Of a stretch of 64,000 bases of DNA, positions 1 to 64,000 are shown in pieces; the first letter of the stretch is position 1; each line of letters begins with the position of its first letter. Below the pieces are notes generated by a model, which did not search any database, was not told the DNA's origin, and was given only the letters and a program-made list of their open reading frames with translations. The DNA lies in IMG/VR virus record IMGVR_UViG_3300021364_000001, positions 96,001 through 160,000 of that record. One strand, written 5' to 3'. The position numbers were made by a program, and so were the translations under genes. The stretch comes from a virus.

Positions 1-886
1 TGGCGATGACTTCCAGTGCCAAGAACGATCCTTGCTTCACTCTATTGTCGGCCAAGACTTTGAGGATCTTGAACTCAACAGTCTTCTTATAATCTTTAAC
101 CCACTTAGAGTTTTTCTTCTTGTCAAGCAGACTGATAATGTCTTGTGGTTTGACAACGTTAGTTGTCTTGCTGATCTTCTTCACTGAAAAAGGATACTCT
201 CTATCCTCATCGTCATAGATCATGAAGTCAATCAATGGTTCATTACCAGCACCAGGAAGAAAGACCTGTGCATTCTTCTTGGTTAGTTTTCCATACCCTA
301 GTTTGTCAAGTTCAGCAGCACCACGTTCTAGGACACACAGAGGTGCAGTGATCTCAGAGAAGTCTTTCTCAATGTTGTTCATAATATCAATGTACTCAGA
401 CGCTGCTAGGTCTGCATACGCTTTGACCAGTTCTTTCTTCTCAGTAGCACCATGATGCATACAGAACTCAGTCAGTTCTTTCAAGTATTCTTTGATGACC
501 AGTTGTAGATCATCACGCTTCTCAATAGCAGCAAGAACTTTCTTGTAGTAAGTTTCAAATGACATCTTAGTGTCCAAAGGGATGTCAAACTCCTGAGGTT
601 TCAACTCAGGCATCTTCTTCTTCCCTGTGGCAGACCTGGGTTTCCCCAGCATGGGGGTGGAGATCCACCCCGTCTTGTCATTGTCATAGATGACTTCTAT
701 TCTAGCCTGGTAACTGTTACCACTGATGGGTTTCACATGAACCCCACTTCCTTTGGCAACAGTCCCTACTTTTTTTGTACTCTTTGCACCGTCGTAGACT
801 GGGATATCCTTCTTGGCAAGAATCTCAAACCCTTTCATGTAGTGACGCTTGTAGTCGTCCCACGCTTCTTTGATTGTCCTTGCCAT
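1..886 (-). CDS. Partial CDS (runs off the left edge): putative PD-(D/E)XK-like nuclease with an N-terminal SH3-like segment
   Basis: Not in the ORF track. Translated by hand from ATG at 886: MARTIKEAWDDYKRHYMKGFEILAKK..., open to position 1. Contains FSEITAPL...PGAGNEPLIDFMIYDDEDREYPFSVKK. Confidence 0.6.
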   Translation of the reverse strand, partial: MARTIKEAWDDYKRHYMKGFEILAKKDIPVYDGAKSTKKVGTVAKGSGVHVKPISGNSYQARIEVIYDNDKTGWISTPMLGKPRSATGKKKMPELKPQEFDIPLDTKMSFETYYKKVLAAIEKRDDLQLVIKEYLKELTEFCMHHGATEKKELVKAYADLAASEYIDIMNNIEKDFSEITAPLCVLERGAAELDKLGYGKLTKKNAQVFLPGAGNEPLIDFMIYDDEDREYPFSVKKISKTTNVVKPQDIISLLDKKKNSKWVKDYKKTVEFKILKVLADNRVKQGSFLALEVIA

Positions 887-907
887 CGAAGAATTGATTC
901 GTCGAGA

Positions 908-1123
908 CTATTTAGTCTCTTCCTTGGGTTGCTTGTTGAAACCAAATGGACCCAACTTATCTTTGACTCGTTCCTTGATAACCTGTGCAGACAGTGCTTC
1001 CATAACTTTCAAAACGTCCTCTGCCTTAGCACCAAGTTGAAGACGTTCCTTCACGAAGTCATACTTCTGGAAGAACTCATCTGATACGTTCTTGTAATCA
1101 TCAACTGTAATTGGTTCTGTCAT
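908..1123 (-). CDS. Hypothetical protein (71 aa)
   Basis: ORF track; its start overlaps the stop of the upstream small ORF (ATGA). Confidence 0.75.
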   Translation of the reverse strand: MTEPITVDDYKNVSDEFFQKYDFVKERLQLGAKAEDVLKVMEALSAQVIKERVKDKLGPFGFNKQPKEETK

Positions 1124-1236
1124 CGTCCAAACCTCTTGTCCATTCTAAGTTTTACATAATACATTCCAATAACCCACAGGGAGAAGAGGAACCCCTCCCC
1201 GTAGTCCATAGAATTCCAAGCGTGTACAACGTCCAT
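1120..1236 (-). CDS. Small membrane protein (38 aa, MDVVHAWNSMDYGEGFLFSLWVIGMYYVKLRMDKRFGR)
   Basis: Hand-translated; fills the gap exactly, abutting the mazG stop and overlapping the next start; one hydrophobic segment. Confidence 0.7.
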   Translation of the reverse strand: MDVVHAWNSMDYGEGFLFSLWVIGMYYVKLRMDKRFGR

Positions 1237-1919
1237 CAGATGTCACCCTCAGCACGGTTCTCAGACTCTTCAATAGAGAAACTACCGTCAGCATAGCGAG
1301 CAGCAAGTTTCAGGGAGTTGATGTAGAGAACATGATCCAGGGTCACGTCCAGAGCAAGACATGCTTGGGCAGCATACCAGAGGATGTCACCGAGTTCCTT
1401 GACCAGGTGCTCCTTGTTAGCATCGTTCCAGGGTTTACCTTGGAACTTCAACTTCTTGACAATCTCCATGAACTCACCAGACTCAGCAGAGAGACCAGAG
1501 GCAGCAGTATCAAGACGTGCAATGTTTACACCATCATCATGCAGATTACGGAGACGCTCGATGTACTTTACCTGATCTTTGCTGGGTTCAGAGCAAGTGC
1601 CATCAGCAAATTTCAGATACTTGTCAAGATCAACACGGAAGCGTTCTTCCTTCTTGCCTGCCTTTGCTGCTTTCTCTGCTTCCTTTTCTTTGATCTTTTC
1701 GGCAGTCACCCAGGCATTGAAACCTTTCTTGTTGATGAATTCCTCAGGAGTCTTGGGAGTATCCTCCTGCATTTCATTCAACTTTTTGTTCATGTCCTCT
1801 TTGAGGTCCTCTGCTTTGTTGTTGAGTTCCTCTGCTGCCTTTGCTTGGCGATCGGTCTCGTTGAAGTTTACGTTAGTGCCGCCAGCGGGGAAGGTGCGCT
1901 TGTTCTTTTCAGTAGTCAT
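1236..1919 (-). CDS. mazG: MazG-family nucleotide pyrophosphohydrolase with a long N-terminal extension
   Basis: GLSAESGEFMEIVKKLKFQGKPW...KELGDILWY and KLAARY motifs. Confidence 0.92.
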   Translation of the reverse strand: MTTEKNKRTFPAGGTNVNFNETDRQAKAAEELNNKAEDLKEDMNKKLNEMQEDTPKTPEEFINKKGFNAWVTAEKIKEKEAEKAAKAGKKEERFRVDLDKYLKFADGTCSEPSKDQVKYIERLRNLHDDGVNIARLDTAASGLSAESGEFMEIVKKLKFQGKPWNDANKEHLVKELGDILWYAAQACLALDVTLDHVLYINSLKLAARYADGSFSIEESENRAEGDI

Positions 1920-3298
1920 ACTTGCCAGGAGTCAAATTTACTAGTGGATTTAGTCTCAATGATATTATCATCGATGTCTTGACCAGAGTCGATGATGTTG
2001 TCTTGGGCAGACTGATCACAATCATACAGTCTCATCTTCGCTCTGTCAATACCTATCACGAACCTCTTGTTCATGGTGGGGTCGTTGTATCTATTCTTCA
2101 ACTGCTTGACCATAATCTGACCTGCTGCTTCCATATCCTCAGTAGAGATCAGAGCAACCATGAGGTCAGCAGTAGCAGGCAGACCGAAGGACTCACTGGT
2201 GTCAGTAATCTCTACATCAGAGTTACCATAACCAGAGCGAGTGGTCTGGGTAGCAGATACGATAGGAACATTACATTCAACAGCAAGACCACGCAGTTCT
2301 TCTGCAATAGACTTGATGAATGTGTAAGAGTTGACCACAGCATTCTTGTATCGTGCAGATGCACAGATGTTCAGATAGTCAACGAAGATAATGTCAGGAG
2401 CGAACCCACGCTTCATGCTCAGTTCGTTCAACAGAGACTTGAAGTGGTTGACGTGAGCAGAAGCAGTAGGGTATTCCTTGATCACCAGACGACCTTTGGT
2501 CTTACTGTTGAGTTTATCTACCTTGTTCCTGAACTGCTGCTTCGTGAACATAGGATCGGAGAGTTGCTTGATTGGTACGTCGAGGAGGTTGCTGTCAATT
2601 CGCTCAGCAATTTTCTCCTCTGCCATTTCAAGTGTGATGTAGAGAACGTTCCTTCCCTGCATGAGACAGGCGCTAGCCATGTGGCACATGAATAGACTTT
2701 TCCCGACACCCGTACCAGCAAGAGCGATGTTGAGAGTCTTAGCAGGGAGACCACCTTTCGTAATCTTGTTGAAGTATTCAAGGTCGAACGGTATCTTATC
2801 TTCTTGTTTGTGGTAGAAGTCGTAGCGGTCATCTGCATCTAGTAAGTAATCGTGTCCAACAGTATCATCAAAGCATGTCCCCAGTGCCTCGCTCATGATA
2901 TGAGGGATAGCATCTTTGGAGCGAGTCTTGTCTTGCCCATCAGCAATCTTGATGGACTCCATCAAGGCAAGATAGATCGCACGTTCTTTACACCACTTCT
3001 CAGTGGTGTCCATCAACCACTCATCGTTATACTGAGTGTCATCAATCTTGTTATCAAGGAAGTCTTCGATCTCCTTGACAACTTCTGCACTCAGGTCTCT
3101 CCTCTTCTCGATCTCAATTTTGAGAGCGGTGGTTTCGGGAGCAGTATTGTACTCTGTTACATACTCATTGATCTCATTGAAGAGGATCTGATGAGGAACA
3201 GTATCGAAGTATTCATCTTTAAGGAAGGGCAGAACTGATCGGAGGTAGTTATCCTCGGTGATCAGTTTGCTCAAAGCAATTTCTTCGATCTTTTGCAT
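1916..3298 (-). CDS. gp41: T4 gp41-like replicative helicase
   Basis: Walker A AGTGVGKS, ITLEMAEEKIAERID, DIIFVDYLNI, SATQTTRSG, SESFGLPATAD. Confidence 0.97.
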   Translation of the reverse strand: MQKIEEIALSKLITEDNYLRSVLPFLKDEYFDTVPHQILFNEINEYVTEYNTAPETTALKIEIEKRRDLSAEVVKEIEDFLDNKIDDTQYNDEWLMDTTEKWCKERAIYLALMESIKIADGQDKTRSKDAIPHIMSEALGTCFDDTVGHDYLLDADDRYDFYHKQEDKIPFDLEYFNKITKGGLPAKTLNIALAGTGVGKSLFMCHMASACLMQGRNVLYITLEMAEEKIAERIDSNLLDVPIKQLSDPMFTKQQFRNKVDKLNSKTKGRLVIKEYPTASAHVNHFKSLLNELSMKRGFAPDIIFVDYLNICASARYKNAVVNSYTFIKSIAEELRGLAVECNVPIVSATQTTRSGYGNSDVEITDTSESFGLPATADLMVALISTEDMEAAGQIMVKQLKNRYNDPTMNKRFVIGIDRAKMRLYDCDQSAQDNIIDSGQDIDDNIIETKSTSKFDSWQV

Positions 3299-3861
3299 TA
3301 GAGATAATGTAGGTAAGTTCCAATGATATATTTGTTCTCAGACAGAGGTGGCAACCCTGCATGAGGGAAGGTCCAGGTCGGTGGGAACAGCAGACAGGTG
3401 CCTGCTTTGGGTTTGACCTTCATACCCAACTTAGTAAACCACGTCTCTCCCCCTTTGTCAACATCATTGAGATAGAAGAACAGTGCCAGGAAGCGACGGG
3501 CGCTGCTGTGGTCACCCACATCAACATGAGGATCAAAACGATCCTCATCAGCAGCAACATACTTCTTCAATCGAATCTGTTCCAAGGCATTTTCATGTGG
3601 CCAGTTCTCACTACACCCGACCTCTTCCATGTACCTGTTAGATACTTCCTTGATCGCTTCGATCAGTCGGTTGTGAACCTTGACCCACTTAGACTCGGTG
3701 TTCTTCTCAGCATACTCAGTCACGTTGAACTGATGGAACTGAGGACGACCCTGCCTGTCCCAGTATTCATAGTCGATATCACGCTGCATGTCCATGATGT
3801 TCTTGATAACATTTTCATCAAGAACGTTGTCATAAACTTTGATGTAGTCTTTAAGATCCAT
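3298..3861 (-). CDS. 2OG-Fe(II) oxygenase (prolyl-4-hydroxylase-like)
   Basis: HVD...[14 protein letters not shown]...[11 protein letters not shown]...KY (HxD...H). Start placed at MDLKDYIK (3861). Confidence 0.88.
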
Positions 3862-4864
3862 AAGTGAACTCCTTCTCTGCTGCCTTATCAAGTTGATTCA
3901 TGATTTCGGGGGTGAAGTATTTCTCGGGATCAGCGAGAATAGACTTAGGAAAAAGATTAGATTCACCAATCTTGTAGCGATTCCCGATCCTCTCGAAGAC
4001 TCCGTGCTTCTCACCCAGTTCCAGTAGTCCGTAATACTTGTCCAGTCCACGCTCGTCATAGAACAACCTCGTTTCTACCTTGACATTTTCCTTGGTAAAT
4101 CGAGACTTCTTGGTCTCGCACTTGATGATGTTACCCACCACCTGTGTGCCATCCTTCTCCTTTGACTTGCTCAGATAGATAATAGTCGATGCAGCGTATT
4201 TGAGTCCACTACCACCGCCCATTTCTTTCATTGGCACATAGGCACCCACCACGTCATAGGTGTGGTTGGTCACGATCATGGGGATGTTTGCCTTACCCAG
4301 TTTCAGGGTCAGCACACGGAAGATAGACTTGACCACCTGAGCACGGGTCATGTCACGAGTATCCTTACCTGCCTCAGTGTCTTCCACTTCCTTAGACGTG
4401 GACAGCATACCCAGAGAGTCCAGGCAGAACATCAGAGGTTTACGTTCTGATTCTTTCTGTGCCAGATACTTGTCAACAATCTTGATTGCTTGCTGACGGA
4501 ACTCCTGCACAGTAACAACAGGAACGATGATCATACGAGATGAATCGATACCACGACTCTCGATCATGTCCTTACTAATGGCAGACTCGCTCTCAAAATA
4601 AATGCATCCAGCGTCAGGATCAGAATCAAGGAAATGACGAACGATGCTGAGAGTATAATAAGTCTTACCAGTGCTGCTTTCTCCTGCGATAGCAGTAACC
4701 TTGTTGGAAGGAATACCTCCATAGATCGAACCACTAACAACGGCATTAAAGAGATAGCAGCCAGTATCAATGAAAGATGCAACGTCGCCAGCAGCAACCC
4801 CCTCACTAACGACACCAGCATACTCATTGCCGATCTCCTTTACTACATCATTTAGGAAACTCAT
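3851..4864 (-). CDS. uvsX: UvsX RecA-like recombinase
   Basis: [33 protein letters not shown]. Start at MSFLNDVV (4864) overlaps the polymerase stop. Confidence 0.96.
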
Positions 4865-7365
4865 CCGAATAGAAACTCCAACGTGTGTACTTTTTCTGGT
4901 GTCCAACCAATGGCGTCAAGGACAACCCTGACGGGACTGAGGAAACTCTTCTCGAACTGTTGTTCATAGTCAACAGAACCATGGACGCCAAACTCTTTGG
5001 GTAGAGTCTGGAAGAACGAGACTACGTTCTCACCGATCCTGTTTGGTTTCCTGAGGTAGAGGAACTTGATCTTCTCTCCCTCTTGGATGAGGGGATACTT
5101 GTGAGCAAGTTTCAACTTCTTGACGTAGTAATTATACAGCAAACTACCACGTACGTGCATGGGACATCCCTTACCATAGATGTGACTAGGTGACGAGAAC
5201 TTACCGAGGTTGTTGCAACTGCGTGGGAAAGCAATGTCTTCCAGGGGGAGACTCTCGAACTCTCTACGGAACTTGGCAATGTATTTCTGCACCTCATCTT
5301 CCGTACCGTTCATGACCACTTTCAATGCTTCTTTAATAGCACCACGACAGGGAGCAGGAGTCGAAGACTTCACTGCTTCAATACCCATGATCTTCAACTT
5401 AGGTTTCTCATAACGCACACCCTCACTGTCCCAAACGTTGAGGATGTATCTCTTCTTAGCAGTCCAAACACCACGATCAGCGATGTTCTCCCGCTTCATT
5501 TGCATCTTCTGATCGTATGCCGAAACGTACGTTGCCAACTCTTGATATGAACGTTCAATAAAAGGTTCCAGTTTCTCGTGGCAGATCTTATCAAGTAGAG
5601 TGACAACCGCTGCTTTATCGCCAGACTTATCACTAAGAAATTTAGTAACAAGAGGTCCAAGATTAAGATAGATCGAATCAGTGTCAGATGCGATGACATA
5701 ATCCTCCCCCTCTGTTTGCAAAATCTTATTTAGGTAATCGTTTACCTTGTTCTCGATCCAACGAATCGAGACTTGACCCGAGAGAGTGATCGCCTCAGCA
5801 TTTGCCAGATTGTAGTAGCGGAAGTATTGGTTTCCGATGGCACCATAGGCAGAGTTGAGTTGGATCTTTCTTGCCATCTGGATGTTGTTGAATCTTGCAA
5901 CATCTTTTTGAAGTGCCACGGTCTCTGATGCTGACTTGGAATGTTCCAAGGACTGTTTGGCAGCAAGCATCTTCTTCTTGTATATCTTTCGGTCATCGTA
6001 GATACGTTGCATCATTTCAGGTAGAAACCCGTGGATGTCCTTACGATACTGAGCACCGTTAGCACACACGGCAAACTCCCCGTCAATCTCCACCTCTTTG
6101 TTAAGCAGTTTGTCAACAGTCACCGTGGGATGACGCCTCTCCACCAGGGTCTCTGGGGAGATGTTGTACTGCATGATCAGGTGGGGATACAGGGAGTTAA
6201 GGTCAAAAGATACCACCCAGTCATATCCTCCTGGGACAGGTTCCTTGACATATGCACCAGCATACTGATCGTTCTTACTGCTGCTGATCTTCGGGGGCAC
6301 AACAATGTTGCGCTGCTTCAAGTCATTGTAGATGAGGGTGTCCCACATCCTGACCTGAGAATACACATCAGTAAGGTTGACCTTAGCGTCATAGGCAAGC
6401 GTGAGTGCCAACTCAATTAGTTTCATCTTGTCTTCCAGACGGTCAACAAGTTCCACGTCAACGATGTTGTACTCAACAAACTTTTGCCAGTCCTTAGTAT
6501 AGAACTCTTTGAAGTTCTCATACTCACTGTGGTCGATCTTCGCCTGACCCAGTTCTACATTTGCAATGTGATCCAGACGATAAGATTCCTGAGCAGAGTA
6601 TGTGAACTTCTTGTAGAGATCGAGGTAGTCGAGGATAGCAACACCACTAATCTCGTAAGAAATGTGCTTACGATTGTGGATCTCGATCTCTCTTTCAAGC
6701 ACACGGTTCCAAGGGGAGAGGGACTTCTTCCACTTCTCCCCAAGCACCCTTTCAAGGCGACGGCAGATATAAGGAATATCATACAGGTTGCAGTTCCAAC
6801 CAGTAATGATGTCAGGCGTATGGTTGATCCACCAGGAGTGAAAGTCTTCCAGCATCTCCTGCTCCTTCCAGAAGACACGATACTCCGTGCCTGCTGGTTC
6901 AAATTCCCTAGTCCCCCAAGTTATCACCTCCTTGGTGGCGAGATTCTTAACGGTGATGCAAAGCATCTCTTCCTGGCAAGCCTCTACTGAGGGGAAACCG
7001 TTGTCACAACCCACTTCGATGTCGATCGTATAGATCTTCATCTGGGACATATCAAACCGAATCTCATCGGGGAATTTGTCTGCGATGAACTGATAGATGA
7101 ACCTATCATACCCATGCACTTCCATACCATCGACCGCCTCGTACTGTTCAATGAACTTACGGGCATCGCGTGCTCCATCGAACCGCTTCGCATGAGCATA
7201 GCGACCGTCCAGAGTCCTGAACTTGGACTCCTTGCTTTGATTCTGTGGCACAAAGTACAGAGTAGGACGAATCTTCTCCCTGTATTGAACAGGTTCTCCA
7301 TGTTCGTAACCCCGATAGAGGATGTCGTCACCGAGAAGAAGTACGTCCGTGTAAAATTTCATCAA
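4861..7365 (-). CDS. gp43: Family B DNA polymerase, T4 gp43-like
   Basis: Exonuclease DIEVG; [36 protein letters not shown]. Uninterrupted. Confidence 0.98.
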
Positions 7366-7601
7366 GTCATCGCCTTGTAACTGTCTGCCAAGTCAGCAGA
7401 CGGATCAAGTATAGTAAAGATGAGGTCGGAAGTCAAGAAGAGATCACGTTGGTCTGTGTGTAGAGGGAACTTGGTCAGACTACCGTCTTCATGCACACGC
7501 ATACAATTCTCAATCAGAATCGACGGTTCCTCGTCCAGTTCCGTCATCGTCCCCAGCAGGTACAGACTCGGATCGTTCTTCAACAACATCAATTTCAGCA
7601 T
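7362..7601 (-). CDS. Hypothetical protein (79 aa)
   Basis: ORF track; its stop overlaps the gp43 start. Confidence 0.7.
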   Translation of the reverse strand: MLKLMLLKNDPSLYLLGTMTELDEEPSILIENCMRVHEDGSLTKFPLHTDQRDLFLTSDLIFTILDPSADLADSYKAMT

Positions 7602-7926
7602 TTTTCGCAGTAAGTTCTTGGTACTTGGACACTACATTCTCCAAAGGAGTGTAGATAAATGACACTGAGGGCAGCGGCACATAGATGTAAGGAGAAGCAG
7701 AGAATGGCACGAATGCTTGGAACTCTACGTCAACGTTATCGAGAGTAGTAGGTTCTTCATCGTAACTAGGTTCTTCAAATAGGTTCTGTGCAGGTGCCTG
7801 AATCACCATGGTGTAAGGCATCTCCAACTTATATGCGAGAGGTGGTTGATCTTCACCTTGACGCATCTCGAATACATTAGCGATTACGTCCTCGCCGTTT
7901 TGCATTCTTACGATTCTTACGGTCAT
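7510..7926 (-). CDS. Hypothetical protein (Sm-like T4-type small protein)
   Basis: N-terminal VRIVRMQNGEDVIA pattern; acidic tail overlaps the next gene. Confidence 0.7.
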   Translation of the reverse strand: MTVRIVRMQNGEDVIANVFEMRQGEDQPPLAYKLEMPYTMVIQAPAQNLFEEPSYDEEPTTLDNVDVEFQAFVPFSASPYIYVPLPSVSFIYTPLENVVSKYQELTAKNAEIDVVEERSESVPAGDDDGTGRGTVDSD

Positions 7927-8119
7927 AGTCTTTTTGCATCAGGTTTTCATAAGTGTACTTTACCATGTCGGTGAAAGCACGTCGAGCAGAAACATTCTTT
8001 TCTTCTGCCAGGATGTGAACATACTGCATAAACATATCCATCTCCTCAGGTGGAATGTCTAGGGTCAGTGTTTCACTCTTTTCTGTGTACGCAGGACACA
8101 GATTAACATACATGTTCAT
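7877..8119 (-). CDS. Hypothetical protein
   Basis: GGAGG Shine-Dalgarno 5 nt before the ATG at 8119 (MNMYVNLCP). Confidence 0.75.
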   Translation of the reverse strand: MNMYVNLCPAYTEKSETLTLDIPPEEMDMFMQYVHILAEEKNVSARRAFTDMVKYTYENLMQKDYDRKNRKNAKRRGRNR

Positions 8120-8132
8120 GGATACCTCCAAA

Positions 8133-8159
8133 CAAAAAGAGGACCCTGGGGTCCTCTTT
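8133..8159 (-). terminator. Rho-independent terminator after pstS
   Basis: AAAGAGGACC-loop-GGTCCTCTTT inverted repeat with a T-run on the minus strand. Confidence 0.8.
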
Positions 8160-8182
8160 GGTTGTATTAGTATGTATACAAC

Positions 8183-9166
8183 TTATTTGAGGGTGTCAAC
8201 AGCAGCGAGTGCTTTCTGACGAAGACTCTCGGGGAGAGGAACATAACCAAGGGAGTCTGCCTTCTGTTGCTGAGTAGGTGTCAGCATCCAGCGAAGCATA
8301 TCCTTCACATCATCATTCTTTTCATACTCAGGGTATGCCAGGATCCAAGTCAAGGAGACGATAGGATAAGCATTGGCACCAGCAGGGTTAGCATCAGCAC
8401 CACGGAGTTGATCGTCAAGAACGATCTCACCAAGACCAGCAGAAGCAGTCTCAGCAGATGCCTTCACGAAGTTACCAGCACGGTTCTGAATAGCAACCTG
8501 TTGCAGGTCACCCTTCACATAACCATAGTTGACATAACCGATGCTACCAGGGGTGTTGGTGATAGCAGCAGCAACGCCACTGTTACCTTTACCACCGATA
8601 CCAACAGGCCACTTTACAGACTTACCTGTGCCGACTGTTTTCTTCCACTCAGGAGAGAATGCGGACAGGGAGTTGGTGAAACCTTTGGTAGTGCCAGAAC
8701 CATCAGAACGATGGACAGTAGCAATACGCTGATCAGCACAACCGAAGGCAGACCAGTTAGTAATCTTACCCAGGAAGACATCAGCAAGTTGAGTCTGAGT
8801 CATCTTGACTTCACAACCAGGGTTGTTGTAAGTCGGGACAATGGCACCACCAGTGATGGGGATGTGGACCATAGGCAGTTTCTGCTTAGCATCACTTACA
8901 GCACCATCAGAGGCACCGAAGTCAACGGTCTTAGCAGTGAACTGACGGACACCAGCACCACTACCAACTGCTTGGTAGTTGACTTGGTTGCCAGTAGACT
9001 TAGCAAGGTCCTGCAACATGTTGTTATACAACATAGCAGGGAAAGAAGCACCAGCGCCATTCAATTTGTATGGCTCTTTTTGACTGACTTCTGTGTTCTC
9101 GGTGGAAGCGCAAGCTACCATCAGGGGCGCTGCCAAGGCGGCAGCTGCGATTGCTTTGAGTTTCAT
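8183..9166 (-). CDS. pstS: Phosphate ABC transporter substrate-binding protein
   Basis: Lipobox LMVAC, GAGASFP, GSGAG, DFGASD, RSDGSGTT, YPIVSLTW. Confidence 0.97.
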   Translation of the reverse strand: MKLKAIAAAALAAPLMVACASTENTEVSQKEPYKLNGAGASFPAMLYNNMLQDLAKSTGNQVNYQAVGSGAGVRQFTAKTVDFGASDGAVSDAKQKLPMVHIPITGGAIVPTYNNPGCEVKMTQTQLADVFLGKITNWSAFGCADQRIATVHRSDGSGTTKGFTNSLSAFSPEWKKTVGTGKSVKWPVGIGGKGNSGVAAAITNTPGSIGYVNYGYVKGDLQQVAIQNRAGNFVKASAETASAGLGEIVLDDQLRGADANPAGANAYPIVSLTWILAYPEYEKNDDVKDMLRWMLTPTQQQKADSLGYVPLPESLRQKALAAVDTLK

Positions 9167-9177
9167 CAGTCAGTACC

Positions 9178-9537
9178 TCAGAACTTGTACTTGGTGCCGA
9201 CTTCTACTTTCCAGTCACGAGTATCATCATCTTGGAAGAGGTTCTCAAACTTACCATAAGCAGAGAAGGAATCAGTGATCTTGACTTTGCTGCCAACTTC
9301 CAGAGCAGTGAAGCTGGTGCTGTCAGCACCGTCAGGAACGCTCACACCCAGACCACCTTCGATGTAGGGGGAGAAGCGACCAGTTTTCCATTCATATCCG
9401 ATACGTCCTTGGTGAACTGCCTTGGAATAATCCTCGTCAGTACCTTTGAATTCGTGTTTGGACTCGACATAGGGTCCTGCAAGGGCAGGTGCTGCGATCA
9501 TAGGCAGTGCCAGAGCAGCAAGAGCGATTGCTTTCAT
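9178..9537 (-). CDS. Small secreted beta-strand (outer-membrane-like) protein immediately upstream of pstS
   Basis: Signal peptide MKAIALAALALPMIAAPALA; alternating amphipathic strands; C-terminal ...GTKYKF. Confidence 0.8.
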   Translation of the reverse strand: MKAIALAALALPMIAAPALAGPYVESKHEFKGTDEDYSKAVHQGRIGYEWKTGRFSPYIEGGLGVSVPDGADSTSFTALEVGSKVKITDSFSAYGKFENLFQDDDTRDWKVEVGTKYKF

Positions 9538-9607
9538 TTTAGTTACTTGTAGTGTGTACACATCTCAATAAGAGACCTCTGTATTGTACCAGAGGTCCGC
9601 TTATTTA

Positions 9608-9626
9608 GATTTAAGGGTAGGTTAAT
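9608..9626 (-). promoter_or_regulatory. Putative Pho box
   Basis: Minus strand ATTAACCT-acc-CTTAAATC: two TTAA half-sites at 11-nt period, upstream of TG-n-TACAAT (9583-9591) and the pstS operon. Confidence 0.6.
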
Positions 9627-10083
9627 CCTGATTTCCTGACCCAATCTCGTAGAGTTTGAGTTTCTGGTGGTCGGGAATAATCTTCCGTAAGTTTACCACA
9701 AGCATTCCGTTCTTGAAATCAACTGATGCGACTTCCACATCGTCGGCTAGATTGAATCCTCTGGCGAAGGTTCGGGTGGCAACCCCGCGATGCATATACT
9801 CCTCCTCACCCTTGTTCTTCGCCGCCTTAGACCTGACCAGGAGGACGTTACTCTCAGTAGAGACTTCAATTTCGTCCTTGTCCCAACCAGCAAGTGCCAT
9901 TTCGATCCTCCACTTAACCTCAGATTCTTTCACGAGGTTGTAAGGGGGATACGCTTCGTTGACTGATCCCATTCCATAGGAATGCAGTCGGTAAAAAATG
10001 TCATCCAGTCCGACGCTGTATCTTTCAGCAGCATCCACCACGGCATTAAGATCTTTCGTGGTGAGTTTCCTCAGTCCAGTCAT
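9622..10083 (-). CDS. hsp20: Small heat shock protein (IbpA/B-like)
   Basis: YPPYNLVK, IEMALAG, YMHRGVATRTFARGFNL, GMLVVNL. Confidence 0.96.
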   Translation of the reverse strand: MTGLRKLTTKDLNAVVDAAERYSVGLDDIFYRLHSYGMGSVNEAYPPYNLVKESEVKWRIEMALAGWDKDEIEVSTESNVLLVRSKAAKNKGEEEYMHRGVATRTFARGFNLADDVEVASVDFKNGMLVVNLRKIIPDHQKLKLYEIGSGNQD

Positions 10084-10145
10084 TGTACTTCTCCTAGTAA
10101 GCGAGATTAGATTGTGTGGACCCCGAAGGCATCCACTGTTATTTA
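10084..10145 (-). promoter_or_regulatory. hsp20 leader: late-promoter TAAATA, C(UUCG)G hairpin and ROSE-like SD-sequestering hairpin
   Basis: TAAATA at 10140-10145; hairpin at 10116-10136; UCUCGCU-UACU-AGGAGA at 10090-10106. Confidence 0.6.
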
Positions 10146-10233
10146 GAGAAAAGGGATCAAAGTTTAATAGTGGAGAACCGTATTAAAACTTTCGGTTTTC
10201 CGCAGTCACATTTCATGCACATGTTCTTTTTCC

Positions 10234-10239
10234 TAAATA
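10234..10239 (+). promoter_or_regulatory. T4-like late promoter core TAAATA for the plus-strand genes
   Basis: CTAAATAG about 25 nt upstream of the ATG at 10265. Confidence 0.6.
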
Positions 10240-10264
10240 GAGATAGGTTCCCAAATAATGCACG

Positions 10265-10768
10265 ATGAAGAAGTTCCTTCCTCTCGTTATGCTACTGATG
10301 ACCGCAAGTGCAGCAAATGCTGGCGGACTTGTTACTAAACATGCTTCTAGCACACAACTGACTGTTGATGCTGCTCGCTCTACTGCTTCCAGAATTGGAC
10401 ACACCTTCACCACTTCTGGCAGTGGCGTAAGCACCACTGATGGCACCACTTCGGGTGTTGTTGGTAACGGTGTGCTGATGACCAGCGATGGTTTTACTGG
10501 TGCTTCCAGTGTCGTCACTGCTTCTCAGGCAACCTCTGGCGATGCATTCTCTTACAGTGCTTCTTATACCCAAGGCGATGCTATCCCTACCTCTGCTGCT
10601 ACCGTAGGTGCTATTCCTAACTTCGGTTCGGTTACTTCTTACGAATCTGGCACTGCTGGATCATTGGCAGGCACAATCACAAGTGGTCATGCTATTACTC
10701 TGACTGCTGGTGGTGCAGGTACATCTGCAACGGGACAATTCGTTAGCGAGATCACCGTTATTGACTGA
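10265..10768 (+). CDS. Secreted S/T/G/A-rich protein
   Basis: Signal peptide MKKFLPLVMLLMTASAANA; phage-like codon usage; the next gene follows a GAGGAGG SD. Confidence 0.85.
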   Translation: MKKFLPLVMLLMTASAANAGGLVTKHASSTQLTVDAARSTASRIGHTFTTSGSGVSTTDGTTSGVVGNGVLMTSDGFTGASSVVTASQATSGDAFSYSASYTQGDAIPTSAATVGAIPNFGSVTSYESGTAGSLAGTITSGHAITLTAGGAGTSATGQFVSEITVID

Positions 10769-10779
10769 GGAGGATCGCA

Positions 10780-11217
10780 ATGAATACTATGATTCGTTGG
10801 TCTGTCCTAAGTGTGGTGGGTGTATCTGCCACACTTGCTCCTGCCCTGGCGGTCCCCGTGGTCCCAAACTTCACACAGGGGTCAATGACCAGCCACACGG
10901 AGACGACACAAAAAATAACTGAGACCATCAATTCGATGGACTACAACACAGGATACCAATACTCTGCAACGGGTAGTGGTATTACTGCAAATGGAAAATT
11001 GAATCCAGGAACGGGTTCTACAAATGTAACTATTGACGGAGTGACATCATCATGGACGGGCGTAACATCAACACCTCAGTTCACACAAACAACACCAGGG
11101 GCAGCGTTTCAGTTCACAGAAACATATTCAGGACCTGGTTTGAGCAATCACACGATTATCCAGAGAACCACCGAGGTTACAAGCGTAACGGACACTACAA
11201 GTATCTTCTCGCAGTAA
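10780..11217 (+). CDS. Secreted Thr-rich protein
   Basis: Strong SD GAGGAGG; signal-peptide-like N-terminus ending APALA-VPVVPNF. Confidence 0.85.
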   Translation: MNTMIRWSVLSVVGVSATLAPALAVPVVPNFTQGSMTSHTETTQKITETINSMDYNTGYQYSATGSGITANGKLNPGTGSTNVTIDGVTSSWTGVTSTPQFTQTTPGAAFQFTETYSGPGLSNHTIIQRTTEVTSVTDTTSIFSQ

Positions 11218-11951
11218 TCCTAAGTGGACTCTTCCCAACTGCATCTATGGCAGAGACTGTCGGTGGAGTATCAGCAACAGCATCCCCAGTCGCAAACAGC
11301 TCTGGCTCAGTGACCAACCAGGCAATCCAGGTTTTACAAGGTCCCTACATCACTAATACTTATGGGGGAGGAATCCAGTGTCAAGGACCCACCCGAAACT
11401 TTACCCCCTATGTAACAGGTAGTGCATCAGCATCTAAACCTTACGAACCGTACTATTGGGATCCTGTGTATGATGTAAGTGACCTAGATGAGGACGGTCT
11501 TATTGATAATCCAGGCGACATTCTCTTCCACAAGAAGACACGTACTGGTCAGAAAGATAATTATAGTCTCGGTGTAGGTTTCTCTATGACATGGAGCACA
11601 CCTACCGACAAGAAATTACAAGAACTGTGCAAGACAGCAGCGAAAGCACAGATTGAATTGAATCAACAACTAACTGCTAACAAGAGGCTTGACTTTGAGA
11701 TCGCGAGACTCAAAAATTGTGGTCAGTTGATAAAGGAGGGAATCAGTTTCCACCCCCAGAGTAAGTATTATGCTATCTGTGCAGACGTGGTAGTGCAGAA
11801 CGTGACTACCGTGAAGGACCACCGCCACTCGATCCCTTCCTCTTCTTCTTCCTCGGGAACACAGAACGCAATGCCTTCACTGCATGATTCATCTGACGCT
11901 GCTGCGCTCGGCGGTCCCCTACACTCTCACGAACATCGGGTTTCCCCCTGA
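11052..11951 (+). CDS. Secreted/membrane-associated protein with Cys residues and a coiled coil (start uncertain)
   Basis: Long ORF; hydrophobic KYLLAVILSGLFPTASMA segment; C-terminal LCKTAAKAQIELNQQ...RLKNCG...ICADVV. Confidence 0.75.
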   Translation: MDGRNINTSVHTNNTRGSVSVHRNIFRTWFEQSHDYPENHRGYKRNGHYKYLLAVILSGLFPTASMAETVGGVSATASPVANSSGSVTNQAIQVLQGPYITNTYGGGIQCQGPTRNFTPYVTGSASASKPYEPYYWDPVYDVSDLDEDGLIDNPGDILFHKKTRTGQKDNYSLGVGFSMTWSTPTDKKLQELCKTAAKAQIELNQQLTANKRLDFEIARLKNCGQLIKEGISFHPQSKYYAICADVVVQNVTTVKDHRHSIPSSSSSSGTQNAMPSLHDSSDAAALGGPLHSHEHRVSP

Positions 11952-12639
11952 GTTTCGCGATCTTCTTCATAACTTTCTTAACCGTTGGTTTGACTGCTTT
12001 CAAAAGTATGTCTGCCAACGGTTTTGCTAATAGTGCCGACGAGGTTGCAATGACAGCAATGCCGCCAACCTGTACGACCTGACCACCACTAGGAAGTCCA
12101 GCAATGATTTGTTGTGGCAGTGCGACTGCTTCTGTGATCTGTACACATTCGTTACCCACTAGTCGATACTCGGTAACTCTCTTACGATACCCCTCCACCA
12201 GTGTGCCAACAGGTTCTTTCAGTTGCTGTGCCTTAGTAGGACACTCTACCTTGGCAGTAGCAGGTGGTGCTGCTTTGGGAATCTCAGGTTGAGGGACCTC
12301 TGGTTTGGGTGGTTCCTTGGTTCTGGTATCCACCGCAGGAGGTCTGGTGATGATCATCTCATTGGGTTTGAATTCCATGGGATTAAAGTTAGGCATCCCT
12401 GCATCACAAAAGGTTATCGTACCCTTAGGATCATCACCGACTAGTTCATCATTTCTAGGATTGTTTTGTTGGTGTGCCTCTACACATCCAGGCATATCAA
12501 TGACAGGCACACCAATGTCCACCGTAACGGGTGCTGCAATACCTACATTGGGATTAGCAACATTACGAGAGAAGTCCCATACAGGAATTTCAATGGGATC
12601 GATACGAACCCCGTTAATCTCAATGTCAGGTATATCCAT
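11806..12639 (-). CDS. Pro-rich protein with a hydrophobic segment and a basic C-terminus
   Basis: EPPKPEVPQPEIPK linker, four Cys, GGIAVIATSSALLA segment, K/R-rich tail. Confidence 0.8.
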   Translation of the reverse strand: MDIPDIEINGVRIDPIEIPVWDFSRNVANPNVGIAAPVTVDIGVPVIDMPGCVEAHQQNNPRNDELVGDDPKGTITFCDAGMPNFNPMEFKPNEMIITRPPAVDTRTKEPPKPEVPQPEIPKAAPPATAKVECPTKAQQLKEPVGTLVEGYRKRVTEYRLVGNECVQITEAVALPQQIIAGLPSGGQVVQVGGIAVIATSSALLAKPLADILLKAVKPTVKKVMKKIAKLRGKPDVRESVGDRRAQQRQMNHAVKALRSVFPRKKKRKGSSGGGPSR

Positions 12640-12640
12640 A

Positions 12641-12907
12641 TCAGAAAGGCATCACGCCACCAGTAGCACTAGGAACTTCGGGAACAACACCACCTGTCGC
12701 ACCAGGCAGTTCAGGAACCTCAGGCATCAGTCCTTCCATCAGTCCAGGCAAAGCACCCACGACTGCTTCGGTTGCTGCTTCGGTTGCTGCTTCCTTGGCA
12801 CGCTCAATCAGAGCGTCCTTTTGAATGTAGACATAGGCACCAGCACCAACGATGCTAGCAGTGCCCAGGAAGGAGAGCAGTGCTAGAACATTAATTAACT
12901 TCTGCAT
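12641..12907 (-). CDS. Small N-terminally anchored membrane protein
   Basis: Start at MQKLINVLALLSFLGTASIVGAGAYVY (12907), then an Ala/Glu helix and a Pro/Gly tail. Confidence 0.75.
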   Translation of the reverse strand: MQKLINVLALLSFLGTASIVGAGAYVYIQKDALIERAKEAATEAATEAVVGALPGLMEGLMPEVPELPGATGGVVPEVPSATGGVMPF

Positions 12908-13172
12908 CTTTCTTCTCCTCTTTTTTAGGTGTTTCTTCTTCTTTCTTTTTAGCCGTAGCAACCCCGAAGGTACTAAGAGTCCCCGTGAAGACGCTGGCTA
13001 TGAAAGTTGGATCAATTTGTTTCTGTTGCAGACCAGGGATAGTTACATAATTAAGTGTAAGAATCGCTGCGGACCACGAAAGAATAACAACTCGCACCAA
13101 TGCTGACAGACCTTCGTCTGCCCAGTCAAACTTATCCTTTTTAGCCTGCTCCTTAATAGGAGTCTCAGCCAT
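12891..13172 (-). CDS. Two-TM small membrane protein (holin-like topology)
   Basis: TM1 LSALVRVVILSWSAAILTLNYV, TM2 FIASVFTGTLSTFGVATA, charged tail; TAAATA at 13195-13200 upstream. Confidence 0.75.
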   Translation of the reverse strand: MAETPIKEQAKKDKFDWADEGLSALVRVVILSWSAAILTLNYVTIPGLQQKQIDPTFIASVFTGTLSTFGVATAKKKEEETPKKEEKKDAEVN

Positions 13173-13193
13173 TAGTAAGATAGTAAGGCACAG

Positions 13194-14657
13194 CTATTTA
13201 TGTAATACATCATTACCGATGGCAAGAAAATCCATGTTTGTCTTGGAAAACAATTCTTTCGCTTCCCAGTGCTTAGAACAGATAGGTTTACCACCCAGGT
13301 TGAGTGACGTGTTCAGTATGACACTGGAACCTGTCAGTTCTTTGTATGCTCTGAGCAGTCTGGCGTACTGTCCATCTCCTGATACAGTCTGAATCCTACA
13401 TGATCCATCAACATGAGTGACTGCTGAAAGACTCTCATCCTTACATTGGAATGATGCATTCATCCAGGGGATAGGTTGTGATACACCCACAAAATGTTCC
13501 CTCACATCCTCATCGAGCACTGATGCACCGAAGGGACGGAAGTGTTCACGATGCTTGACTCTGCTGTTCAGAGTGTCCTTCATGTTTTTGATCCTTGGAT
13601 TGCACAGAATGCTCCTATTGCCCAGTGCTCTGGGACCAAGTTCACCGTGACCCTGATACCATCCAACAATGTTACCTGCTGCGATCTCTTCTGCCATGGT
13701 GACGATAGTGTCATCGCTAACTTCCTCAGTCCCCTCATCATCTTGCCAGAATGGGAACCCAGATGAGTCAAATTCTTCTTCATGGAAGTGCTGACGTAGG
13801 AACTCAACAGCACCCAGTGACAGACCACAGTCATTAGCATGTGGAATGGTAGTCAACTTAGCACCATGCCTGATAGCATTGCCCACAAACACACAATTTT
13901 GTGCCACACCACCACTAAATCCTACCTTTTCAGTAGAATACACATGATCATCTGCACCCATCAATAGGTCAGCAAGTTTCCATGACGTGAGTTCATGTAC
14001 AGTTCTCAACCAGTTGATGTCAAAGTCATTATCCCACTTACGATCCCAAGAATCATAGTTCCAAATATCTTTGATCCTACTGAGAGGATACACACTCATT
14101 TTATTAAAGTATTCCTCGTCACATAGACCATATGCTGCCAGTCCCATGACCTTTCCAGCAAGATCTAGACCATCTGGGGTCACATCTTTGAGTCCCAAGA
14201 CAGCACCGACCTTTGCCATCTCGATACCGATGGATCCGTGCTTGTTGACGTTATACTCTACACCCAGGTCTGTGCCCACGAATAGTGAATGAGACCTCTC
14301 ATTGCTACCATACCCATCAAACACATAGTTTGTGTAAGGGATACCCACTGGCCATTGTGACAGGACATGTGCCCAGTGGTGATCTATTGCAAAGCAACGA
14401 CAGGGTAGACCTAGATCAATCTCTCTGTATAGTTCCCCTTTGTCAAACTCAACCTGATCACTGATGACAGCGATGGCATCTACATCATCGATGCTCAGAT
14501 CCCAATGATTAAGTATATCTTCCCACTGCCAGGTATTATTATACCCATGGTGCTTGATACCATAATACCTCTCCGTAGAGAGGTATTTTACTTTGGTGCC
14601 GTCAGTGTATGTGATGTTGGAATCATGATCTTCAACTCGCAATCCAAGAAATCTCAT
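13194..14657 (-). CDS. Carbamoyltransferase, CmcH/NodU family
   Basis: HDS, DHHWAH, AGKVMGLAAYG, SGGVAQN, GPRALGNRSIL, FRPFGAS, HVDGSCRIQTV, LNTSLN. Confidence 0.93.
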   Translation of the reverse strand: MRFLGLRVEDHDSNITYTDGTKVKYLSTERYYGIKHHGYNNTWQWEDILNHWDLSIDDVDAIAVISDQVEFDKGELYREIDLGLPCRCFAIDHHWAHVLSQWPVGIPYTNYVFDGYGSNERSHSLFVGTDLGVEYNVNKHGSIGIEMAKVGAVLGLKDVTPDGLDLAGKVMGLAAYGLCDEEYFNKMSVYPLSRIKDIWNYDSWDRKWDNDFDINWLRTVHELTSWKLADLLMGADDHVYSTEKVGFSGGVAQNCVFVGNAIRHGAKLTTIPHANDCGLSLGAVEFLRQHFHEEEFDSSGFPFWQDDEGTEEVSDDTIVTMAEEIAAGNIVGWYQGHGELGPRALGNRSILCNPRIKNMKDTLNSRVKHREHFRPFGASVLDEDVREHFVGVSQPIPWMNASFQCKDESLSAVTHVDGSCRIQTVSGDGQYARLLRAYKELTGSSVILNTSLNLGGKPICSKHWEAKELFSKTNMDFLAIGNDVLHK

Positions 14658-14839
14658 ACACAATCACCTTCTGTTTTGAATAGTTTACGACACTTCTTCA
14701 CTTCTTTCAACTCATCTTTAATCATTTGGTAAGCATCCTCGGCAGAGATCTTTCGTGCTACTTCCATAGCAGTAATGATCTCTACTCTGGTGCCGAAGTG
14801 TTTGAGTGCCTCTTCAAAACAGTTCAGTTCTTCGTACAT
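14654..14839 (-). CDS. Hypothetical protein (61 aa)
   Basis: ORF track; tightly packed between regA and the carbamoyltransferase. Confidence 0.75.
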   Translation of the reverse strand: MYEELNCFEEALKHFGTRVEIITAMEVARKISAEDAYQMIKDELKEVKKCRKLFKTEGDCV

Positions 14840-14841
14840 AA

Positions 14842-15261
14842 TTAAGATTCAGTGACGACTTTCTTCTTGCCGATGTTGTACTTGGATTCTAATGTCCATT
14901 CGGACTTATCCTTATATGATAGCACCTTAATCTGGTTGAGTGGTGCAATATCAACAAGACCTTCTGCTTCAAAGTCTACTAGACCCCAGTCAAACAAAAG
15001 TTTTGCGATGCGATTACGACGTTCGATGTCGTTCTTTGTGATGTTGGCGGGCTTGCCGTCCAACGCAAACAGTTCTTTGAAATGGACAATGTAATACTTG
15101 CCCTTCTTATGCAGAATATGACATGACTGATACAGTTTACGATCCTTACGGGATGCAACACCGATTCTAGTCAGAGTTTCACGCACTTTGAGAAAGTCAT
15201 CAGGTTCTTTCAGTGCCACCTCCAACATCATATCCTGAGACCAAGAGATCTCGTCACTCAT
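14842..15261 (-). CDS. regA: RegA translational repressor
   Basis: DDFLKVRETLTRIGVASR...LYQSCHILHKKGKYYIVHFKELFALDG. Confidence 0.97.
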   Translation of the reverse strand: MSDEISWSQDMMLEVALKEPDDFLKVRETLTRIGVASRKDRKLYQSCHILHKKGKYYIVHFKELFALDGKPANITKNDIERRNRIAKLLFDWGLVDFEAEGLVDIAPLNQIKVLSYKDKSEWTLESKYNIGKKKVVTES

Positions 15262-15650
15262 CTTACTCCTCCAATGTTTAATTTAGATTTGATGACTTCT
15301 AACTGATCTTTGTTGAGCAGTTTCAGGGCATCTTTCGCCTTGTCGGTGCTGTATCCGTAGAACTGTTTTACTAGTTCTAGATCATTATCTGTCTGGACTT
15401 TGTTCCAAGGCGCAAAGCGTTTGGATTTCCTAATACTATATAGGTAATAGTTATATTGCATGTCTGGATCGAGTTCGTACATACGATTCATCTCGTTGAC
15501 ATGCATGATGCAGTCGATGTGTCCAGCAAGACACTTGTTCACCACAAAAGAGGGATACTTCTTCATCGCACGTTCGTCTTCGTGGATGTTTCCTTGCTTC
15601 AAGTTGATACCGTTAAGGTAGTCTTTCAGCTGGTACTCATACTCCTTCAT
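15258..15650 (-). CDS. gp62: Clamp loader small subunit, gp62-like
   Basis: YPSFVVNKCL...IRKSKRFAPW...KQFYGYSTDKA. Confidence 0.93.
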   Translation of the reverse strand: MKEYEYQLKDYLNGINLKQGNIHEDERAMKKYPSFVVNKCLAGHIDCIMHVNEMNRMYELDPDMQYNYYLYSIRKSKRFAPWNKVQTDNDLELVKQFYGYSTDKAKDALKLLNKDQLEVIKSKLNIGGVR

Positions 15651-16497
15651 AAAACAGTGCTTCGAGTGGGTTAGGGGGTGCTACGTCGTAGTTAGATACC
15701 AAGAGTTCAGACTTCTTGTTGTTCTCTCGGTGCTTCATGCCATATGTGATGTCGAAGTATCTCTGATGATACCCTTCAAACATCTGTTCAATCTCTTCGT
15801 CTACATTGTAAGTGACCATCCACTTGTGAGGACACACCTTACATGCTTCTCCGAACTGCTCATGGTTAAAGTTCTTGTGCATCTCTGCATTAGTGCCATA
15901 AAGATAAGAACCAATCTTGTACGGTGGATCCAGGAAGCAGAACACACCATCATTGTCACCACCAGGTTCAATATCCAAGAGAGGATCTGAGTAATCAACA
16001 TTGGTAATCTCCCAATGCTGAATGATGTCCTGATACTTCCTCAGGTTCTGAGCACCACGCAGGGTAAAGTTCTGTTTGGAAGCAGACTCAGAGAAGGAGG
16101 AGTTCTCTGTCAACCCAGAGTAAGAACACTTATTAAGAACCCAAAATAACACAGCTTGACGAAAAGGATCGGCTTCGGAAATCTCTTCTTTACTTCGTAT
16201 GAACAACTCCTTAGCAAGGGGAGCGGTTGCATGGTCTTGCTTGATGCCATAGCAGACATCAGACAGTTCGTCACCTGCTTCTTGTAGGTGGACCCAGAAA
16301 TTATAGAGGTAATAGTATTTGTCATTGACCCAAACAGGAACATCAGGATGTAGTTGCGAGAAGTAGAGTGCCATGGAACCTCCACCTAGGAAGGGTTCTC
16401 GATACTCTTTGATTCCTGTTGGGAACCACTTATACAATGCTGCTGCTGCTCGCGACTTACCACCTGGGTAGCGGAGCGGGGTCTTCAATGGTTTCAT
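15637..16497 (-). CDS. dam: DNA adenine methyltransferase (Dam/D12 class)
   Basis: LRYPGGKSR, EPFLGGGS (motif I), FLDPPY (motif IV). Specificity not determined. Confidence 0.92.
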   Translation of the reverse strand: MKPLKTPLRYPGGKSRAAAALYKWFPTGIKEYREPFLGGGSMALYFSQLHPDVPVWVNDKYYYLYNFWVHLQEAGDELSDVCYGIKQDHATAPLAKELFIRSKEEISEADPFRQAVLFWVLNKCSYSGLTENSSFSESASKQNFTLRGAQNLRKYQDIIQHWEITNVDYSDPLLDIEPGGDNDGVFCFLDPPYKIGSYLYGTNAEMHKNFNHEQFGEACKVCPHKWMVTYNVDEEIEQMFEGYHQRYFDITYGMKHRENNKKSELLVSNYDVAPPNPLEALFYEGV

Positions 16498-17012
16498 ACT
16501 GTTGACTCGATCAGATCATAAAGTTTAGTAGCGAAGTCTCCCTTCTCTACTGGAATAACATTCTCAGCAAGGAATGTTATATCATCAAAATGGACTCGGA
16601 AAGAAACAGAATCATCTTTCAGAGTGGTATGCTTCATGCAAGCATCCCAGGTGCAGATACCAACAGTATACTGCTTGGTATCCCACAATAGCATGTAGTC
16701 AAAAGTCTTCTCAGGTAAACCAGAATTTCTACCTTTGAAGTTTTTCAAAGTAATCTCTTTGGTCCAAGGAATTCTCTTACAGAAAAGACCATCCTGACCC
16801 TTGGATTCATAGTAAAGATCATCTACGAGTCCATAGAAGTCTCTACCGTTCTCTTTGTCCCCAACATATTCAAGTTGACCACCACTGTATTTGGCAATAG
16901 CAATTTCCTGAACTTCGGCACGAAGAGGTCTGGTTTGCTGCCTCTTCAATCCATCAGTAGACTTGACAACTCCAAAGATAGAACGAAAATCAAAACGCTT
17001 AGGGTCAATCAT
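16494..17012 (-). CDS. Putative PD-(D/E)XK endonuclease
   Basis: E36...GRD58F...YYE69SK71 pattern; its stop overlaps the MTase start (ATGA). Confidence 0.6.
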   Translation of the reverse strand: MIDPKRFDFRSIFGVVKSTDGLKRQQTRPLRAEVQEIAIAKYSGGQLEYVGDKENGRDFYGLVDDLYYESKGQDGLFCKRIPWTKEITLKNFKGRNSGLPEKTFDYMLLWDTKQYTVGICTWDACMKHTTLKDDSVSFRVHFDDITFLAENVIPVEKGDFATKLYDLIESTV

Positions 17013-17635
17013 AATACATTAATGTTTGCCATGGGTACACCCTGTGGTCCAGCGTTGACTGCACCATGAGGAAGAGAGTTGAACGACATGGTATAGCGTG
17101 ACTCTTCACTGACATGAGGATTGCTGTAATGCCTCAACCATCCAGGGAAGATAAGAAGTTTACCAGGTTCTGCCTTAAAGGTCTCAGTGGGTCCATCGAA
17201 GTGATCCCTAATGATCTCCAAGGTATCAAGATTACGGATGTCAACAGGGTCTTGAAAGACTGTCTCACTTCCTTCTGTGAAATAGAATACCCCAGAGAGA
17301 TAAGAATAATTATGACGATGAAGAGGATGACAAGCACCTGAGTTAGGTGGTGCCCAGTTTGCCCAAGAAAGTGCAATACGAAGTTCTTGGGCTTGAAGAC
17401 AAAGGTCGCAACGAATGTAGTCCAGACAGTCATGGAAAAATCCAATCAGCGGGAGCATAGGTTCCTCTTTATGTATGTCCCCACGACTGGTTCTGACACC
17501 CGCAGGGAAGTTATACATGGCCATCTCTAAGGTCTTGATGTATTCCAATGCCTGATCTGCCATCCACATGTCATCATCACCCAGGTTGAACTGGTAAACA
17601 GTAGTAGGGAATAGATCGTGCTTGGTAATGCTCAT
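17009..17635 (-). CDS. 2OG-Fe(II) oxygenase superfamily protein (TIGR02466-like)
   Basis: LFPTTVY start; HRHNYSYLSGVFY; LLIFPGWLRHY; RYTMSFN. Confidence 0.85.
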   Translation of the reverse strand: MSITKHDLFPTTVYQFNLGDDDMWMADQALEYIKTLEMAMYNFPAGVRTSRGDIHKEEPMLPLIGFFHDCLDYIRCDLCLQAQELRIALSWANWAPPNSGACHPLHRHNYSYLSGVFYFTEGSETVFQDPVDIRNLDTLEIIRDHFDGPTETFKAEPGKLLIFPGWLRHYSNPHVSEESRYTMSFNSLPHGAVNAGPQGVPMANINVL

Positions 17636-18573
17636 TTGAACTCACACCTCATCATGATTTCTGTCATGAATGCGACAAGGTTGATCTCCTGATCCATGAC
17701 AAAGTTTGCTTTGTACTGGTACTCACCGATCACAAGGACTGCTTCGGGAATACTTGCTGGTTTCAAATATGTATAGAGGGAGTCATAGACCTTTCTCATG
17801 ATTGAATGAGGTTCGTTGTCCATGTTGGCAACCACCCACTTCTTCACCTCAGTGAACTTACGATGCTTCAAGTATTCCATCAGGTCTGACATGGCAATGT
17901 CAGAGGAATTTCCCAGAATACCTGCATCAATGCTACCTTTTGAGGCATAGCGTTGCAGTTCGTTGAGAGTACGACGGAAGTCAGGGAAGTGTTTCAGCAC
18001 CACCTCACGCAGCACTGCCATCTCAAACTCCACACCCTCCTGAGCAAGGATTTGATGCACACGTTTGAAGAATGCAGCACCAAGCAACTGCTTCTCCTTG
18101 CCTCTGACGTTGAACTCGACCACCGAGCAGCGAGAGTGCAGTGGTTGGATGATCTTGTTCTTATAGTTGCAGGTGAAGATGAAGCGACAGGCACCCTGAA
18201 ACTCCTCCACAAACGCCCTGAGGAGCATCTGCACGTCAGGAGTGGTGTTGTCTGCCTCATCGATGATCAGCACCTTGTGCTTCGCCTCAGAGGTCAGAGA
18301 GACGGTGGACACAAAGGACTTAGCACGGTTCCGAACAGTGTCCAGAAAGCGCCCTTCGTCCGATCCGTTGATCACATAGTAGTCAGCACCCAGTTCATTG
18401 CAGAGTGCTTTGGCAATGGTAGTCTTGCCGATGCCAGCAGGACCAGCAAGCAAGAGGTTCGGCAGTTCACCTTGTTCGATGAACCCTTTGAACATCTTGG
18501 TAGTCTCTTCTGGCAGGATACAGTCGTCCACCTTTTGAGGACGATACTTCTCTACCCAAAGAAAGTCATTCAT
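17632..18573 (-). CDS. gp44: Clamp loader large subunit, gp44-like
   Basis: LWVEKYRP, GPAGIGKTT, IIDEAD, PLHSRC, FPDFRR. Confidence 0.97.
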   Translation of the reverse strand: MNDFLWVEKYRPQKVDDCILPEETTKMFKGFIEQGELPNLLLAGPAGIGKTTIAKALCNELGADYYVINGSDEGRFLDTVRNRAKSFVSTVSLTSEAKHKVLIIDEADNTTPDVQMLLRAFVEEFQGACRFIFTCNYKNKIIQPLHSRCSVVEFNVRGKEKQLLGAAFFKRVHQILAQEGVEFEMAVLREVVLKHFPDFRRTLNELQRYASKGSIDAGILGNSSDIAMSDLMEYLKHRKFTEVKKWVVANMDNEPHSIMRKVYDSLYTYLKPASIPEAVLVIGEYQYKANFVMDQEINLVAFMTEIMMRCEFK

Positions 18574-18576
18574 AAT

Positions 18577-18807
18577 CTAGTTGAAGTTATTCAAGTTGTG
18601 CCAAACGGCACCGATGTTCATCTTACCATGGAAATACCCTGCCACAATGACACTGAGGGTGGCGATGATCACACCCAGGAACATTAGGACAGGGGTAAGG
18701 GGACCTCTTTTTGCTTTGCGGCGCTCTTCCACAGGGTCGAAACCCCTGCCTTCGACTACTTTACTCCAAGGAGCGTAGAGTGGTCCATCGTAGTCTTTCT
18801 TATCCAT
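18577..18807 (-). CDS. Small membrane protein
   Basis: One TM segment, VLMFLGVIIATLSVIVAGYF. Confidence 0.75.
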   Translation of the reverse strand: MDKKDYDGPLYAPWSKVVEGRGFDPVEERRKAKRGPLTPVLMFLGVIIATLSVIVAGYFHGKMNIGAVWHNLNNFN

Positions 18808-19544
18808 CAGTATTCGGAGTCGGGTTCCAATGCGAGCATCAGTTCGATGTTCTCAACAGTGTGAGAGGCAGTCTCATTGACGATCCCCACCAGTCTAGCA
18901 ACCTTCTTCTCGAACAGTTCAATGTCGTAACCCTTAGCAGCACGACAAGGTTGTCCGTTGGTCATCAGGATCGACATATTCTCGATCTTCATGCAGAAAC
19001 AGAAGTCCTTGTCTGCCTCACCCAGTTCGATCTCCAAGGAGTTGGAAGTGGCGTTACGCTTGTCGGTCACGATAGCAAAGAGTTTACCTTCTTTACCTTG
19101 GAAGCACAGATCAGGCAGTTGATAGTGCGATGCAGTACCAAAGATCTGGATCAGTTGATCGTTAGACAGTCGGGTGACAACAGCAGGTTCACCGAGAGAG
19201 TTGATGTTCTCAGGTGGGACAGTAATCATACGCTCTTCGGCGTAGTAATACTTCATTCGACTGCCGTTGTTGCTGATCTCAACACGGTTAGTGTTGAACT
19301 CAACCTCAGGGGAGGAAGTGTTGTTACGAGACAAGACCTTGATGGTCTTCATCATGTTACCCAGGTCATAGATGGGTGCTTTGCTCTCAAACTCTACGTC
19401 CTTGAACGTACAGGATCCCAAGATGTTTCTGTTGTTGGAGATAGTCGAGACTTTCTGACCTGGTTTGAACATAATCGAAGGATTGATGTTCATAAACAGA
19501 CTCAGAATCTCCATCTGAGGTTCGGAAAATTTCATACAGGTCAT
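18807..19544 (-). CDS. gp45: Sliding clamp, gp45-like
   Basis: FMNINPSIMFKPG, IYDLG, FCFCMKIENM, C-terminal LALEPDSEY; synteny with gp44. Confidence 0.9.
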   Translation of the reverse strand: MTCMKFSEPQMEILSLFMNINPSIMFKPGQKVSTISNNRNILGSCTFKDVEFESKAPIYDLGNMMKTIKVLSRNNTSSPEVEFNTNRVEISNNGSRMKYYYAEERMITVPPENINSLGEPAVVTRLSNDQLIQIFGTASHYQLPDLCFQGKEGKLFAIVTDKRNATSNSLEIELGEADKDFCFCMKIENMSILMTNGQPCRAAKGYDIELFEKKVARLVGIVNETASHTVENIELMLALEPDSEY

Positions 19545-19828
19545 CGGTTGGGATATTCGTCAGTTGGGGCAGCGTTTTTGTCGTTGAAGTACATCAACAG
19601 TACAGAGTAGTGTAACACCTTCATGATGTCACGTCTAGCAGTACCTTTGCGATCGTAACGGGTAGCATACTTCAAGATGTTGCTTCGACAGAATGCTTCA
19701 CCGTCACCACATGCTTCAATCAGATCCAGAGTTTGGAAACCATCGTTAGAATAGTGCTGATTGTAGGTGGAACTGATGTATTCTTTCAATTCTCTGAGGA
19801 TCTCGTCCTCATTGTACTTGTTGTTCAT
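19541..19828 (-). CDS. DUF3310-like protein
   Basis: YNQHYS...FCRSNILKYATRYDRKG...DIMKVLHY. Confidence 0.75.
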   Translation of the reverse strand: MNNKYNEDEILRELKEYISSTYNQHYSNDGFQTLDLIEACGDGEAFCRSNILKYATRYDRKGTARRDIMKVLHYSVLLMYFNDKNAAPTDEYPNR

Positions 19829-19831
19829 AAT

Positions 19832-20395
19832 TTAACAGAAGCGTTCAAGTGTAGCGGTGTGAAGATCAACTCGTTCAGGGAGTTTGGACAACTGGACGAT
19901 AGCATCGCGTGTAAATGGGTTCTGAACATTGGATTCATCCCACCAATGGACCACTTTGCGAACACCAGAGATAATTGGTTTCACTCGGTGGATGATTCCC
20001 GTAGGATATATGACGGCATACCCTGCGGGAAGTTTAATACTAACACCAAAGTCACCAAATCGCAACTCTAACTCACCACCTTCATAATCAGTTGGGTCAT
20101 TGAGGAAAAGTGTGGTAGATACATCCAATCTCAGACCATCGATGCTAGTAACCTCGTCCTGATGCCAGTCATAATCCTGTCCAGCAGTGTATTTTTTGTA
20201 GGTAAACCCTGTTCTGCCGCTGGATAGTGTTAGATCTGGTTGAAGAGACTCAGCAATCCTTTCGTCTAACCACTCTGGATCAATTCCTTTGTCTTCGTTG
20301 ACATTTTTGAGAGGATTTGTGACCAGAATAGGGTCAACTTGACCCAAGACTCGGGATACACCCGAGTCGTCAAGGATTTGTGTACGATACAGCAT
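19832..20395 (-). CDS. PKHD/PiuC-type 2OG-Fe(II) hydroxylase
   Basis: YDWHQD, TLFLNDPTDYEGGEL, YPTGIIHRVKPIISGVRK. Confidence 0.87.
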   Translation of the reverse strand: MLYRTQILDDSGVSRVLGQVDPILVTNPLKNVNEDKGIDPEWLDERIAESLQPDLTLSSGRTGFTYKKYTAGQDYDWHQDEVTSIDGLRLDVSTTLFLNDPTDYEGGELELRFGDFGVSIKLPAGYAVIYPTGIIHRVKPIISGVRKVVHWWDESNVQNPFTRDAIVQLSKLPERVDLHTATLERFC

Positions 20396-21486
20396 CAGTC
20401 TTGGAGCAGAGGGGATTCATCAAGGTCAATCTTAGCATCAATCTTGCTGTAAAGTTCAAGGAATGATGCTTTGGTCTCGTCATCGAAGCGATTCAGGCAC
20501 AGTTTGATCGCTTTCAGACGGTTGTTGAAGATAGCGAAGGCACGGATGACGTGGACCAGGCGACGGGTGCTGATAACCTCGTCACAACCACCCTCAGCGA
20601 AGGTTTTTCGGATGATTTCTGCCCAAGTAGTGAGGTTGGAGATGAATTCATCGTCGCAGCAGTTGAGTTCCTTGCAGTAGTTGTTGAGCATCTTGGTCTC
20701 GATGCTAGCAGTGGGGTACTCTTGCTCGAAAGTGAGGGGAAAACGCTCCAAGAATGCCTCATTGAGCACGTTTGTGCCGATGAAACGACCATCATCGCTA
20801 CCCTTACCCTTGGTATTGGCAGTAGCGACCACAGTGAACCCAGGTGCAGGGTTGATAGTGACACCAGTCTTCTTCAAGTAGACCCCTTTGCCTTCAAGAA
20901 TGGACTGCAAGCAGAGGATTTTGTTACTAGCAAGGTCGATCTCATCGAGAAGAAGCACTGCACCACGTTGGAGTGCCTCAATGACGGGACCATTGTGCCA
21001 AACAGTGTTACCGTCCACAAGGCGGAAACCACCAATAAGGTCATCTTCATCAGTTTCTACCGTAATGTTGACACGAATCAGTTCACGACCGAGTTGGGCA
21101 CATGCCTGCTCGACACCGAAGGTCTTACCGTTGCCAGACAGACCCGTGATGAACACAGGGTAGAAGATACCAGACTTGATGATCTTCTTAACATCGGTGA
21201 AGTTACCAAATGGAACGTAGTTTTTGTCTTTGGAAGGGATCAAGGTTGATACTTCAACGGCAGGTTGGGCAGAAGGGGCGGAGAAAGTCTTCTCGATCTC
21301 TTGTGCAGTCAGGCACCACTTGCCACGACCAGTCTTGTACTGGTCAAGACGCTTGCAGACGGTGGGATAGGAGACACCGAAGTGGTCAGAAGCGGCAAGA
21401 ACTTGCTCAGTCTTGACATCAGAACCGTAGGTTTCGGTGAGGAAGGAAACGATTTGAGTGGTGGTGAGGTCGGACTTGGCAGGCAT
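20395..21486 (-). CDS. cobS: CobS-like/MoxR AAA+ ATPase
   Basis: GLSGNGKT, LLLDEID, TANTKGKG, LNEAFLERF, ISTRRL. Confidence 0.92.
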   Translation of the reverse strand: MPAKSDLTTTQIVSFLTETYGSDVKTEQVLAASDHFGVSYPTVCKRLDQYKTGRGKWCLTAQEIEKTFSAPSAQPAVEVSTLIPSKDKNYVPFGNFTDVKKIIKSGIFYPVFITGLSGNGKTFGVEQACAQLGRELIRVNITVETDEDDLIGGFRLVDGNTVWHNGPVIEALQRGAVLLLDEIDLASNKILCLQSILEGKGVYLKKTGVTINPAPGFTVVATANTKGKGSDDGRFIGTNVLNEAFLERFPLTFEQEYPTASIETKMLNNYCKELNCCDDEFISNLTTWAEIIRKTFAEGGCDEVISTRRLVHVIRAFAIFNNRLKAIKLCLNRFDDETKASFLELYSKIDAKIDLDESPLLQD

Positions 21487-21521
21487 TGGTGTGTCTCTCG
21501 ATTACCTAGTAATCATACAAG

Positions 21522-21545
21522 AAAAAAGGGGGTCCGAAGACCCCC
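21522..21545 (-). terminator. C(UUCG)G hairpin with a U-tract, lying inside a putative promoter spacer
   Basis: GGGGGTC-TTCG-GACCCCC-TTTTTT on the minus strand. Confidence 0.8.
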
Positions 21546-21553
21546 TGTGGACA

Positions 21554-23731
21554 CTATGCGATCTGTCCCGCGAACGATGAGAGCATCCTTCGATTGACAG
21601 ACTTAGACTTCAAGGACTTCCTGAATGCTGACTTGATCTGAGTCTTGGTTGCATCATCAGCAACCTCCATTTCAGTGTCAGAACTGTACGAATTGGACTT
21701 CAAGACATACAGTTCAGTGTAAGGACTGTTGTGAACGATAGTAGACTTGTTCTTGCTAAAATCTTTGGAGTATTTATCAGTGTCCCAGATACCCAGGACA
21801 TGCAGATAGTGGACCATAGAACGATTCTGGCAGATACGGAACCCAAGAACACTACACTGAGGGTATGCAGAACGGAGGATCTTCAACAGACCAGCAGTAG
21901 CAGAGGAGTTAGCATTCTCGATGCCAGTGTGGTAGCGACCATTGTCACGAACAACAGTGTTGTAGGGCAGTGTGGAGATGTAAGGACGGTCAAAGTAAGG
22001 AGAATCCTCAGGAGACTTGGTATATCCAAGGCACTGAGACTCACCGTCAGTCAGGACCAGTAGATGGGTCTTTTCAACACCCTGCTTACGCTGCCACTCA
22101 CCAAGATACTGACGCATAACCACGAGAGCATCATTCAGAGGAGTGCCACCGAGACCCATGAAGTGAGGAGGAGCAGGACGGAAGTTGTAGAAACTCTGGG
22201 GTTTCCAGTAGTTTGCAACACGATAGAGGTACTTACACTGACGCTTGAAATTCTTGTTATTACCTTCGCTGGACAGCAGGTTTACAAGTTTGAAACGCTT
22301 GTCCAACCAGAACTCACCGTCGTTGCGAGTCTGAGGATCAGGAAGATCCTTCCACTCAGTGTCAGGTTCAAGACCGAAGAAGCGATTCTGCTGATGATCG
22401 GTGACAAAAGAGTACACATCGAAGGGGACACCAACTTTCTTACAGAATTGAGCAAGGTTGATGACCTGACATACTGTCTCGAAGATCTCCTGTGCCATAG
22501 AACCAGACCAGTCAAGCAGGAAAAGCATACCGTGGTTCTTACCATCAGGAGTACGAGTCACCTTTTTGAAGATATCATCGTTGAACTTGTAAGTATGCAG
22601 TTTGCCGAGGTCAAGAACACCAGTACGAGAGGTGGTAGACCGTGCATAAGCAGAAGCAGACTTCTTACATTCAAACTCCTTGACCAGGTAGTTCACATCC
22701 TTAGCAGTGTTGTTGCAGAACTGGGTGAAGTCAGCATCAACAGCGGCAAAAGGAGACTCATGATCAGAGTAGTATTCGTCCCACCACACCTCTGCTGCAT
22801 CCCACAGAGCAGCGTTGGGGGTGATGATCTTACTCATGTCAAACTTGGGGAAAGAGACATAAGTGGGAGGAAGGGCACCCTTGTTGATCAGAGACTGTGC
22901 CTTGGTATCAAAGTTGTCCTGAGTTGCAACGTTGTCAATGTCGGGTTCAGCATAGTCATAGGACGGAGTTTCCAGATCAGCGTCATCTTTGTCGAAGTTA
23001 CGCTCAGAACGGTGGTCTTCCTCAGGGTCACTGTCAGTGAACCAGGGGCGTGGTTCTTCACCTTCACCAGATGCTTCGTTCTGTTGCTCACGTTCCTGTG
23101 CTTTGTCAAGCATCTCTTCGTGAGTCATGCCAGAAGATTGTTGGTTACCCTGAGGTGACGGGGTGACAGACTTCTGCTTCTCTTGCTGCTGCTTGGCATA
23201 TTCGTAAATAGCAACAGCAGCGGCAATCGCTTCTTCAAACGTCTCAGCAGCGCCCACAGCGTCACGCAGAGGGGTCTCAGCGTCATTAAAAGGCAGCATT
23301 GCATAGGCACCGATCTTGAAGTGGAGGTTGATACGATCGATGAGAGTCATCTTGCTCAGGTCTTCGTCCTTGATGCAGAAGAAATCCTGATCATTGAGTT
23401 GCTGATACCCAGAATAGAAGTCCTTGGTCAGACCAGGATACTTACGCTTCATCAGTTTCTCGATACGAGCATCCTCAGTCACATTGATATATGCCTTCGG
23501 GCAAGGAGGATTGTCAAGGGTGTCATCGTTAGGGGTGAACAGGGCATGACCGACCTCATGACCGACCAGCATGGTGTACACCGTGTTGCTTGCACGTTCC
23601 CACAGAGGGAGAGTCAGGACACGCTTCTCAACATCGAAGGAAGCAGTGGAGACTTGCTTGTGCTGCACCAGCAGGTTTTCGGTAGCAAGCAGTCGTGCGA
23701 GGTTGCCTTTGATCTCTTGGGTGTTGTACAT
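21554..23731 (-). CDS. VWA-domain protein with an N-terminal HExxH motif (CobT-like partner)
   Basis: GHEVGH; MIDAS-like LLDWSGSM...GGTPL...LTDGES. Start at MYNTQEIK (23731). Confidence 0.88.
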   Translation of the reverse strand: MYNTQEIKGNLARLLATENLLVQHKQVSTASFDVEKRVLTLPLWERASNTVYTMLVGHEVGHALFTPNDDTLDNPPCPKAYINVTEDARIEKLMKRKYPGLTKDFYSGYQQLNDQDFFCIKDEDLSKMTLIDRINLHFKIGAYAMLPFNDAETPLRDAVGAAETFEEAIAAAVAIYEYAKQQQEKQKSVTPSPQGNQQSSGMTHEEMLDKAQEREQQNEASGEGEEPRPWFTDSDPEEDHRSERNFDKDDADLETPSYDYAEPDIDNVATQDNFDTKAQSLINKGALPPTYVSFPKFDMSKIITPNAALWDAAEVWWDEYYSDHESPFAAVDADFTQFCNNTAKDVNYLVKEFECKKSASAYARSTTSRTGVLDLGKLHTYKFNDDIFKKVTRTPDGKNHGMLFLLDWSGSMAQEIFETVCQVINLAQFCKKVGVPFDVYSFVTDHQQNRFFGLEPDTEWKDLPDPQTRNDGEFWLDKRFKLVNLLSSEGNNKNFKRQCKYLYRVANYWKPQSFYNFRPAPPHFMGLGGTPLNDALVVMRQYLGEWQRKQGVEKTHLLVLTDGESQCLGYTKSPEDSPYFDRPYISTLPYNTVVRDNGRYHTGIENANSSATAGLLKILRSAYPQCSVLGFRICQNRSMVHYLHVLGIWDTDKYSKDFSKNKSTIVHNSPYTELYVLKSNSYSSDTEMEVADDATKTQIKSAFRKSLKSKSVNRRMLSSFAGQIA

Positions 23732-23753
23732 CGGTTCTCGTCTGTATGAATAC

Positions 23754-23794
23754 AGTATAAGACCCCATGGGAGATCTCCCACAGGGTCTGTGAC
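23754..23794 (-). promoter_or_regulatory. Putative early/middle promoter with an internal 28-bp imperfect palindrome
   Basis: GTCACA-N29-TATACT; palindrome at 23761-23788. Confidence 0.5.
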
Positions 23795-23796
23795 GC

Positions 23797-24156
23797 TTAT
23801 TCAGGTGTCCCTTGCGGGTCTTCGTCCAACGGTCTTATGAACTGGGAAGCAACCATGTCTGTTGCTTGCAAGTAATCATACATATACCTGACTGCTGAGT
23901 CTGGCATCGTGTGGTTCCCGCAAGTAAACACATCACAGACTGCCATGTTCTTCTCTGGCCAAGTGTGAATGCTGATATGTGACTCTGCTAGGAGTGCGAC
24001 AGCAGTAACACCGAGTGGAGAGAACTTGTGACTGGTAATGTCTAGCAAGGTTGCTTGTGACATTACCGCTGCATTCACCAGACAGTTTCTAATATCTGCT
24101 TCATCGTCCAGTTTATAGAGTGGACAACCTTTGAGTGTGAAGAGTATGTGTTTCAT
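23797..24156 (-). CDS. speD: Pyruvoyl-dependent decarboxylase proenzyme, SpeD/AdoMetDC family
   Basis: GVTAVALLAESHISIHTWPE (E-S cleavage site), CDVFTCG. Confidence 0.92.
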   Translation of the reverse strand: MKHILFTLKGCPLYKLDDEADIRNCLVNAAVMSQATLLDITSHKFSPLGVTAVALLAESHISIHTWPEKNMAVCDVFTCGNHTMPDSAVRYMYDYLQATDMVASQFIRPLDEDPQGTPE

Positions 24157-25868
24157 CCCTGTATAGATGCCATGGTGGAAAAGTCTCCGTCTTTCGAGAA
24201 CTCTACGATACGCTCAAACTTATCGTAGAGTACGTCACCCTTATGTGAGATCACAAAGAGGTTAGTCTTTTCCCCCAGACCCTTCAATATCCTCATCAGT
24301 TCGTCAGTAGCAGACTGATCGAGCGACGAGTCAAACACTTCATCAAGTAGAAGAAGGTTGGTTGACACACTGTTTTTAAGTTTGGCGACTTCACGCCAGG
24401 TGAACAGCAGTGCCAGGTCGATCTTTTGTTTCTCACCCTCAGAGAACGAAGCATAAGAGAAGTCGTCTCTGAAACGAGAAAGGATCTTCTCGTTGAAGTT
24501 ATCATCAAGCGTGAAATTCACATAGAAATCCATGCTTTGAAGATATTTATTGATACGCTGGTTGATAACAGGAATGAACTTAGAAATAATCTTAGTCTTG
24601 ATCCCGCCGTCTTTGAGCAGACCAGCGACAACTTTGAGATGATCCGTCTGCTTGTTTATATTAGAGCATGATTTCTGTTTGCTGTCAAGTAGTCCTTGCA
24701 TCTCAACCAGTTCTTGCTTTTCTTTCTCCAAAGAAGCAGAGTCACTACCCACATCAGTCATGATCTGTGTGTTCTCTTTCAAGAGACGCAGTTGTTCTTT
24801 GGTGAGAGACTGAATCTCGTACCTCATGTTATTGATCTTCGATGCTTTGTCACGAAGTTCTTTAACTTGCTTAGCAAATGTGGTGATGTTACCAAGAATC
24901 TTGGACTGTGCATCATGCAGTTCAACACATTTCTGATTGAGTTCCGCTTGCTTATCGATACGAAACTCTCTGTCGATATCTTGGGTGCATACAGGACAGG
25001 TTTTGTGCTCTACAAAGAAGTCATAGTCTTTCTTAGACTGCTCATACTTGTGATGCAGTTTAGACTTCATGTCCTTGAACTTCTCATGCTTTTCGACCAT
25101 GACATCCAGTTGTAGGATTTCTGGTTCCATAGCATTTACATCCTTCTCGATGAGTTTGATCTTCTCACCAATCTCCATCACACGATTTTCATTCTTGACA
25201 AAGCGTTCTTGCTTGTCTTCTACGTGCTTGGCATCAACTTCTTCCAGGTTCTGAATGTTACGAACCTGCATATCAACTTTCTGCTGTGCAAGTTCTAGTT
25301 CGTACTCACACTGGCGTTGCTCATCCTTTGCATCTTTGATCCTCTCTTTGAGGATACCATTCATTTGTGAGAAGATCTGGATATCAAGGAGGTCTTCGAT
25401 AACTTCTCTTCGATGAGCAGCAGGTAGTTGCATGAAAGGCACAAAAGTGCTACTCCCGAGAATAACAACCTGAGTGAAAGACTTGAAGTTAAGTTTGAGA
25501 ATGCTTTGTTCAAGATGTTTCTGGTAGTCCTTGTTAGCAGCGTTCTGATCAACCAGTTCATTATTACGGTAGATCTCAAACACGCTGGGTTTGATACCAC
25601 GAACTATTTTATAATCGACGGTGCCAATTTTGAACTCCACCTCCACCAGAAGTTCACGTTCATTAACACTATTGATCAGTTGTGGTTTGTTGATCTTGCG
25701 AAACGGTTTGTTGAACAAGACAAAACAAAGCGCGTCAAGAATGGTACTCTTGCCCGCGCCGTTATTTCCTACGATCAATGTAGTGGGTGACTCAGTGAGA
25801 TCGACTTCGGTGAACTGCTGTCCAGTAGACAGAAAGTTCTTCCATCGGATCTTCTCAAATGTGATCAT
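24153..25868 (-). CDS. gp46: Recombination endonuclease ATPase subunit, gp46-like
   Basis: GNNGAGKST, CPVC hook, FSEGEK signature, LLDEVFD, VISH. Confidence 0.97.
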   Translation of the reverse strand: MITFEKIRWKNFLSTGQQFTEVDLTESPTTLIVGNNGAGKSTILDALCFVLFNKPFRKINKPQLINSVNERELLVEVEFKIGTVDYKIVRGIKPSVFEIYRNNELVDQNAANKDYQKHLEQSILKLNFKSFTQVVILGSSTFVPFMQLPAAHRREVIEDLLDIQIFSQMNGILKERIKDAKDEQRQCEYELELAQQKVDMQVRNIQNLEEVDAKHVEDKQERFVKNENRVMEIGEKIKLIEKDVNAMEPEILQLDVMVEKHEKFKDMKSKLHHKYEQSKKDYDFFVEHKTCPVCTQDIDREFRIDKQAELNQKCVELHDAQSKILGNITTFAKQVKELRDKASKINNMRYEIQSLTKEQLRLLKENTQIMTDVGSDSASLEKEKQELVEMQGLLDSKQKSCSNINKQTDHLKVVAGLLKDGGIKTKIISKFIPVINQRINKYLQSMDFYVNFTLDDNFNEKILSRFRDDFSYASFSEGEKQKIDLALLFTWREVAKLKNSVSTNLLLLDEVFDSSLDQSATDELMRILKGLGEKTNLFVISHKGDVLYDKFERIVEFSKDGDFSTMASIQG

Positions 25869-25869
25869 G

Positions 25870-26133
25870 CTAATCGGTATCTCGTGGAGGGAATACTATG
25901 TCGTTTGGTGTGATGACAGTGTAGTTGTAACCATACTGAGTACAGTTCTCTTTGACAATCTCTTCTTCGACTTCCATGACTTCTAACACACGTTTGTAGT
26001 CGTCTGCCATCAGGTAACCGTGATACCGCTCGGCATCATCTTCTTGTTCAAAGATCTGAACTACCCTTTCATCGATAGTGTCATCCCGAACAGCATACAC
26101 GCCACCTGATTTCTTGTCAACTAGAACGTACAT
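25870..26133 (-). CDS. Hypothetical protein (87 aa)
   Basis: ORF track; sits between gp47 and gp46. Confidence 0.8.
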   Translation of the reverse strand: MYVLVDKKSGGVYAVRDDTIDERVVQIFEQEDDAERYHGYLMADDYKRVLEVMEVEEEIVKENCTQYGYNYTVITPNDIVFPPRDTD

Positions 26134-27161
26134 TATAGTCTTAGTGCCTCTACATACAAGGATTTGAGTATACCAAATACCTCTTCCTTATTGTCGATCT
26201 CTTTGACACAGTTTTGAAGAATGCTCAGTGTGTCCTCTTGTTCTAGATCCTCATCAACGTCATCAAGATGCACGAATGTATCTTCAATGATCTTCAAGTC
26301 AACAATACCTGAATCGTTGATTTGTTTGAGGGTCTTGTCAAACAGAACTTGGTCCTGTTTTTTCTCGACAATGAGTTTAACGTAACTACCTTCCAGTGAG
26401 TTGTAATCAATGGTGGCAGTTTCGGAATCCCGATAGTAGATCTTGTGGAACATACTGTTAGGATTCTTTACAAACGTGAGTTTCTTGGTATCAGTATTTA
26501 GTACATTGAACCCACGATCGCAACCGTAATCATTCCAGAACATTTGGTACGGATTACCCAAATAAACCACGTTACCTTTCTTAGATCTGTGGTGGAAATG
26601 ACCACTACATACTAGATCAAACTTGGAGAACATACTTGGATCATCCCCATGTTCCATGGTGTATCCAGGAATAGGTTCAAAAGAATTAAGTTCAAGATGG
26701 CCAAGACAGATAGGCGAATTACTGCTTGCAATCGCATCGAGTGCTCTTCTTCTATTGTCATCACATATCCAAGGCAGAAGAAGTATACTAGTACCACCAA
26801 TAGATAGTTCCCTAGGATTATCCACGACAGTGATGTTGTCATAATCCCCGAGCAAAAGTTGGGGACTATTAATTCTGAGAGTATTCTTGTAGTAGATGTC
26901 ATGGTTCCCCACGAGCATGTGCATTTTCACATCACGCTCGCGTAAAGGATCAAACCACATTGCTTTCGCTGCATCCAGCGAGTTGTAGTTGATACCTTTC
27001 CTTCTGTCGAACGTATCTCCCAAAGCGATCACATTAGTGATCTTATGCTTATCTATGTAAGGGAGTACGGTTTTAGAGTAGAACTTTTGATACTTGTTAA
27101 CATATGCCTGACTGTCGTTTCGAGCACCGAAATGCTGGTCAGTTATTAGAAGTATCTTCAT
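26133..27161 (-). CDS. gp47: Recombination endonuclease nuclease subunit, gp47-like
   Basis: ITDQHFG, LGDTFD, VGNHD, GHLE, SGHFH. Confidence 0.96.
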   Translation of the reverse strand: MKILLITDQHFGARNDSQAYVNKYQKFYSKTVLPYIDKHKITNVIALGDTFDRRKGINYNSLDAAKAMWFDPLRERDVKMHMLVGNHDIYYKNTLRINSPQLLLGDYDNITVVDNPRELSIGGTSILLLPWICDDNRRRALDAIASSNSPICLGHLELNSFEPIPGYTMEHGDDPSMFSKFDLVCSGHFHHRSKKGNVVYLGNPYQMFWNDYGCDRGFNVLNTDTKKLTFVKNPNSMFHKIYYRDSETATIDYNSLEGSYVKLIVEKKQDQVLFDKTLKQINDSGIVDLKIIEDTFVHLDDVDEDLEQEDTLSILQNCVKEIDNKEEVFGILKSLYVEALRL

Positions 27162-27330
27162 ACTCAATCACAAGTTTCTTGTACTGTTTGCCTGCACTGG
27201 TGACACAAGTCTGGGTGTATGTTACACCACCCAGAATGCTAGTCAGTTCTGCAATCAATTCTCTGGTGCGGTCTTCGGCAGTGCCACCCCGCCAATAGTT
27301 CTCCATGTAGTTGTCTGACATGTGTGCCAT
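27139..27330 (-). CDS. Hypothetical protein (63 aa)
   Basis: ORF track; abuts the gp55 stop. Confidence 0.7.
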   Translation of the reverse strand: MAHMSDNYMENYWRGGTAEDRTRELIAELTSILGGVTYTQTCVTSAGKQYKKLVIEYEDTSNN

Positions 27331-27821
27331 CAGTACCTCGTGTTGGATTCGACTCGGGACTTAATGTAGTTCATGTCTGCCATGTTGTCAAGGTCGTCAC
27401 TATGCATGACTTCCTCCCATCCCTTACGTTCTAGGATCTTCTCTCTAATTGACTGCTGCCTCTTCTCTTTGGCAATCCTACGCAGGTATGCATAGTACAC
27501 AATCTGTGTGAAGTATGCAAACGGGTTGGATGATTTCTCTGGATCAAAGTTATGGATGTACTGAATACAGTTCTCGATACCATCACCAATCATGTCCTCA
27601 CGGTACATGTAGTTGATGAAGTTGGGACGATAAGAGAGGTGCGTAGCAATTTTAAGGAAGCATTCACCAATATAGTTCGACACACGAGGTTTGGGTTCAC
27701 CCTTCTCTGCTGCCTGAGCACACTTGTTACGGTAGATAATCAGTTCATGAAGGAACTGCTTGTTATCTACATAGTGTTCTTTCTTTTTGGCGTTCTTCCG
27801 TGCTGGCATAGAAATAGTCAT
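27330..27821 (-). CDS. gp55: Late-transcription sigma factor, gp55-like
   Basis: HYVDNKQF, IGECFLKIA, RPNFINYMYREDMIGDGIENC, NPFAYFTQI. Confidence 0.96.
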   Translation of the reverse strand: MTISMPARKNAKKKEHYVDNKQFLHELIIYRNKCAQAAEKGEPKPRVSNYIGECFLKIATHLSYRPNFINYMYREDMIGDGIENCIQYIHNFDPEKSSNPFAYFTQIVYYAYLRRIAKEKRQQSIREKILERKGWEEVMHSDDLDNMADMNYIKSRVESNTRY

Positions 27822-27844
27822 AGTGGTCCTTCACGGATAGCATA

Positions 27845-27873
27845 ATGTTAACTTATGGTGACAAAAAAGTCAA
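27845..27873 (-). promoter_or_regulatory. Sigma70-type promoter for gp55
   Basis: TTGACT-N17-TAACAT. Confidence 0.55.
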
Positions 27874-27889
27874 GTGACAAAGTGACGGC

Positions 27890-27918
27890 TTGACAAGAAG
27901 AAGAATTATAATTATAGT
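27890..27918 (+). promoter_or_regulatory. Sigma70-type antisense promoter
   Basis: TTGACA-N17-TATAGT on the plus strand. Confidence 0.5.
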
Positions 27919-27957
27919 AACACAGTCAGGGTTCAGAGACAGAGTACCTTTAAGTTA

Positions 27958-28407
27958 TTACTTAGAGGATGACTCACTATTGAATATCTTCTCTAAGAAA
28001 GATCTTGCTTCATCAACCTTAGACACCAGACCCATACTCTTGTTCATTGGAACTTCGGTCTCAGTGTCTTCTTCATTCATAATCTCTTTTCTAACCCAAC
28101 GCTTATACATCATCACTGCTTCCTTTGACATAGGAGCAATGGTAGTAACAGAGGATTCATCTAACACATAGAAGTCTTCATCAGAGAAGTTCATCCAGCG
28201 GATGAATGCCATAGCAACTTTCTGGTTCTTTGCATCTTCATCAGGATCCAACTCAATGACTTTTGTCTTAGCAGGATTCTGAATGAAGATCATATCTGTC
28301 TGAGTATCAGGATCTGTACTAACGAGGATCTCACCTAAGACCTCCTCCCCTGATGTCAGTTTGACTGTGCCGTAGAACTGTTCGTCGTGTCGAATGTAAT
28401 TAATCAT
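27958..28407 (-). CDS. Hypothetical protein (Sm-like T4-type)
   Basis: VKLTSGEEVLG pattern. Confidence 0.8.
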   Translation of the reverse strand: MINYIRHDEQFYGTVKLTSGEEVLGEILVSTDPDTQTDMIFIQNPAKTKVIELDPDEDAKNQKVAMAFIRWMNFSDEDFYVLDESSVTTIAPMSKEAVMMYKRWVRKEIMNEEDTETEVPMNKSMGLVSKVDEARSFLEKIFNSESSSK

Positions 28408-29878
28408 GTTTTAGTTTGATCTCCTTGATTTCGTAATTGAATGACTCTTCTTGATAGATCTTGATTCTTTCAGCAAGATGACGAAGGGTATAATTACTTC
28501 TGGATCCTCGGGAGCAGTTGTCTGCAATGTCATACAACACTGCCTGCGCCTTGTTTTCACCTTTACGAAGGACACGTCCAATAGATTGAAGGTTCCTTAC
28601 TCTCGACTTGGATGGACTAGCAAAAATTACATTGTGTAGATTCTTGATATTGATACCAGTAGAGAAAGTTCCATACGATGCCAGGATGATGGCATTGTTT
28701 TCTTTCTCACAGATAGATCGTGCTTGTTCACGATCGTAGGCGTCAATGCCACCGTGGATAAAGAAAGTCCTGCGTGGTTCAGGACCGCTCTTGACCTTAT
28801 TATTTAGCATCTCCCACAAAGGGTCCCCGTGCTTCTCCACGTAGTTGAACAGGATGAGAGTGTTACCTTTCAGATCACACGCTAGATTGGTGATCAGATT
28901 ATTTCTCTTACCATGACTGATGATGTAGTCCATCTCCTGATGGTAATCATCGAAAGGAACATACCCATGATTCAGCAGTAGGATATTTACTTTCAGTGGG
29001 GTGAGGTGTCCCTTCTTCATAAGGTCAGCAGTCTTTGTCACCTTGTCACATCGACCAAACAAACCTTCTAACACCAACTGATGAGTGTGCATACCATCGA
29101 GAGTACCTGTCAGTCCTACGCGGTATTTTGCATCATGGCACTTGGTGAGAATACCTGACAGACTTTTCGCTTTGTATAGGTGTGCCTCGTCACCGATGAC
29201 TACATCAAAGTCCTTGAAGAACTTACGAGGTTCTTTGTAGATACTCTGCCAGGTAGAGATGACCACAGGTGCGTTTGTGTACTTCTCTGTGCCACCCATG
29301 ATCTTGTGACAGTATGCATCTGCCTTCCACCCATATTGTTGGAAGTCTTTGTACATCTGTTCAACCAGAGATACAGTAGGTACAATGATCAGCACACGAC
29401 GATCTAGACCTAGGTGCCAACGCACCAGAGCGTAGATGATCAGAGACTTTCCTGATCCTGTCGGGGATAGTAGAAGTCTGCGATTGTACCTAAGTGCCTG
29501 GTAAATTGCTCGTAACTGGTAATCTCTTGCTTTGAAAGGGAGTCCGAGAGATCTAACAAACCCCGCAGTTGCCTCAGGAGATACGAGTAGTTCACATTCA
29601 TTTGGTTTACCATAGAACTTGCTGTCTTCAACTTCCCATTCATATCCCTTCTCATCCAGAAACTCACACAGATAATCAAAAAGACCCGCATATATCTCCC
29701 CAGTAGCAGGAGAGTATAAGCGGATCTTGCCATCCCATTTCCATTTTTGATACTGAGGCATGTACTTTGCCTGAGGAACTTCAAACTGGAAGTGATCACT
29801 CAGTTCTTGATGTACATGTGGTTCTGCTGTTACCTTGACATAGACTTCATTCTTTTTTTCAATCTTAGTAATCACCAT
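28400..29878 (-). CDS. uvsW: UvsW SF2 helicase
   Basis: SPTGSGKS, GDEAH, GLTGT, QSIGRVLR. Confidence 0.97.
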   Translation of the reverse strand: MVITKIEKKNEVYVKVTAEPHVHQELSDHFQFEVPQAKYMPQYQKWKWDGKIRLYSPATGEIYAGLFDYLCEFLDEKGYEWEVEDSKFYGKPNECELLVSPEATAGFVRSLGLPFKARDYQLRAIYQALRYNRRLLLSPTGSGKSLIIYALVRWHLGLDRRVLIIVPTVSLVEQMYKDFQQYGWKADAYCHKIMGGTEKYTNAPVVISTWQSIYKEPRKFFKDFDVVIGDEAHLYKAKSLSGILTKCHDAKYRVGLTGTLDGMHTHQLVLEGLFGRCDKVTKTADLMKKGHLTPLKVNILLLNHGYVPFDDYHQEMDYIISHGKRNNLITNLACDLKGNTLILFNYVEKHGDPLWEMLNNKVKSGPEPRRTFFIHGGIDAYDREQARSICEKENNAIILASYGTFSTGINIKNLHNVIFASPSKSRVRNLQSIGRVLRKGENKAQAVLYDIADNCSRGSRSNYTLRHLAERIKIYQEESFNYEIKEIKLKHD

Positions 29879-30287
29879 GTCGTCTCAGATCAATGAAATT
29901 CTTAATCTGGAACCCACGAGAGGAACACTGTTTAAGAATCTGTTCTAAGTAATTTATACAAGTTTCAAGGTAGTCGATCTTCTGCTTGTTTCTCAACCAG
30001 TCTTCGTCTGCCCAGATGTATGTGGTGATGTCAGTTTTGAGTACCTTATGATTGAATGGTTTCTCAGCGTATACCTTAGCGGGTGCCTTGCCTGAGTAGT
30101 ATTCAAACTTCTGTTTGTACAGCATCTTTGCTTTGGTCTCAGCATCCGATAGCATCAGTTTGAACTGGGACCAGATGTTCAGGTACTTCTCGTGGATAAC
30201 AGTGACCTTGAAGTTTTCAGTGTCGAGATCGTTCTGGTCTACAACACAGTCCTCTCTCCACATCTCACGGATTTCATCTAATGTCAT
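29865..30287 (-). CDS. uvsY: UvsY recombination mediator
   Basis: HEKYL, YYSGKAP, RGFQIKNFI; synteny with uvsW. Confidence 0.92.
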   Translation of the reverse strand: MTLDEIREMWREDCVVDQNDLDTENFKVTVIHEKYLNIWSQFKLMLSDAETKAKMLYKQKFEYYSGKAPAKVYAEKPFNHKVLKTDITTYIWADEDWLRNKQKIDYLETCINYLEQILKQCSSRGFQIKNFIDLRRHGDY

Positions 30288-30856
30288 TCAAGTGTGGTCC
30301 TCCTTGCACCTTCTTTGTCTACGATGTCATACGAAGTATACCTGAACTCGACTGATGCCGTGGCATACTCTGTACCATCAATAGTAGCATTAAATTCCAG
30401 AGCATTCAACGACACAGGGAACAAGTCCTTGAAGTTGACAAAGAAGTTAGTCTGCATGTTAGAGTTCATGACAGCAAGAGAACCATCACAACGTGGTGTG
30501 TACTGCTCTTCATAGTCTCCACGTTCCCACGTATGGTTACCACCACTGATACCACGCATCCAGTTGTGGATAATCAAATAATTTTCTAAGTCTTCGTCTA
30601 CCAGGAACGTCAGTGTGAACGGTTCGTAGTTCAAACCATGAGCATCCCACGGTACAGGGCGACCCAGCATAGTAGGTTGCTCGATCGTGTTCAGTCCGAT
30701 ACCAGGAATGTTTGCAGACTGTGAGAAGTAAGGCACCTTGGGGAACTGTTCCAACAGCATCTTAAACCCAATAGGCGACAAGAAGTTTCTGTTATCCAGC
30801 TGCTTGGTCCACAGTGCTGTAAGATCCTGGTTGTTCTCTACGCCATACAGTGCCAT
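30284..30856 (-). CDS. gp3: Tail tube terminator/completion protein, gp3-like
   Basis: NFLSPIGF, ANIPGI, FLVDEDLENY...HNWM. Confidence 0.88.
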   Translation of the reverse strand: MALYGVENNQDLTALWTKQLDNRNFLSPIGFKMLLEQFPKVPYFSQSANIPGIGLNTIEQPTMLGRPVPWDAHGLNYEPFTLTFLVDEDLENYLIIHNWMRGISGGNHTWERGDYEEQYTPRCDGSLAVMNSNMQTNFFVNFKDLFPVSLNALEFNATIDGTEYATASVEFRYTSYDIVDKEGARRTTLE

Positions 30857-31038
30857 TACTTGTTCCTCAGGAGTTCTTCGATTCTTCTCCTGGTATTTAT
30901 GGCATCCTCTTTCTCTTTTTCACAATGACGATATCCTCCCTTTGAATGGTAGATCATATGACCTTGATAGATCATAGTGATACCAAACAAAAAGAGGAGA
31001 ACAACTCCAATCCAATCTATAAGTGTGGATTGATCCAT
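30856..31038 (-). CDS. Small membrane protein
   Basis: N-terminal TM segment. Confidence 0.7.
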   Translation of the reverse strand: MDQSTLIDWIGVVLLFLFGITMIYQGHMIYHSKGGYRHCEKEKEDAINTRRRIEELLRNK

Positions 31039-31235
31039 GGCACAACAGGAGGGATCACTCCAATAAGTCGAAGCAGACCCTCAGCAAAAAGTGCAAGAAC
31101 AACCCACCCAACACACATAGAGATAATTGAAGCATTACGATTGTGCTTTCGTATGGCAGCATCGATCATCTCCTGTACACGTTCTTCTGTGAGTCTCTCT
31201 GGGATCTCTACATCGTTACCCCAGTTCCATTTCAT
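31017..31235 (-). CDS. Small membrane protein
   Basis: C-terminal TM segment; ATGA coupling with the upstream ORF. Confidence 0.75.
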   Translation of the reverse strand: MKWNWGNDVEIPERLTEERVQEMIDAAIRKHNRNASIISMCVGWVVLALFAEGLLRLIGVIPPVVPWINPHL

Positions 31236-31387
31236 GCTTCTTCTCCATACCAGAAGTCTGCCCAGTCCTCAGCATCTCCTTCGTATACTGGACAGGGTTC
31301 TTCCATAAGGATGTCTGTCTTCATCCTCAGAGTTCTCTCGTGCAACTCAGGAAGCATTTCGTCGATGAAGTCTAGATCCTTGTTCAT
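31232..31387 (-). CDS. Small acidic hypothetical protein (51 aa, MNKDLDFIDEML...)
   Basis: Hand-translated; 4-nt start/stop overlaps on both sides. Confidence 0.7.
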   Translation of the reverse strand: MNKDLDFIDEMLPELHERTLRMKTDILMEEPCPVYEGDAEDWADFWYGEEA

Positions 31388-31548
31388 TGGCGGTACTCAT
31401 TCAGAATATCTAGGACTGCATTATAGGCGGCATGGGCACCGTCGTGCCATTCCCCACTTTTGTCTTTATGTTCTCCGTCATAGAGAGCAGTCTTTAACTT
31501 GTAGATCCTCGCCTGAATTTCTGGTTTCAGCATGATTCCTCTCGGCAT
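31384..31548 (-). CDS. Small hypothetical protein (54 aa, MPRGIMLKPEIQARIYKLK...)
   Basis: Hand-translated; lies downstream of TAAATA at 31570-31575. Confidence 0.72.
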   Translation of the reverse strand: MPRGIMLKPEIQARIYKLKTALYDGEHKDKSGEWHDGAHAAYNAVLDILNEYRQ

Positions 31549-31575
31549 GGTCTTCCATAGTATAATTACTATTTA

Positions 31576-31601
31576 ACAAAAAAGGGGTCCCGAAGGACCC
31601 C
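31576..31601 (-). terminator. Terminator after gp23
   Basis: GGGGTCC-TTCG-GGACCCC followed by a T-run. Confidence 0.9.
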
Positions 31602-31628
31602 CAAGAAGACTCGTTTGTGAGCAATCGA

Positions 31629-32975
31629 TCACATGAGGTTATCGACCAGCACACGACGATAGTAGCGGTTGGCGTTAGCAGTAAGAGCACCGCTCCCCTG
31701 CGTTGTTCCTTCTGCAAACGGGTTCGCAACCATGCCGTAGCGGGTCTTGAAGCCGATCTTGGGCTGGAATGTATCCTGTCCAACGGCGCGAACCATTTGG
31801 AGGGGCACATAGGGGCAGTAGAACAGACCAGCATCGTAGGCGCTAGAACCTTTGTAACCAGCCACATAGAAGTGACGGTCAGAAACGTTAGCGGAATAGG
31901 GGTCAACGTAGACCTTGATGCGTCCGTTCAGTGTACCAGCCAGGGTGCTGCTGTTGTCATCGGGAAGCAGGTTGCTATTACCCGAGAGAGCAGGGGTGTA
32001 ATCCAGAACACCTGCCATGGACAGTGCCGAAGCAACGTCAGCAGAACAGATGAGGATGTTACCCTTCCCGCGACGAGTCTCATGACCGATAGCGTTCATG
32101 TCGCGCTCGATCTGGAAAAGGAGACCCTTGAACTTCTCAACCGACCAGCGACCGTTGGAATCAACGTCGAGGTCAAAGATGCCAGCAGTAGCTGTGTTGT
32201 TCTGAGCGCCAGGGCGAGCAATGCGGTATACGGTACGTACAACTTCGCGGTTGATCTCAGCCAGAACCTCAGTAGAGAGGATGTTGGCAAGCTCAGACTC
32301 AGCATCGAGACCATGAACAGCTTTCAGGTCTTGGGCGAGTTCAAGCGAGTATTCTGCTTTCAGAGCACGGGACTTGGCGGTGACGGTGACCTTCTCGATG
32401 GAGAAGTTCATTTCAGCGAAGGCATTGCCTGCTGCATCGCCCAGTGCCTCAGCCTCAGCAGTCGGCATACCGTCAGAGACGGTGTAGGTGCCGCTGTCAT
32501 TCAGCAGACCAGGGTTGGTGCCGCTCTGGGCGGTACGACCGAGGTTCGATGCTGCGTTCTCAGCAGAGAACTCCGAATCGGCTTCGTTGAAGAAGGCTTC
32601 GGTGCCAGCGGTACGGTTGGTGCCATAGCGTGAACGCATGGCAAAGATGAGACCAGTAGGACCAGTCATCGGTTGAACGCCTGCGATATCATAGGCGATC
32701 AGCTTAGGCATCGAGCGACGGATCAGCGAGATCAGTACGGGGTCGAAACCAGCGACAGGACCAGTGGCAGTGCTGCTACCAGAGAAACCAGCGGTGCCAG
32801 CACTCATGGTGGGGGCGGCTTCACTCAGCACGCCTGCTTCCTCACGGAGGAACTTTTCTTGGTTTTCGAGCAGGATAGAGGTGACAGCCTTTCTATATTT
32901 GTCCGAAATGTTGTTCAGTTCGGAGTGTTCCAGAATGGGTGCCCACTTTTCCTGCAAAGATTCAGAGTTGAACAT
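31629..32975 (-). CDS. gp23: Major capsid protein, gp23
   Basis: FDPVLISLIRR, GVQPMTGPTGLIFAMR, KSRALKAEYS, YCPYVPL, FQPKIGFKTRYG. Confidence 0.99.
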   Translation of the reverse strand: MFNSESLQEKWAPILEHSELNNISDKYRKAVTSILLENQEKFLREEAGVLSEAAPTMSAGTAGFSGSSTATGPVAGFDPVLISLIRRSMPKLIAYDIAGVQPMTGPTGLIFAMRSRYGTNRTAGTEAFFNEADSEFSAENAASNLGRTAQSGTNPGLLNDSGTYTVSDGMPTAEAEALGDAAGNAFAEMNFSIEKVTVTAKSRALKAEYSLELAQDLKAVHGLDAESELANILSTEVLAEINREVVRTVYRIARPGAQNNTATAGIFDLDVDSNGRWSVEKFKGLLFQIERDMNAIGHETRRGKGNILICSADVASALSMAGVLDYTPALSGNSNLLPDDNSSTLAGTLNGRIKVYVDPYSANVSDRHFYVAGYKGSSAYDAGLFYCPYVPLQMVRAVGQDTFQPKIGFKTRYGMVANPFAEGTTQGSGALTANANRYYRRVLVDNLM

Positions 32976-33013
32976 TTGCTTTTTTACCTTTATTGGATAG
33001 TGGAACTAGTAAA

Positions 33014-34051
33014 TCACTTAGCCCAGCGGGAAAGTGCTTGGACGTAGGCAGACATAGTGTCGCCAACTTCCTGATTCTCAACCTGAACGTCCTCAGTAAC
33101 CTCAGTTACTTCGGGCTTGGTGGAGAAATACGACTCACGAAGGGTCGCAACCTTCCCACGGAAGGATTCTTCATCATCAAACTCAACTCCCTCAGCAAGA
33201 GATGCCATCTTTTCGCGTTGCGAAAGGGACAGACCCTCACTCAGTTCGCTCACAATCCCATTCTTGATATAACCGCCGATCTCCTTAGTGAGACCAACGT
33301 TCTCTTCGATTTGTTCGTTGAGTTTATTTTGCATGATGTCAAGTTGCTCGGTCATTTCGTCAACCAAGTCAACTTTCTCGTCGGGAAGTTCGATAGAATT
33401 CTCGACGAAAACCTGTTTGAGTCCAGCAAGGACAGACTCAGCCATCTCGGTCTTGATACCGTGCTCGATAGCGAGTTCATTGTCCTTTGCCCACTTGTTG
33501 ACAGCAAACGAAAGATACTCGTCTACTTGCTCAGCAAGTTCAGCCTTGACAGACTCAATTTCTTCTTCAAGAACCTTAGCGTAATCGCCATGGATACGAT
33601 CCAGTTCTTCGTTGAGGCGGGAAACAACTGCCGCTTCAAAGATGGTAGCAGCCTTCTCCTTGAATGCTTCGCTCAGGTCTTCACCTTCGGTCAGCGCAGC
33701 AACGTCAGCAGAGAGGTCGATAGCAATGGTTTCGACTTCTTCTTCCTCAGCAATCACTTCCTCGCCTTCGTTCTCAACGTGATCGAAGGTAGGTTTCTTG
33801 GAGAGAGTGTCTTGCTTGTTACCCGAAGCATCGGAAGGCTTAGTGGTAGGAGCGGAAGCACTCTTGGCGACGATCTTATACTTGTTGCTCTCGTCGTCAG
33901 GCTTGCTGTTTTGAGGAGTAGGACCACCCAGGTCCTGAACGCCACCCAGGGAGGAACCGTCGTCCGACAGTTTACCCTGCGGGTCGGCAGGCTTGGCACC
34001 AGCAGTCACGCTGGATTCTTCAATGGTTGTTTCTTCAATCTTGTCAGACAT
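33014..34051 (-). CDS. gp22: Prohead core scaffold, gp22
   Basis: Acidic coiled coil; FKEKAATIFEAAV; late promoter at 34091-34097. Confidence 0.93.
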   Translation of the reverse strand: MSDKIEETTIEESSVTAGAKPADPQGKLSDDGSSLGGVQDLGGPTPQNSKPDDESNKYKIVAKSASAPTTKPSDASGNKQDTLSKKPTFDHVENEGEEVIAEEEEVETIAIDLSADVAALTEGEDLSEAFKEKAATIFEAAVVSRLNEELDRIHGDYAKVLEEEIESVKAELAEQVDEYLSFAVNKWAKDNELAIEHGIKTEMAESVLAGLKQVFVENSIELPDEKVDLVDEMTEQLDIMQNKLNEQIEENVGLTKEIGGYIKNGIVSELSEGLSLSQREKMASLAEGVEFDDEESFRGKVATLRESYFSTKPEVTEVTEDVQVENQEVGDTMSAYVQALSRWAK

Positions 34052-34099
34052 TGTGTTCCTCTTGCTGTGGTTGCTGTGATTGCTACTAATTATTTATGA

Positions 34100-34747
34100 T
34101 TACAGATTTTTCAGAAACTCTGAAAACGCGGAGATCTTTCTCTCTTCCAACTGGGTTTGCGCGGCATTATCGATTCGTCTTTTGATCTCATCGATTTTAG
34201 ATTCGGCAATGTTACCATTTGCCCACACCCATTCCTTACCTTCCATAATCCCGTTGACAAATGCCTCAGGGGCAGAAGGATCTGCTACGATGTCAGCAGC
34301 AGTGGCGAGCATAAAATCCTCACCAACGATCTTGACACCGTTCTCTTCCTTGATAGAACCGAGACCGCGTGAAGACACACCCAACTTCACACCCTCGTCA
34401 AGCAGTTGCTTAGCGATCTTACCCATCGGTGTTTCTAGCAGTCTTGCTTTACCGATGAAGTTATTACCTTCTCTTTGGAGAGATGTAATAAGGTGGGAAG
34501 CACGATCCAAATTAATAGTAGGACCATCGGGATGACCCAGTTCACCCAGAGCACGACCAGTTTTAACGAAATTTTCGTTATACTTCTGAACCTCACGCTC
34601 CATGGTTCTCATGGGATACATGCGACCGTTACGGTTGGTGATTTCTGCTTGAAGAAAAACACCTTCAATAAAGGTGTTACGCTTGCCGTTCTTACCCTCG
34701 GTAATTACGATTCTTGCGTCTTCAATCTTCTCCGTTATCAGTTTCAT
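34100..34747 (-). CDS. gp21: Prohead protease, gp21
   Basis: IEGVFLQ, NRNGRMYP, GELGHP, GVSSRGLGS, DIVADPSAP. Start at MKLITE (34747). Confidence 0.97.
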   Translation of the reverse strand: MKLITEKIEDARIVITEGKNGKRNTFIEGVFLQAEITNRNGRMYPMRTMEREVQKYNENFVKTGRALGELGHPDGPTINLDRASHLITSLQREGNNFIGKARLLETPMGKIAKQLLDEGVKLGVSSRGLGSIKEENGVKIVGEDFMLATAADIVADPSAPEAFVNGIMEGKEWVWANGNIAESKIDEIKRRIDNAAQTQLEERKISAFSEFLKNL

Positions 34748-34973
34748 CAGTGGGTTCCTCTGTGGGTTGGTCGGGGGGAATGGCGTCTTCGGGTTGCTCA
34801 GTGTTCTCAGGTCCCTCTTCTGGGGTTGCGAACATCTTTGCACCGACATCCTTTTTCATGTCACCAATTTTGTCCATGGCAAGGGATTTCATTTGCTGAT
34901 CAACATAGTCAGAAAGATCTTTCTGTCCAGCAAACAGCGCATTTACAATTTCAAGGGATGTGTCGGAAGGCAT
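34722..34973 (-). CDS. Small acidic prohead core-like protein (gp67/68 position)
   Basis: Lies between portal and protease; acidic tail; TAAATA at 34996-35001. Confidence 0.7.
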   Translation of the reverse strand: MPSDTSLEIVNALFAGQKDLSDYVDQQMKSLAMDKIGDMKKDVGAKMFATPEEGPENTEQPEDAIPPDQPTEEPTDETDNGED

Positions 34974-34998
34974 AATGATAAGTTTCCAGTAATACTAT

Positions 34999-36609
34999 TT
35001 AGATGTTTCCTTTTTCAAAGTCTTTGGGATCAATACCTTGTTCCTCTTCTTGCGGAGGTTCGGGTGGCATCAGAGACAATTCCATCTGTGCTTTCTCCAT
35101 TTGCTGCATCTCAGCAGGAGAGACAACCAGACCTGCTTCAATCTCTGCTTCCATCTGCTTATCAATCTCGTTGAACTCCGCATCAGACTGACGCAGAATG
35201 TTACGACGAAGATATTCCAGAGAGAAATACTTACCAGCGTAAGGATCCATCTGTTGCAAGAGAGCGAGTCTCTCGTTCATGACTTCCTTCTCCTTCATTT
35301 CGGAGAAGTAGTTGTCAGCAATGAAGGAATACTGAATGTGCTCCTTCATTTCGTCCCACTCATCAAGAGTGATGACGCCTTTGAGAACCAGTTGAGTTCT
35401 CAGAAGATCGTTAAAGAGATCACTGAACTTCTTACGAAGTCTGGTGACGAACTTCTGGAACTTAACTTCGTCTCTGGTGATTTCGGCACTACGACCGACG
35501 TTGAAACTGCTTTCAGATTCCAATCTAGACTCTGGGACATTCAGAGATCTATACAGTTTCTTCTGGAAATACTTAACGTCTTCCAGTTCTCCAAGGTTTT
35601 GCCCGCCAGGAAGGGTAGAAATTTCTGTACCGCGCCCGCCCTCGCGTCTCGGAAGCCAGAAGTCTTCCAACATAGACATAAATTTCTTATCGTCTCTGAT
35701 CTCGCCAGTGTCAGCATTGTATACTAACTTATTACGATAGCGAGACATCACTTCACGCAGGTATTGTTCTGCCTTCTGCTTAGGCAGGTTACCCACATCA
35801 ATGTAGAAGATGCGACGTTCAGGTGCTCTGCTCAGACGATAAATGACCAGAGAGTCCTCAATCATGCGAAGTTGATTGAGTGCCTTAATTGCCTTGTGAA
35901 GGTGTGACAACACATAATTGCGTTGCATATCCAACTGACCAGAGTGGCAGTATGTGATAGCATCTGGCGCAATTTTGATGCCATTGTTCTCGTAACCTTT
36001 CAGACCCTTGGGTGAGTAGATGTAATACTCCACAGACTTAGGCACGATAGATGCTGTCTGAGGATCGATAGGTTGGAGACGATCTTTGGGTTTGTCGAAT
36101 TCGACAACCTTCTTGATCTTACGAGGATCGATATATCTAAGTTCCGTAATACCAGCAGCGGGATTCTTAGTGTCGATCATCTTATGATAGAACAGGCGTC
36201 CATCGATATACCAGCGACGGAAGATATCGTATGCCTTTCTATCAAAGTCTAGAAGAACCAGAACGTTCTCAAACTCTTCGCGGATTCTATTGCGAAGTGT
36301 CTGGGACACTTTCAGGTGTTGAAGGTCAATGTCAACGGGGTGATCATTCAGATCCCCAGCGATCGCTTCATTGACAACATCATTAATTGCAGCATCACAC
36401 TCAGGGTGGAGAGACATCTCACGATATCTACCGATCAGGTCTGCTTCCGATGCCTTGTTAGCGGCATCACCCATCTCAACATACTGTCCAAAATATCCAC
36501 CAGCAACGATGGGTTGGGCAGCGTCATCCGACTCTTTACGAACAAAAGAAGGACCAGTTCCCTGATCCTTCTTTCTCTCTAACGAATAACCAAATAGTTG
36601 AGACATCAA
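34999..36609 (-). CDS. gp20: Portal protein, gp20
   Basis: WYIDGR, YRLSRAPERRIFYIDVGNLPK, EDFWLPRREGGRGTEI. Confidence 0.98.
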   Translation of the reverse strand: MMSQLFGYSLERKKDQGTGPSFVRKESDDAAQPIVAGGYFGQYVEMGDAANKASEADLIGRYREMSLHPECDAAINDVVNEAIAGDLNDHPVDIDLQHLKVSQTLRNRIREEFENVLVLLDFDRKAYDIFRRWYIDGRLFYHKMIDTKNPAAGITELRYIDPRKIKKVVEFDKPKDRLQPIDPQTASIVPKSVEYYIYSPKGLKGYENNGIKIAPDAITYCHSGQLDMQRNYVLSHLHKAIKALNQLRMIEDSLVIYRLSRAPERRIFYIDVGNLPKQKAEQYLREVMSRYRNKLVYNADTGEIRDDKKFMSMLEDFWLPRREGGRGTEISTLPGGQNLGELEDVKYFQKKLYRSLNVPESRLESESSFNVGRSAEITRDEVKFQKFVTRLRKKFSDLFNDLLRTQLVLKGVITLDEWDEMKEHIQYSFIADNYFSEMKEKEVMNERLALLQQMDPYAGKYFSLEYLRRNILRQSDAEFNEIDKQMEAEIEAGLVVSPAEMQQMEKAQMELSLMPPEPPQEEEQGIDPKDFEKGNI

Positions 36610-36651
36610 CGTGAGCGCAATTTCTTCTCTACTATTTAGCAGGGTTAAATA

Positions 36652-37386
36652 TCAACCCCCTCTTTGACCTCTACCGCGACGGTTGCGGTTGCGACGATTA
36701 CGCTCACGACCGTGAGGTTGGTTGTTATCCGTGGTGGGCTCCCAGTATTGTACTTGGAACTCAACGGTGTACTCTTCTGCGGTGTCGTTGCTATCCCATG
36801 CCAGGTCGATGGCAGAGATGTTAGAAGGCCAGATACCTTCAAACTGGTAGGCACCATTAGCACCGTTCTGTCTGTCGTAGTGGAACACACGAGCAGTTGC
36901 CTGGTAGTCAGCAATCGTATCAGCACGCTGATAGTTCATGCTCAGTTCCTGAATGGCACGAGCCCATGCTTCAAACTTAGTACGAAGTTGCATTGCTTCG
37001 TCGTTCATCACAGTAACAGTCCACGGTTCAAACGTTCTGTCACCAGCGATTTTCAACTGACGACCACGGAACGGAACTTCGATCACACCGATAGTAGAAG
37101 CGGGCAGGTTTGCTGCTTTAACCAGGAAGGTGGACAGGTTGGTCTCTTGGTTACGGTTTCTGCCGCGACGACCACGACGACCTCTACCGCGATCTCTACC
37201 GCCATCGGGACGACCAGAGTCGCCATCATCGATGTCGGGGAACTCGATAGCAACTTGGAACAGATTAGGTCTTGCCAGATCCTGAATCTGATTCCTAAAA
37301 TTCATGATTGACAGTGAGGTTTCAGTTCCCTCCTGCCTTGCTTGGTTGCGGCGGCGGTTGCCACCTCTTCTCATTGGGGATGACAT
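36652..37386 (-). CDS. gp19: Tail tube protein gp19 with three Arg/Gly/Asn-rich insertions
   Basis: LARPNLF, AANLPAS, VPFRGR, AGDRTFEPWTVT, WPSNIS, EEYTVEFQVQYW. Confidence 0.95.
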   Translation of the reverse strand: MSSPMRRGGNRRRNQARQEGTETSLSIMNFRNQIQDLARPNLFQVAIEFPDIDDGDSGRPDGGRDRGRGRRGRRGRNRNQETNLSTFLVKAANLPASTIGVIEVPFRGRQLKIAGDRTFEPWTVTVMNDEAMQLRTKFEAWARAIQELSMNYQRADTIADYQATARVFHYDRQNGANGAYQFEGIWPSNISAIDLAWDSNDTAEEYTVEFQVQYWEPTTDNNQPHGRERNRRNRNRRGRGQRGG

Positions 37387-37432
37387 TGTTATTTTACTCC
37401 TGGGGAATTAAGATTGAAAGGGTGGGGAGAAG

Positions 37433-37450
37433 GGGGTCCCGAAGGACCCC
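37433..37450 (-). terminator. C(UUCG)G hairpin between gp18 and gp19, without a clean U-tract
   Basis: GGGGTCC-TTCG-GGACCCC followed by CTTCTCCCC. Confidence 0.55.
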
Positions 37451-37456
37451 GATAAA

Positions 37457-40258
37457 TCAACCGACGATCTCAGCGAACGAAGCGCCAGTACGGGTTGCAG
37501 TGAAGCGCAGTGTGATGAAGTTGATGGAGCGGGTGGGCTTCACGAAGATCTCCGCGAAGAACTCACCACGATCAACGGCATCATCAGGGTTGTTGCTGCT
37601 ATCACAAACCACCAGATAATCTTCAATACCACGACGAGACTGAACGCCTCTCAGGTATGGGTCAACGATGTCCTTGAAGGACTGACGAGTAAACTCATCG
37701 TTGATTTCAAACAACATGCTCTTGGCAGCATCACTGATTGCTCTCTCGATAACCAGGAACAGACGACGGACGTTGATTCTGTCGAATGCGCTAGGTTGAG
37801 CAAGACCAGTCTTGTCACCGAAGAGTACAATGCCTTCGCCAGGGAATGCGACGATAGGATTGACGCGAGAGGTGTAGAGACGATCTCTCTCTTCTTTCAG
37901 AGGAGAGTATGCCAGTTTCACAGCGTTACGGATCTGACCTCTGCTGAAACCAGCAGGGGAGAACCAGGGTTCTGCTTCGATTGCGGTATCAAGAATGAGA
38001 CCAGCAACGTCAGGGTTCATAGGCAGATAACGATACTTGTCGTTATACTTGTCATAGATGTACTTGTAGTTGTTATCGAAGACAACGTACGAAGAACTAG
38101 ACAGTTTGTCGAAGTATTCGACAGTCTTGTTGACGATCTCGCCGCTGCTAGGAACACCAATGATGGCGTCGCGAGGAGCAGAAACGAATGCCATGCAGTC
38201 CTGACGGGTTTCGGCAAGGTCGATCATCTTCTGTGCCTTGGCGACAGAATCATCATCGTTGCTCATGGCAGGACCCATGATCACATAATCGATTTCCTCA
38301 GTCTCGGGATCAGAGAACAGATCGTAGGAATCGAACAGTTTGTCACGCTCAGCAGAGTAACCGTCAACACCACCGCGAAGTTCATACTTCAAGGTAGCGG
38401 TGCCCTTGGTGTTAACCAGAGCAATAGACAGGAGGTTGCTGCCAGTGGGATCGTCGATAGACTTGATCGCTTCGGTGTTCTTGAACAGGTCAAACTTACG
38501 GTTCAGAACAGCACCACCAATGTCACCAGTCAGGTTGGCGTCAACATCAAACAGTTTGATGTTCTCGTGAGCACCCCAGAACAGGAAAGCGGAGTTTGCC
38601 TTGATGACATCCTTGTAGTACAGGTTGGAACCCTGAGGAGTCTTGGCGTCGCGTGCCTTGGATACGTTCAGGAACTTTTCAAGAACAGCACCAGGTGTGC
38701 CAGTGATACCACCGTCGCCATCAAGGACGAGGATGTGCATCAGGTCGCGGAAACCACCACGCTCAGAAGCGTAAACGGAAGTACCAGGACGCTCACCGAT
38801 GGCAGACCACTTCTGGTTAGGACCATACAGTCTGCTGATGTACTCGTTCTCAACAGCAGTGATAACCACGTTATCACCTTCGTTGATACCAGAATTAACA
38901 GTCGAGGAATCCTTGATGGTCAGGTTAGCAGCGAACTGCTTAGAACCTTCGTTCAGGACAACGGCGAGACGACGTTGTACGGCAGAAACCACGGCGCTAT
39001 CACCAGTAGCAGCACCAGCAACCCCACCATTGTTACCCAGTTCGGTGATGGTGTTACCAACAGACAGGTGATCGGAAGAGGTTGAGTCAACAGTCAGTTC
39101 AACTTGTCTCTTAGCAGCGTCGTATGCAACAACGCGACCAGTTACGTTACCGCTGTTAGCAGTAAAGAAGTTGTCAGCGTTGAACTCACCAACCAGAGTA
39201 GAACCAGCAGCGAGGGTTACGATCAAGGAGTAAGAATACACCTTGGAGTAGATGTTACCATTAGAGAAGTTAACAGCAGCACCAGTGGTCATCTGCCACT
39301 CAGCGGCACCGTCAGCAGGCTCAGCGAGGGAGAGGATCTGGTCAGGACCAGCGTCAGTCATCACCACGCGGATGCTGTTGCCATAAGTACCAGGAGTACG
39401 GGCAGCCCACTTCCAGTTGTTAGAAGCATCTTCTACGTTTGCTTCATACTCATCAACGTTCTTGATCTTAGGAGGAGTAACACCAGTGCTGGTTTCCTCA
39501 TCGATGGCGGTCTTGGCAGTAGTAACAGTTCTCAGGTCAACGGCAACACCGTCAGTGTGAGAAGCAGCAGCAGTACCAAGTTGAGCACGAGTAACAGTCA
39601 GGTCATTGCCATTAACAGCAGTAACCTGCAAGATCTCGTCGTCGATCTCGATGTAAGAGTTGGTGGTAGCACCCAGAGTAGGAACCGAGGTAACCGTGAT
39701 GGTGGTATCGGTATCGTTCAGAGTGGCACCTTGGTTCAAGGTGGTAGCAGAACCAGCAGGTTCAATCAGAGTGATGTTAGCACCAGCAGCGTGAGAAGCA
39801 GCAGATGTGCTGTACTGACCGCGAGTAACTGAAATGTCCTTACCAGAAATTGCAGTGATAACCAGGATTTCAGCATCAATCAGGAGGAGGTCACCAACAT
39901 CAAATCCAGTAGCATCGGCAACGGTCAGGGTCGTGTCGATAGCGGTAAAGTTTGTTTGGGTGAAGGTCGCAGTGTCGATTGCGTTCTTCAAAGAGGAGTT
40001 GTCAGCACGGACAACTTTAACGGTTCCGCCGTACAGCATAAACTGTGCGACAGAGAACCAGTATTCGTAGTTCTGGTCATTGGGCTCACCGAAGATCTCG
40101 ATGAGTTGGCGTTCGGAAGAGATGTCTACGATCTCTTCAACAGGTCCTTGGGCGAAAGTTCCAACAAAAGCACCGACGTTATCAATCGTCGCGTTAATAG
40201 TGTTGGTAAGATCTCTCTCCTGGACCAATACACCTGGTGATACTTGTGTGTTGGCCAT
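37457..40258 (-). CDS. gp18: Tail sheath protein gp18 (enlarged, 933 aa)
   Basis: SPGVLVQERD, WFSPAGFSRG, RVNPIV, FDRINVRRLF, IKPTRSINF-like C-terminus; TAAATA at 40299-40304. Confidence 0.97.
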   Translation of the reverse strand: MANTQVSPGVLVQERDLTNTINATIDNVGAFVGTFAQGPVEEIVDISSERQLIEIFGEPNDQNYEYWFSVAQFMLYGGTVKVVRADNSSLKNAIDTATFTQTNFTAIDTTLTVADATGFDVGDLLLIDAEILVITAISGKDISVTRGQYSTSAASHAAGANITLIEPAGSATTLNQGATLNDTDTTITVTSVPTLGATTNSYIEIDDEILQVTAVNGNDLTVTRAQLGTAAASHTDGVAVDLRTVTTAKTAIDEETSTGVTPPKIKNVDEYEANVEDASNNWKWAARTPGTYGNSIRVVMTDAGPDQILSLAEPADGAAEWQMTTGAAVNFSNGNIYSKVYSYSLIVTLAAGSTLVGEFNADNFFTANSGNVTGRVVAYDAAKRQVELTVDSTSSDHLSVGNTITELGNNGGVAGAATGDSAVVSAVQRRLAVVLNEGSKQFAANLTIKDSSTVNSGINEGDNVVITAVENEYISRLYGPNQKWSAIGERPGTSVYASERGGFRDLMHILVLDGDGGITGTPGAVLEKFLNVSKARDAKTPQGSNLYYKDVIKANSAFLFWGAHENIKLFDVDANLTGDIGGAVLNRKFDLFKNTEAIKSIDDPTGSNLLSIALVNTKGTATLKYELRGGVDGYSAERDKLFDSYDLFSDPETEEIDYVIMGPAMSNDDDSVAKAQKMIDLAETRQDCMAFVSAPRDAIIGVPSSGEIVNKTVEYFDKLSSSSYVVFDNNYKYIYDKYNDKYRYLPMNPDVAGLILDTAIEAEPWFSPAGFSRGQIRNAVKLAYSPLKEERDRLYTSRVNPIVAFPGEGIVLFGDKTGLAQPSAFDRINVRRLFLVIERAISDAAKSMLFEINDEFTRQSFKDIVDPYLRGVQSRRGIEDYLVVCDSSNNPDDAVDRGEFFAEIFVKPTRSINFITLRFTATRTGASFAEIVG

Positions 40259-40344
40259 TGCGGTTTTGTCTCCTGATGAATTCAGTGGATGCTACTATTA
40301 TTTAGAAAAATACACCTTTTCATTGGGGAAACAGGCCGTGAACA

Positions 40345-40575
40345 TTACCAGTCTGGGTACTCCCACTTGTTGTAAACTTTGTTCGCCATCCTATTTGCCG
40401 TGACTCTTATGATGGTACAACTTCTACATTCATATGAAAATGCACCAGGGTTAGATCCTCTGTCTTTTCTTGTTCGATAGAATCCATCAATGAGATCTTT
40501 TGTTTTGCCACACGTCTTACATGTGCGTTGTGCAAGTAAGATATGTTCTAGTTCAAATTCGTTTTCTAATTCCAC
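40345..40575 (-). CDS. Small zinc-finger-like protein
   Basis: CKTC...CRSC. Confidence 0.75.
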   Translation of the reverse strand: MELENEFELEHILLAQRTCKTCGKTKDLIDGFYRTRKDRGSNPGAFSYECRSCTIIRVTANRMANKVYNKWEYPDW

Positions 40576-42236
40576 TACCTATAATCCCACATATAGGACA
40601 TGTCGCCATACTCTCCTACGGTAGAAGCATTACTCCACACTTGCCCCTCTGGATCTACAAATGACTCTTCGTCTAGACCATCAGAGATAAAACCAAACGG
40701 TGCCATGTCTGCTTCAATCTGTTCCTTCTGTTCCAGATACATCCTATGTCTGACATCAGCATCATTTAGTTCTCGGAAATAGTCAGACGTTGCCAACCAA
40801 GAGAACATAACCAAGCACATAGCAAGGTCATCATTACATCCGTCCTCTGCTTCCCATGCCTGACCCTTCTGAATGAACGTAGTTAGTTCTGCAATTACGT
40901 CGTAGTCATTGATAATGAGTTTGTCATCCTCAATCAACTGCTTCATGTTTGCACACCCAGTCTTCTTAACTGTGGTGGACATCTTGACGCCCATCTGTGT
41001 CTTGTTACCAGAGAAACCCTGTCCTACAACCTGCCCTGCTCTACCACGCATGGCACACATCAGAAGGTTATCGTATTCAAGATCAAACTGTAAGATGTCT
41101 GCTACCTGTCCACCGATGTCATTGACTTCACAGAGCACATATGCATGGTTGTATGCTGTGGCAACTTGGTGTATGATATTGGGGAACAACAGAGGTTTGA
41201 TCTGGTTGTTCCTATACTTGGCAACCATCTTATATGGGATAGTCGAGGTATCAATAACCGTGAACGCTGAATAATCTTTTGTTACGCCTCTTGCAACGTC
41301 AACAGTGATCACGTATTGAGCACCTTCTTTGGGTTCTTCAAATACATCTAGACCCTTGTTCCTAGTAAGTGGTTCCTCATAGACCATCGTCCTAAGTTTA
41401 GAAGCAGAGATAAGGGTATCAACTGATCCTAAGAACTCGCATTCAAACTCGACCCTGAACTGCTCTTCTGACGTGTTCTTAATAGTCTGTTCTTTCCAGA
41501 CTTCATCACGACCAGGAACTTCTGACCAGTGAACCTCTGTTGTTGTATACTCGTTCTTCCCACGCTCTGCGTCATGCCACAGTTTGTAGAACATGTTCAT
41601 CCCGTGTGGCGTAGAGATGATGATTACTTTGGTTGATTTACCAGAAGAAATAGTAGGATAAACAGAACTGAAAAACTGGTCAGCGATATGATTCGGAATG
41701 AACGCGAATTCGTCCAGAAAAATGACGTTAAAAGACATGCCCCTGACAGCAGAAGCGGAAGTAGATGCAGCCATGATCTTACTTCCATTCTCCAATTCCA
41801 GAGATCCTCTGTTCCACTGATTGATGCCTTGTTGCATCCACTTGGGGAGGTTTTCATAACTAAGTTGAAGTCTTTGTAGCATCTCGCGAGCAGTTGCTGC
41901 TTTGTTCGCGAGGATTGCTACGTTTACGTTGTCGTTAAAAATAACATACCACAACAGGTACGAGGTAACGATGGTGGACTTACCCGACTGTCGTGGTAGT
42001 TTTGCGATGTTGAATCTATGTTCGTGAAACTTCCTAGTCATATCGACTTGGAAGTCATACATGTCAAAGGGGATCAGACCTTTGTCAAGTGAGATAATCC
42101 TAATATACTTTTTAATGAAATATACTGGGTCTTTTGAACACTTGACGAATTCTTCAACCTGCTCAGGGGTGAACGACATTCCGACGTTCGCCTTTTTGAG
42201 ATTAGGATTACCAAGATAGATCTGATCTGAACTCAT
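40575..42236 (-). CDS. gp17: Terminase large subunit, gp17
   Basis: PRQSGKST, FLDEFAF, ISTPHG, QEF-like EFECEF, NDDL. Confidence 0.98.
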   Translation of the reverse strand: MSSDQIYLGNPNLKKANVGMSFTPEQVEEFVKCSKDPVYFIKKYIRIISLDKGLIPFDMYDFQVDMTRKFHEHRFNIAKLPRQSGKSTIVTSYLLWYVIFNDNVNVAILANKAATAREMLQRLQLSYENLPKWMQQGINQWNRGSLELENGSKIMAASTSASAVRGMSFNVIFLDEFAFIPNHIADQFFSSVYPTISSGKSTKVIIISTPHGMNMFYKLWHDAERGKNEYTTTEVHWSEVPGRDEVWKEQTIKNTSEEQFRVEFECEFLGSVDTLISASKLRTMVYEEPLTRNKGLDVFEEPKEGAQYVITVDVARGVTKDYSAFTVIDTSTIPYKMVAKYRNNQIKPLLFPNIIHQVATAYNHAYVLCEVNDIGGQVADILQFDLEYDNLLMCAMRGRAGQVVGQGFSGNKTQMGVKMSTTVKKTGCANMKQLIEDDKLIINDYDVIAELTTFIQKGQAWEAEDGCNDDLAMCLVMFSWLATSDYFRELNDADVRHRMYLEQKEQIEADMAPFGFISDGLDEESFVDPEGQVWSNASTVGEYGDMSYMWDYR

Positions 42237-42559
42237 TATTCTACGTGTACCGTACCAATCATGCCAGCACCCTTATGGGGACCACACCAGTATGTATAAT
42301 CACCTGCCTCAGCAAAAGTGACATCAAACTCTTCACCAGGTAGCATTGCCAGACCCTCGTGAGAGATCTCAGGATGGTCCTCAACCACCACGTTATGAGG
42401 TGGGAGCATATTATTAACGAAATGAACTGATTCCCCAGCGGAGATAGTAACCTCAGCAGGATCGAATACTAGGTTCCCACCAGAACCCATCTGAACGTCT
42501 ACTGCCCATGCAGGAGCAGCAAGGAAAAGTGTAGCAAGAAACGCGAATAGAAATTTCAT
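42236..42559 (-). CDS. petE: Plastocyanin
   Basis: PHNV and YWCGPHKGAGM copper ligands; signal peptide. Confidence 0.96.
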   Translation of the reverse strand: MKFLFAFLATLFLAAPAWAVDVQMGSGGNLVFDPAEVTISAGESVHFVNNMLPPHNVVVEDHPEISHEGLAMLPGEEFDVTFAEAGDYTYWCGPHKGAGMIGTVHVE

Positions 42560-42560
42560 T

Positions 42561-42644
42561 TTAACCTCTGTATCTAACAGGCCAAGTCGCTTCCATACCA
42601 GCGACTAGTAACATGACAAAGGTGAACACGAAGAGTGCGGTCAT
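42561..42644 (-). CDS. 27-aa hydrophobic peptide (MTALFVFTFVMLLVAGMEATWPVRYRG)
   Basis: Hand-translated; its start overlaps the nuclease stop, and its stop is 2 nt before petE. Confidence 0.6.
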   Translation of the reverse strand: MTALFVFTFVMLLVAGMEATWPVRYRG

Positions 42645-43102
42645 TCGACCAAGGTGCCATGAGCACGACGAATCTCTCTAAGTTCTTCAAAATCTTTTTG
42701 TTTGGTTCCACCATCGTATGCCCAAGCGTAACCCTCCTCAATCATTTGTTCGTTGAGGGACACATCTCCGTCGCCAATGTAAAGCCAACCCAGAAGACGC
42801 CCATATTTCCCAACGCCACCAACAAGTTCAGTCCTGATAACAAGATCATCATCACCAGCCACCGCGCCTTCCAGTTTTTCTTTGAGCCAGTTGGTTGCAT
42901 CTTTACCTAACTCCTTTTCTTCAAGGTCTCTGGTACGCTTTTCAGGTGTGTCCACCCCAGCAACACGGACTCTCTCTTTCTTATAAAGATCGAACCCCAA
43001 GTCGATGGTCACATCGATTGTGTCTCCGTCGAGAACTCTATTGATCTCGATCACTCGGAAGTTGTAACAACTCTTCCTGTTCGGTGGCACCATTGCTCCC
43101 AT
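42641..43102 (-). CDS. SNase/thermonuclease-like nuclease
   Basis: VLDGDTI, RVAGVDTPE, GKYGRLLG, MIEEGYAWAY. Confidence 0.9.
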   Translation of the reverse strand: MGAMVPPNRKSCYNFRVIEINRVLDGDTIDVTIDLGFDLYKKERVRVAGVDTPEKRTRDLEEKELGKDATNWLKEKLEGAVAGDDDLVIRTELVGGVGKYGRLLGWLYIGDGDVSLNEQMIEEGYAWAYDGGTKQKDFEELREIRRAHGTLVE

Positions 43103-43238
43103 CTTCTAACTCCTTATATGCTAGTTGTAATATGGTATATATGTAATAAGCAACGCCCGCCAGAAGGATTAAGAGACACCAGATAATAGACCAGGTGACA
43201 TCATTAATATCTTCTAACGGGCGTAGTATTAAATTCAA
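43038..43238 (-). CDS. Small membrane protein
   Basis: TM segment WSIIWCLLILLAGVAYYIY. Confidence 0.65.
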   Translation of the reverse strand: MNLILRPLEDINDVTWSIIWCLLILLAGVAYYIYTILQLAYKELEDGSNGATEQEELLQLPSDRDQ

Positions 43239-43483
43239 GGATTACGTGGATCAATACCTAAACTATGTAGGTACTCAGTCCACCATTCTGGATCCTTTCG
43301 TTTCCATTTCGGGACATCTTTTCCACGTTCGGAGTACCACTCGTAGAGGGACTTATCGATAGTCTGTGCGATCTCCAAATTCCTCTTCTTCTTCATCAAC
43401 ATCTGCATATGGGTTCTCCAAATAGGGTCCTCGTTTTCGTAGAGGTTCTTTTCGGACATAATCCTTCTCAGTATTGACTGCAC
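43235..43483 (-). CDS. Hypothetical Trp-rich protein (true start probably downstream of 43483)
   Basis: ORF track; ATGA coupling at its 3' end; the 5' part overlaps the neighbouring gene. Confidence 0.55.
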   Translation of the reverse strand: MQSILRRIMSEKNLYENEDPIWRTHMQMLMKKKRNLEIAQTIDKSLYEWYSERGKDVPKWKRKDPEWWTEYLHSLGIDPRNP

Positions 43484-43565
43484 TAAGTAGAACAGCTAAC
43501 TTCATTACTATGTAGATAATTGCCAATGGCGCAAAACATAACAACAGAGTTAGTTGATACTTCAT
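43353..43565 (-). CDS. Small membrane protein with an acidic tail
   Basis: N-terminal TM; its start overlaps the gnd stop. Confidence 0.7.
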   Translation of the reverse strand: MKYQLTLLLCFAPLAIIYIVMKLAVLLSAVNTEKDYVRKEPLRKRGPYLENPYADVDEEEEEFGDRTDYR

Positions 43566-44605
43566 CTTACGTCGTGTCCTCCAAACATTGCTCTCATTCC
43601 ATTCAGAACCTTGGCAGCGAAAGCACCAAGACGGCGCGACTCAAAACGAGACCACAACGCACTGCTGATGACAGGAGCGGGTACGCCAAGATCCACAGCA
43701 GCGTGAACCGTCCAACGACCCTCACCACTGTCTGATACTCCACCATCGAATTTGCTAAGTTCTCGATCACGGCTAAGTACATCAGCGGTAAGATCGAGTA
43801 ACCAAGAACCAACCACAGAACCACGACGCCAACACTCAGCAACCTTAGCAACGTCAATGTCGTAGCAATAATCGGCAGGGTTGTCCATTGGGGCGACCTC
43901 TGCGTCTCCTTCCTTGACATACTTAGATCCTGCATTTGCTTCGTGTAGGATGTTGAATCCTTCGGCATACGCCTGCATGATACCATACTCGATACCATTG
44001 TGGACCATCTTTACAAAATGCCCAGCACCTGCTTTGCCAGCGTAAATCCATCCATACTCCTCAGGGTAGAGGGTGTAACCATCTCGCTCACGGGTGCGTG
44101 GGGCAGCAGCAATGCCTGGTGAGAGGGCGTCGAAGATAGGACGGCAGACGGATACTGCATGATCTGCACCACCAACCATAAGACAGTATCCACGCTCCAA
44201 ACCATAAACACCGCCACTAGTGCCACAGTCAAGATACGAGATGCCAAGTTTAGACAACCTTTCTGCCCTCCTGCGAGAGTCCTTAAAATTGCTATTGCCA
44301 TGATCAATAATAATATCTCCCTCCACACAAAATTGTAGTAACTCATTGAGTGTGTCCTCTACTGTTTCTGCTGGTACAACCATCATGAAAACACCTGGCA
44401 CTTCGCCAGTCATGGGTGATCCTGCGTGTACTACTTGAACAAGGCTTTCCACAGAAGTGGTATATCCACTGATATAACCCTTCTCATATTGTTCCTCAGC
44501 CTTTTTAACATTGTTTCTAAATCCATGAACTTCGTGTCCTGCTGCGATAAGACGGCGGGACATACCCTCACCCATCCTACCTAGTCCGATCATTCCTACT
44601 TTCAT
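43562..44605 (-). CDS. gnd: 6-phosphogluconate dehydrogenase (short form)
   Basis: IGLGRMG, DHGNS, DCGTSGG, GHFVKMVHNGIEYG, DSGEGRW. Confidence 0.97.
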   Translation of the reverse strand: MKVGMIGLGRMGEGMSRRLIAAGHEVHGFRNNVKKAEEQYEKGYISGYTTSVESLVQVVHAGSPMTGEVPGVFMMVVPAETVEDTLNELLQFCVEGDIIIDHGNSNFKDSRRRAERLSKLGISYLDCGTSGGVYGLERGYCLMVGGADHAVSVCRPIFDALSPGIAAAPRTRERDGYTLYPEEYGWIYAGKAGAGHFVKMVHNGIEYGIMQAYAEGFNILHEANAGSKYVKEGDAEVAPMDNPADYCYDIDVAKVAECWRRGSVVGSWLLDLTADVLSRDRELSKFDGGVSDSGEGRWTVHAAVDLGVPAPVISSALWSRFESRRLGAFAAKVLNGMRAMFGGHDVR

Positions 44606-44760
44606 TTGTGTTTCTTAGTAAAAGGTTCCCAGTGTTCCCACCCATAATGGTGGACTGCCCACATCCCTACGATAGGGACGAAGACTAAACAGAATCCCAT
44701 GACACCTAAGCACCATGGGGTATTCATAACTGCTCTAACGAACAGTTGTATGTGACTCAT
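44602..44760 (-). CDS. 52-aa membrane peptide (MSHIQLFVRAVMNTPWCLG...)
   Basis: Hand-translated; 4-nt overlaps with both zwf and gnd. Confidence 0.7.
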   Translation of the reverse strand: MSHIQLFVRAVMNTPWCLGVMGFCLVFVPIVGMWAVHHYGWEHWEPFTKKHK

Positions 44761-46097
44761 GATGGATAATCCCAGTGTGTAATGTACTCAGTCTTGTGCA
44801 AAGGACCCCAGAGACCACCATGATAGATGTAGGGTGCAGTACGCACTTTACAAGTATCGCCAGTACAGAGAAGATCGTCAACAATACGCCAGGATTCCAA
44901 CACTTCCTCAGAATGAACGAAGTGTGACTGGTCTCCATGGATGGCATCATAAAGTAACTTCTCATAACCATCGACAGCATTGTCACCATAACTATGTGTT
45001 AGAGTTGCTGCTTCCACGTCATCCTTGTAACCAGGTTTCTTCATCTCGATACGAATATCCAGATGAGGATTTGGTTGCAGTCTCATAGTAATACGATCAT
45101 TAGTTAAATGATTGAAGAGTGACAGAGCAGGTGCTTTCAGTTTGATGACGACCTCTACACATTGGTAGGGCATCTTCTTTCCTGTGAGAAAATAGAACGG
45201 AACACCTTGCCACCGCCAGTTGTCGATGTAGATGTCCCCAGCGGCGAACGTAGGGGTCTGTGTGTTCTTTGGTACACCCTCTTCCTCACTGTATCCATGA
45301 TACTGACCTGCCACATATTTTTCTCCAAGTCTTGCAGCAGACAAGACCTTGACCTTCTCTCTACGGATCTCCTTTGCAGTATTCTTGCAAGGTGGTTCCA
45401 TACTGATCAATGCTAGGACTTGGAGTACATGGTTCTGTAACATGTCTCGGATAGCACCAGCACCGTCATAGTATTGAGCACGACCTTCACAACCGATAGT
45501 CTCGGTAGCATAGATCTGTACTTCCTCTATGTACTCCCTGTTCCAAAGTGGTTCCAGTAGTACATTGCTAAAACGGGTGGCAAGGATATTATTAACAGTA
45601 TCTTTACCGAGATAATGATCAATGCGATATACTTGTTTCTCGCGTAGACATCGAGAAACCACAGATGATAAATGATCAGCAGATTTAAGATCGTACCCAA
45701 AGGGTTTCTCAATAACCACACGGGATTTTTCTGGGTCGTCGATGAGTCCTGATGCTTTGAGATTGGTGATTGCATCTTCATACCTCTCTGGTGGAACAGA
45801 TAAAAAGTACGTTGTGTTCCCTTCTAGTGGGAGAGCACGCAGACTGTCTACATCACTTAGGTTACATGGGATGTAGTCCAGATGTTCCTTGAATGCTTCA
45901 CAATAACGAGCATTGTCTAGATGATCTATCCAAGACTCCTTCGTGTGTTCTGTACGTGAAGCACCAATGATTCTAAAATTCTCAGGCAGTTCTTTCTTGT
46001 GCCACAGTTTGTAAAGTGCTGGGATCAGTTTGCGTCTACAAAGATCCCCAGTGGCACCAAAGATTACTATGGTATCAGTGAGCAGTTCCGTTTCCAT
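44757..46097 (-). CDS. zwf: Glucose-6-phosphate dehydrogenase
   Basis: IFGATGDL, IEKPFG, YRIDHYLGK, DMLQNH, WQGVPF. Start at METELL (46097). Confidence 0.97.
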   Translation of the reverse strand: METELLTDTIVIFGATGDLCRRKLIPALYKLWHKKELPENFRIIGASRTEHTKESWIDHLDNARYCEAFKEHLDYIPCNLSDVDSLRALPLEGNTTYFLSVPPERYEDAITNLKASGLIDDPEKSRVVIEKPFGYDLKSADHLSSVVSRCLREKQVYRIDHYLGKDTVNNILATRFSNVLLEPLWNREYIEEVQIYATETIGCEGRAQYYDGAGAIRDMLQNHVLQVLALISMEPPCKNTAKEIRREKVKVLSAARLGEKYVAGQYHGYSEEEGVPKNTQTPTFAAGDIYIDNWRWQGVPFYFLTGKKMPYQCVEVVIKLKAPALSLFNHLTNDRITMRLQPNPHLDIRIEMKKPGYKDDVEAATLTHSYGDNAVDGYEKLLYDAIHGDQSHFVHSEEVLESWRIVDDLLCTGDTCKVRTAPYIYHGGLWGPLHKTEYITHWDYPS

Positions 46098-46206
46098 TAT
46101 AGTCGTCCGATTCGTAGTAGTTATTCTCACCCTTTCGTATCCCGAAATATATCGTGGATAGTACAAAGGGTATTGCTGTCCAAAGTAAGACATCGGCAAA
46201 GGTCAT
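46075..46206 (-). CDS. 43-aa membrane peptide (MTFADVLLWTAIPFVLSTIYFG...)
   Basis: Hand-translated; its start overlaps the ptoX stop. Confidence 0.65.
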   Translation of the reverse strand: MTFADVLLWTAIPFVLSTIYFGIRKGENNYYESDDYNGNGTAH

Positions 46207-46703
46207 ATTTTCTCCATGGCAAGTTTTAGTTCGCGTGAGTGTTCTAGTTCATCGTTCAGGATCTCTAAGATCTTTTCGTCATGCCCATTCAAAGCAAGAT
46301 ACTTTGCATAAGTCTCTGCTGCATGAATCTCTACTTCATAGGACAGATGGTAAGCAAGGCGAGGAGCCAACCAATAATAAACCACGTTGCTCCAATAGTA
46401 GATAAGAACGAGGTGCTTGGCAACAAAGCGATCAACAAAATAAGCATTACCGCCCCGACTTTCCATGTATTCCAGATGTTCTGTTTCATTGACTGACTGT
46501 GCAAAGTGTTCTTTCATCAGATAAAGGTGCTCGGGACCACGTAATCCCATGCTCTCCCTGAAATGCAATACACTCAAAAATGCAAAATAGGGTGCCCGAG
46601 CAATTTCTTCGAGCACCCAAAAACGTTGATAGTCTCGACCTTTATACAGGAAGTCGAGTATGGCGACGGTCCAATTAAGTACCAGGCAGTTTAAGTTCTC
46701 CAT
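46203..46703 (-). CDS. ptoX: Plastoquinol terminal oxidase
   Basis: RFWVLEEIARAPYF, NETEH, EVEIHA, DELEH di-iron motifs. Confidence 0.93.
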   Translation of the reverse strand: MENLNCLVLNWTVAILDFLYKGRDYQRFWVLEEIARAPYFAFLSVLHFRESMGLRGPEHLYLMKEHFAQSVNETEHLEYMESRGGNAYFVDRFVAKHLVLIYYWSNVVYYWLAPRLAYHLSYEVEIHAAETYAKYLALNGHDEKILEILNDELEHSRELKLAMEKI

Positions 46704-46956
46704 CTTGGGGAAAATCTTTGTCTAACATATCTAGGCGATCTACCCATGTTTGACCCCCCTCTTGCCCTTTACATGGGTTAATACAGTCAGCGTTCCCTAA
46801 CTTGTTGCAGACCAGACCAGCAAGATCCAGTTCACTTCCTTTGTTGCCAGTGCCAGACCAGATGTGCTGTCCATTGATCCAGACTGCACCACAGTGGGCA
46901 CATTCCTTCCTACTTAAAGATAAGTCTGATAACTCTCTTCCTGACTCACTCTCCAT
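46675..46956 (-). CDS. Cys-rich hypothetical protein
   Basis: CAHC...C...CINPC. Confidence 0.75.
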   Translation of the reverse strand: MESESGRELSDLSLSRKECAHCGAVWINGQHIWSGTGNKGSELDLAGLVCNKLGNADCINPCKGQEGGQTWVDRLDMLDKDFPQDGELKLPGT

Positions 46957-47173
46957 GGTTGATCTCCTTGATTAGATTTTTGTACTCCGCTGTCTCTTTA
47001 AGAAGTTGATACTTCAACTTTCTTGCCATCAGGTACATCCTAAACCTAATCCAAGCGTAACGTAAGGATAAGTCTAGATACGCGAAAACTCTCATGGTCC
47101 CCTCCCAACCAGCATAGTAAACCATGCCAACCAGGATGAGGACCATCAGATAGAATGCAAGCATTGGTATCAT
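46946..47173 (-). CDS. Small membrane protein
   Basis: N-terminal TM; TAAATA motifs at 47196-47201 and 47226-47231. Confidence 0.7.
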   Translation of the reverse strand: MIPMLAFYLMVLILVGMVYYAGWEGTMRVFAYLDLSLRYAWIRFRMYLMARKLKYQLLKETAEYKNLIKEINHGE

Positions 47174-47249
47174 GCGGATACTCCAAGTATACCACTATTT
47201 ACCAATTTGAGACATTCATAAGACTTATTTAAGACATCAGTAGGAATGA

Positions 47250-47726
47250 TTAACACTTCCACTTTCTTAGGGCGAGTGCCTTACGAGTGGGTTCACCATT
47301 GGGTTTCTTCATAGGACCTTTCACACCACCCATACGGGCACAGAAGGATCTCTTACGAGGACCGCCTTCTGGTTGTGGTGCTTTGAGATCAGAACCAGGG
47401 TTCTCACGCTCGTAGGACTTACGTCCTTTTTCATTCAGACCACCAGTCTTGTTCTTACCTTCTTTACGTTGCCAAGCACTTTCTTTCATGTGCATATCCT
47501 GAGACTGATCCTTCTTCTGTACTGCCTTCATTTGCAGTTGCAGTTTCTGACGGTTCAGTTGAAGTTGGCGACGTTGAAGTTGCTGTTTCTTATTAGCGAC
47601 AGCATCTTCTTTCAGTGCCGCCTTCTCTTCGCATGTCTTCTCGACACACATCTGACACTTGTTGCAATACTTCTTGCCCTCAGGGCAGTTGTTTGCTTCG
47701 TTTAGGTATTCCTTGAAACTAATCAT
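47250..47726 (-). CDS. Basic multi-module protein
   Basis: SFKEYLNE start, Cys cluster, Gln-rich coil, AWQRKEGKN...SFCARM...KWKC. Confidence 0.8.
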   Translation of the reverse strand: MISFKEYLNEANNCPEGKKYCNKCQMCVEKTCEEKAALKEDAVANKKQQLQRRQLQLNRQKLQLQMKAVQKKDQSQDMHMKESAWQRKEGKNKTGGLNEKGRKSYERENPGSDLKAPQPEGGPRKRSFCARMGGVKGPMKKPNGEPTRKALALRKWKC

Positions 47727-47851
47727 CTTGGTTTCTTGGGGCAGTTTTCTTCATGCTTTTCGATCCATGCCCTAGGACGCCAGTGCCCTTTGGGGGAGGT
47801 CAGACCGCAGTGCTGACACTTCCAAGTTCCGTTGCTCTGTTGTTCAGCCAT
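47723..47851 (-). CDS. 42-aa putative zinc-finger peptide (MAEQQSNGTWKCQHCG...HEENCPK)
   Basis: Hand-translated; CxxC...H...C; overlaps both neighbours. Confidence 0.65.
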   Translation of the reverse strand: MAEQQSNGTWKCQHCGLTSPKGHWRPRAWIEKHEENCPKKPR

Positions 47852-49172
47852 AATGGAAAGATCCCTTGTTAGTTTTCTTAGGCAGTTTCTTGCTTCTCAC
47901 CTTGGTTCCAGATGTTTCACCGTACCCTTCGGGATGCTTACCTGCTTTGGTTTTACCGATAGAGTCGGACTTAGCCTTACTACCCTTCTCAGTGTAGTGT
48001 AGTTTAGCAGATTTGTCCTTATCTTTGGTAATGACGGATTCTTGTCCATGCTTGCGACCGAGACGACGCATCACTTTGCCGAAACGACGCTTGGACATCT
48101 TATCAGGTTTTGAAGTCTGATAGGATACCTCACGACCAGTTTCGCCACTACCATACTTATACTCACCGACACCTTTCTTATGACCGATGCCATGCTTTTT
48201 GAGATCCTTCTCTAAGTTCTTGCGACCTTCCTTGTTCTTCTTCTCATCAGAACCACGGTCAGCAGAGATATGACCAGTAACCTGGGTGTTAGACTTGTGC
48301 ATCATACGACCAGTGCGGTTACCCTCTTCGAGGAAACTCTTGAAGGACTTACCTTCCTTTCTCAGACCCAACTTACCTAACAAAGATTTCTTCTTAGGTT
48401 TAGCGGACAGAGAAGAACCTCCCTTCTGGCGCTTGGCATAGTCCATGTAAGACTCACCAGGACGCAGTTTCTTGGGGTCAGACTTGGGTTTAGATGCAGC
48501 AGCACGATCCTCGCGAGCACGTTGGTTAGCACCAGGACCACCCAACTTCTTATCTTTCTCAGGATCGGGATGCCAGAAGTCACCACGCTCAGCGATCACT
48601 TCTTCTTTTGCCAACTTTGCTTTACGCTTTGCCTTGGTCTTGGCAAGGATTCTTGCACGAGCATCATCTTGTTCCTTCTTAGGAATAGCAGTGACAGCAC
48701 CAACTTTCTGGTCAACGTCACCAGGTGCATAACCTTCATTCTTTTTCTTAGAAGTATCCATAATGGCACCTTTGCCATGCTTCTTACGGATCTCTGCTTT
48801 CACAATGTCAAGAGCAGAGGCACCTTTGCCGTGCTTCTTCTCCATATCTTTTTGGAGTTGAGTCTTGCCAGGTTTGATACCTAACTCTGCATTGGTTGCT
48901 TTTCTAGCAGGAGGGCGATCGTAACGTTTGTTTCCACCAACACCACCACGTTCCATACGACGATCTTTCATGCGATCGTAGTCTTCCTCGTTGATAAATT
49001 CTTCTTTCTTCATTGGTAAACCTTTGTGTTTGGTAGAAGCAAAATCTTTTACTGCTTTTTTCTTCATGCTGGCAGCAACTTCGGCAACCTCAGGCGATGA
49101 CGCCCCCTCACCTTTCTGAGCAGCTCGGACCATCCCGAAAAATCTTTGTTGTTTTTTAGAGACGGCAGGCAT
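47844..49172 (-). CDS. Lys-rich multi-module protein (putative internal head protein)
   Basis: 442 aa, very K/R/G-rich, with modules separated by short Glu motifs. Confidence 0.82.
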   Translation of the reverse strand: MPAVSKKQQRFFGMVRAAQKGEGASSPEVAEVAASMKKKAVKDFASTKHKGLPMKKEEFINEEDYDRMKDRRMERGGVGGNKRYDRPPARKATNAELGIKPGKTQLQKDMEKKHGKGASALDIVKAEIRKKHGKGAIMDTSKKKNEGYAPGDVDQKVGAVTAIPKKEQDDARARILAKTKAKRKAKLAKEEVIAERGDFWHPDPEKDKKLGGPGANQRAREDRAAASKPKSDPKKLRPGESYMDYAKRQKGGSSLSAKPKKKSLLGKLGLRKEGKSFKSFLEEGNRTGRMMHKSNTQVTGHISADRGSDEKKNKEGRKNLEKDLKKHGIGHKKGVGEYKYGSGETGREVSYQTSKPDKMSKRRFGKVMRRLGRKHGQESVITKDKDKSAKLHYTEKGSKAKSDSIGKTKAGKHPEGYGETSGTKVRSKKLPKKTNKGSFHYG

Positions 49173-49176
49173 GTTA

Positions 49177-49719
49177 TCAACCCGATACTTGGACTTCGTT
49201 GATATACATGTTCATGCCATTAGTGCTATCACCCTTTGCCTGAATCTTGATGCTGTTAGCAACAGTAGCGGCACCTGCAAAAGCAGCACTAGCAGACTGG
49301 TCGGAGTCAATGGTGATAGTTGTGCTAGTTACAGCAGTAACCTCAACATGAGTTACGTTGTAAGCAGCAGTATCACCACCTGTGAGAGTAACGTAATCAC
49401 CAACCACAAAAGGATGAGCGGGAGTGCCACCGCCACCAACAGTCAGGACACAAGGACTAGCAGCAGTAGCAGCAATGATGTTTGCTCTTTTGGGTTTGGC
49501 AAGTTTGAAGATTTCAGCACCATTGACGGGCATATGGACTACCTGATCCGTCGTTACATCAGGAGCACCACCCCATGCAAAGTGATTGCTATGTGCATCA
49601 GCATTGATAAATCTGTAATATCCAGTTTGCACTGAATATGCAGCAGTTGTTTGGGGATCGTCACTATTATCAGTGAGACTACCCAAATCCTGCACGGGTG
49701 TGGTTACATTCGATGACAT
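49177..49719 (-). CDS. Putative virion structural protein (beta-rich)
   Basis: T/A/V-rich; HPFVVGDYVTLTG module; TAAATA at 49744-49749 upstream. Confidence 0.78.
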   Translation of the reverse strand: MSSNVTTPVQDLGSLTDNSDDPQTTAAYSVQTGYYRFINADAHSNHFAWGGAPDVTTDQVVHMPVNGAEIFKLAKPKRANIIAATAASPCVLTVGGGGTPAHPFVVGDYVTLTGGDTAAYNVTHVEVTAVTSTTITIDSDQSASAAFAGAATVANSIKIQAKGDSTNGMNMYINEVQVSG

Positions 49720-49742
49720 GGTAATTGATTACTCCTACTATG

Positions 49743-50189
49743 TTATTTATCTTGTTGTTGTTTTAGGAACTTAGCGAGATCCGCTGTACTACCAACAAAC
49801 ATAGTGTTGTTTGTGGTGTTGACTTCCTTGGTAGATCCTTTTGGATTCTCAATGTCGGCAACTTTCTTTTGAAGATCGACCAGTTTGTCAGCAACGTCAC
49901 CGACGTGCTTGATTAACTGACCAGCAACCTCATATGCACGGGGTTGATCAGACTCCTGTGCTAGTTCGAGGATGCCATCAACTGCTTCCTGTCCTTTCTC
50001 GATCAGTGAATATAGATTCCCACGAGTATACTCATAGTCTTTCTTTAACTGCTCCTTTGTAGCAGTCGTATCAACGATCTCAGTTTTAGGTGTTTCGGAT
50101 TTGACGATTTCAGTAGATACATCGAGTGCTTCCCCGATGCCATCAAACTTACTCGTCAACTCCTGTTGTGGGGTTTCGGGAGAGTCCAT
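49743..50189 (-). CDS. gp16: Terminase small subunit, gp16
   Basis: DYEYTRGNL, PRAYEV, NNTMFVGSTADL. Start uncertain. Confidence 0.9.
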   Translation of the reverse strand: MDSPETPQQELTSKFDGIGEALDVSTEIVKSETPKTEIVDTTATKEQLKKDYEYTRGNLYSLIEKGQEAVDGILELAQESDQPRAYEVAGQLIKHVGDVADKLVDLQKKVADIENPKGSTKEVNTTNNTMFVGSTADLAKFLKQQQDK

Positions 50190-51192
50190 CTGTAAATTCA
50201 CTGTAAAGTTCATTGAAACCGAAGTTGTCATCACTATCAACAAAGGTATGGTCTACCTCGTTGATCTTATGCACAGCAGCACCATTCAAGTGTGATGCTT
50301 CGGTTGTGTTGTTCCATGCACGAGTCACGTACAACTTGTTGCCATCGATCTTCGAGATACGCATGACTTCACTATCAATCTGGATGTTAGTATTGGTAGT
50401 GAATGCAGATGCGTCTGCTACGTTGATGATGCCATCGTTGTCGTCCATTGCAGCGGACAATGTTGTCGTTGCATCGGAGTTCCTGTCGGTAAGAGAGGTA
50501 GGTGTAACTTGGTAACGTACCTCTCTCGGTGCAGTCTTGACTGCATCGGTGGCATAATCCACGATGACCTTCTTGATCTCTTCGCCACTCTTGTCCTGAA
50601 CAGGACCATACAGGAATGTCTTTGCCGTAAACTGCAATGTGTAGATCAGGGTACGACGTGTGTCATAGTCGCCTTCATACTGATCGTCATACTGAATGTC
50701 AGTAAGCGTTACGGGATAGTCTCTCTTCTCACCCAGGTCAGGCACCAGGTTCATAGTGATGTTGAAACTTGGTTGGAAGAATGGTAGAATCTGCTCAATA
50801 ATTTGCAGAGCGTCATCTTGGTTCTTACTCAGAATAGCAAGTTCAAAGTTGATGTTGTAAGGGATCGGCATGAATCCCTTCATCAGGGAACCATCTGCTT
50901 TCGTATTTCTGATATACTGCGTGGGCGATACCTTACGAGTAGGATCATAGGTGATCGCTTGAATCTCAAATGACAATCTAGGTAGAGTAATCTGCACCTG
51001 ATCCTTGGTAGACAGATCACCAACTTGACGCAGACGTGCCAAGAACTTGTCCTTAGGACCATATGCCAGAGGCACCTTCATCACTTCCGTCTTGCTGCCC
51101 TGAGAGCGACGGATTTCGATGTTGTTGAATAGTGTGCCGAAGCCCACCACGGTCTTCTTGATAATACCGTGATATGAGTATGTTCCTAACAT
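50149..51192 (-). CDS. gp15: Tail sheath stabiliser gp15 with an inserted domain
   Basis: FGTLFNNI, VPLAYGPK, LPRLSFE, EQILPFFQP, YEGDY. Confidence 0.93.
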   Translation of the reverse strand: MLGTYSYHGIIKKTVVGFGTLFNNIEIRRSQGSKTEVMKVPLAYGPKDKFLARLRQVGDLSTKDQVQITLPRLSFEIQAITYDPTRKVSPTQYIRNTKADGSLMKGFMPIPYNINFELAILSKNQDDALQIIEQILPFFQPSFNITMNLVPDLGEKRDYPVTLTDIQYDDQYEGDYDTRRTLIYTLQFTAKTFLYGPVQDKSGEEIKKVIVDYATDAVKTAPREVRYQVTPTSLTDRNSDATTTLSAAMDDNDGIINVADASAFTTNTNIQIDSEVMRISKIDGNKLYVTRAWNNTTEASHLNGAAVHKINEVDHTFVDSDDNFGFNELYSEFTDGLSRNPTTGVDE

Positions 51193-52067
51193 TAGATAGT
51201 GCTCCCTTTATTGCCATACTCACCGAACGGATTAGACTGTGTGAAGTCTATAATTTCATCCGCATCGTATTCAATGGCAAAGTTTTGATCGTATTCTGAG
51301 TTCAAATTATTTATAGTATTATAAGTAAACGTTGACCAGACAGCAGAACTTGTGTCTCCTGTCATAGTCTCGCCAGAGGAGAATCTACCACTACGGTTGA
51401 TGACGATAAGAGTCCTAGTGGTGGCATCCCAGGACTTAACTTCGGCAGTTGTATTCGTGGTTCCACCAGTAACGATTTCACCAACTGTAAATGTTCCACT
51501 ACCACCTTCTGCCATGACCACACCCACAGCGTTGGCAAAATTAGTTTCAATAGCATCCACTTCTGCCACGCCAGTATCAAAGTCTTCGTCGCTGTACTCG
51601 AACAGTTCGCAGCGCAGACCCCAGGTGTAGATCTTCCCCAACTGGAAGAAAGGTTGTTCGTGCTCTACATACTGGATCTGGAATGTCTTACCCACCATAG
51701 GGAAGTGAATCAGATCTCCTTCATTAGGACGACCCTCTACAATGAGAGTAGCATTGTCATCTACTGCTGCTGTGAAGCGTCGCTTGGATAGTATGAAGGT
51801 AACCTGATCTTGAATTCTGACACCAAACTTTGAGAAAATATCGCCATCACCCCTAAAACCACCAGCATCTTCAAGATAGACTTCCACTTCAAAGGCACCT
51901 GTGTATTTTGACAAGGTGTCTTCTCCGAAGACGCTATCTTCCTTGACGAGCGTTCTTGGAATGTAATAGACGTTCTTGCCGAACATCTTAATTTGCTCAT
52001 CGACGAGATCCTGCACGAGATCTTGCTCGCCCGTTGTACCCTGGGTGAAGAAACTGTTAAGTGCCAT
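51192..52067 (-). CDS. gp14: Neck protein gp14
   Basis: EQIKMFG..VYYIPR, FSKFG, PNEGDLI, VEHEQPFFQLG, NPFG. Confidence 0.93.
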   Translation of the reverse strand: MALNSFFTQGTTGEQDLVQDLVDEQIKMFGKNVYYIPRTLVKEDSVFGEDTLSKYTGAFEVEVYLEDAGGFRGDGDIFSKFGVRIQDQVTFILSKRRFTAAVDDNATLIVEGRPNEGDLIHFPMVGKTFQIQYVEHEQPFFQLGKIYTWGLRCELFEYSDEDFDTGVAEVDAIETNFANAVGVVMAEGGSGTFTVGEIVTGGTTNTTAEVKSWDATTRTLIVINRSGRFSSGETMTGDTSSAVWSTFTYNTINNLNSEYDQNFAIEYDADEIIDFTQSNPFGEYGNKGSTI

Positions 52068-52068
52068 A

Positions 52069-52869
52069 TCATCCGATCATGTCTAGGGGTGGGGTTTCCC
52101 AAGTGGTACGCAGTTGTTCGTCGAGTATCTTTAATTCTTCGACAGCATCGTTATAGATCATCTCTCCATTGAGAGTGACACCACCTGGCATTTGTACATT
52201 CTGGAACTTGGTCAGGTTCTGACCCCACTGCTTCTTGATCTTGGCAGTGGCGTAATCCTTCAACCACATCTGGTTATAGATCTCTGTCCATGTGGTAGGA
52301 TCGAGAGCACGATAGCATTTGATAATGATGTACTGATCTTCCAGAGCATCCTCAGACCAGTCGAAGTCCAGATAAACTTTGTTCTGCACCTGTTGGTATC
52401 TAATCGGTTTCATACCTTCTAGGATGAAATCGATACTTTCCAGGTGTTGTTGAATCATGTAGTAGTGATAGAACTGTGTGGACGTAAAGTCGTACAGATC
52501 ATTCAGTCGCATTTGATAGCGAATGTCAAACATGTTACGAGTACCTTTGTCGGTAAACGTAAAGATACCTTCCACAGAAGTCACATGATCAGGCACCGAC
52601 AAGAACGTACTCTGCTCCAACCACTGTGTCGTTCCATCCTTACCTAGACTACTGACGTTAGTCTTACCTGCCTGAATATCAGCAGCAGTGAAGAGGTGTT
52701 TCAAATAAACACGCTCGGCACCTTCGTAGTGATAGGTCTGGAACTTTTGAATAGCATAGTCGATGGCATCATCACATTGGTCATCGGATACATTGACCTC
52801 CAAGACTGGTTTGCCCAGCCTACGGAGGCAGTATTCTTTTAGTTCTGCCTTAGAAGTTGGAATTGCCAT
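52069..52869 (-). CDS. gp13: Neck protein gp13
   Basis: YCLRRLGKPV, WLKDYATAKIKKQWG.NL.KF, LPGG-like MPGGVTLNG. Confidence 0.93.
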   Translation of the reverse strand: MAIPTSKAELKEYCLRRLGKPVLEVNVSDDQCDDAIDYAIQKFQTYHYEGAERVYLKHLFTAADIQAGKTNVSSLGKDGTTQWLEQSTFLSVPDHVTSVEGIFTFTDKGTRNMFDIRYQMRLNDLYDFTSTQFYHYYMIQQHLESIDFILEGMKPIRYQQVQNKVYLDFDWSEDALEDQYIIIKCYRALDPTTWTEIYNQMWLKDYATAKIKKQWGQNLTKFQNVQMPGGVTLNGEMIYNDAVEELKILDEQLRTTWETPPLDMIG

Positions 52870-52875
52870 TAGTTA

Positions 52876-55800
52876 TCAGCGAGTGAGTGCGGCGAGAGCA
52901 GCTTTGAGTTGAGTAACAGTAGTGATTGAAACATCAGTACCGATGTTATTCAGAGCGGTATAGAGGTCATCAATGTCACCATCATTAGTATCAGCAGTGG
53001 TGCCCTGAGCAGCAGTTGCATATGCAGTGCTGTTTGTAGTAGCAGCAGTACCCAAACCAAGAGTGGTGCGAGCAGTTGCCGCATCAGCATCATCAATCAG
53101 AGTGCCACCGAAGGTGCTAATTGTGGGTGTACCAGTCAGATCGCTATAAGCACCTGAGGTAGCAACAGTTGCCAGATCTCCTGGTTGAACAGCAGAATCT
53201 GCAAGTGTACCCTGAGCAGCAGTTGCATATGCAGTGCTGTCAGTTGCAGCGGCAGTACCCAGAGTAGGTTTGCCAGTCAGATCTGCATAGGCACCAGAGA
53301 AGAGTGTCGGCAGACCAGACAAGTCAGAATAAGCACCAGTGGTTGCAACGGTTGCAAGGTCAGCAGGTTGGATGGCAGTGTCTGCCAGTGCGCCTTGTGC
53401 AGCAGTTGCATAGTCAGTCGAAGCAGTTGCAGCAGCAGTGCCCAGTGTGGGCAGACCAGACAGGTCGCTGTAAGCGCCTGTGGTAGCAACGTTAGCGAGA
53501 GATGTGGTAAGTGCTCTTGCCTCAACAGCAGTCTCCAACTCACCCAGAGCACCCTTGATGGTGTTGTTGTCAGAGATGGTGCTGCCACCAAATGCTGCCA
53601 GGTGGGTAGCACCGTTAGCACGACCTGTCAACGTGATCAGATCATCAACATTCAGATCAGACTGACTGATGCTAAATTCACCCGTGGAGGCGTTATAGTT
53701 GAGATCACCACCAGCACTCAGGTGTCCGCGAGTTCTAGCGGCAGTGATGAACAGGTTGGTAGAACCCTCAGTGATGTTGTCAGTATTGATGTCACTTTGA
53801 ACAACAGACAGAGTATTGGTAACCAGTTGAATACCAGTACCATAGGTGAAGTGCGACTGGGTACGTGCTTGTGTGGTGAACAGGTTAGTGACACCCTCAG
53901 TCAGGTCATCGGTGTTGATCTCACCGAAGTCAACTGCCAGAGACAGCAGGTTGCCAGCATCATTGTACGTTGCCGAAATACCTGTGCCGCCATCAATCAG
54001 TGCAGCAACACGATCATCAACTCTCTCATCAGTGAAGTAGAGGTTGGTGACGCCTTCTGCCAGAGCATCAGTATCGTGGTTGCTGATATCACCAACCTGC
54101 GATTGACCATAGGTGATGTTACCAGTGATGGTCAAGTTACCAGCAATCTCAAAGTCAGTAGTAGACTTGAAGTTAGCAACCGTCAGTCTGTTCTCGAAAG
54201 GATTGTAGGTAAGGTTAGTAGAGTCAGTACGAATCTCAGTGTATCCAGTGGTCGCAGAAACGAATGTAGGATAGTAAGTAAGGTTAGAAGTTGTGGTATC
54301 GGTGACATCAGCAAGATCCGATTTGTCAGCAGTACCAGTCAGGTCGCCAGTTACGTTACCAGTGATCTGTCCAGTGACACCCAGAGTTCCACCGATGGTG
54401 GAGTTGTTGGTGACTGCAAGAGTTCCAAGAGTTGCAGTGCCAGTGATCTCTGCATTACCAGTGGTGGAGTGCAGGGTGATCTTGTCGGTAGCAGAACCAT
54501 TTTGCAGGATCAGAGTCTTAGAAGCACCACGCAGGATGATATTATCCTTGAAGAGTGATGTGCTGTTCTGAGTCAAAGCAGCGTTCAGTGTGGTAGCACC
54601 ATCAACGTTGAGTGTGCTATCAAAGTCAACTGCACCAGTGACGTTAAACACGTCATCGATGATTGTGCCACCGCTGACATTCAAAGTACCTTGAATGTTG
54701 GTATTACCAGAAGCAGCAACCACAGTGAAGTTAGTTGTGCCAACACTAAACGTACCACCGATGTTCGTAGCACCAGTAGTGCTGATAGTGGAGGTGTTGA
54801 GAGTTGTAAGTGTGGTTGTACCAGTGACGCCGAGTGTGCCACCGATAGTAGAATTACCTGTTGTGCCATCCAGTGTGATGGTAGTGGCATTGTTAGCGCC
54901 CAGGAACAGGTTCTGACCGATGTATACATCCTCAGCGACGGTCATACCACCGTTGGGGATCATGATCGGAGCATCATCTGACAGTCTGTCAGGGTTCTCA
55001 TTCTTGGAGAACTCAACACGACCACGGAATTCCTGATTACCTTTTTGGACAACGTTACCATCTACCTCAAAGTCACCATAGACCTTGAAGTCTTCGCCAA
55101 CTGCCAGATCTCTGGCGATTGAAACACCACCAGATACTCTCAGGGCACCATCATTAATGTCAAAGTTACTACCAGTAGATGCGTTATCTGTATTAGTGAT
55201 AGTGGTTATGCCATCCACATTCAATGTGCTATCAAAGTCAACAGCACCAGTGACGTTCAGTGTGTCGTCGATGACAGAAGCACCATTGACATTTAGAGTT
55301 CCGTCAATCAGTGTGTTGCCAGTGCTAGAAGCAACAGTGAAGACGTTGACAGCAGAACCATTCTGAATAGCGAAGGTTCTAGCAGCGACGTTCATCGTCA
55401 CGTTTTCGGTGAAGACCGAAGCAGCGGCAACGTCGAGTGTTCCAGCAACAGTCAGGTTGTCATCAACCACAACCTCGCCAGTAGCAGAGTCAAGAGTCAG
55501 GTTACCAGAGACTGTACTGATTTCACTATTGCTGTCAACAGCAATTTTGATGTTATCTGCTGTAATATCAGTAGAAGTAATCGCCTGGTTGAATGTAACT
55601 GCACCATTTACTGTATGAGTATCAGTGCCAGCATTACCAAGAGTGGCATTGCCGTTGACTGTCAAGTTGTTAGAGACAGTTGCGTTGGCAGTAATGCTTA
55701 CAGAGTTATTGGACGAGTCGAGGACTAGCGTTCCGCCGTTTGCAAAGATCGCTCTGGACCCACTGGTAGTACCAAGACGCAAGTCATTGACATGGATACC

Positions 55801-58800
55801 GTCGTTAGCAGTGATGCGTTGGTTAGCAGTAACAGTACCTGTAACGACATGAGCGTCAGTAGAAGCGTTACCGATAGTGGCATTACCATCTACGGTCAGA
55901 GTGCCATCTACCTGAGCGTTACCATCAACATTCAGGTTGAGATCAACGTCAAGGTTGTCGGTAACATTAACTGTGCCACCGAACGAATCCAAAATCAAAT
56001 TGCCAACAGTGGTGCTGATTTCGCTAGCACCATCAACACCAATCTTAACGTTATCGGCAGTGATGTCTGTTGACGTAATTGCAGCAGTAAATGTGGAAGT
56101 TGCATTGACTGTCAGGGCATCAGTGGATGCATCGCCAAGTGTGGTGTTACCATCAACTTCAAGGTTGACCTTGACTTCCAGAGAGTCGTCAACGATAGTC
56201 TGACCAGTAGCAGAGTCAATAGTCAGGTTACCAGCAGTTGTGCTGATCTCACCTGTACCGTCAACACCAATCTTGATGTTATTAGCAGTAATATCTTCCG
56301 ATGTAATCGATGCCGTGTAAGTTGACGTTGCGTTCACGGTTAACGTATCCGCGTCGCTGTCACCAAGAGTGGTGTTGCCGTCTACTTGTAGGAAACCATC
56401 GATCTCAGCATTGTCTGTGATGTGAACCTTGCCACCAAAAGAGTCAAGGATCAGGTTTCCTGCTGTGGTGGAGATTTCGGTCGCACCATCAACGCCGATC
56501 TTGATGTCGTCCGCCGTGATGTCGGTGGAAGTAATCGCCTGGTTGAAGGTGACAGTGCCTGTAACGACATGTGCATCGCCCGCAGCATTACCGATAGTCG
56601 TGTTGCCATCAACCGTGAGCGTTCCATCAATCTGTGTATTGCCATCAACATTGAGGTTACCGTCTACGTCAGCGTTGTCTGTGATGTTGACAGTGCCAGC
56701 AGCGGAGTCAAGGATGAGGTTACCAGACAGAGTGCCAATCTCGTTAGCAGCATCTGTGCCGATTTTCAGATCACGAATGTTTGCTCGTGCAGCACCAGTC
56801 AGTGCATGATTAAACTGAACTGTGCCATTTACAGTATGAGAGTCGGTTCCAGCATTACCAATAACGCTGTTGCCGTTAACAGTAAATGTACCGTTAGCGA
56901 AAGTATTACCAGTCTGTGCATCGACTGTGAAGGTCGTAGATACAGCGAAGTCATCGCCAACATCAAGAGTGCCAGCAATATCAGTGTTGCCATCGATGTC
57001 AACATTTCTGGTTACGAATAGGTCTTGTCCAACTCTCAGGTCGATACCGATGCCAGCACCACCACCAACAATCAGAGCACCACTGGAAGAACTGGAAGTA
57101 TTAGTAGTGTCAAAGAGTTTGATGCTACCAGCATCGATGCCAGAACGTGTACCAGTGAATGCCTCAGAAGCATTGGTTGCATTGTGGAACAGAGCAAATC
57201 TGCTAGCAGAGTTGTCCCAACCGAAGAAACCAATCTTAGCGGATCCAGAGTAGTAACGGAACTCAATACCACGGTCCTTAGCATCTGCCTGAGTAGGAGC
57301 AGTGTCGCCACCCAGAGTGAAGATAGGATCGTCGAGAGTTTGGGTTGTCGAATTAATTGTAGTGGTAGAACCGTTAACTGTCAGGTTTCCTTCAAGGACA
57401 GTGTTACCATCTACTGTAAAATCCCCATTAACAGTAACGTTGTCAGTAAATGTACTGACGCTGTTAACAGTAAGAGTATCAGTGTTTGCATCGCCAATCG
57501 TTACGTTGTTGGTGAACGACGCAGGGAAGTTGAAGGTCGAAGCACCATGTACAGTCAGTGTACCAGTTCCCAGACCAGCACGACCGATTACAGTATTACC
57601 GTTATCAAAGTCAATAGAGAACTGAGTCTGTGCAGCACCATTGTTGATGTTGAAGACTTCATTGTTGCTCTGTAAGATTACAGAATCGTAGATAGTTGTC
57701 TGACCATCGACAACCAAAGTAGAATTGAAATCAACGGCACCGTCAACATTAAGAGTGGAATCGAAATCAACAGGTTGGTTGACCGTAACGTTGTCGGTGA
57801 AAGTAGTATCTGAATTAATAGTGAGGGTGTCAGTAGAAGCATTACCCAGAGTAATGTTTCCGTCAACTTGGAGAGTAGATTCAAAATGTACGGCAGATCC
57901 TACGTCCAGTGTACCACGGATGTCAGTTGCACCATTGGTAGACAGGACAGTAAACTTGTCTTGGGATCCATTGGTAATCTTGAAATACTTACCAGTGGTA
58001 TCCAGAGTGATGTCATCATGGAAAGTAGAGTCCAGATCAACATCAAGAGTATTGTTGAGAGTCGTAGCACCATCTACATCCAACGTGCTGTTGAACGTTA
58101 CTCCACTATCAACATCAAGTGTACCATCAGAATGAATGTTACCGTTGTCAGTATCAATGACAAACTTCTCAGTAGTGCCGTCAGTGATGGAGAAGACAGT
58201 GTTAGGTCCAACAACTCTTACGTCGTCTTCAAATGTGGTGTCAGAGTTGACCAGTACAGTATCAGTTGATGCGTTACCCAGAGTGACATTGCTGTCAACT
58301 TGCAGGTCGCCTTGTGTATAGATGTTGCCGTTAGTAGCAGTGACAATAAACTCACCACTACCAATGTCCAGATCATTGGCGATGTCAACAGTACCACCGA
58401 TGTATACATTCTCGGAGATGCCAACACCACCAGTGACTACCAGGGTGCCAGTTGTGGTAGATGTGGATCCTGTGTTGGTTGTGAGCCTGAGGTTACCAGC
58501 AATGAGAGGAGCGTCAGTGCCAGCATAGACTTCATTCGTGTTGGTCGCATTGTAGAGGAAGCGATAGCCGCCAGTGCCATTCCATATGTTGCTGTCTGCA
58601 TAATCTTCGTCCCAACCATAGAAACCAAATCGCTCTTGTGTATCATAGTATCTAAACTCGATACCACGGTCTTTATTGTCATCAAGTGTTAGGGTGTCTT
58701 CACCCCCCAGTGTCATGATGGGGTCTTGGATAGTCGTGGTTACCGAGTTGACTGTGGTTGTCGTACCGTCAACTTGCAGGTCACCACGGATCTGTACCAG

Positions 58801-60468
58801 ACCAGTTACATCGTCATCGTCATTAGGATCCAGGACCATTGTGGAGTTGGTCGTGGACAGGACGTTTGCTTGGAAGTGATAGTCTTCAATATTGACTCGG
58901 GAGTCAACATCAGTAGCGTAGATAGTAATATCATTATCTGCTGAAATGTCGAGCAGTGCTTGACCAGTACCAGCGTTGGTAGAAGCAATACTAAACTGAC
59001 GATTGCTAGCAGAATTTTGTGTAAGGAAGAGGTTTAGGTTGCCATCTCCATACTTATCAATGAGTTGATCCAGAGCGCCATCCAGATCGATATTGGGATC
59101 AGAAAAATAGGAACGGACGTTGACATCAATCTCGCCAGCGCCAGAGTCCCCTGTATTGTTAGCCCCAAACAGAAGATTACCGCTCGTATCGTTAACTTTA
59201 ACGTAGTTAAGATAATTGAATCCTCTGTATCCAGTGGTTGCAGTAAGTTCCTGATCAAGTTCAAAGTCTTCTTTTGTATTTCCATCAGCAAAGGAGACTC
59301 TATTGTTTTGTAGTTGGAGGTTGTCAACACCACGCTCAGCAATCTTGACGTAACCACCTTGGATACCACCAGCGTGATCCCACTCAGTTACATCAAAGTC
59401 TTCTTGGGAGAAGGATGCAAGACCCTTCTGAGGTGTCAGAGCAGATCCGAGATATCTCCAAGACCCTGTATCGGAGGTATCTGTGTGTGTCGGTTCACCG
59501 CCGCCAGCGTTAATAGGAAGGATAGCCTCATACAGGCGATCATCTCCATTCTTGACCTTATCATAACGAGCGTAAGCGGTGGCATTATCATAGACGGGTG
59601 CCAGAGTACCTTCTCTTGCAGTAGAGATAGGTGCAGTGACGGCATAGGTCAGACGACCATATCTGTCAACATTAAACTCAGTTGTGTTGACTGTCTGGTG
59701 AATTGTACCAGACTCTGCAACAGAAGTCTCAGGTTGATCTAGGGAGACAGAACCAGTCGGGTTGTAAGAACCAACCACAACAGGAGTATCAGCAAGGTCC
59801 ACCAGCGGGTTGCCAGTCTGACCATTAGCATTAGAGGTGACAATACGACCAGGAGCACCAGTTACCTGACGTGTGGCATATGTACCAGAACCAGTTCTGG
59901 TCAGCATTCCGATTGTAGAAATGCCAACAATAGAAGTTAGGTTGGGGTCTAACGTCTGTGCGTCAGTAATACCATACCCTGCAAGAGTTGTGGGTGAAGA
60001 ACCAGTAACAACACGACCACGAGAGTCAATGGTCAACTGCGTGTATGTACCAGTAGCAGTCAGATCTTCCTCATCATAGTGAGGGAGACCAGGTTGGTAG
60101 TTCAGTTCTGCGGTGATGTTGATGTTGGCAGAACCATCAAACGATGCAGAACCAGACATGTCACCCGTCAGGGTGAAGTTTCTAGCGTTGGCAAGTCTAG
60201 TAGCAGTAGCAGCGTTACCGATAAGTGAGGCAGTAATGGCACCTGCTTCAAAGTTACCGTCAGCGTCTCTCTTTACCAGAGTGTTGGCAATGTTAGAGTC
60301 TGCTTCCAATGGTCGCTCATATTTAAGCGAGTTCCATTGTGTAACACCATCACCGATTTTCAGACGCGAGGTATCAAGTTCGATACCAAGTTCGCCTTGG
60401 GCGAGGATAGGGTTGACGTTTGCCCACTGCTGAGCGCCGTCACGTCTTAATTGGATTCTATTTGCCAT
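52876..60468 (-). CDS. Giant repeat-rich fibre/structural protein (2530 aa)
   Basis: N-terminal RIQLRRD...GELG...KIGDGVTQW attachment-type domain; many beta-helix-like repeats; TATAAATA upstream. Confidence 0.88.
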   Translation of the reverse strand: MANRIQLRRDGAQQWANVNPILAQGELGIELDTSRLKIGDGVTQWNSLKYERPLEADSNIANTLVKRDADGNFEAGAITASLIGNAATATRLANARNFTLTGDMSGSASFDGSANINITAELNYQPGLPHYDEEDLTATGTYTQLTIDSRGRVVTGSSPTTLAGYGITDAQTLDPNLTSIVGISTIGMLTRTGSGTYATRQVTGAPGRIVTSNANGQTGNPLVDLADTPVVVGSYNPTGSVSLDQPETSVAESGTIHQTVNTTEFNVDRYGRLTYAVTAPISTAREGTLAPVYDNATAYARYDKVKNGDDRLYEAILPINAGGGEPTHTDTSDTGSWRYLGSALTPQKGLASFSQEDFDVTEWDHAGGIQGGYVKIAERGVDNLQLQNNRVSFADGNTKEDFELDQELTATTGYRGFNYLNYVKVNDTSGNLLFGANNTGDSGAGEIDVNVRSYFSDPNIDLDGALDQLIDKYGDGNLNLFLTQNSASNRQFSIASTNAGTGQALLDISADNDITIYATDVDSRVNIEDYHFQANVLSTTNSTMVLDPNDDDDVTGLVQIRGDLQVDGTTTTVNSVTTTIQDPIMTLGGEDTLTLDDNKDRGIEFRYYDTQERFGFYGWDEDYADSNIWNGTGGYRFLYNATNTNEVYAGTDAPLIAGNLRLTTNTGSTSTTTGTLVVTGGVGISENVYIGGTVDIANDLDIGSGEFIVTATNGNIYTQGDLQVDSNVTLGNASTDTVLVNSDTTFEDDVRVVGPNTVFSITDGTTEKFVIDTDNGNIHSDGTLDVDSGVTFNSTLDVDGATTLNNTLDVDLDSTFHDDITLDTTGKYFKITNGSQDKFTVLSTNGATDIRGTLDVGSAVHFESTLQVDGNITLGNASTDTLTINSDTTFTDNVTVNQPVDFDSTLNVDGAVDFNSTLVVDGQTTIYDSVILQSNNEVFNINNGAAQTQFSIDFDNGNTVIGRAGLGTGTLTVHGASTFNFPASFTNNVTIGDANTDTLTVNSVSTFTDNVTVNGDFTVDGNTVLEGNLTVNGSTTTINSTTQTLDDPIFTLGGDTAPTQADAKDRGIEFRYYSGSAKIGFFGWDNSASRFALFHNATNASEAFTGTRSGIDAGSIKLFDTTNTSSSSSGALIVGGGAGIGIDLRVGQDLFVTRNVDIDGNTDIAGTLDVGDDFAVSTTFTVDAQTGNTFANGTFTVNGNSVIGNAGTDSHTVNGTVQFNHALTGAARANIRDLKIGTDAANEIGTLSGNLILDSAAGTVNITDNADVDGNLNVDGNTQIDGTLTVDGNTTIGNAAGDAHVVTGTVTFNQAITSTDITADDIKIGVDGATEISTTAGNLILDSFGGKVHITDNAEIDGFLQVDGNTTLGDSDADTLTVNATSTYTASITSEDITANNIKIGVDGTGEISTTAGNLTIDSATGQTIVDDSLEVKVNLEVDGNTTLGDASTDALTVNATSTFTAAITSTDITADNVKIGVDGASEISTTVGNLILDSFGGTVNVTDNLDVDLNLNVDGNAQVDGTLTVDGNATIGNASTDAHVVTGTVTANQRITANDGIHVNDLRLGTTSGSRAIFANGGTLVLDSSNNSVSITANATVSNNLTVNGNATLGNAGTDTHTVNGAVTFNQAITSTDITADNIKIAVDSNSEISTVSGNLTLDSATGEVVVDDNLTVAGTLDVAAASVFTENVTMNVAARTFAIQNGSAVNVFTVASSTGNTLIDGTLNVNGASVIDDTLNVTGAVDFDSTLNVDGITTITNTDNASTGSNFDINDGALRVSGGVSIARDLAVGEDFKVYGDFEVDGNVVQKGNQEFRGRVEFSKNENPDRLSDDAPIMIPNGGMTVAEDVYIGQNLFLGANNATTITLDGTTGNSTIGGTLGVTGTTTLTTLNTSTISTTGATNIGGTFSVGTTNFTVVAASGNTNIQGTLNVSGGTIIDDVFNVTGAVDFDSTLNVDGATTLNAALTQNSTSLFKDNIILRGASKTLILQNGSATDKITLHSTTGNAEITGTATLGTLAVTNNSTIGGTLGVTGQITGNVTGDLTGTADKSDLADVTDTTTSNLTYYPTFVSATTGYTEIRTDSTNLTYNPFENRLTVANFKSTTDFEIAGNLTITGNITYGQSQVGDISNHDTDALAEGVTNLYFTDERVDDRVAALIDGGTGISATYNDAGNLLSLAVDFGEINTDDLTEGVTNLFTTQARTQSHFTYGTGIQLVTNTLSVVQSDINTDNITEGSTNLFITAARTRGHLSAGGDLNYNASTGEFSISQSDLNVDDLITLTGRANGATHLAAFGGSTISDNNTIKGALGELETAVEARALTTSLANVATTGAYSDLSGLPTLGTAAATASTDYATAAQGALADTAIQPADLATVATTGAYSDLSGLPTLFSGAYADLTGKPTLGTAAATDSTAYATAAQGTLADSAVQPGDLATVATSGAYSDLTGTPTISTFGGTLIDDADAATARTTLGLGTAATTNSTAYATAAQGTTADTNDGDIDDLYTALNNIGTDVSITTVTQLKAALAALTR

Positions 60469-60506
60469 TGCTTATCGAACGCTAGCAGGATCAGGTGTCT
60501 CTTGTC

Positions 60507-60514
60507 TATTTATA
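60507..60514 (-). promoter_or_regulatory. Full T4 late promoter TATAAATA
   Basis: Exact consensus, about 40 nt upstream of the fibre ATG. Confidence 0.8.
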
Positions 60515-60517
60515 CCC

Positions 60518-60544
60518 AAAACAAAAGGGGACCCGAAGGTCCCC
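60518..60544 (-). terminator. C(UUCG)G terminator
   Basis: GGGGACC-TTCG-GGTCCCC-TTTTGTTTT. Confidence 0.85.
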
Positions 60545-60548
60545 TTAC

Positions 60549-60761
60549 TCATTCTTCGGTTGTTTCTTCTGGTGTGTCTTCGTCGGGTGGATGAAGGTAT
60601 TCCAGAGTTTCGATTGCTCCCATGAGTTTCAGAGCGGTCTGTTCGTTCTCACGAATCTTTTGTTGCATCTCTTTCGTCTCTTGAATGATGTTGTTATAAC
60701 GAGTACGAAAGTTATTCAGAAGATCCTGGGGATCTTGTGTTTCAGTCACGTCAGCAGGCAT
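60549..60761 (-). CDS. Small coiled-coil protein
   Basis: ORF track; heptad pattern; acidic tail. Confidence 0.75.
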   Translation of the reverse strand: MPADVTETQDPQDLLNNFRTRYNNIIQETKEMQQKIRENEQTALKLMGAIETLEYLHPPDEDTPEETTEE

Positions 60762-61015
60762 TACTTACTCTCCTTGTTTACTAATTGCAAAAGTAGACTC
60801 TTGATGTCCGACACATCAGATTTTAGATCATTCACCTCTTGTTGTAAAGAGGAGAAGTCTTCCTTTTTCTTTTGTCTTTCTCGATAGGACTGCATGTAAC
60901 TATCATAGACATCCTTATCGCGGAGGAGGATAGCATTAGAATCCTTGTCTCGGTAGAGACCACGGTTCTCGTCCCCCTCCACTGGTATATATTTAGGTAC
61001 TCCGAACTTGCTCAT
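60761..61015 (-). CDS. Hypothetical protein with a C-terminal coiled coil
   Basis: LYRDKDSNAI; LQQEVNDLKSDVSDIKSLL. Confidence 0.8.
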   Translation of the reverse strand: MSKFGVPKYIPVEGDENRGLYRDKDSNAILLRDKDVYDSYMQSYRERQKKKEDFSSLQQEVNDLKSDVSDIKSLLLQLVNKESK

Positions 61016-64000
61016 GATGCGAATGCGATTGCTCTCATATCTTTGATCAGTGGTACTTTCGCTTGGTTCTTAGACTTCATTACGATCTTGATCTGGAATG
61101 CTTGGAACTCCTCGCCTTCGACCACGTATTCAAAGTCTTCCCACTCTTCCTCACCGACGTTAGTTGAACCGATATCGGGGACTGGGATCTTCTGGAAACC
61201 AATATCATTCATCTGTTTCTCGGAACCAGGTTTCTGGATACGATAGTAGATGTCAATGTTAGAGTCACCATAGCGTTGCATGGAGACCATCACACGGATA
61301 GATCTGGAAACGTTAGCAAGTCTAGCAACTCTTGTCAAATAAACAGCGTCGTTCTGATCACCGTAAGGCAGTGTGGACACATCGCCTTGTGGGTTGATCT
61401 CAGATTGCAGACCCAGTACCTGAGGTCCACCTTCCCAACTGTTAATCTTGTTAGATGTTGTGATCACAGACACACGGTCGAGGTCAACCACAGGAGAGAG
61501 GTTGTTCTTACTGGTGTCGAAAGCGATCTTCATGGTCAAGGACTTGTTACCTTCCAGTTTGTTTGCTTCATTAATCTTGGAGCAAATGATTCTGGGGTTG
61601 TCGAAGTAGTTCTCATCATTAAGTTGGATGTCATCATATACACCGTTGTTCACGAAGGATGCTTGGTCAACAACAGTTCCACCGTTACCGATAGATGTAC
61701 CAGATGTAGTGTTCAGTGTCGGAGAAACACCAGTCTCCTTGAACTGCATGATCTGGATGGTAGGTGTGATCAATTCAAACGGGATGTTCTTAGTTGCCGA
61801 CACTCTATAACCACCAGTTCTAATACCAGCAGTTGCAACAGAAGTGGTAACCAAAGTGTAAGAATCAGTTGTGGGATCTTGGATGCTGGTGTGTACCTTG
61901 TTGATTTCCGTCAGAGGAATGCCATCCAGGTTGTAACAGGCAACCGTAGTACCAGTAGGCCACTCGGCGGCAGCAGTGCCGTCATTTGCTCTACCAGAAG
62001 GTGCGACAGTAATAGTCTGACCGTCATCACTGATAGCAGAGTATGCGATCACTTCCTTAGTGACCAGAGGCAGGATCTCAAACCAACCCTCAGTAGCACC
62101 GTCAGAACCAGGCAGAGCGCCCACACGAGGAGGTGCAGGTCTAGACGTGAGCATAACATAACCAGGGTTGGTGGTAGAGATTGCTCTACCATTCACAATC
62201 TTATGGAAAGATCCAGCATTAGCGACACTAATTGTAGTAGCACTACTAGACAGAGTTGCAGTCAACTCGGTCGGCGGAATCTCAGACTCAACGTTCTTGA
62301 TCTCAACGTTGTTGGATCTGTTGTGCATACCATGGTTCGGATGGATAACTGCAACCTTTCTATCTTCTGTACGAGTAGAAGGAGCAACGGCAGGGTATGC
62401 AACGTAGGAGTCACCACTGTATACAGCGGAAGTCATTGTGCCTGACACACCACCTGGTTCAGACAGGGTGTCATTAGCGGTATCAAACTGACTATCAACA
62501 TAGTTAGCAGTGATAGTCTGTGTTCCTGCATCGTAGGCAGTAACCACAGCAGTAGCACCAGAAGAAGAACCAGTGATAACGTTACCTGCTTCAAATGTGC
62601 CGTTGTTGACGGTGGACATTACAATAGTAACGATAGACTGAGAAGACTTCAATGCTTGGAACGGATCTCCGTTACCATCGAGGAAACCTTGCTCAAAGTC
62701 ACCGACGATACCCGTCACAGTCATTGTCTGTGGGTTCGAGGTGGAGTCAAACTCTTCGATTGTGCCCTCAGCACCAGAAGGAGTCTGGATAACACGAGCA
62801 CCAATCGTGAAGTTGTAGGATGCACCAGTCGGGAATGTGATCTGTTGCTTGGGTTGAATAGTAACGAGAGGGTTGACGTTCAGAGAACTGATACCATCGT
62901 TACCAAGACCCAGTTCGGCGTTGGTAAATGTTGCATTACCAATCGTACTCGTATTGAAGACAGCACGATATAGATTGAACTTCAAGTCTTCATACTGGTC
63001 AGCGGTCCACGTAGATGCGTTCTGTGATTTGAACAGAACACCAGCGTAAGGCTGTTCAGAGATCGTTCTTGTACCAGTGATGTCAATGTCACCCATACGT
63101 GAGATCCAAACCTTATATTCATTAGAGTCAGAGAACAGCACGAAGCAATGTTCCTCAGACTCAGGGATGAATACAGGTGCAGGGAAGTTAAATCTGGTAG
63201 CGATAGAAGCGTTATCAGAAACTTCAACCTCACTGGGTTTCAGAGTAACATCAGAGAAGGGCAGGATGTCCTTGGTCGGATAACCATTTTCCATAGGACG
63301 GATCTGCATAGAGATGGGAATCTTGGTATCCTTTGTACCGAAGAAGATATCCACACCTGTCACAAATGTACCACCTTGCTCTTCCAGCAAGAAGGATTGT
63401 GCCAGAGGGTCCCACCAACCAACCTGTCTGGTGTTGGTACGAACAGAACGAACTGTTCTTCTTTGTGTAACGGTGTCTCTAACAACACTGGCGTTACGAA
63501 CAGCAAGGATGTTTTCTTGCAGAGTGTTGAGTGTACCTCTTGCTGTGTATTCTGCCTCAGCCGCAGAGTCAACAGCACCTGGCAGTCTGCTATCTTCCTC
63601 AGAAGAAGACAGACGGAAGACTCTGGAACCAGTTGCCCAACGAGGGTTAGCATCGTTAGCGGGGTTAGGAATCCAGAAGGCACCCTTGATGATACCAACC
63701 AGGTCAGATACAAGACGACGGTCCTTGACCACAGCACGAGCACCAGATGTCTGACCTTGCAGAACCTCACCAACTTGGAAGTTACCGAAGAAGTTGGGGT
63801 TCACAGTAGCAGAGAGAACTTCGGTGTCGATGTTCAGAACACTAGTCTGTGATGCATAAGAGTCGGGCAGAGCATCATTGGTTGCACTGTATGGGTTGGT
63901 TGTCAAACCATCATTAGGTGCAGCAACACGGAATCTGCAACCAGACTTACGACCAAAGACAGTCTCACCGATCACAAACGGTGTTTCGTTAGTGTCACTA
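61012..64000 (-). CDS. Partial VrlC-like large virion structural protein (5' end outside the window)
   Basis: DPLAQSF, GVDIFF, IRPMENGYP, GVLFKSQNASTW, EDLKF, C-terminal PLIKDMRAIA; the frame stays open to the window edge. Confidence 0.85.
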   Translation of the reverse strand, partial: SDTNETPFVIGETVFGRKSGCRFRVAAPNDGLTTNPYSATNDALPDSYASQTSVLNIDTEVLSATVNPNFFGNFQVGEVLQGQTSGARAVVKDRRLVSDLVGIIKGAFWIPNPANDANPRWATGSRVFRLSSSEEDSRLPGAVDSAAEAEYTARGTLNTLQENILAVRNASVVRDTVTQRRTVRSVRTNTRQVGWWDPLAQSFLLEEQGGTFVTGVDIFFGTKDTKIPISMQIRPMENGYPTKDILPFSDVTLKPSEVEVSDNASIATRFNFPAPVFIPESEEHCFVLFSDSNEYKVWISRMGDIDITGTRTISEQPYAGVLFKSQNASTWTADQYEDLKFNLYRAVFNTSTIGNATFTNAELGLGNDGISSLNVNPLVTIQPKQQITFPTGASYNFTIGARVIQTPSGAEGTIEEFDSTSNPQTMTVTGIVGDFEQGFLDGNGDPFQALKSSQSIVTIVMSTVNNGTFEAGNVITGSSSGATAVVTAYDAGTQTITANYVDSQFDTANDTLSEPGGVSGTMTSAVYSGDSYVAYPAVAPSTRTEDRKVAVIHPNHGMHNRSNNVEIKNVESEIPPTELTATLSSSATTISVANAGSFHKIVNGRAISTTNPGYVMLTSRPAPPRVGALPGSDGATEGWFEILPLVTKEVIAYSAISDDGQTITVAPSGRANDGTAAAEWPTGTTVACYNLDGIPLTEINKVHTSIQDPTTDSYTLVTTSVATAGIRTGGYRVSATKNIPFELITPTIQIMQFKETGVSPTLNTTSGTSIGNGGTVVDQASFVNNGVYDDIQLNDENYFDNPRIICSKINEANKLEGNKSLTMKIAFDTSKNNLSPVVDLDRVSVITTSNKINSWEGGPQVLGLQSEINPQGDVSTLPYGDQNDAVYLTRVARLANVSRSIRVMVSMQRYGDSNIDIYYRIQKPGSEKQMNDIGFQKIPVPDIGSTNVGEEEWEDFEYVVEGEEFQAFQIKIVMKSKNQAKVPLIKDMRAIAFAS

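Follow-up and report, generated by a model that had tools for sequence, protein, structure and literature searches.

The hsp20 mRNA of this virus has a 5′ leader with two hairpins, the second of which masks the Shine-Dalgarno (SD) sequence; comparison of homologous leaders leads us to regard this predicted structure as established. Judged by its sequence, the leader is a virus-borne, weakened member of the ROSE-like family. On balance we favor, with moderate confidence, the reading that it is a ROSE-like element, homologous to the ibpA leaders of proteobacteria, that gives temperature-dependent control of Hsp20. The thermosensing itself we infer by analogy with the bacterial elements.

The hsp20 locus

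The virus record is complete (187 kb, with terminal repeats), and the window, the whole stretch of 64,000 nt that was analyzed, is one part of it. The genes flanking the leader all match T4-like cyanophages (350 Synechococcus and Prochlorococcus phage records). The locus contains the following genes:

8183–9166, minus strand: PstS-like binding protein
9178–9537, minus strand: cyanophage outer-membrane-protein-like gene
9622–10083, minus strand: hsp20, 153 aa, IbpA-type (class A) small heat-shock protein (Pfam HSP20, 1.3e-14)
From 10265, plus strand: divergent gene

The leader sits in the 181-nt gap between hsp20 and the divergent plus-strand gene. Like ROSE_3 elements, it is part of the 5′ UTR of a gene for a class A small heat-shock protein (sHSP), and it stands directly before the reading frame at 9622–10083. 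Among NCBIfam models, IbpA is the top model for Hsp20 (3e-27, residues 20–147 against profile positions 10–136). The sHSPs of cyanophages resemble those of bacterial class A more closely than cyanobacterial ones (PMC3827213), and hsp20 is among the 25 genes common to all sequenced cyanomyoviruses (PMC3037559). The pstS gene lies ~460 bp 3′ of the hsp20 stop codon in the window and directly downstream of hsp20 in phage P-RSM4.

Leader architecture and folding

The leader is made up of the following elements, given in 5′ to 3′ order:

10139–10146, minus strand: CTAAATAA, a T4-type late-promoter-like box with the core TAAATA at 10140–10145
10116–10136, minus strand: hairpin I, GUGGAU-(G bulge)-CC-UUCG-GG-GUCCAC, G+C-rich, as read from the sequence and by folding
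10107–10115, minus strand: A-rich linker ACAAUCUAA, 9 nt, unpaired in the folds
10090–10106, minus strand: hairpin II as a whole, UCUC-G-CU / UACU / AG-GAGA
10100–10106, minus strand: anti-SD strand UCUCGCU, the ROSE U(U/C)GCU motif, with G10102 as the bulged G
10096–10099, minus strand: hairpin II loop UACU
10090–10095, minus strand: SD sequence AGGAGA, paired with the anti-SD strand
Between hairpin II and the AUG, minus strand: spacer AGUACA
10081–10083, minus strand: AUG start codon, not part of hairpin II and separated from the SD by 6 nt

The initial annotation had described TAAATA followed by a stable C(UUCG)G hairpin at 10116–10136, and a hairpin at 10090–10106 that masks the SD with one G bulged, the AUG following 6 nt on. 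All letters and coordinates of the first hairpin proved right (folding gives it −12.2 kcal/mol), and the second was right to the base. The AUG is unpaired, the same as described for Pseudomonas.

Folded alone, hairpin I reaches this energy with a z-score of −3.2, one of 200 shuffles being as good, and hairpin II folds at −4.1 kcal/mol into exactly the described pairing (z = −2.1, nine of 200 shuffles). The energy of the whole 72-nt leader is not unusual (z = −1.17), so energy alone was set aside as support; its minimum-energy fold flips with the choice of 3′ boundary and was likewise given no weight. By predicted SD occlusion hsp20 ranks eighth among 46 SD-bearing ORF starts in the window, a crude control set that includes spurious ORFs. 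On this one sequence the structure is plausible and not beyond chance; it is beyond chance because it is conserved and covarying in more than 60 distinct homologous leaders.

Promoter and transcript 5′ end

In most homologous leaders a TAAATA or TATATAA box stands at a fixed distance from hairpin I. Across 53 aligned close leaders the box columns T6, A7, A9, T10, and A11 are at ≥90%; TAAATA is absent in some relatives. The cyanophage late promoter has been described as NATAAATA (PMC2984593). Within the window CTAAATAA occurs five times, all on the minus strand (1.3 expected), and TAAATA 23 times on the minus strand versus three times on the plus strand, a bias that fits a late-promoter motif for minus-strand gene blocks. 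No sigma-70-like site was found. The fixed distance of the box, the strand bias, and the lack of a sigma-70-like site together point to a late-type promoter, which would place hairpin I at the 5′ end of the late transcript; the predicted transcript 5′ end lies at, or within a few nucleotides of, the base of hairpin I. We rejected the possibility that hairpin I is the terminator of the upstream gene, since that gene is divergent and no U-run follows the hairpin.

A second CTAAATAA occurs at 9608–9601 (minus strand), 14 nt past the hsp20 stop codon. Directly after it, and ahead of the outer-membrane-protein-like gene, is a 9-bp hairpin (GGACCUCUG/CAGAGGUCU, ~9598–9573, minus strand) that may serve at once as terminator of hsp20 and as the 5′ hairpin of the late mRNA that follows.

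The arrangement upstream of hsp20 varies among phages. In S-PM2, S-CAM4, ACG-2014f, and S-SSM7 (loci L085–L088), the gene just upstream of hsp20 is regA, a translational repressor gene in the same orientation, with a terminator-like hairpin between the two genes in S-CAM4, ACG-2014f, and S-SSM7. Close relatives with the regA-hsp20 layout carry CCCCTTCATCGC in place of the TAAATA box.

Conservation and covariation of the two hairpins

We compared the last 90 nt of the leaders of 80 IMG/VR hsp20 loci with 78%–95% protein identity (the close set), which gave 61 distinct leaders, 53 of them aligned. Each of the 61 close hsp20 loci that we tested has the two-hairpin leader. Of the 53 aligned leaders, 52 carry CTCGCTT and one carries CTTGCTT, and AGGAG is nearly invariant; the linker and the hairpin II loop are variable. 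Among homologues the linker is partly conserved (ACACAA) and of variable length, the hairpin II loop varies in both sequence and length (3–8 nt) around fixed stem strands, and AUGAC(U/G)GG is kept.

A divergent set, in which Hsp20 is 28%–63% identical, consists of named phages plus their IMG/VR relatives. We find the two-hairpin layout in all of P-RSM4, P-RSM3, S-CREM1, S-CAM9, S-PM2, S-CAM4, ACG-2014f, S-SSM7, S-TIM5, and the pelagiphage HTVC008M. Hairpin I in these phages has entirely different outer stems, and its loop is UUCG, GCAA, GAAU, AUAA, or ACUCA; the U·G (or C-G) pair, the bulged G, and the CC/GG pairs are all kept. Paired substitutions are visible within the close set (GGA/UCC, GGU/ACC, GAA/UUC, GAU/AUC), further stems (GACAAC/GUUGUC, UAGAAU/GUUCUA, GUAGUC/GACUAC) again retain the core of U·G, bulged G, and CC/GG, and over 60 distinct leaders seven of the eight hairpin I pairs have changed on both sides.

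Hairpin II is conserved in a different manner. Its bulged G and its CU/AG pairs are invariant in 65 distinct leaders, and CUCGCU or CUUGCU is found in 65 out of 65 distinct leaders carrying the motif, the UUGCU variants forming G·U pairs. The leaders thus show the layout described for ROSE_3: two hairpins, the 5′ one G+C-rich and stable; an SD held in the 3′ hairpin by imperfect pairing with U(U/C)GCU; and a conserved bulged G opposite the SD (G10102 in the window). The outer stem of hairpin II takes several forms:

UCUC/GAGA: 11 distinct leaders, as in the window
(A)CUC/GAG(C): 31 distinct leaders
CUUU/GAGG: four distinct leaders, the pelagiphage type, with G·U pairs
CCAC/GUGG: four distinct leaders, the S-TIM5 clade
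AAUC/GAUA: one leader (L131), whose sister (L129) has ACUC/GAGA

In the S-TIM5 clade (CCAC-G-CU/AG-GUGG) and in L131 (AAUC-G-CU/AG-GAU), the SD itself has changed and the change is compensated. A changed SD matched by a changed opposite strand is hard to explain except by selection for the hairpin II helix.

The same pattern holds over 60 distinct sequences in a model-based alignment. The hairpin II pairs (41-59, 42-58, 43-57, 45-56, and 46-55) are standard in 57–60 of the 60 sequences. Over the whole structure standard pairs occupy 88% of cells, against 35%–57% when partners are slid, nine of 14 pairs have changed on both sides, and none of 500 shuffles reaches the observed values; this alignment was fitted to R1, a covariance model built from the close-set leaders, so all of these numbers lean towards the structure. 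An alignment of the close set made with MAFFT only gives covariation in the same direction.

Two groups of leaders depart from the common form. In the leaders of IMG/VR relatives of pelagiphage-type Hsp20 (L109–L116), which R1 does not detect, a variant anti-SD ACUGUCU replaces CUYGCU ~35 nt upstream of the ATG; it still pairs with AGGAGG, and the bulged G is shifted by one position. In S-CAM4 (L086, 273–331) the annotated ATG is one base after the SD, and the tblastn match to Hsp20 begins 18 nt upstream, so the start codon may be mis-annotated. The S-CAM4 helix GUC-G-CU/AG-GAC was not counted as a compensatory change, because its SD abuts the annotated AUG.

Covariance-model searches

Searching 9900–10400 with 4227 Rfam families, we found ROSE_3 (RF02523) as the only regulatory match, full length, at 21.5 bits (E = 0.037); the gathering score of 43 bits is not reached. 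The aligned leader shares with ROSE_3 the hairpin core, identical to the consensus GGAUGCC..GGGUCC, together with CUCGCU, AGGAG, and AUGACU. The linker ACAAUCUAA aligns with the ROSE_3 linker, and two 2-nt deletions relative to ROSE_3 shorten the phage hairpin II. Against 20 related loci, ROSE_3 matched two, with 35.1 bits (an S-PM2-like locus, E = 7e-4) and 20 bits, and gave no match in the other 18 at E up to 5. When RF02523 was run on the phage's own genome it missed the hsp20 leader and returned one 9.4-bit chance match. Neither ROSE1 (RF00435) nor ROSE_2 (RF01832) matched in the window at E up to 10.

The initial annotation had proposed a ROSE-type element and had pointed to Rfam ROSE models and to conservation of the UCGCU/SD pairing as its checks. 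Rfam, covariation, and the likeness to bacterial ibpA leaders all back the structural reading: The pairing is kept in homologues, with SD changes compensated, and ROSE_3 matches over its full length. The Rfam score stays below the cut-off, and neither of the other two ROSE families matched.

On the phage's 187 kb, R1 finds one site, the hsp20 leader (74.1 bits), and the element thus occurs only on hsp20 there. Among the hsp20 loci tested, R1 detects all 61 of the close set and 14 of 25 from the divergent set. A weak R1 match elsewhere in the window (23874–23932, minus strand; 12.2 bits, E = 0.52) has a hairpin-I-like stem without the CUCGCU/SD hairpin and is probably due to chance. In a related phage contig, sub-threshold glutamine riboswitch matches lie ~200 nt upstream of hsp20 (L020:1213–1264, minus strand; RF01739, 25.7 bits with a cut-off of 35; RF01704, 24.9 bits with a cut-off of 33).

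Similar leaders in bacteria

A scan for GGATGCC-N4–8-GGGTCC-N8–20-CTCGCT over one genome per prokaryote species gave at least 120 matches, those in G+C-rich genomes being mostly chance. Among the matches listed, at least ~30 are followed directly by an SD and the AUG of an IbpA-type ORF (..YPPYN..AVAGF..). Such ibpA-linked matches occur in Pseudomonas, Stutzerimonas, Azotobacter, Acetobacteraceae, Rhodospirillales, Sphingomonadaceae, Stellaceae, and Ferrovibrio. The phage-derived R1 scores several bacterial ibpA-type loci at 16–24 bits, and hairpin II has a median energy of −2.75 kcal/mol in phages (n = 42) versus −5.55 kcal/mol at the bacterial ibpA loci (n = 24), with nominal melting temperatures (Tm) of ~57°C and 71°C, respectively; both the scores and the stability comparison are partly circular, because the bacterial loci were picked with a pattern that has parts in common with the model. 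The G-C pairs that flank the SD/anti-SD core on both sides in ROSE_3 are missing on the upper side in phages: The phage CU/AG pairs border either on the loop or on a U-A pair, whereas Pseudomonas-type loci have CUGA/UCAG.

Predicted response to temperature

By partition-function folding of 53 phage leaders, the probability that the SD is unpaired rises from 0.13 at 10°C to 0.23 at 45°C; for Pseudomonas-type leaders the corresponding values are 0.06 at 25°C and 0.15 at 42°C. Nearest-neighbor folding puts the two-state Tm of the phage hairpin II at ~57°C–64°C. In silico melting of the phage leader from 5°C to 50°C shows no sharp transition and a small rise in SD accessibility between 10°C and 30°C. 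We rejected such melting as a functional test, as it is equally flat for Pseudomonas-type leaders; because the curves are flat even for proven bacterial thermometers, nearest-neighbor folding is uninformative on the switch.

The bacterial elements work at 25°C–42°C with a nominal Tm above 70°C, and the phage value is ~14°C lower, which makes a response within 10°C–30°C plausible. By analogy, the phage set point would lie below the bacterial 25°C–42°C and within the 10°C–30°C range of marine picocyanobacteria. Alternatively, hairpin II might be open at all host temperatures, because the upper G-C clamp is missing, and the P. putida leader no longer repressed once its upper G-C pair was lost (PMC3669281).

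The mechanism that we favor runs as follows. The 5′ untranslated leader of the hsp20 mRNA, ~55 nt, would act as a short two-hairpin ROSE-like element. Transcription would start from the late-type TAAATA box, leaving hairpin I at the very 5′ end, where it would help hairpin II to fold and probably protect the mRNA. At low temperature hairpin II would limit 30S binding, and warming would open its weak helix and yield more Hsp20 per transcript. The phage could thus control its own chaperone by temperature without the host heat-shock sigma factor. The leader was probably acquired together with the IbpA-type gene.

Alternative explanations

The nearly flat accessibility of the SD predicted between 10°C and 30°C, along with the nominal Tm of 57°C–64°C, would also suit a constant translational attenuator and mRNA stabilizer, with hairpin I protecting the 5′ end, hairpin II setting a fixed, low initiation rate, and no useful temperature response in the host range. 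Hairpin I of Pseudomonas is itself temperature-insensitive and has been proposed to stabilize the mRNA (PMC3669281), and 5′ hairpins may be general in late mRNAs, given that the next late gene also starts with CTAAATAA and a strong hairpin. Such an attenuator nevertheless leaves the invariant bulged G and the imperfect helix unexplained, as a perfect CUCCU would be tolerated; the motif found in the phages has been proven by experiment to act as a thermometer in bacteria (PMC3669281), and in the phage genome the element occurs only on a heat-shock gene. We consider it unlikely.

A further possibility is that the leader serves mainly as an operator for Hsp20 feedback, free Hsp20 binding the structured 5′ UTR and repressing its own translation until accumulating unfolded proteins draw it off, perhaps combined with thermosensing. 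In E. coli, IbpA binds ibpA 5′ UTRs and represses translation, an activity that depends on R93, on an aromatic side chain at position 34, and on a basic one at position 97 (PMC10474464). The offset of the IbpA profile maps these three to phage R104, Y/F45, and R/K108. In a set of 12 diverse phage Hsp20 proteins, all have R104 and either Y or F at position 45, and 11 have R or K at position 108; the K98-equivalent position is not conserved, the arginine is kept for structural reasons in many sHSPs too, and the residue mapping rests on the profile offset rather than on a solved complex. At the RNA level, conservation of the hairpin I core between Pseudomonas and phages is stricter than a generic stabilizer would call for. 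That feedback is the leader's main role seems to us quite doubtful.

The two inputs might be joined in one switch, tuned to ocean temperatures, in which hairpin II, shorter than in the bacterial relatives, opens at ~15°C–25°C and free Hsp20 binds the conserved structure of hairpins I and II via R104 and represses its own synthesis, the repression being relieved once unfolded proteins titrate Hsp20 away. We put this forward as a tentative and rather improbable proposal. If true, chaperone supply would be matched to both temperature and protein-folding load late in infection, and hairpin II strength would track the thermal niche of each phage lineage.

It is very improbable that the conserved ACTCGCTTAA is instead a DNA element, a Pho box for host PhoB: hsp20 adjoins pstS in many cyanophages, with pstS nearby both in the window and in P-RSM4, and ATTCAAACTCGCTTAAATA upstream of S-PM2d hsp20 has been predicted as a Pho box, but we reject this reading on the published S-PM2d data, since the fragment did not bind PhoB and the gene was unresponsive to low phosphate (PMC10976474), while the compensatory changes with the SD show selection at the RNA level and the element is present where hsp20 is not next to pstS.

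Novelty and significance

Among the papers searched, we found none that links cyanophage or hsp20 to RNA thermometers, and titles and abstracts on ROSE-like RNA thermometers and phage gave no report of a phage ROSE element. According to a 2024 review, phage RNA structures that respond to temperature had yet to be explored (PMC10884466). The element is missed by standard Rfam annotation.

As a conserved cis-regulatory RNA, the leader offers a direct experimental handle on hsp20. It suggests that the dosage of Hsp20, and not just its presence, is under selection, possibly with temperature. ROSE-type thermometers, known from alpha- and gammaproteobacteria, would extend to viruses, and to a cyanobacterial and SAR11 setting and a temperature range where none has been described; gene and RNA regulator would have moved into phage genomes together. 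The leader also explains a published negative result, namely the failure of the S-PM2 hsp20 "Pho box" to bind PhoB.

Comparison with known systems

With ROSE1 of Bradyrhizobium hspA (RF00435) and the enterobacterial ibpA ROSE_2 (RF01832), the phage leader has in common the U(U/C)GCU anti-SD, the bulged G, and an association with class A sHSP genes. Those elements are built of three to four hairpins, the last one long and holding both SD and AUG, whereas the phage leader has only two hairpins.

Control in a phage mRNA has a parallel in lambda cIII, where the translation initiation region changes accessibility with temperature through two alternative folds, with RNase III involved; mechanism, gene class, and sequence are all unrelated to those of the hsp20 leader. 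The Synechocystis hsp17 thermometer is a short SD-masking hairpin on a small heat-shock gene, acting in a cyanobacterial cell at moderate temperatures. It is a single hairpin with an internal loop, lacks the U(U/C)GCU motif and the bulged G, and precedes a cyanobacterial-type sHSP. It has no sequence relation to the phage leader. The hsp17 thermometer is cited in PMC3669281.

The autoregulation of E. coli IbpA resembles the phage case in the IbpA-type protein, in the critical arginine, aromatic, and basic residues, and in the ROSE-type leader. It differs in that the equivalent of K98 is not conserved in phages.

The closest counterpart is the ibpA ROSE_3 element of Pseudomonas (RF02523). Shared features are a ~60-nt 5′ UTR before an IbpA-type gene, a G+C-rich hairpin I with the GGAUGCC-loop-GGGUCC core (U·G pair, bulged G, CC/GG), an A-rich linker, an SD paired to CUCGCU with one bulged G, and an unpaired AUG. 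Elements of this two-hairpin design have been shown to function as thermometers in P. putida and P. aeruginosa, with four- to sixfold induction between 25°C and 42°C; only hairpin II melts, it is sufficient by itself, and deletion of its bulged G locks it shut (Krajewski et al. 2013, PMC3669281). The phage element differs in its ROSE_3 scores (20–35 bits versus the 43-bit cut-off) and in a hairpin II that is 2–4 bp shorter and ~2.8 kcal/mol weaker. It also stands behind a T4-type late-promoter-like box and not a sigma-32 promoter, and it occurs in viruses of cyanobacteria and SAR11. Because it falls below the ROSE_3 cut-off and is without the upper G-C clamp, the phage leader is, by these comparisons, a divergent, weaker version of the short ROSE-like family.

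What the first reader, a model, noticed from the sequence alone, without database searches (positions are those of the whole stretch)
36652..37386. Tail tube protein with three Arg/Gly/Asn-rich low-complexity arms
Seen: a normal gp19 core interrupted at the N-terminus (MRRGGNRRRNQAR), in an internal loop (DDGDSGRPDGGRDRGRGRRGRRGRNRN, about 37144-37233) and at the C-terminus (GRERNRRNRNRRGRGQRGG, about 36655-36729), about 25 Arg in total, built from CGT/CGC/AAC-type codon runs. Knowledge: T4 gp19 is a compact acidic tube subunit; RG/RGG tracts bind nucleic acids, resemble cell-penetrating peptides and drive condensation. Inference: a polycationic coating on the tube, repeated in every ring, could mediate sheath contact, binding to anionic LPS/membrane, penetration of the thick cyanobacterial envelope, or DNA handling during ejection.
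Basis: partly seen in the sequence, partly recalled or inferred. Interest (0 to 1): 0.72.

Follow-up and report, generated by a model that had tools for sequence, protein, structure and literature searches.

The report
Tail tube with cationic disordered arms
One lineage of marine T4-like cyanophages has made three floppy outer segments of its tail-tube protein strongly positive and the tube-facing layer of its sheath more negative, which points to a rewired electrostatic tube-sheath interface, not an artefact or a DNA-binding device.

Summary
Window 36652-37386 (-) encodes a 244-aa T4 gp19-type tail tube protein between sheath (gp18) and portal (gp20). Its N-terminus (residues 1-26), beta1-beta2 loop insert (51-83) and C-terminal tail (216-244) hold 25 Arg in 88 residues.

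It is not an assembly artefact. 24 IMG/VR contigs and 11 protein clusters at 62-99% identity show the same three basic arms. These form one monophyletic clade whose sister is S-WAM1.

The arm sequence turns over, but charge stays at about +13 and dN/dS is 0.16-0.35. Every other cyanophage gp19 examined is acidic, with arms near -10.

On the same stem branch:
- the inner-layer domains of the sheath became about 14 charges more negative, while its outer domains went the other way;
- the gp19 core lost basic and gained acidic residues only in outer-surface elements;
- portal, neck, capsid, gp3 and gp15 did not shift.

Best reading (0.55): the arms are a disordered polycationic layer on the outside of the tube, sandwiched between an acidified tube surface and an acidified sheath lining. 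A lumen or DNA-handling role is disfavoured. A role at the host envelope after contraction is untested.

This is a new variant of a known kind. The co-variation rests on a single evolutionary event.

The parts
36652..37386 (-). gp19 tail tube protein CDS (244 aa, P0001), net charge +7
   Evidence: top fold match is the T4 tail tube 5w5f
37309..37386 (-). N-terminal arm, residues 1-26 (6 Arg, net +4), upstream of the N-loop helix 27-38
   Evidence: pLDDT below 50 for residues 1-23
37138..37236 (-). beta1-beta2 loop insert, residues 51-83 (T4 has 4 residues here). The acidic half is D51-D65 and the basic half R64-N79; 10 Arg, net +3
   Evidence: pLDDT below 50 for residues 54-82
36655..36741 (-). 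C-terminal arm, residues 216-244, lying beyond the last residue of T4 gp19 (9 Arg, net +6). Semi-conserved motif [HN]-G-[RK]...R-N-R-N-[KR]-x-G-R-G
37457..40258 (-). gp18 tail sheath CDS (933 aa, net -46)
37460..38368 (-). Sheath residues 631-933 (T4 gp18 domains III-C and IV, the inner layer). They carry the clade-fixed acidic changes E683, Q686, D697, D757, E761, E790, E808, D863, E879, D892
39989..40198 (-). Sheath residues 21-90 (T4 domain III-N, inner layer) with the clade-fixed K/R-to-E change at residue 58
34999..36609 (-). gp20 portal, downstream neighbour, used as a no-shift control

Best explanation
The three Arg/Gly/Asn-rich segments are intrinsically disordered, polycationic arms (about +13 per subunit) that leave the gp19 fold at its outer face. 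[quoted passage not shown] In this clade the usual contact, a folded positive patch on the tube meeting a negative sheath helix, appears to have been replaced. [quoted passage not shown] Shown: the arms exist, their charge is conserved and under purifying selection, and tube outer-surface elements and sheath inner domains changed charge together on one branch. Inferred: the exterior location (from fold topology), physical contact with the sheath, and any effect on assembly, on stability of the extended state or on contraction.
For: (1) The clade is conserved. 24 IMG/VR loci and P0002-P0011 and P0015 at 62-99% identity keep N-arm +3 to +5, loop +2 to +5 and C-arm +6 to +9 despite R/K exchange and indels. 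All other cyanophage gp19 have total net -3 to -13. None of the intact proteins among 149 family representatives carries RG-rich arms; almost all are net negative or neutral, and two (P0174, +7; P0127, +3) are net positive without such arms. (2) Arm dN/dS is 0.16-0.35. (3) Topology. AF2 places the arms before the N-loop helix, between beta1 and beta2, and after beta6. The review PMC8718954 places beta1 and beta6.2 in the outer sheet, says the N-loop contacts the sheath in myophage-type systems, says the beta1-beta2 loop contacts the sheath in the T6SS, and says C-terminal add-on domains project to the exterior. In phage P1 the N-terminal helices form the outer rim of the ring. (4) Sheath. Inner-layer parts (residues 21-90, 631-786, 787-933) have net -6.3, -11.4 and -3.2 in the clade against -3.7, -4.2 and +1.0 in 30 other sheaths. 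The outer domains shift the opposite way, -19 against -27. Fixed charge changes are 13 negative to 4 positive in the inner part and 6 to 13 in the outer part, Fisher P 0.0096. (5) The gp19 core shift of -4.2 falls only in alpha1, the alpha-loop, beta4, the beta4-beta5 loop, beta5.1 and beta1, which are outer elements. No lumen-lining strand changed. (6) Controls. The portal shows no shift. Against S-WAM1, gp13, gp14, gp15, gp3, gp20, gp23, terminase and scaffold are within +/-3, while tube is +17 and sheath -20. (7) Electrostatic tube-sheath contact through a helix of the sheath C-terminal domain is established in phiKp24, P1 and T4.
Against: The co-variation is one evolutionary event: the clade is monophyletic with SH-aLRT support 100, so it has no statistical replication. 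There is no structure of any long-loop cyanophage tube, and arm positions are inferred from topology, not seen. I could not show that the new acidic sheath residues face the tube. The AF2 model of the sheath fragment was poor (pLDDT 46.5) and no coordinates were available. Some other proteins also shifted negative against S-WAM1: gp5 by -13 and two large basic hub-region proteins by -27 and -15. It is unclear whether 88 disordered residues per subunit fit between tube and sheath, although sister clades already carry about 65.
Confidence: 0.55

Rival explanations
1. The main job of the arms comes after contraction. Once the tube protrudes from the sheath, the exposed polycationic brush binds anionic LPS, peptidoglycan-associated polymers or anionic thylakoid-type lipids and helps the tube cross the cyanobacterial envelope. 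The acidic sheath lining only neutralises and hides the arms until firing.
For: The exterior location is inferred. Composition is like Arg-rich cell-penetrating or antimicrobial peptides, from sequence. Sheath acidification fits a neutralising scabbard. gp5, the spike at the tube tip, also shifted by -13.
Against: No data here bear on the host envelope. Hosts of the clade are unknown. Sister phages infect the same kind of host with acidic arms. This reading does not exclude the best explanation.
Confidence: 0.15
2. The arms are intra-tube staples. Like the C-arm of SPP1 gp17.1 and 80alpha gp53, they lie on the now acidic outer surface of neighbouring gp19 subunits or rings and strengthen the tube itself, with the sheath change secondary.
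For: The gp19 outer core became more acidic in the same clade. C-arms that fold onto the outer sheet of the neighbouring ring are known. The C-arm has a semi-conserved motif.
Against: This does not explain why 13 of 17 fixed charge changes in the sheath inner layer are acidic. Known C-arms use hydrophobic anchoring, are ordered, and occur in sheathless tails. AF2 gives no ordered conformation.
Confidence: 0.12
3. The composition is neutral drift. The arms are tolerated low-complexity spacers whose make-up drifted through slippage or GC-rich codon runs, and the sheath changes are coincidental hitch-hikers on a long stem branch.
For: The arms are 59% GC against 49% for the core and contain a short tandem repeat. 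There is one origin only. The loops are hypervariable across the family.
Against: Three separate segments shifted in the same direction. Charge is held within narrow limits across two deep subclades while sequence turns over. dN/dS is well below 1. Charge changes in the partner are directional and domain-specific.
Confidence: 0.08
4. The arms face the lumen and bind DNA or the tape-measure protein during assembly or ejection.
For: RG-rich tracts bind nucleic acids (general knowledge). Two large basic hub-region proteins carrying VanY and Amidase_2 domains, possible lumen cargo, are less basic here than in S-WAM1: +38 against +65 and +17 against +32.
Against: The anchor points are outer-face elements. 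No lumen-lining strand changed charge. Tube lumens are negative so that DNA does not stick, and T4 DNA shows no contact with the tube. The charge of the VanY protein ranges continuously from +24 to +58 among homologues, and distant ones are also about +35 to +39, so that shift is not tied to the arms.
Confidence: 0.05

Closest known systems
T4 gp19 tail tube protein (Pfam PF06841; PDB 5W5F, 5IV5)
   Same: Same family and fold. T4 residues 13-27 and 32-163 align to residues 35-49 and 84-215 here. It is the top Foldseek match. The gene order gp18-gp19-gp20 is the same.
   Different: T4 has 12 residues before the conserved N-loop, 4 residues in the beta1-beta2 turn and no C-terminal tail. Here these are 34, about 34 and 29 residues, Arg-rich, and the protein is net positive.
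gp19 of Synechococcus phages S-WAM1 and S-SZBM1 and cyanophages P-TIM40 and P-RSM6 (Kyanoviridae)
   Same: These are the nearest isolates (47-60% identity). They have the same N-extension and a 30-42 residue insert at the same beta1-beta2 position, and the same roughly 930-aa sheath.
   Different: Their arms are acidic or neutral (net -5 to -9 together), total protein charge is -6 to -12, the C-tail is 12-14 residues, and the last 303 sheath residues have net -2 to -5 against about -15 here.
Electrostatic tube-sheath contact in phiKp24, P1 and T4 (PMC9700779, PMC10304247, PMC12929629)
   Same: [quoted passage not shown]
   Different: In those systems a folded positive patch on the tube meets a negative helix. 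Here the folded outer tube surface has turned acidic and the positive charge sits on disordered arms.
C-arm of siphophage tube proteins SPP1 gp17.1 and 80alpha gp53 (PMC8718954)
   Same: A C-terminal extension leaves the outer sheet and lies on the tube exterior.
   Different: Those arms are ordered, anchored hydrophobically on the next ring, and belong to tails without a sheath. They are not polycationic.
Arg-rich disordered arms of virus capsid proteins and RG/RGG motifs
   Same: The composition is similar: Arg/Gly-rich and disordered.
   Different: Those arms face packaged nucleic acid. Here topology places the arms away from the DNA channel. The similarity is one of composition only and was not tested.

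Membership tests
T4 gp19-type tail tube protein (PF06841 / PHROG 45) | Profile match above the curated threshold | tested here: met
   PF06841 31.7 bits against a cut-off of 28.2; phrog_45 E 2.7e-64. A family profile hits T4 gp19 chains at E 3e-35.
T4 gp19-type tail tube protein (PF06841 / PHROG 45) | Tube fold: beta-sandwich flanked by a helix, with a long beta2-beta3 hairpin | tested here: met
   The AF2 secondary-structure order matches. Foldseek's top hits are 5w5f_A, 9ev2 and 5iv5, probability 1.00. Model confidence is only moderate (core pLDDT 70-83).
T4 gp19-type tail tube protein (PF06841 / PHROG 45) | Gene lies between sheath gp18 and portal gp20 in a T4-like late module | tested here: met
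T4 gp19-type tail tube protein (PF06841 / PHROG 45) | Acidic subunit with a negative lumen | tested here: inconclusive
   The whole protein is net +7, unlike nearly all intact representatives, which are net negative or neutral (two reach +3 and +7). The core is still acidic (-6) and the lumen strands are unchanged. Lumen potential was not computed.
RG/RGG nucleic-acid-binding disordered region | Clustered RGG/RG repeats in a disordered segment | tested here: met
   R-G and R-G-G units occur in all three arms, with pLDDT below 50.
RG/RGG nucleic-acid-binding disordered region | Access to nucleic acid and binding to it | not testable with these tools
   Topology argues that the arms are outside the DNA channel.
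Siphophage C-arm (SPP1 gp17.1 / 80alpha gp53) | Ordered C-terminal extension with a hydrophobic anchor on the next ring, in a tail without a sheath | tested here: not met
   The C-arm is polar and polycationic, predicted disordered, and belongs to a sheathed tail.

The most novel reading that the evidence does not exclude
The acidic sheath lining is a neutralising scabbard for a polycationic brush on the tube. On contraction the brush is unsheathed and works as a built-in array of cell-penetrating or LPS-binding peptides (about 140 subunits if the tube is T4-like, 25 arm Arg each). This array helps the tube cross the cyanobacterial outer membrane and anionic lipid layers. That would be a new mode of envelope penetration by a contractile tail.
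Probability: 0.15. Interest if true: 0.8.

Novelty: new variant of a known kind. Interest (0 to 1): 0.55.

Why it matters
Tail tube proteins are almost uniformly acidic, and their contact with the sheath is thought to be weak, folded and conserved. This clade offers a natural experiment: the polarity of that interface seems to have been inverted and moved onto disordered arms, with matching changes in both partners. If confirmed, three things follow. The tube-sheath coupling of contractile injection machines would be evolutionarily tunable through polyelectrolyte-like segments. There would be a handle for studying how that coupling sets tail stability and firing. Designers of engineered tailocins or PVC-type systems would have a possible way to adjust it. 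The case also shows disordered-region charge co-evolving with a folded partner surface.

Tried and rejected
- Assembly artefact or frameshift: rejected, because the same gene occurs on 24 contigs from 23 samples. Three database proteins (P0012-P0014) are chimeric or frameshifted and were left out.
- Genome-wide Arg-rich bias: rejected. gp19 has the most Arg-rich 15-residue window of all ORFs, and most other hits are off-frame ORFs.
- Phage tRNAs as an adaptation to the arms: rejected. Arg-TCT and Asn-GTT tRNAs are present but S-WAM1 has the same set.
- Independent origins of basic arms elsewhere in the family, which would replicate the co-variation: none found among 149 representatives.
- Lumen-cargo compensation through the large basic VanY-domain protein: inconclusive, because its charge varies continuously among lineages.
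- Mapping the acidic sheath residues on a model: the AF2 model of the fragment was too poor (pLDDT 46.5) and gave only secondary structure.
- The T4 tube paper by Zheng et al. 2017 (PMC5587399) is not held.
- Literature search for Arg-rich tail tube proteins found nothing relevant.

Full report
**What is there.** The window belongs to a 187,193-bp single-contig genome of a T4-like cyanophage. The nearest isolates are Synechococcus phages S-WAM1 (85% nucleotide identity over gp18-gp20) and S-SZBM1, both Kyanoviridae. The ORF at 36652-37386 (-) encodes 244 aa (P0001). It matches Pfam PF06841 above the gathering score and PHROG 45 'tail tube' at E 2.7e-64. It sits between a 933-aa sheath (37457-40258) and a T4-type portal (34999-36609). 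A family profile aligns T4 gp19 residues 13-27 to residues 35-49 here, and 32-163 to 84-215. Relative to T4 the protein therefore has about 22 extra N-terminal residues, about 34 residues where T4 has a 4-residue beta1-beta2 turn, and 29 residues beyond T4's C-terminus. An AlphaFold2 model built on 118 homologues gives the expected order of tube-fold elements. Its top Foldseek hit is the T4 tube 5W5F. pLDDT is below 50 for residues 1-23, 54-82 and 232-244, so the arms are predicted to be disordered.

**Check of the observation.** The three segments hold 25 Arg, 16 Gly and 10 Asn in 88 residues. Arg is 5.0% of residues in the long ORFs of the genome, giving a binomial P of 7e-13. Arm Arg codons are CGT 9, CGC 8, AGA 7 and AGG 1. 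The protein has the most Arg-rich 15-residue window of all ORFs in the genome. Net charges are N-arm +4, loop +3 (an acidic half followed by R64-N79) and C-arm +6. The core is -6 and the whole protein +7.

**Not an artefact, and not private to this genome.**
- The protein database holds clusters at 62-99% identity (P0002-P0011, P0015) with the same three basic arms.
- IMG/VR holds 24 loci (L008-L031) from 23 samples.
- Within this set the arms change in sequence (R/K exchange, indels) but stay within N +3 to +5, loop +2 to +5 and C +6 to +9.
- All 40 other non-redundant cyanophage gp19 examined have total net -3 to -13 and arms summing to about -10.
- The sister lineages (S-WAM1, S-SZBM1, P-TIM40, P-RSM6) already have the N-extension and a 30-42 residue loop insert, but these are acidic or neutral. 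Their C-tails are only 12-14 residues.
- So the novelty is a charge inversion plus a longer C-tail, not the insertions themselves.
- None of the intact proteins among 149 representatives of the wider family has such arms. Almost all are net negative or neutral, and the few net-positive intact ones lack RG-rich arms.
- Nei-Gojobori dN/dS in the arms is 0.16-0.35, against 0.04-0.19 in the core. This is relaxed selection but clearly purifying.

**Where the arms sit.**
- The arms attach before the N-loop helix (27-38), between beta1 (42-48) and beta2 (84-91), and after beta6 (206-218).
- The review of major tail proteins (PMC8718954) makes four relevant points. The outer sheet is beta6.2, beta5.1, beta4 and beta1, and the inner, lumen-lining sheet is beta2, beta3, beta6.1 and beta5.2. 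The N-loop contacts the sheath in myophage-type systems. The beta1-beta2 loop contacts the sheath in the Vibrio T6SS and the exterior Ig domain in lambda. C-terminal add-on domains project outwards.
- In phage P1 the N-terminal helices form the outer rim of each ring.
- All three arms therefore most likely emerge on the outside of the tube. This is inference from topology; no coordinates were available to me.

**Co-variation with the partner surfaces.**
- I extracted complete sheaths from 54 loci, 42 of them non-redundant. The last 280 residues have net -8 to -11 in the basic-arm clade against -3 to +3 in all others. The middle of the protein shows no such shift.
- Using T4 domain limits from the alignment, the inner-layer parts (residues 21-90, 631-786, 787-933) are -6.3, -11.4 and -3.2 in the clade against -3.7, -4.2 and +1.0 in the others. 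The outer domains (91-630) go the opposite way, -19 against -27.
- Isolates outside the clade give -2 to -5 for the last 303 residues, against about -15 here.
- The clade-fixed changes are K/R58E, E683, K686Q, D697, D757, E761, E790, E808, D863, E879 and D892.
- D863, E879 and D892 fall in the equivalent of the T4 gp18 C-terminal domain (T4 548-631). One helix of that domain lies against the outer sheet of the tube-like gp3 ring.
- Fixed charge changes are 13 negative to 4 positive in the inner part and 6 to 13 in the outer part, Fisher P 0.0096.
- Within gp19 itself the core shifted by -4.2. Every contributing column lies in alpha1, the alpha-loop, beta4, the beta4-beta5 loop, beta5.1 or beta1, all outer-surface elements. 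The changes include loss of R168, R/K178, K156 and K144 and gain of E130, E136, D/E156, D168, D171 and E183. No lumen strand changed.

**Controls.**
- Portal charge is the same in both groups.
- In a genome-wide reciprocal-best-hit comparison with S-WAM1, gp13, gp14, gp15, gp3, gp20, gp23, large terminase and scaffold differ by at most 3 charges. The tube differs by +17 and the sheath by -20.

**Interpretation.** Known contractile tails hold the sheath on the tube by weak, largely electrostatic contacts, between a positive patch on the tube exterior and a negative helix of the sheath C-terminal domain (phiKp24, P1). In this clade the folded outer tube surface has lost that positive character, the sheath lining is more acidic, and about +13 charges per subunit sit on disordered arms. 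The simplest model is a flexible polycationic layer that bridges two acidic surfaces. What this does to sheath polymerisation, to the stability of the extended state or to sliding during contraction cannot be told from sequence.

**Caveats.**
- The sheath tree shows the clade as one side of a branch with support 100 and S-WAM1-like phages as sister. The tube and sheath changes therefore share a single origin and the association has no independent replicate.
- I could not verify that the acidic sheath residues face the tube. The AF2 model of the fragment had pLDDT 46.5 and gave only secondary structure.
- gp5 (-13) and two large basic hub-region proteins with VanY and Amidase_2 domains (-27 and -15) also differ from S-WAM1.
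- The VanY protein's charge varies continuously from +24 to +58 among homologues, so that shift cannot be tied to the arms.

**Rivals.**
- A post-contraction role at the host envelope fits an exterior location and a 'scabbard' reading of the sheath change, but it is untested.
- An intra-tube staple like the siphophage C-arm explains the acidified tube surface but not the sheath changes.
- Neutral drift is contradicted by charge conservation, by dN/dS and by the directional changes in the partner.
- A lumen or DNA role is contradicted by topology and by the unchanged lumen strands.

**Limits of tools.** The T4 tube paper PMC5587399 is not held.

**Verdict.** This is a new variant of a known kind: a gp19 tail tube protein with charge-inverted disordered arms and a co-changed sheath. 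Interest 0.55.

Noticed in passing
window 37433-37450 (- strand): A perfect 7-bp GC-rich hairpin with a UUCG loop (GGGGTCC-TTCG-GGACCCC) begins 7 nt after the gp18 stop and about 45 nt before the gp19 start. No T-run follows it, so the terminator scan did not call it. It may be an RNA stability or processing element, or a partial terminator that sets the sheath-to-tube expression ratio.
   Followed up: no
window 7877-8131 (- strand): An 84-aa ORF ends in a basic Arg/Lys/Asn-rich tail (DRKNRKNAKRRGRNR) whose composition resembles the gp19 arms. Whether it is a real gene was not checked.
   Followed up: no
G000:C1:48875-55314 (outside the window; L092:5879-12315): Two adjacent proteins of about 1,050-1,090 aa are strongly basic (+38 and +17 here, +65 and +32 in S-WAM1). 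They carry VanY and Amidase_2 peptidoglycan-hydrolase domains and lie next to the baseplate hub and gp5 genes. They are candidates for tape-measure or ejected lytic proteins.
   Followed up: partly
window 36664-37311 (+ strand): A 215-aa antisense ORF spans almost all of gp19. It reads as Thr/Ala/Val/Ser-rich because it mirrors the Arg/Gly/Asn codons. There is no evidence that it is a gene.
   Followed up: no
L037, L044, L052, L061 (IMG/VR loci): A separate cyanophage lineage has a basic N-arm only (+5 to +6, of the type MASPRKTGRTPRENKRQRPG), with an acidic loop and C-tail and no sheath shift. N-terminal basicity can therefore arise on its own.
   Followed up: partly
G000:C1:42419-42570 and 80833-80984: The phage encodes tRNA-Asn(GTT), tRNA-Thr(TGT), tRNA-Val(TAC) and tRNA-Arg(TCT). 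S-WAM1 has the same set, so it is not specific to the Arg/Asn-rich arms.
   Followed up: yes
P0012, P0013, P0014 (database proteins): These metagenome-derived gp19 entries look chimeric or frameshifted, joining parts of the basic-arm type to unrelated or out-of-frame stretches. They were left out of all analyses.
   Followed up: no
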